From positions 2,294,001-2,358,000 of the forward strand of contig OZ024754.1 in NCBI GenBank assembly GCA_964016885.1: a stretch of DNA of 64,000 nucleotides, read 5' to 3'. A program made the position numbers and the translations under genes. This document shows, piece by piece, positions 1 through 64,000 of the stretch (position 1 is the first letter of the stretch; every line of letters begins with the position of its first letter). Source of the stretch: Eledone cirrhosa. Taxonomy: Eukaryota. The notes under the pieces were generated by a model. The model saw only the letters and a list, made by a program, of their open reading frames with translations. It did not search any database and was not told the origin of the DNA.

Positions 1-280
1 GCCCCCCAAAAGTCAGCTCGAAAGTGACACAGAGGAGACTGAGGTTAGCTGGACATGCTCAACGACATCCAGAGTTGACACTGCACTCAGTGCTCCTGTG
101 GGAGACCTTGCATGGACACACTGGAAGAGGAAGACCGAGGTTAACATATGTTGATGCCCCAAGGACAGACACTGGTCTCTTAGAGACGCAGGACATGGCA
201 GCGATGATGAGGGACAGAGACCTCTGGAGAGAACTCGTCCATGGATCTCGGAAATGTTACTCGCCCTAGATAGATAGATA
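1..280 (+). mobile_element. RTE-clade LINE 3' end (ORF C-terminus plus (TAGA)n tail)
   Basis: Frame runs in from the window edge: PPKVSSKVTQRRLRLAGHAQRHPE..LLWE..HG..GRGRPRLTYVD..RTDTG..MMRDRDLWRELV, the RTE C-terminal pattern. Stop at 267-269 is followed by tagatagata. Confidence 0.9.
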
Positions 281-499
281 TCTTAGTATATTCTTTAACC
301 AAACGTTGAGTCTTTCGTTAGCTCTTATTGTTGCTGTATATTGTTGTTATTGTTATTGGTATGGCTGTCTTCGATATTACACATTGCTGTTCTTATTGTT
401 TTGCTTCTCTTTCACTAATGACTGATTCACCCGTGTTGTCTTGTAACAGAAACCGATAAAACAATTTAATGTGTTCGATGAAAATGACAACAATCATAA

Positions 500-1280
500 A
501 GCACACACAAACACAATACCACACTTAAACACACCAACACGACCACACATACATACACACACATACATACACACTCATACACAACACCAAACACTTAAAA
601 ACACCAATATGACCACAGACACACATACATACATACATACATACATACATACATACATACATACACAAACACAATACCACATTCTTAAACACACCAACAT
701 AACCACACATACATACACACACATACACAATACCACATTCTTAAACACACCAACATAACCACACATACATGCATACACATACACAATACCACATTCTTAA
801 ACACACCAACATAACCACACATACATGCACACACATACACAATACCACATACTTAAACACACAAACATAACCCGACATACATACACACACATACACAATA
901 CCACATACTTAAACACGCCAGCATAACACATACATACTCACACAAACACAATACCACACACTTAAACACACAAACATAACCACACACATACATACATACA
1001 AACATATACACAACACCACACACTTAAACACACACCAACATAACCACACATACATACACACACATACACAATACCACATACTTACACAAACCAACATAAC
1101 CACACATACATACACACACATACACAATACCACATACTTAAACACACCAACATAACCACACACATACATACAAACACAACACCACACACTTAAACACACA
1201 ACAACATAACCACACATACATACACACTCATACACAATACCACATTCTTAAACACACCAACATAACCACACACACACACG
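500..1280. repeat. CA-rich minisatellite, ~45-bp unit
   Basis: Repeated caataccacatacttaaacacaccaacataaccacacatacatacacacacata with variable (ACAT)n. Confidence 0.9.
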
Positions 1281-1747
1281 CACAAACACACCAACGGGAT
1301 CACATCACACCCACATCATACACCCTCCCCCCCACAGCACACACAAACAACACACACACACAAACACACCAACGGGATCACATCACACCCACATCATAAC
1401 CCCCCCCCCATACACATCATCACCCCCCCCCCCCCATCACCCCATCACCCACATCACACACACCCACCCACACAATTACACACAAGTACACACGACAAAC
1501 GGCAGGTATAGCTTGCATTATGTAAATGACACGCTTGTCATCAAATAGAGAAGACATTTGCTATGGTAGCTCTATGTAAAGACACGTTTGTCGACAAATA
1601 CGGGATGCATTTGTCAAAAAGCCATCCGTGACAAACCAGGCAAATTGTTCATTTAAAAAAGCATAATAAATGAAACACTCTTACCAAAATGTTAATGAGA
1701 AATTTTTGTTCATTATTTGATACTAGAAGTCATTCTCTTCGTCAGAT

Positions 1748-2378
1748 GTCGTTGTTGTTGGTGTTGATGTTGTTGTTGGTGGTAGTGTTGTTGGTGTTGA
1801 TGTTGTTGGTGGTGGTGATGTTGTTGTTATTGGTGGCGGTGGTAGTGTTGGTAGTGTTGGTGTTGGTGGTGTTGGTGGTGTTGGTGTTGTTGGTGTTGGT
1901 GGTGTTGGTGTTTGTGGTGTTGGTGTTGTTGGTGTTGGTGTTGTTGTTGGTGGTGGTGGTGGTGTTGGTGGTGTTGGTGGTGGTGGTGGTGTTGGTGGTG
2001 TTGGTGGTGGTGTTGTTGTTGGTGTTGTTGGTGTTGTTGGTGTTGGTGTTGTTGGTGATGGTGGTGTTGTTGATGTTGATGTTGTTGTTGGTGGTGGTGT
2101 TGTTGGTGGTAGTTGTGGTGGTGATGTTGGTGGTGGTGGTGGTGATGGTGGTGGTGATGATGGTAGTGGTAGTGGTGGTGGTGGTGGTAGTGGTGGTGAT
2201 GGCAGTGGTGGTGATGGTGGTGGTGGTGAGGATGGTGGTGGGTGGTGATGGCGGTGGTGGTGGTGGTGGTGGTGTTGCTGATGATGGCGGTGGTGGTGGT
2301 GATGATGGTGGTGGGTGGTGATGGTGGTGGTGGTGGTGATGGTGGTGATGGTGGGTGGTGGTGGTGGTGGGTGGTGAT
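1748..2378. repeat. (GGT/GTT/GAT)n trinucleotide array
   Basis: Direct inspection; explains the poly-V/L and poly-T/N ORFs. Confidence 0.95.
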
Positions 2379-3377
2379 ATAGTTTTAGTCATTGTCTCAG
2401 TTTTCAATTGCTGTTTTTATTCTAGAGTCTTTTTATAATATTTTCAGATTTTATTTGCATTTGCCTTTTATTTTTATCTTGTCCTTCCTTGTTTTTTTTA
2501 TTATATATTGCTGTCTTCTTTCTTTGTGACATTTACTGGTACTGATGGCGGTGAAGGTGGTGGCGTAATCGTGTGGGATGAAGTGGTCGAGGGTGGGGTG
2601 GAGTGTAGTGGTGTGGGGCGTGGTGGTGAGTAAACGATTGGTCTTAGTTAACACTTTAGCGTTCCACGTTTATTGTCAATTTTCCATTTGAGAACTGCAA
2701 TTGTTGTGGTTATCACACACATTGGTGTTGTCCGGTTGTTGATATTGTAGTTATTGTTGCTGTTACCTCTTATTATTGTAATTATCAGTAGTGGCTGTAG
2801 TGTTGGGTGGTAACAGTTTTATTATTGATATTTTTGTAGTCTATTTTAATTTCGTGATCTAATTCAATGCTCGCTTCAAATGTGAAGAGATAGAAATGCA
2901 AAGATTGACATGCAGATGTATAGATAACGAAGTGCATTCTACAAGAAACCATTTATTGCGTGAGCATCTCAAATGAAATATTCTGCTACACGATACCTGG
3001 ATCTGCTAGTGTTAAATGTGTTAGTTTCATAATAGTTAAAATCTACGGGGTGGGAAGAGAAATGAAAGAAATGTGTGGGGATAAAAATGCAAACTATAAA
3101 TTCTAAAATCTAACAATATCTATCATTTAACAGAAACAAAAACTAGCTAATTAAATGAAATATGTGGTGACATTGAAAATAAATCAGGCACTCAGATTTG
3201 TTTTCCTTCAAAAACTTCATACTTTTACAACAAAGTGTCATTAAGTGTGAAACATGGTTCAGTCTGTGAAAATGATCGACTGATATAAAGTATTTATTTA
3301 AGAAATCCTCATACACCCAGTAAAATAAATTGTACAAAGTGTCGTAGACAACAGAATATTTGCTGGTGTATATGTTA

Positions 3378-3475
3378 TTAACTTTGCCTTTCATCCTTAC
3401 GGGGTCGATAAAATAAAGAACCAGTAATGTACTGGGATAATTGCTGGCCTTGTGCCAAAAGTAGAAACAATTATT
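3378..3475 (+). mobile_element. Nin-domain SINE, 5'-truncated
   Basis: gcctttcatccttacggggtcgataaaataaag-accag core plus family 3' end gctggccttgtgccaaaagtagaaacaattatt. Confidence 0.9.
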
Positions 3476-4407
3476 TAACCACTATGTCATACCTATCAGA
3501 ACACACCTATATATATAAAAACATATTCCAATTTTGTGTCCTCTCCTTTTCAGGGGAGCAAGTTCGATATACTATAAGGTGTTCTTTAATATTAGTTGAG
3601 CAGTTGAGAGAATAAGGTGGAAACTTAATAGAGATTCCTACGATTAGATATGTTATATCCCAATAGTAAACTATGTTTTTGTTTTTCTTGTAGGGGTTGA
3701 GCTACGTTAGAAACCCTAACACTGATGGTTGACACAAATACTAATCCAAATGTTATTCTGGTAACACCAATACCCGAAGAGAAAACCAAACTTATTATAA
3801 GAAAAAGGTGATCCTTTAAGGTAATTCTATGGAAAAATCACGGAATACCCTGTTTCCCGTTATAGAAAGGGATAACGACAGTAAGGTAATTCAGCTTCAT
3901 CAGTATATCTCGTTTCTTACATCTTTTACAAAATACACTAGAAATGACAAACCATCGCTCTCTCTTTCTCTCTAAACAACGATAACAATAATGATGATGA
4001 TGATGGCGATGACGATGACGATGATGACAATGATGACGATGACGATGATGATGATTATGATGATGTAGACAAAGAAGAAGAGGAAGAATACGAAGAAGAA
4101 TAATAACCTTTTCACCTATAATACCATCGTTTATCATTATAGGTTGTTGCTAAAGTTTCTCCAGTGTAAATAATACATACAATATTTATTTAAAATCTCT
4201 CAAAATCCCTCTCTCTCTCTTATAATATGCATCTGCTGCCTCTTCCCTCTCTCTCTCTCTCTTTCTATCCCTTTCTCTTTCTTTCTCTCTCGCTCTTTTT
4301 CGCTCTCTAGATATAGATATATGTGTAGAAAGGGAGAGAAGATGCCATATATTGTTTGAGAAACCTAGGCATCATACATATTATATATGTTGTGATACCT
4401 TAAATTA

Positions 4408-4562
<155 letters not shown>

Positions 4563-4600
4563 TATACATATATATATACACACATACTCATATATATATA

Positions 4601-4707
4601 ACGAAGGAAATCTGGTAAGGAACCAGATGGACCATAACGCACCAAAGTACTCAATACTTAGCCGTCGAAACGGCTTGAGCTCAGCCGTCGGGGTCCTACT
4701 CGTTCTT
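4601..4707. mobile_element. (TA)n-embedded inverted insert, HHR-half family copy A
   Basis: Antisense tail segment joined at ttag (4658-4661) to sense tagccgtc-GAAA-cggc-ttgagctca-gccg-TC-ggggtcc; (TA)n on both sides. Confidence 0.8.
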
Positions 4708-5109
4708 ATATATATATATATATATATATACATATACCGTTCTCTCTCTATCTCTCTCTCTGTCGCTCTCTCTCCAGCTCTATGTCTGACTGCATTAGTG
4801 TCTTAATTATACAGTCATCACTTATTGTCGTAGACATAGCTTTCCTAGACTTTACTTTTATACATATAGTTGTTAGCTTCTCATCTTCTGGCATCTGTTT
4901 CGTTTGCCATTTCAATTTCCTTTTATCAATAAATCTACATTGTTTCATTTTAAAGCTAATAACACATAGCGCTATTATTTCTCAGTCAACTTCATCCGTG
5001 TTATATATTATTAGATGCTTTATTTATTGCTGTTACGAAACCATGCAATAAACCAACGAGACTCAGCAATCGAATAAAAATGGACGCTTATATATATATT
5101 ATATATATA

Positions 5110-5191
<82 letters not shown>

Positions 5192-5207
5192 AATATGTAA
5201 ATGCATA

Positions 5208-5241
<34 letters not shown>

Positions 5242-5242
<1 letters not shown>

Positions 5243-5362
5243 GGAGATGACGAAGGACCGTGACAAGTGGAGAGATGCTGTGCTGAATAAGACCCGTCCC
5301 ACCCTTGCAAGCAGGGAAGAGCGGACGTAAAATGATGATGATGATGATGATGATAGTGATGA
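5242..5362 (+). mobile_element. RTE-like LINE extreme 3' fragment with (ATG)n tail
   Basis: EMTKDRDKWRDAVLNKTRPTLASREERT* (DR..WR motif) followed by (atg)n; sits in (TA)n. Confidence 0.75.
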
Positions 5363-5386
5363 TATATATATACAGCTCTATCTCTA

Positions 5387-5455
<69 letters not shown>

Positions 5456-5673
5456 GCATGGCTAAGACAGTGTGTGCTGAAATCGTTGTAGTTATTTAGT
5501 TTATAGAATCGTGAGAACATAATATAACAGAATGGCGAGTTATCTAAATAAGGTTAAAATATTATAATGTGATAGACATAGTGTAAGTTGTATATTATAA
5601 TGTTTAACCATATACAACTATAAACGTTTTGATAACTTTATACATCTATACATACAAACATGAATACATACAT

Positions 5674-5998
5674 GGTGGCTACCAACTCGTTTTCGAGTAC
5701 GGCCACTACTTTATATCCATGTAGGAGAACCCCTACCGAAGCGCTGAACGAGTGTGACTTTTTAGTTCAGCCAACGACTTGAAAACTCTGGTACAAACAC
5801 TACACTTGTGACAATTATTGACACATAGTGCTGGGCCCATGGTACCATGTGACGACAAGTGCAGAGAGATCTCCAGATATAAAGCAATGCCTGTGCCGTG
5901 AAGCTTTTATAGTGAGCAAAGGCACTGCACAAAGTCAGTCCCACTCTCTTAACCAAGATGATATTTACCAAAAAGAAGAATAAGTCAACATCATTGGA
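5674..5998 (-). mobile_element. Non-autonomous retroposon family R, truncated copy
   Basis: Highly similar to 29918-30245 and 38788-38977; shared left terminus ggtggct(a/g)ccaactcgttttcgagtacggcc. Confidence 0.8.
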
Positions 5999-6938
5999 AT
6001 ACATACATACATACATGAACACCTACATACATACATACATACATACATACATACATACATACATACATACATACATACATACATACATACATACATACAT
6101 ACATACATACAAAAAAATATACTCGAAATTAAGAGAAAGAGATAACATACATACATACATACATACATACATACATACATACATACATACATACATACAT
6201 ACATACATACATACATACATACATACATACATACACGAAACTTTCTTAGGATTGAAAAGATGAACGTTTCCCCAAGAGGCTTTCTCTTTTCTTTACAACC
6301 ATGCCCTCTGCAAGGAGACTAGTCAAAATAACCATTCAAAGGTACATAGACATACACAATTCGCATACGTATACAGAGTGAACACTCTAATATTGTGTGT
6401 GTGTACTTGCGTAATTATGTGTGCTAGCAAGCAACTAAATGATGGTATACGGGGGTATTCGTAGGAAGATTCTTACAGCGGTATATTATCATATGTGTGT
6501 GTATATATATATATATGAGTATGTATATATATATATGTACATGTGTGTGTGTGCGTGTATATCTATATATATATAATATATATATATGAGTGTGTGTGTA
6601 TATATATATATATATTTATGTGTGTTTCATGTTCCCGTGATTGGCACTGTAAACTGTCTTTTAACCGGTTACTAAAATGGTATCAAGATTTTAAAAGTAA
6701 TTTAATATAAAAGAAAACACAAGACACGTTTTGTTATTTTCGTCATCATAAGACAACCTTTCTCGCTCTCAATTTTAAGAATCTCTTTAGTGTTCCTGCT
6801 ATAAATTTAAAGTTTCTCACCAATAGAAACAAAGGTCTTTCTTTGGACTTTAGACACAAATTAGCTAGGGGCGTATGTATGATGCATGTATGTATTATAT
6901 ATGCATAGAGTATATATGTATGTTTGTATATATATATA

Positions 6939-6988
<50 letters not shown>

Positions 6989-7175
6989 CGTGCGTGCGTG
7001 TGTGTGAGTATGTGTATATATTTATATATGTGTGTATATATTTATGTGTTGAGGATCGGGCTTTATATAAAAAAAATTCTCACCAATAGATAAAGAACCA
7101 GCTTTTAACCCAGAAACAAATCCCTTTCATCAGCTGGGTTGTCATGAATGTATGCATATATGTATGCATACACGC

Positions 7176-7218
<43 letters not shown>

Positions 7219-7926
7219 AACAAGTCAGCAGATGAGTAGATTGGTGTTTTGACATGTACATATGACACATACGCATCTTAGTAATTCTACATATATTTGT
7301 CTTATATATATATTTATATATATATTTATATATTTATATTTTATTACACGTTAAACACCTGGAAAGCATTACAAATTCTCACGATTCAATTAATTGTGTA
7401 CGTTGTACTTTCCTAACTAGCCGTATGTTGTCAGATTTTGTCGAGCAGAGCTTTTCAAGATATGTACTGGGGCAACTAGTTATATATCCAAATGCTGCAA
7501 TAATTATAATTATATATTGAATCTATATTACAGCTTGAATGAGCTAAGATTTCTCATTAGATCACGATAAATGTTTTCTTTTCCAGTAATCCTTAACATC
7601 AATTTAAAATATGCTGCGGATTTTATTTCTCTCCAATTAGGAATAATTATGCATTGAAATTCTTCTGATTTTAACAGCCCCACTACTATTCAAGATCCTG
7701 AATGAATTCTATAATGTTATGACAAAAGCATCATACAACATAGTTTGGTGATATCTTGGTGTTCTTCGTGTCATTTTTACAAAATTCTGCTAACCTCTAC
7801 AATCTGGTGTTCGGTTAACACACGTCATTTGCCATCGTTTTACTTTCCTTTAAGAGTAATTTTGTCGATTTCATAGCTTCACCTTGCATGATATCTTCGT
7901 AAACTTCTTGCTCCGTATGTATATAC

Positions 7927-8002
<76 letters not shown>

Positions 8003-8033
8003 TGTAGTATAAATTTGTTATAAATATCCTATA

Positions 8034-8068
<35 letters not shown>

Positions 8069-8074
<6 letters not shown>

Positions 8075-8318
8075 TTCAAAATATTAACAAAAATAGACAT
8101 TCGTGTGATCAAGTATATTTTATTATACATATTTCAGAGGTACTGAGCTAACGTCAACAGTACGTCCTCATCAGATAAAATAAGATGATGCACGACATAC
8201 CCTGACATAGTAGATGGTTAAGATTCAGTCATGGTAGAACTCCGGAAAACCAAATCCAGTTGAGTGCTTCCAATCTATTGTAAAACTCATTCTTTGATTT
8301 ATTCATTGAACCTTGTTT

Positions 8319-8329
<11 letters not shown>
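8069..8329 (-). mobile_element. HHR-bearing non-coding element (PLE pLTR/retrozyme-like) in (TA)n
   Basis: Bounded by (TA)n and contains HHR 8116-8182. Shares blocks (atattaacaaa, gacataccct, gttgagtgctt) with 56643-56890; its 5' end matches 63944-64000. Confidence 0.8.
8116..8182 (-). ncRNA. Minimal type I hammerhead ribozyme
   Basis: Minus strand: TATTTTAT CTGATGA GGAC GTACTG ttgacgttagct CAGTAC CTCT GAAA TATGTA TA^ ATAAAATA. 8-bp helix I, intact core, near-palindromic helix III, AUA site. Confidence 0.85.
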
Positions 8330-8358
<29 letters not shown>

Positions 8359-8561
8359 AGAGATGTTATTTTTATCTAGAGATATTTTTTTCAAAATTCA
8401 ACCCCGCCCGTCCCTTCAATCTATCTTATTTCTCATTCTTTCTTCTAATGAAGGACTAGCGCTTGAAACGTTAAGACCCTCTTCCTGCTAGTTCAAGCGT
8501 TAACCTAATATATTTCTTTCATATACTGTACCGATTGTGTTGTTATTTCTGTTTAGCTTTT

Positions 8562-8606
<45 letters not shown>

Positions 8607-9043
8607 ATATGTTGAAAAGGTAACTCACCAGAGAGAAGATACAGTGCGCTATCAATAAAACAGGGAAAAACCACCAGTGTATGGAATCTATAACCTATGA
8701 AAGGCAGACTATAGACACGATAATTAAAAATATAAATAAATACCTCTATAACTATATAACACACGTACAAATCCGAAGAGATCTGTTTCGCCAGAAAGTT
8801 GTTGACAGAACTGGAATAACCCCGCTTCCTCAGCGTGTGTAAGGCTGTACATTTCAGACAACACTAAGAGAATTTTAAAAGTTACTGTCCAGCTACACGT
8901 GGGAGAGAGAAGTCACAGCGTGTTTAATGGCAGTGAACCAGTGGCCTCTGAGGGACGAGCTGCTAGAAAGGGCAGCCCAAAACCACTCAGAGAGGTGTAC
9001 TCAACCAAACAGAGAGAGAGGAAAGACTGTTATAACGAGCGAA

Positions 9044-9238
9044 ATATCACGATACATTAACGGAGCCATAGACTCTCGCCATTCCCTGTAAATAATGTGC
9101 TCAAAGGAGAAGTAATCCTGAGGTCTTTAAAATACAATATGTTGTTGTATTTTAAAGAGCTCAGGATTTCTTCTCCTTTGAGCACATTATTTACAGGGAA
9201 TGGCGAGAGTCTATGGCTCCGTTAGTTTATCGTGATAT
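9044..9238. repeat. Fold-back inverted repeat, 94-bp arms, 7-nt loop
   Basis: 9044-9137 vs 9145-9238 reverse complement, 4 mismatches by eye; ends in (TA)n. Confidence 0.95.
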
Positions 9239-9290
9239 ATATATATCCACTCCCCTACACACCATTTGAACTCTGTTCCCACACACTTCT

Positions 9291-9324
9291 CACCTGAAGA
9301 AGGGCTTATGCCCGAAACGTCGTC
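9291..9324 (+). ncRNA. Minimal HHR motif, helix I poorly paired
   Basis: Core, 4-bp helix II and ACGT palindromic helix III present; only 2 bp of helix I. Confidence 0.55.
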
Positions 9325-9760
9325 CCCCACCTACCCCCCACTCTCCTGAGCGTGAATTTAATAAACATTTATTATATTGCCTCTCTGTTCTGTCCCTGTT
9401 CAATTTTTCATTATATATAACACACGCTCACACGGCTTCCATCCTTGGAACTTAACTTAACAACCGGCTCAACCCCGATCTAATCCGCCGTGACCTTTCT
9501 CCGAACTTTACACACCTTCCCACACTTTGTCTTTCCTTCCACGCATTACCTCTGTTTGATTTTGTTACCGTACCTTTTTTCCGTATAAGATTCTTTGCCT
9601 GTGTTCTTACAATTGTATTTCTATGATTTTTTGTTCACGATCGCCTGTGTTATATTTTTTGTCTTTATTTGTTAATTTTTCATTCGCACCGTTTCCTTTC
9701 GCTATATGTCTCTCCACCACTCCCCTACACACCTTTTGAACTCTGTTCCCACACACTTCT

Positions 9761-9794
9761 CACCTGAAGAAGGGCTTATGCCCGAAACGTCGTC
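9761..9794 (+). ncRNA. Minimal HHR motif, helix I poorly paired (second pLTR)
   Basis: Identical to 9291-9324. Confidence 0.55.
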
Positions 9795-9879
9795 CCCCAC
9801 CTACTCCCCACTCTCCTGAGCGTGAATTTAATAAACATTTATTGTACTGCCTCTCTGTTCTGTCCTTGTTCAATTTTTC

Positions 9880-9982
<103 letters not shown>

Positions 9983-10134
9983 TGAGCGGGCTGTGCCATT
10001 GAATAGGCTGAGTTAAGCATCGGCAAAATGGCAGAGTTTCCGTTGAGAGAGGCGGGGATGCAACTCCTACTATTATGTCATCAGTGAGACAACTAAGCGA
10101 ACACGATGTATCCGCCCTAAAAATATATATATTT

Positions 10135-10255
<121 letters not shown>

Positions 10256-10260
10256 GGGTT

Positions 10261-10340
<80 letters not shown>

Positions 10341-10759
10341 ACACACATATAAATAGATGAAATACGAAACAAACCAAATTTCATTAGAGTGAAAGGTGGA
10401 TTATTGAATGAATATATAACGATGTTATGCAGTTCTCGCTATTTTATTTCCCATATAGCGAAAAATTGAGATTAAGCAAGTCTATTAAAGCGAGGTGTAA
10501 TATAACATTTATCGTTGTTTGAAAGTTTCACTTTGAAGGTGGCGCTTGGAGATTCTGAAAAAGTTATTAATATATTGATATCAATATAATAAGCTGTTTA
10601 TCTGGCACATTCCTGATTTGACATCGACTATAAAGCGTAATAGTTCAGATAGAGTAATATATCTTACAGCAATATGGGTGGGGACTTTTTTCAGTTTTAG
10701 ATCGTATATTATATTATTATATATGTATATTAAATTTCTATAATATATATACATATATA

Positions 10760-10843
<84 letters not shown>

Positions 10844-10931
10844 TATATGCATATATATATTGTGTATGTTCCTACACAAATATATTTGTAACATATATAT
10901 TTATGTATCAATATATATATATATGTATATG

Positions 10932-11002
<71 letters not shown>

Positions 11003-11061
11003 GCATATATATATATTGTGTATGTTCCTACACAAATATATTTGTAACATATATTTATGTA

Positions 11062-11149
<88 letters not shown>

Positions 11150-11390
11150 CATATATACATGGGCGGGGTGAGGACATCTTTAAGGTGCGGTGGTGTGTTT
11201 GTAAGTATCTGGGTATGTTTAATTATAGATATTATTTTGGTTATATATTTTGTGAGGATGTTGTATGTGTTTATATTTTCTTTAAGTATAGGCGTATTGA
11301 TAAGAAATGGTTCATAAAAGTAACACAATATATATCAAGAGATAAGAATGAAATTCCTCTACATAGGCGGGAGAGAGATTAAGAGGCCCA

Positions 11391-11472
<82 letters not shown>

Positions 11473-12231
11473 TATCACACACTGTCCCTCGCATATATAC
11501 ACACACGCATAGCAACATAACTATGAGTATGTATATATGTATATATATACATCTATATATATATGTATATATACACACACATACATATATATACATACAT
11601 ATATAGATACCTATATATACATACATATATACATACATATAGACATACATACATATATACATACATATATATACATACATACATATATATACATATATAC
11701 ATATACATACATATATACATAGATATATATATATACATACATAGATATATATATATACATACATATATACATATATACATACGCAATATCTGTTAAAATA
11801 TTTAGCGATATTATCGAGCGAGATAGTGTTATAACCATCAACCTCTTCATTCTCTGAGAGATATCAACTGTACACACGATAGCAATATCATATTTTATTA
11901 CCTCCAGATCGGAAAATCGACTGCTTTGTTGTATTTCGCCATTTTAATCCGTATCAAATATAATCATAGAAGCCTTTAAGTAATTGAATTAATTGGCTAA
12001 TCTAATCTTATGGAGACTATAATAGGCTTTTGCTATCTTTGTTCAGCCTCTGCTCGCAACTAAATTAGAAAAATATTCGATAGTGTTTCTACCATACTTG
12101 GCTGCAAGTTCAATTTTCTTCTATTCCTTTCATGTTTGTTTGGCTACTGTTGATAAAGTTGAATACTCTGATAGAAAACCTATCGGATTGTTTTAAGCTA
12201 TTGAGTCATATATATATATATATATATATAT

Positions 12232-12447
12232 ATAGGAACGAGTAGGACCCCGACGGCTGAGCTCAAGCCGTTTCGACGGCTAATTCTGGACTAAATGAAA
12301 ATGTTAATTTAGTCCAGAATTAGCCGTCAAAACGGCTTGAGCTCAGCCGTCGGGGACTTACTCGTTCCTATTACCCACTCTACTATCCTAAGTATTGAGT
12401 ACTTTGGTGCGTTATGGTCCACCTGGTTCCTTATCACATTTCCTTCG

Positions 12448-12449
<2 letters not shown>
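12232..12449. mobile_element. (TA)n-embedded fold-back insert, HHR-half family copy B
   Basis: 65-bp arms 12232-12296 and 12307-12371, 10-nt loop, then ~78-bp unpaired tail. Confidence 0.9.
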
Positions 12450-12520
<71 letters not shown>

Positions 12521-12523
<3 letters not shown>

Positions 12524-12680
12524 ATAATAATAAATGTGAAGACTAAAATCCAAAGAGGGCTCGATAAGGATAAATATATATCAAATATATAAGAACCGTA
12601 GAGCAAATATTTATTAAAATAACAGATTAAAGTTTAAGCAAAGAATCGCTGCTTTCACCCTTAACGTGATCTTCTGAATA
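12521..12680 (+). repeat. Dispersed microsatellite-associated repeat
   Basis: Reverse-complement copy at 14227-14350 and fragment at 29117-29156 (tatttatccttatcgag). Confidence 0.8.
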
Positions 12681-12788
12681 TATATGTATGTATGTATGTA
12701 TGTACACACATATATATGTGTGTGTGCGTGTATAAATATAACTATATATATTCTAAGGAAAATGGGAAAACTCACTGTATGGGGTTAA

Positions 12789-12895
<107 letters not shown>

Positions 12896-13225
12896 ATATA
12901 TATATATATATTAGGGTGTTTACTGCTGGTTAGTAGACTGACTGGAGCAATATGGCTCCTCAAAAAGGATAAATTATTCTCTTGGCAACAATTCTTGGGT
13001 CTTTTCTTATATAACTAATTATTACTGTTTCTGTTCATTAACATTTCATTTGGGGAAATTAAAAAATGTTTTTAACTCATTGACCTAAGCAAAACATCTT
13101 TTCCATGAGATGTTTTTTAAGTTTATATACGAGTATATATGTATATTTATATTATATATATATATGTATATATATGTATATTTATATATATATATATATA
13201 TATATTTCGTTCCCAAAGCATAACA

Positions 13226-13272
<47 letters not shown>

Positions 13273-13533
13273 TAAATACATCTATACATTTATATACATA
13301 CATATATATATATATATACTAATATACATATTCACATATACAAATATATATATACATGCATATACATATATATATATATATTATTTACATACACGTATAT
13401 ATAGACACATATATATATATATACTTACATACATACTTATATACATATATATATACATACATGTATATACTTATATATATATATTCACATATATATATAT
13501 ATATATATTTCGTTTCTGAAAGTATAACAATAA

Positions 13534-13669
<136 letters not shown>

Positions 13670-14135
13670 CGTTTCTGAAAGTATAACAATATATATATAT
13701 ATCGATATTGCCATTCTTTCGGGGTTTCGGACTGTCATGTTTTCTAAGAACATCAAAAGGTTAACAGAAAAAGGTACCAGCAGGCGAGAAACATTCTAGA
13801 TAAGAGTAGATCGAACACGCACAAACAAAAACATTCTTTTGAAATAAATCATCTTTCATCGCCCTTTGAAATAATTGTAGTTTTATCACGCTGGAAATTT
13901 TCTAAGATGAAAAGACTTTGAAATCACTGTTATATGTTGAGGAACAACTTAAAGAATTGCAAGTAGCAATATTGGTATTTAGTTGTAGGCGGGCAATTTT
14001 TCCAAGATTCTATTAGAATTCACATCCAACAGAGGTTAAAAAATACGTGTTACTCGTCATTCTTACTGGTTAATTATAAGCACTATATAAATGTGTGTGT
14101 GTATGCACTCACCATATGCATATGCACACACATAT

Positions 14136-14185
<50 letters not shown>

Positions 14186-14226
14186 TAAATATATAATTTA
14201 AAAAAATATAAATATATATATATAAG

Positions 14227-14350
14227 GCGATTCTTTGCTTAATCTATTATTTTAATAAATATTTGCTCTAGGGTTCTCATATATTTTATATATATTTATC
14301 CTTATCGAGCTCTCTTTAGATTTTAGTCTTCAAATGTATTATTATTACTA
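14227..14350 (-). repeat. Inverted copy of the 12521-12650 repeat
   Basis: gcgattctttgctta..ttttaataaatatttgctcta..tatttatccttatcgag..ttttagtcttca. Confidence 0.8.

Positions 14351-64000: not shown

What the first reader, a model, noticed from the sequence alone, without database searches (positions are those of the whole stretch)
8116..8182. Three intact minimal hammerheads share a C.C mismatch at helix II pair 4 and an AUA site
Seen: HHRs at 8116-8182, 56689-56753 and 61852-61907 (all minus strand) have different helix II sequences (GGAC/CTCT, AAGC/CCCT, GGTC/CATC at the base, then 6-8 covarying bp). All three place C opposite C at the 4th position. All use an 8-nt (near-)palindromic helix III ATA(T/C)(G/A)TAT and an AUA triplet. 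Established: palindromic short helix III typifies PLE HHRs thought to cleave as dimers, and helix I-II contacts boost activity. Inference: the C.C internal loop is a conserved structural or tertiary feature of a distinct HHR subfamily. The sample is only three.
Basis: partly seen in the sequence, partly recalled or inferred. Interest (0 to 1): 0.72.

Follow-up and report, generated by a model that had tools for sequence, protein, structure and literature searches.

The report
Retrotransposon hammerheads keep an unpaired cytosine
These three motifs are copies of a predicted self-cutting RNA at the tail end of a Penelope-like jumping gene found tens of thousands of times in this genome, and its families keep one cytosine unpaired in an otherwise fast-changing stem, likely because it is a contact point that the RNA needs in order to fold and cut.

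Summary
Observation confirmed. They end short, truncated copies of Hydra-clade Penelope-like retrotransposons; the first and third families flank RT/GIY-YIG ORFs elsewhere in the genome. About 77,000 of 88,000 pattern matches have C.C. C-G or G-C make up 1.4%, as scattered single mutants. In 22 lineages C10.4 is invariant and pair 4 never pairs, while neighbouring pairs covary and the proteins have diverged by about one change per site, so selection is likely. Corrections: the fixed trait is an unpaired C10.4 (partner C, sometimes A or U). AUA is not universal (17 of 22). They are not 'minimal' hammerheads as published. None of 26 published Hydra-clade rows has C.C; 16 have C-G there. Likely mechanism: cleavage as a pair through the palindromic helix III, with C10.4 as a contact. 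No partner base was found and cleavage is untested. Earlier scan notes found the same trait elsewhere in this genome. One key paper (Lunse 2017) could not be read. Verdict: new variant of a known kind.

The parts
8116..8182 (-). Type I hammerhead HHR1 (family A): C10.4 at 8164, C11.4 at 8139, helix III 8132-8125, predicted cut between 8124 and 8123
8070..8322 (-). 5'-truncated Hydra-clade element end between (TA)n arrays: direct part about 8070-8237 carrying HHR1, inverted tail piece about 8238-8322; 3' end 54 nt past the cut site
   Evidence: same family flanks an RT-EN ORF in L277 and L068
56689..56753 (-). Type I hammerhead HHR2 (family C): C10.4 at 56735, C11.4 at 56712, extra A.C mismatch at pair 2, predicted cut between 56697 and 56696
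56644..56910 (-). Truncated element end carrying HHR2, with an inverted tail piece at about 56810-56910; 3' end 53 nt past the cut site
   Evidence: related hammerheads flank an RT-EN ORF in direct tandem in L072
61852..61907 (-). Type I hammerhead HHR3 (family H): C10.4 at 61892, C11.4 at 61872, predicted cut between 61857 and 61856; 1,448 exact genome copies of the 60-nt stretch
61807..61966 (-). Truncated element end carrying HHR3, between (TA)n runs; 3' end 50 nt past the cut site
   Evidence: same hammerhead flanks an RT-EN ORF in direct tandem in L269
24679..24753 (-).

Best explanation
The motifs are type I hammerheads in the terminal repeat of one branch of Hydra-clade Penelope-like retrotransposons; they are predicted to cut as pairs, and their unpaired C10.4 likely serves as a base-specific contact that docks helix II against helix I. 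Shown: the hammerhead anatomy, the position 3' of RT/GIY-YIG ORFs and in inverted or tandem repeats, the (TA)n targets, the invariance of C10.4, and the absence of a fixed G opposite it. Inferred: (1) a single motif cannot form helix III, so two motifs (for example those at both ends of a tandem transcript) pair through the 8-nt palindrome and cut after AUH; (2) helix II varies from 20 to 47 nt, so its end loop cannot dock at a fixed place, and the mismatch three pairs from the core would take over the contact made by loop 2 in canonical hammerheads; (3) the window's copies are lone truncated insertions and likely inert, with selection acting on the source elements. My odds for the steps: Hydra-element hammerhead about 0.93, selection on C10.4 about 0.85, RNA-RNA contact rather than another role about 0.4.
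For: Element identity: ORFs with RWK, DKT, CxCx5C, CxxC and CxH motifs match the Hydra definition in PMC8557442 section 11. Linked hammerheads: L061, L072, L269, L277, L271. Selection: C10.4 in 22 of 22 lineages and pair 4 paired in 0 of 22, while pairs 2, 3, 5, 6 and 7 pair in 20-22 of 22 with A-U/G-C/U-A swaps. C10.4 needs 0 changes against a mean of 5.3 (minimum 2) in 43 other columns. Linked endonuclease domains are only 45-48% identical, and the HHR3 family is about 1.1 changes per site from L061 on the tree. Base identity matters: copies often decay to U or A at 10.4 (3,275), but no family in the first 100 listed has fixed it. C-G (448) is scattered over many families. Dimer: predicted monomer helix III pairing is 0.01; the three window palindromes self-pair at -2.2 to -6.5 kcal/mol; the centre varies among UA, UG and CG. 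Dimer cleavage of short palindromic helix III hammerheads is reported in PMC4209133.
Against: No invariant partner base in helix I, and no covariation between the 11.5-11.8 strand and 1.1-1.4 (p 0.16-0.19). Most of the 22 lineages were picked by hand from searches that required C at 10.4, and the parsimony tree was built from the same columns. In 26 published Hydra rows, 16 have C10.4 paired with G (counted by eye), so other Hydra elements work without the mismatch. Only about four family-level changes at 11.4 were seen, so the absence of G among them is not significant alone. The branch uniting these families has weak support (95/38). In an anole Penelope element, ribozyme-dead mutants still inserted in vitro (PMC11167929). 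No cleavage or structure data exist for these motifs.
Confidence: 0.4

Rival explanations
1. The unpaired C10.4 is a recognition mark for the element's own RT-endonuclease protein (or a host factor), which binds the repeat RNA to select its template or to chaperone a weak ribozyme.
For: Explains base-specific invariance with no RNA partner. Penelope-type hammerheads are weak in vitro and were proposed to need factors (PMC4209133). Insertions end about 50 or about 140 nt past the motif (65 and 33 of 127 copies), so the uncut motif sits next to where reverse transcription starts.
Against: No binding data. The proteins have diverged by about one change per site. An anole element did not need its full repeat for insertion in vitro (PMC11167929).
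Confidence: 0.25
2. The mismatch is only a weak hinge that keeps the base of helix II unstable, so that cutting stays slow or conditional; the identity of the base does not matter.
For: Predicted pairing of pairs 1-3 is about 0.4 with the mismatch and 0.65-0.89 with G at 11.4. Pair 1 is G-C in only 3 of 22 lineages. C.C, C.A and C.U are all tolerated.
Against: U.C or U.U would be as weak and arise often in copies, yet no lineage has fixed them.
Confidence: 0.2
3. C10.4 has no role and is simply inherited from the branch's ancestor; the pattern reflects shared descent and search bias.
For: The 91% copy-level figure is what a few percent of neutral decay from C.C masters would give. The families form one side of a branch. 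Lineage picking was biased toward C.
Against: Searches for non-C at 10.4 (first 100 rows each) show decayed copies and chance hits. The one recurring G-C family lacks helix I and a palindrome and lies on another branch. Every other non-core column changed at least twice.
Confidence: 0.1

Closest known systems
Hammerheads of Hydra-clade Penelope-like elements (Craig et al. 2021, PMC8557442; read: passages, section 11, supplement parts 1-2 including File S2)
   Same: Type I motif near the 3' end of RT/GIY-YIG elements with RWK, DKT and CxCx5C motifs; (TA)n targets; inverted 5' copies; often no extra base before 10.1 and a weak first pair (U.U, G.U); C at 10.4 in 16 of 26 rows.
   Different: Published rows pair C10.4 with G and none has C.C; most have short helix II; their helix III starts AC and is 9-10 nt, whereas here it is 8 nt AUAYRUAU with AUA, AUC or AUU.
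Minimal and short-helix-III hammerheads of metazoan Penelope-like elements (Cervera and de la Pena 2014, PMC4209133; read: parts 1-2 of 4 of the text, supplement parts 1-2 of 3)
   Same: Located in terminal repeats, palindromic helix III, longer-than-canonical helix II, thousands of lone copies and opposite-strand pairs, proposed dimer cleavage.
   Different: Their consensus has an extra base between 9 and 10.1 and G10.1-C11.1, both absent here. No C.C at pair 4 in the 56-row alignment read by eye; one sea-urchin row has C.A there.
Canonical metazoan type I hammerheads and non-LTR retrozymes (Cervera and de la Pena 2020, PMC7229834, passages; Li et al. bioRxiv 10.64898/2026.07.22.740005, parts 1-2 of 5)
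   Same: Two-pair helix III with a palindromic loop; an axolotl family has a U.U mismatch at the base of helix II.
   Different: Those sit in short tandem repeats with a 4-bp helix II and loop-loop contacts; these end protein-coding elements and have an internal mismatch in a 20-47-nt helix II.

Membership tests
Type I hammerhead ribozyme | Core CUGANGA, GAAA, UH with H not G | tested here: met
   intact in all four window motifs
Type I hammerhead ribozyme | Three helices with open helix I, supported by covariation | tested here: met
   helix I pairs 1-3 in 22 of 22 and helix II pairs 2, 3, 5-7 in 20-22 of 22 lineages, with swaps; an inclusion filter required some pairing
Type I hammerhead ribozyme | Match to an Rfam hammerhead model | tested here: not met
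   no hammerhead family at E<=10 in 8000-10200; one search showed only the top 150 of 291 rows, none a hammerhead
Type I hammerhead ribozyme | Self-cleavage at the UH site | not testable with these tools
   needs an assay; no RNA run was listed
Hydra-clade Penelope-like element | RT with C-terminal GIY-YIG endonuclease, RWK and DKT motifs, CxCx5C linker, CxxC and CxH | tested here: met
   CxCx5C, CxxC and CxH in hammerhead-linked L061, L269 and L277; DKT in L026; RWK seen only in L135, whose own hammerhead is not identified; definition
Hydra-clade Penelope-like element | Insertion in (TA)n, 5' truncation, inverted or tandem terminal repeats with a tail | tested here: met
Hydra-clade Penelope-like element | Phylogenetic placement with published Hydra proteins | tested here: inconclusive
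   published sequences were not put in a tree; homologs named from Hydra vulgaris and Argonauta hians are 35-37% identical and in the tree
Minimal hammerhead of Cervera 2014 | Extra base between 9 and 10.1 and conserved G10.1-C11.1 | tested here: not met
   no extra base; G-C in 3 of 22
Dimer-cleaving short-helix-III hammerheads | Palindromic, unstable helix III | tested here: met
   monomer pairing 0.01; palindrome or near-palindrome in 20 of 22 lineage representatives
Dimer-cleaving short-helix-III hammerheads | Second copy in the same transcript | tested here: inconclusive
   direct tandems 3.7-4.0 kb apart exist (L072, L269); the window copies are single
Non-LTR retrozyme | Short non-coding tandem repeats, each with a hammerhead | tested here: not met
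   no such arrays at the four window loci; the families flank ORFs

The most novel reading that the evidence does not exclude
This branch of Hydra elements has evolved a new way to activate a hammerhead: a single unpaired cytosine three pairs from the core replaces the loop 1-loop 2 contact and works across the two halves of a dimer or through the element's own protein, which frees helix II to grow and makes cutting conditional on the element's own RNA-protein complex.
Probability: 0.25. Interest if true: 0.7.

Novelty: new variant of a known kind. Interest (0 to 1): 0.44.

Why it matters
Why Penelope-like elements keep hammerheads is an open question, since a ribozyme-dead element still inserted in vitro (PMC11167929). 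Here more than twenty diverged families and tens of thousands of copies single out one base outside the catalytic core as fixed. That gives a one-base test of whether the motif is kept for cutting, for protein binding or for both. It would also add a peripheral contact type to hammerhead structure, and it shows a large family that Rfam models missed in the stretch tested.

Tried and rejected
(1) Helix III as a primer site for (TA)n targets after cutting: rejected, because only 6 of 127 copies end within 20 nt of the cut site, 65 end 40-69 nt past it and 33 end 130-159 nt past it. (2) A link between the L135 ORF and its neighbouring C.C hammerhead: assumed after and withdrawn, because the hammerhead belongs to a separate insertion. 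The L149 link was dropped for the same reason; identities quoted use only clean links. (3) A G-C family (about 19 of the first 100 rows) as a counter-example: it has no helix I, no palindrome and lies on another branch. (4) An alternative pairing between the helix II 3' strand and the strand after the cut: not above shuffles. (5) A conserved G partner for the two cytosines in helix I or its flanks: none within 25 nt. U at position 1.7, recalled from memory as the canonical contact, is 16 of 22, no higher than its neighbours. (6) The motif in other organisms: a metagenome scan gave 116 or more stretches; none of the 80 fetched forms a hammerhead, 2 of 80 have C.C, and none encodes a related protein. 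(7) RNA evidence: no RNA holder listed. One contig of a second organism at depth 2 matched HHR1, too little to use. (8) The GIY-YIG Pfam search returned other Penelope-like families, not the partner; Pfam gave no hit on the L061 ORF. (9) Literature searches for this mismatch found no description. Lunse et al. 2017 is not held and was seen only through reviews (PMC6765202, PMC6466107, passages); figures are not readable, so a drawn C.C there or in Craig Fig. 1 cannot be excluded.

Full report
Observation. The three motifs are at the stated places on the minus strand. Each has the core CUGAUGA...GAAA, an 8-nt helix III AUAYRUAU, A at position 17, a helix I of 5-8 pairs, and C opposite C at helix II pair 4. 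HHR2 has a second mismatch (A.C at pair 2). A fourth motif of the same build has its core at 24748, with a 46-nt helix II and an AUC site. The descriptor finds 4 motifs in the window, all C.C, against 0.035 on average in 200 block shuffles. Other hammerheads in the window lack C.C, so the trait marks one type. Rfam did not report HHR1 at E<=10.

Genome counts. The window lies in a 3.0-Gb animal genome. The strict pattern has 50,379 matches with position 4 free and 45,845 (91%) with C.C; reversed controls give 28 and 0. With a looser pattern the position-4 table is: C.C 76,964 (slightly narrower pattern), C.A 3,530, C.U 1,999, C-G 448, G-C 820, U or A opposite C 3,275, neither C 1,012 with 224 in the control. 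The sum is about 88,000, and matches may overlap. Only the first 100 rows of each search were seen. The C.A rows are mostly two families that have fixed A. The C.U rows include at least one family that has fixed U. The C-G and U.C rows are single changes spread over the C.C families. The 91% figure alone does not show selection, because copies decay neutrally after insertion.

What carries the motif. Many copies come as opposite-strand pairs. [quoted passage not shown] The HHR1 family flanks one in L277, the HHR3 family in L269, hammerheads of the HHR2 type in L072, and the main C.A family in L271. The proteins carry the CxCx5C, CxxC, CxH and DKT motifs that define the Hydra clade in PMC8557442; RWK was seen in an ORF of the same type whose hammerhead is not identified. 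Copies sit in (TA)n. Of 127 copies, 65 end 40-69 nt past the cut site and 33 end 130-159 nt past it, which matches the two-ended tail of Penelope-like elements (PMC11167929). The integrated RNA was therefore uncut or rejoined at this site. The window has no such ORF; its four motifs are lone truncated ends.

Selection at family level. From 127 parsed copies I chose 22 lineage representatives by hand. C10.4 is present in 22 of 22 and pair 4 is paired in 0 of 22 (C.C 18, C.A 3, C.U 1). Pairs 2, 3, 5, 6 and 7 are paired in 20-22 of 22, and pair 3 takes A-U, G-C and U-A forms. On a simple tree C10.4 needs no change, against a mean of 5.3 and a minimum of 2 in 43 other columns. Cleanly linked endonuclease domains are 45-48% identical. 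On a 45-row protein tree the eight rows with the mismatch form one side of a weakly supported branch (95/38), with the HHR3 family about 1.1 changes per site from L061. In contigs of two public runs from one sample, variants of HHR1 above 3% within the motif fall in the loop, the centre of helix III (still palindromic) and helix I, not at either cytosine; that sample may not be independent of this genome. Caveats: most lineages came from searches that required C at 10.4, the parse filter required some pairing, and the parsimony tree used the same columns. The searches without C reduce this bias but show only 100 rows each.

Mechanism. Helix III is not predicted in a single motif (0.01), while the three window palindromes self-pair at -2.2 to -6.5 kcal/mol and the centre varies among UA, UG and CG. 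This fits the dimer model of PMC4209133; direct tandems 3.7-4.0 kb apart could supply both halves. For the mismatch, the identity of the base matters: C to U is common in copies but is not fixed in any lineage, which argues against a mere weak spot. I favour a contact with helix I (0.4), because helix I-II contacts are the known way hammerheads gain speed (PMC6155905, passages) and a 20-47-nt helix II cannot place its end loop at a fixed distance. Against this, no partner base is conserved, which leaves a protein contact (0.25), a hinge (0.2) or drift (0.1). None of these was tested by experiment.

Comparison with what is known. Hammerheads in Hydra-clade elements, palindromic helix III and dimer cleavage are published. 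In the 26 Hydra rows of File S2 (read by eye) none has C.C, 16 have C10.4 paired with G, and helix III is a different 9-10-nt type. This suggests C10.4 is old in the clade and this branch opened the pair. The motifs fail the published definition of minimal hammerheads. Eight literature searches found no description of the mismatch. Lunse et al. 2017 and all figures could not be seen, and bioRxiv supplements are closed, so the novelty claim has that gap. Earlier notes of this scan report the same trait on other DNA of this genome; I had reached the unpaired-C reading before that look-up, and the notes are not independent evidence.

Verdict. A real, abundant and probably selected structural variant of a known ribozyme in a known retrotransposon clade, with a sharp one-base test available. 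New variant of a known kind; interest 0.44.

Noticed in passing
window 9294-9317 and 9764-9787 (+): Two identical classic minimal hammerheads (extra A, G10.1-C11.1, no helix III) 470 bp apart in a direct repeat; a ready-made tandem dimer candidate.
   Followed up: no
window 8756-8843 (-): A different type I hammerhead with an extra A before G10.1-C11.1, an 8-bp helix III, a GUA site and a 7-bp helix I; it might cut as a monomer.
   Followed up: no
window 60420-60450 (+): Another minimal-type hammerhead with a 5-bp helix II, a UUU site and a 3-bp helix I.
   Followed up: no
22 lineage representatives, first 25 nt after the cut site: AAUAAA starts 4-12 nt after the cut in 10 of 22 lineages (shuffle mean 2.3, max 8; 0 of 22 upstream), often inside helix I. 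Cutting would separate the ORF from a poly(A) signal, or folding would hide it. Lineages are related, so the test overstates significance.
   Followed up: partly
L274 1236 and 6255, L275 1711 and 2796: A family with near-identical copies and a Hydra-type ORF whose hammerhead-like core lacks helix I and a palindrome; it may be spreading without a working ribozyme.
   Followed up: partly
L032 and L050, about 500 nt after the endonuclease stop: Other Penelope-like elements of this genome show a core-like UUGAUAA...GAAACCGGUA motif, resembling the published U3-A8 variant.
   Followed up: no
L108 1361, L285 387, L286 3557: A family has fixed C.U at pair 4 and a broken palindrome (AUACGCAU) together; it is a natural test case for the dimer model.
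   Followed up: partly
window 24430-24532: A 46-bp inverted repeat (87% complementary, 11-nt spacer) between (TA)n runs next to the fourth hammerhead; probably a separate small element.
   Followed up: no
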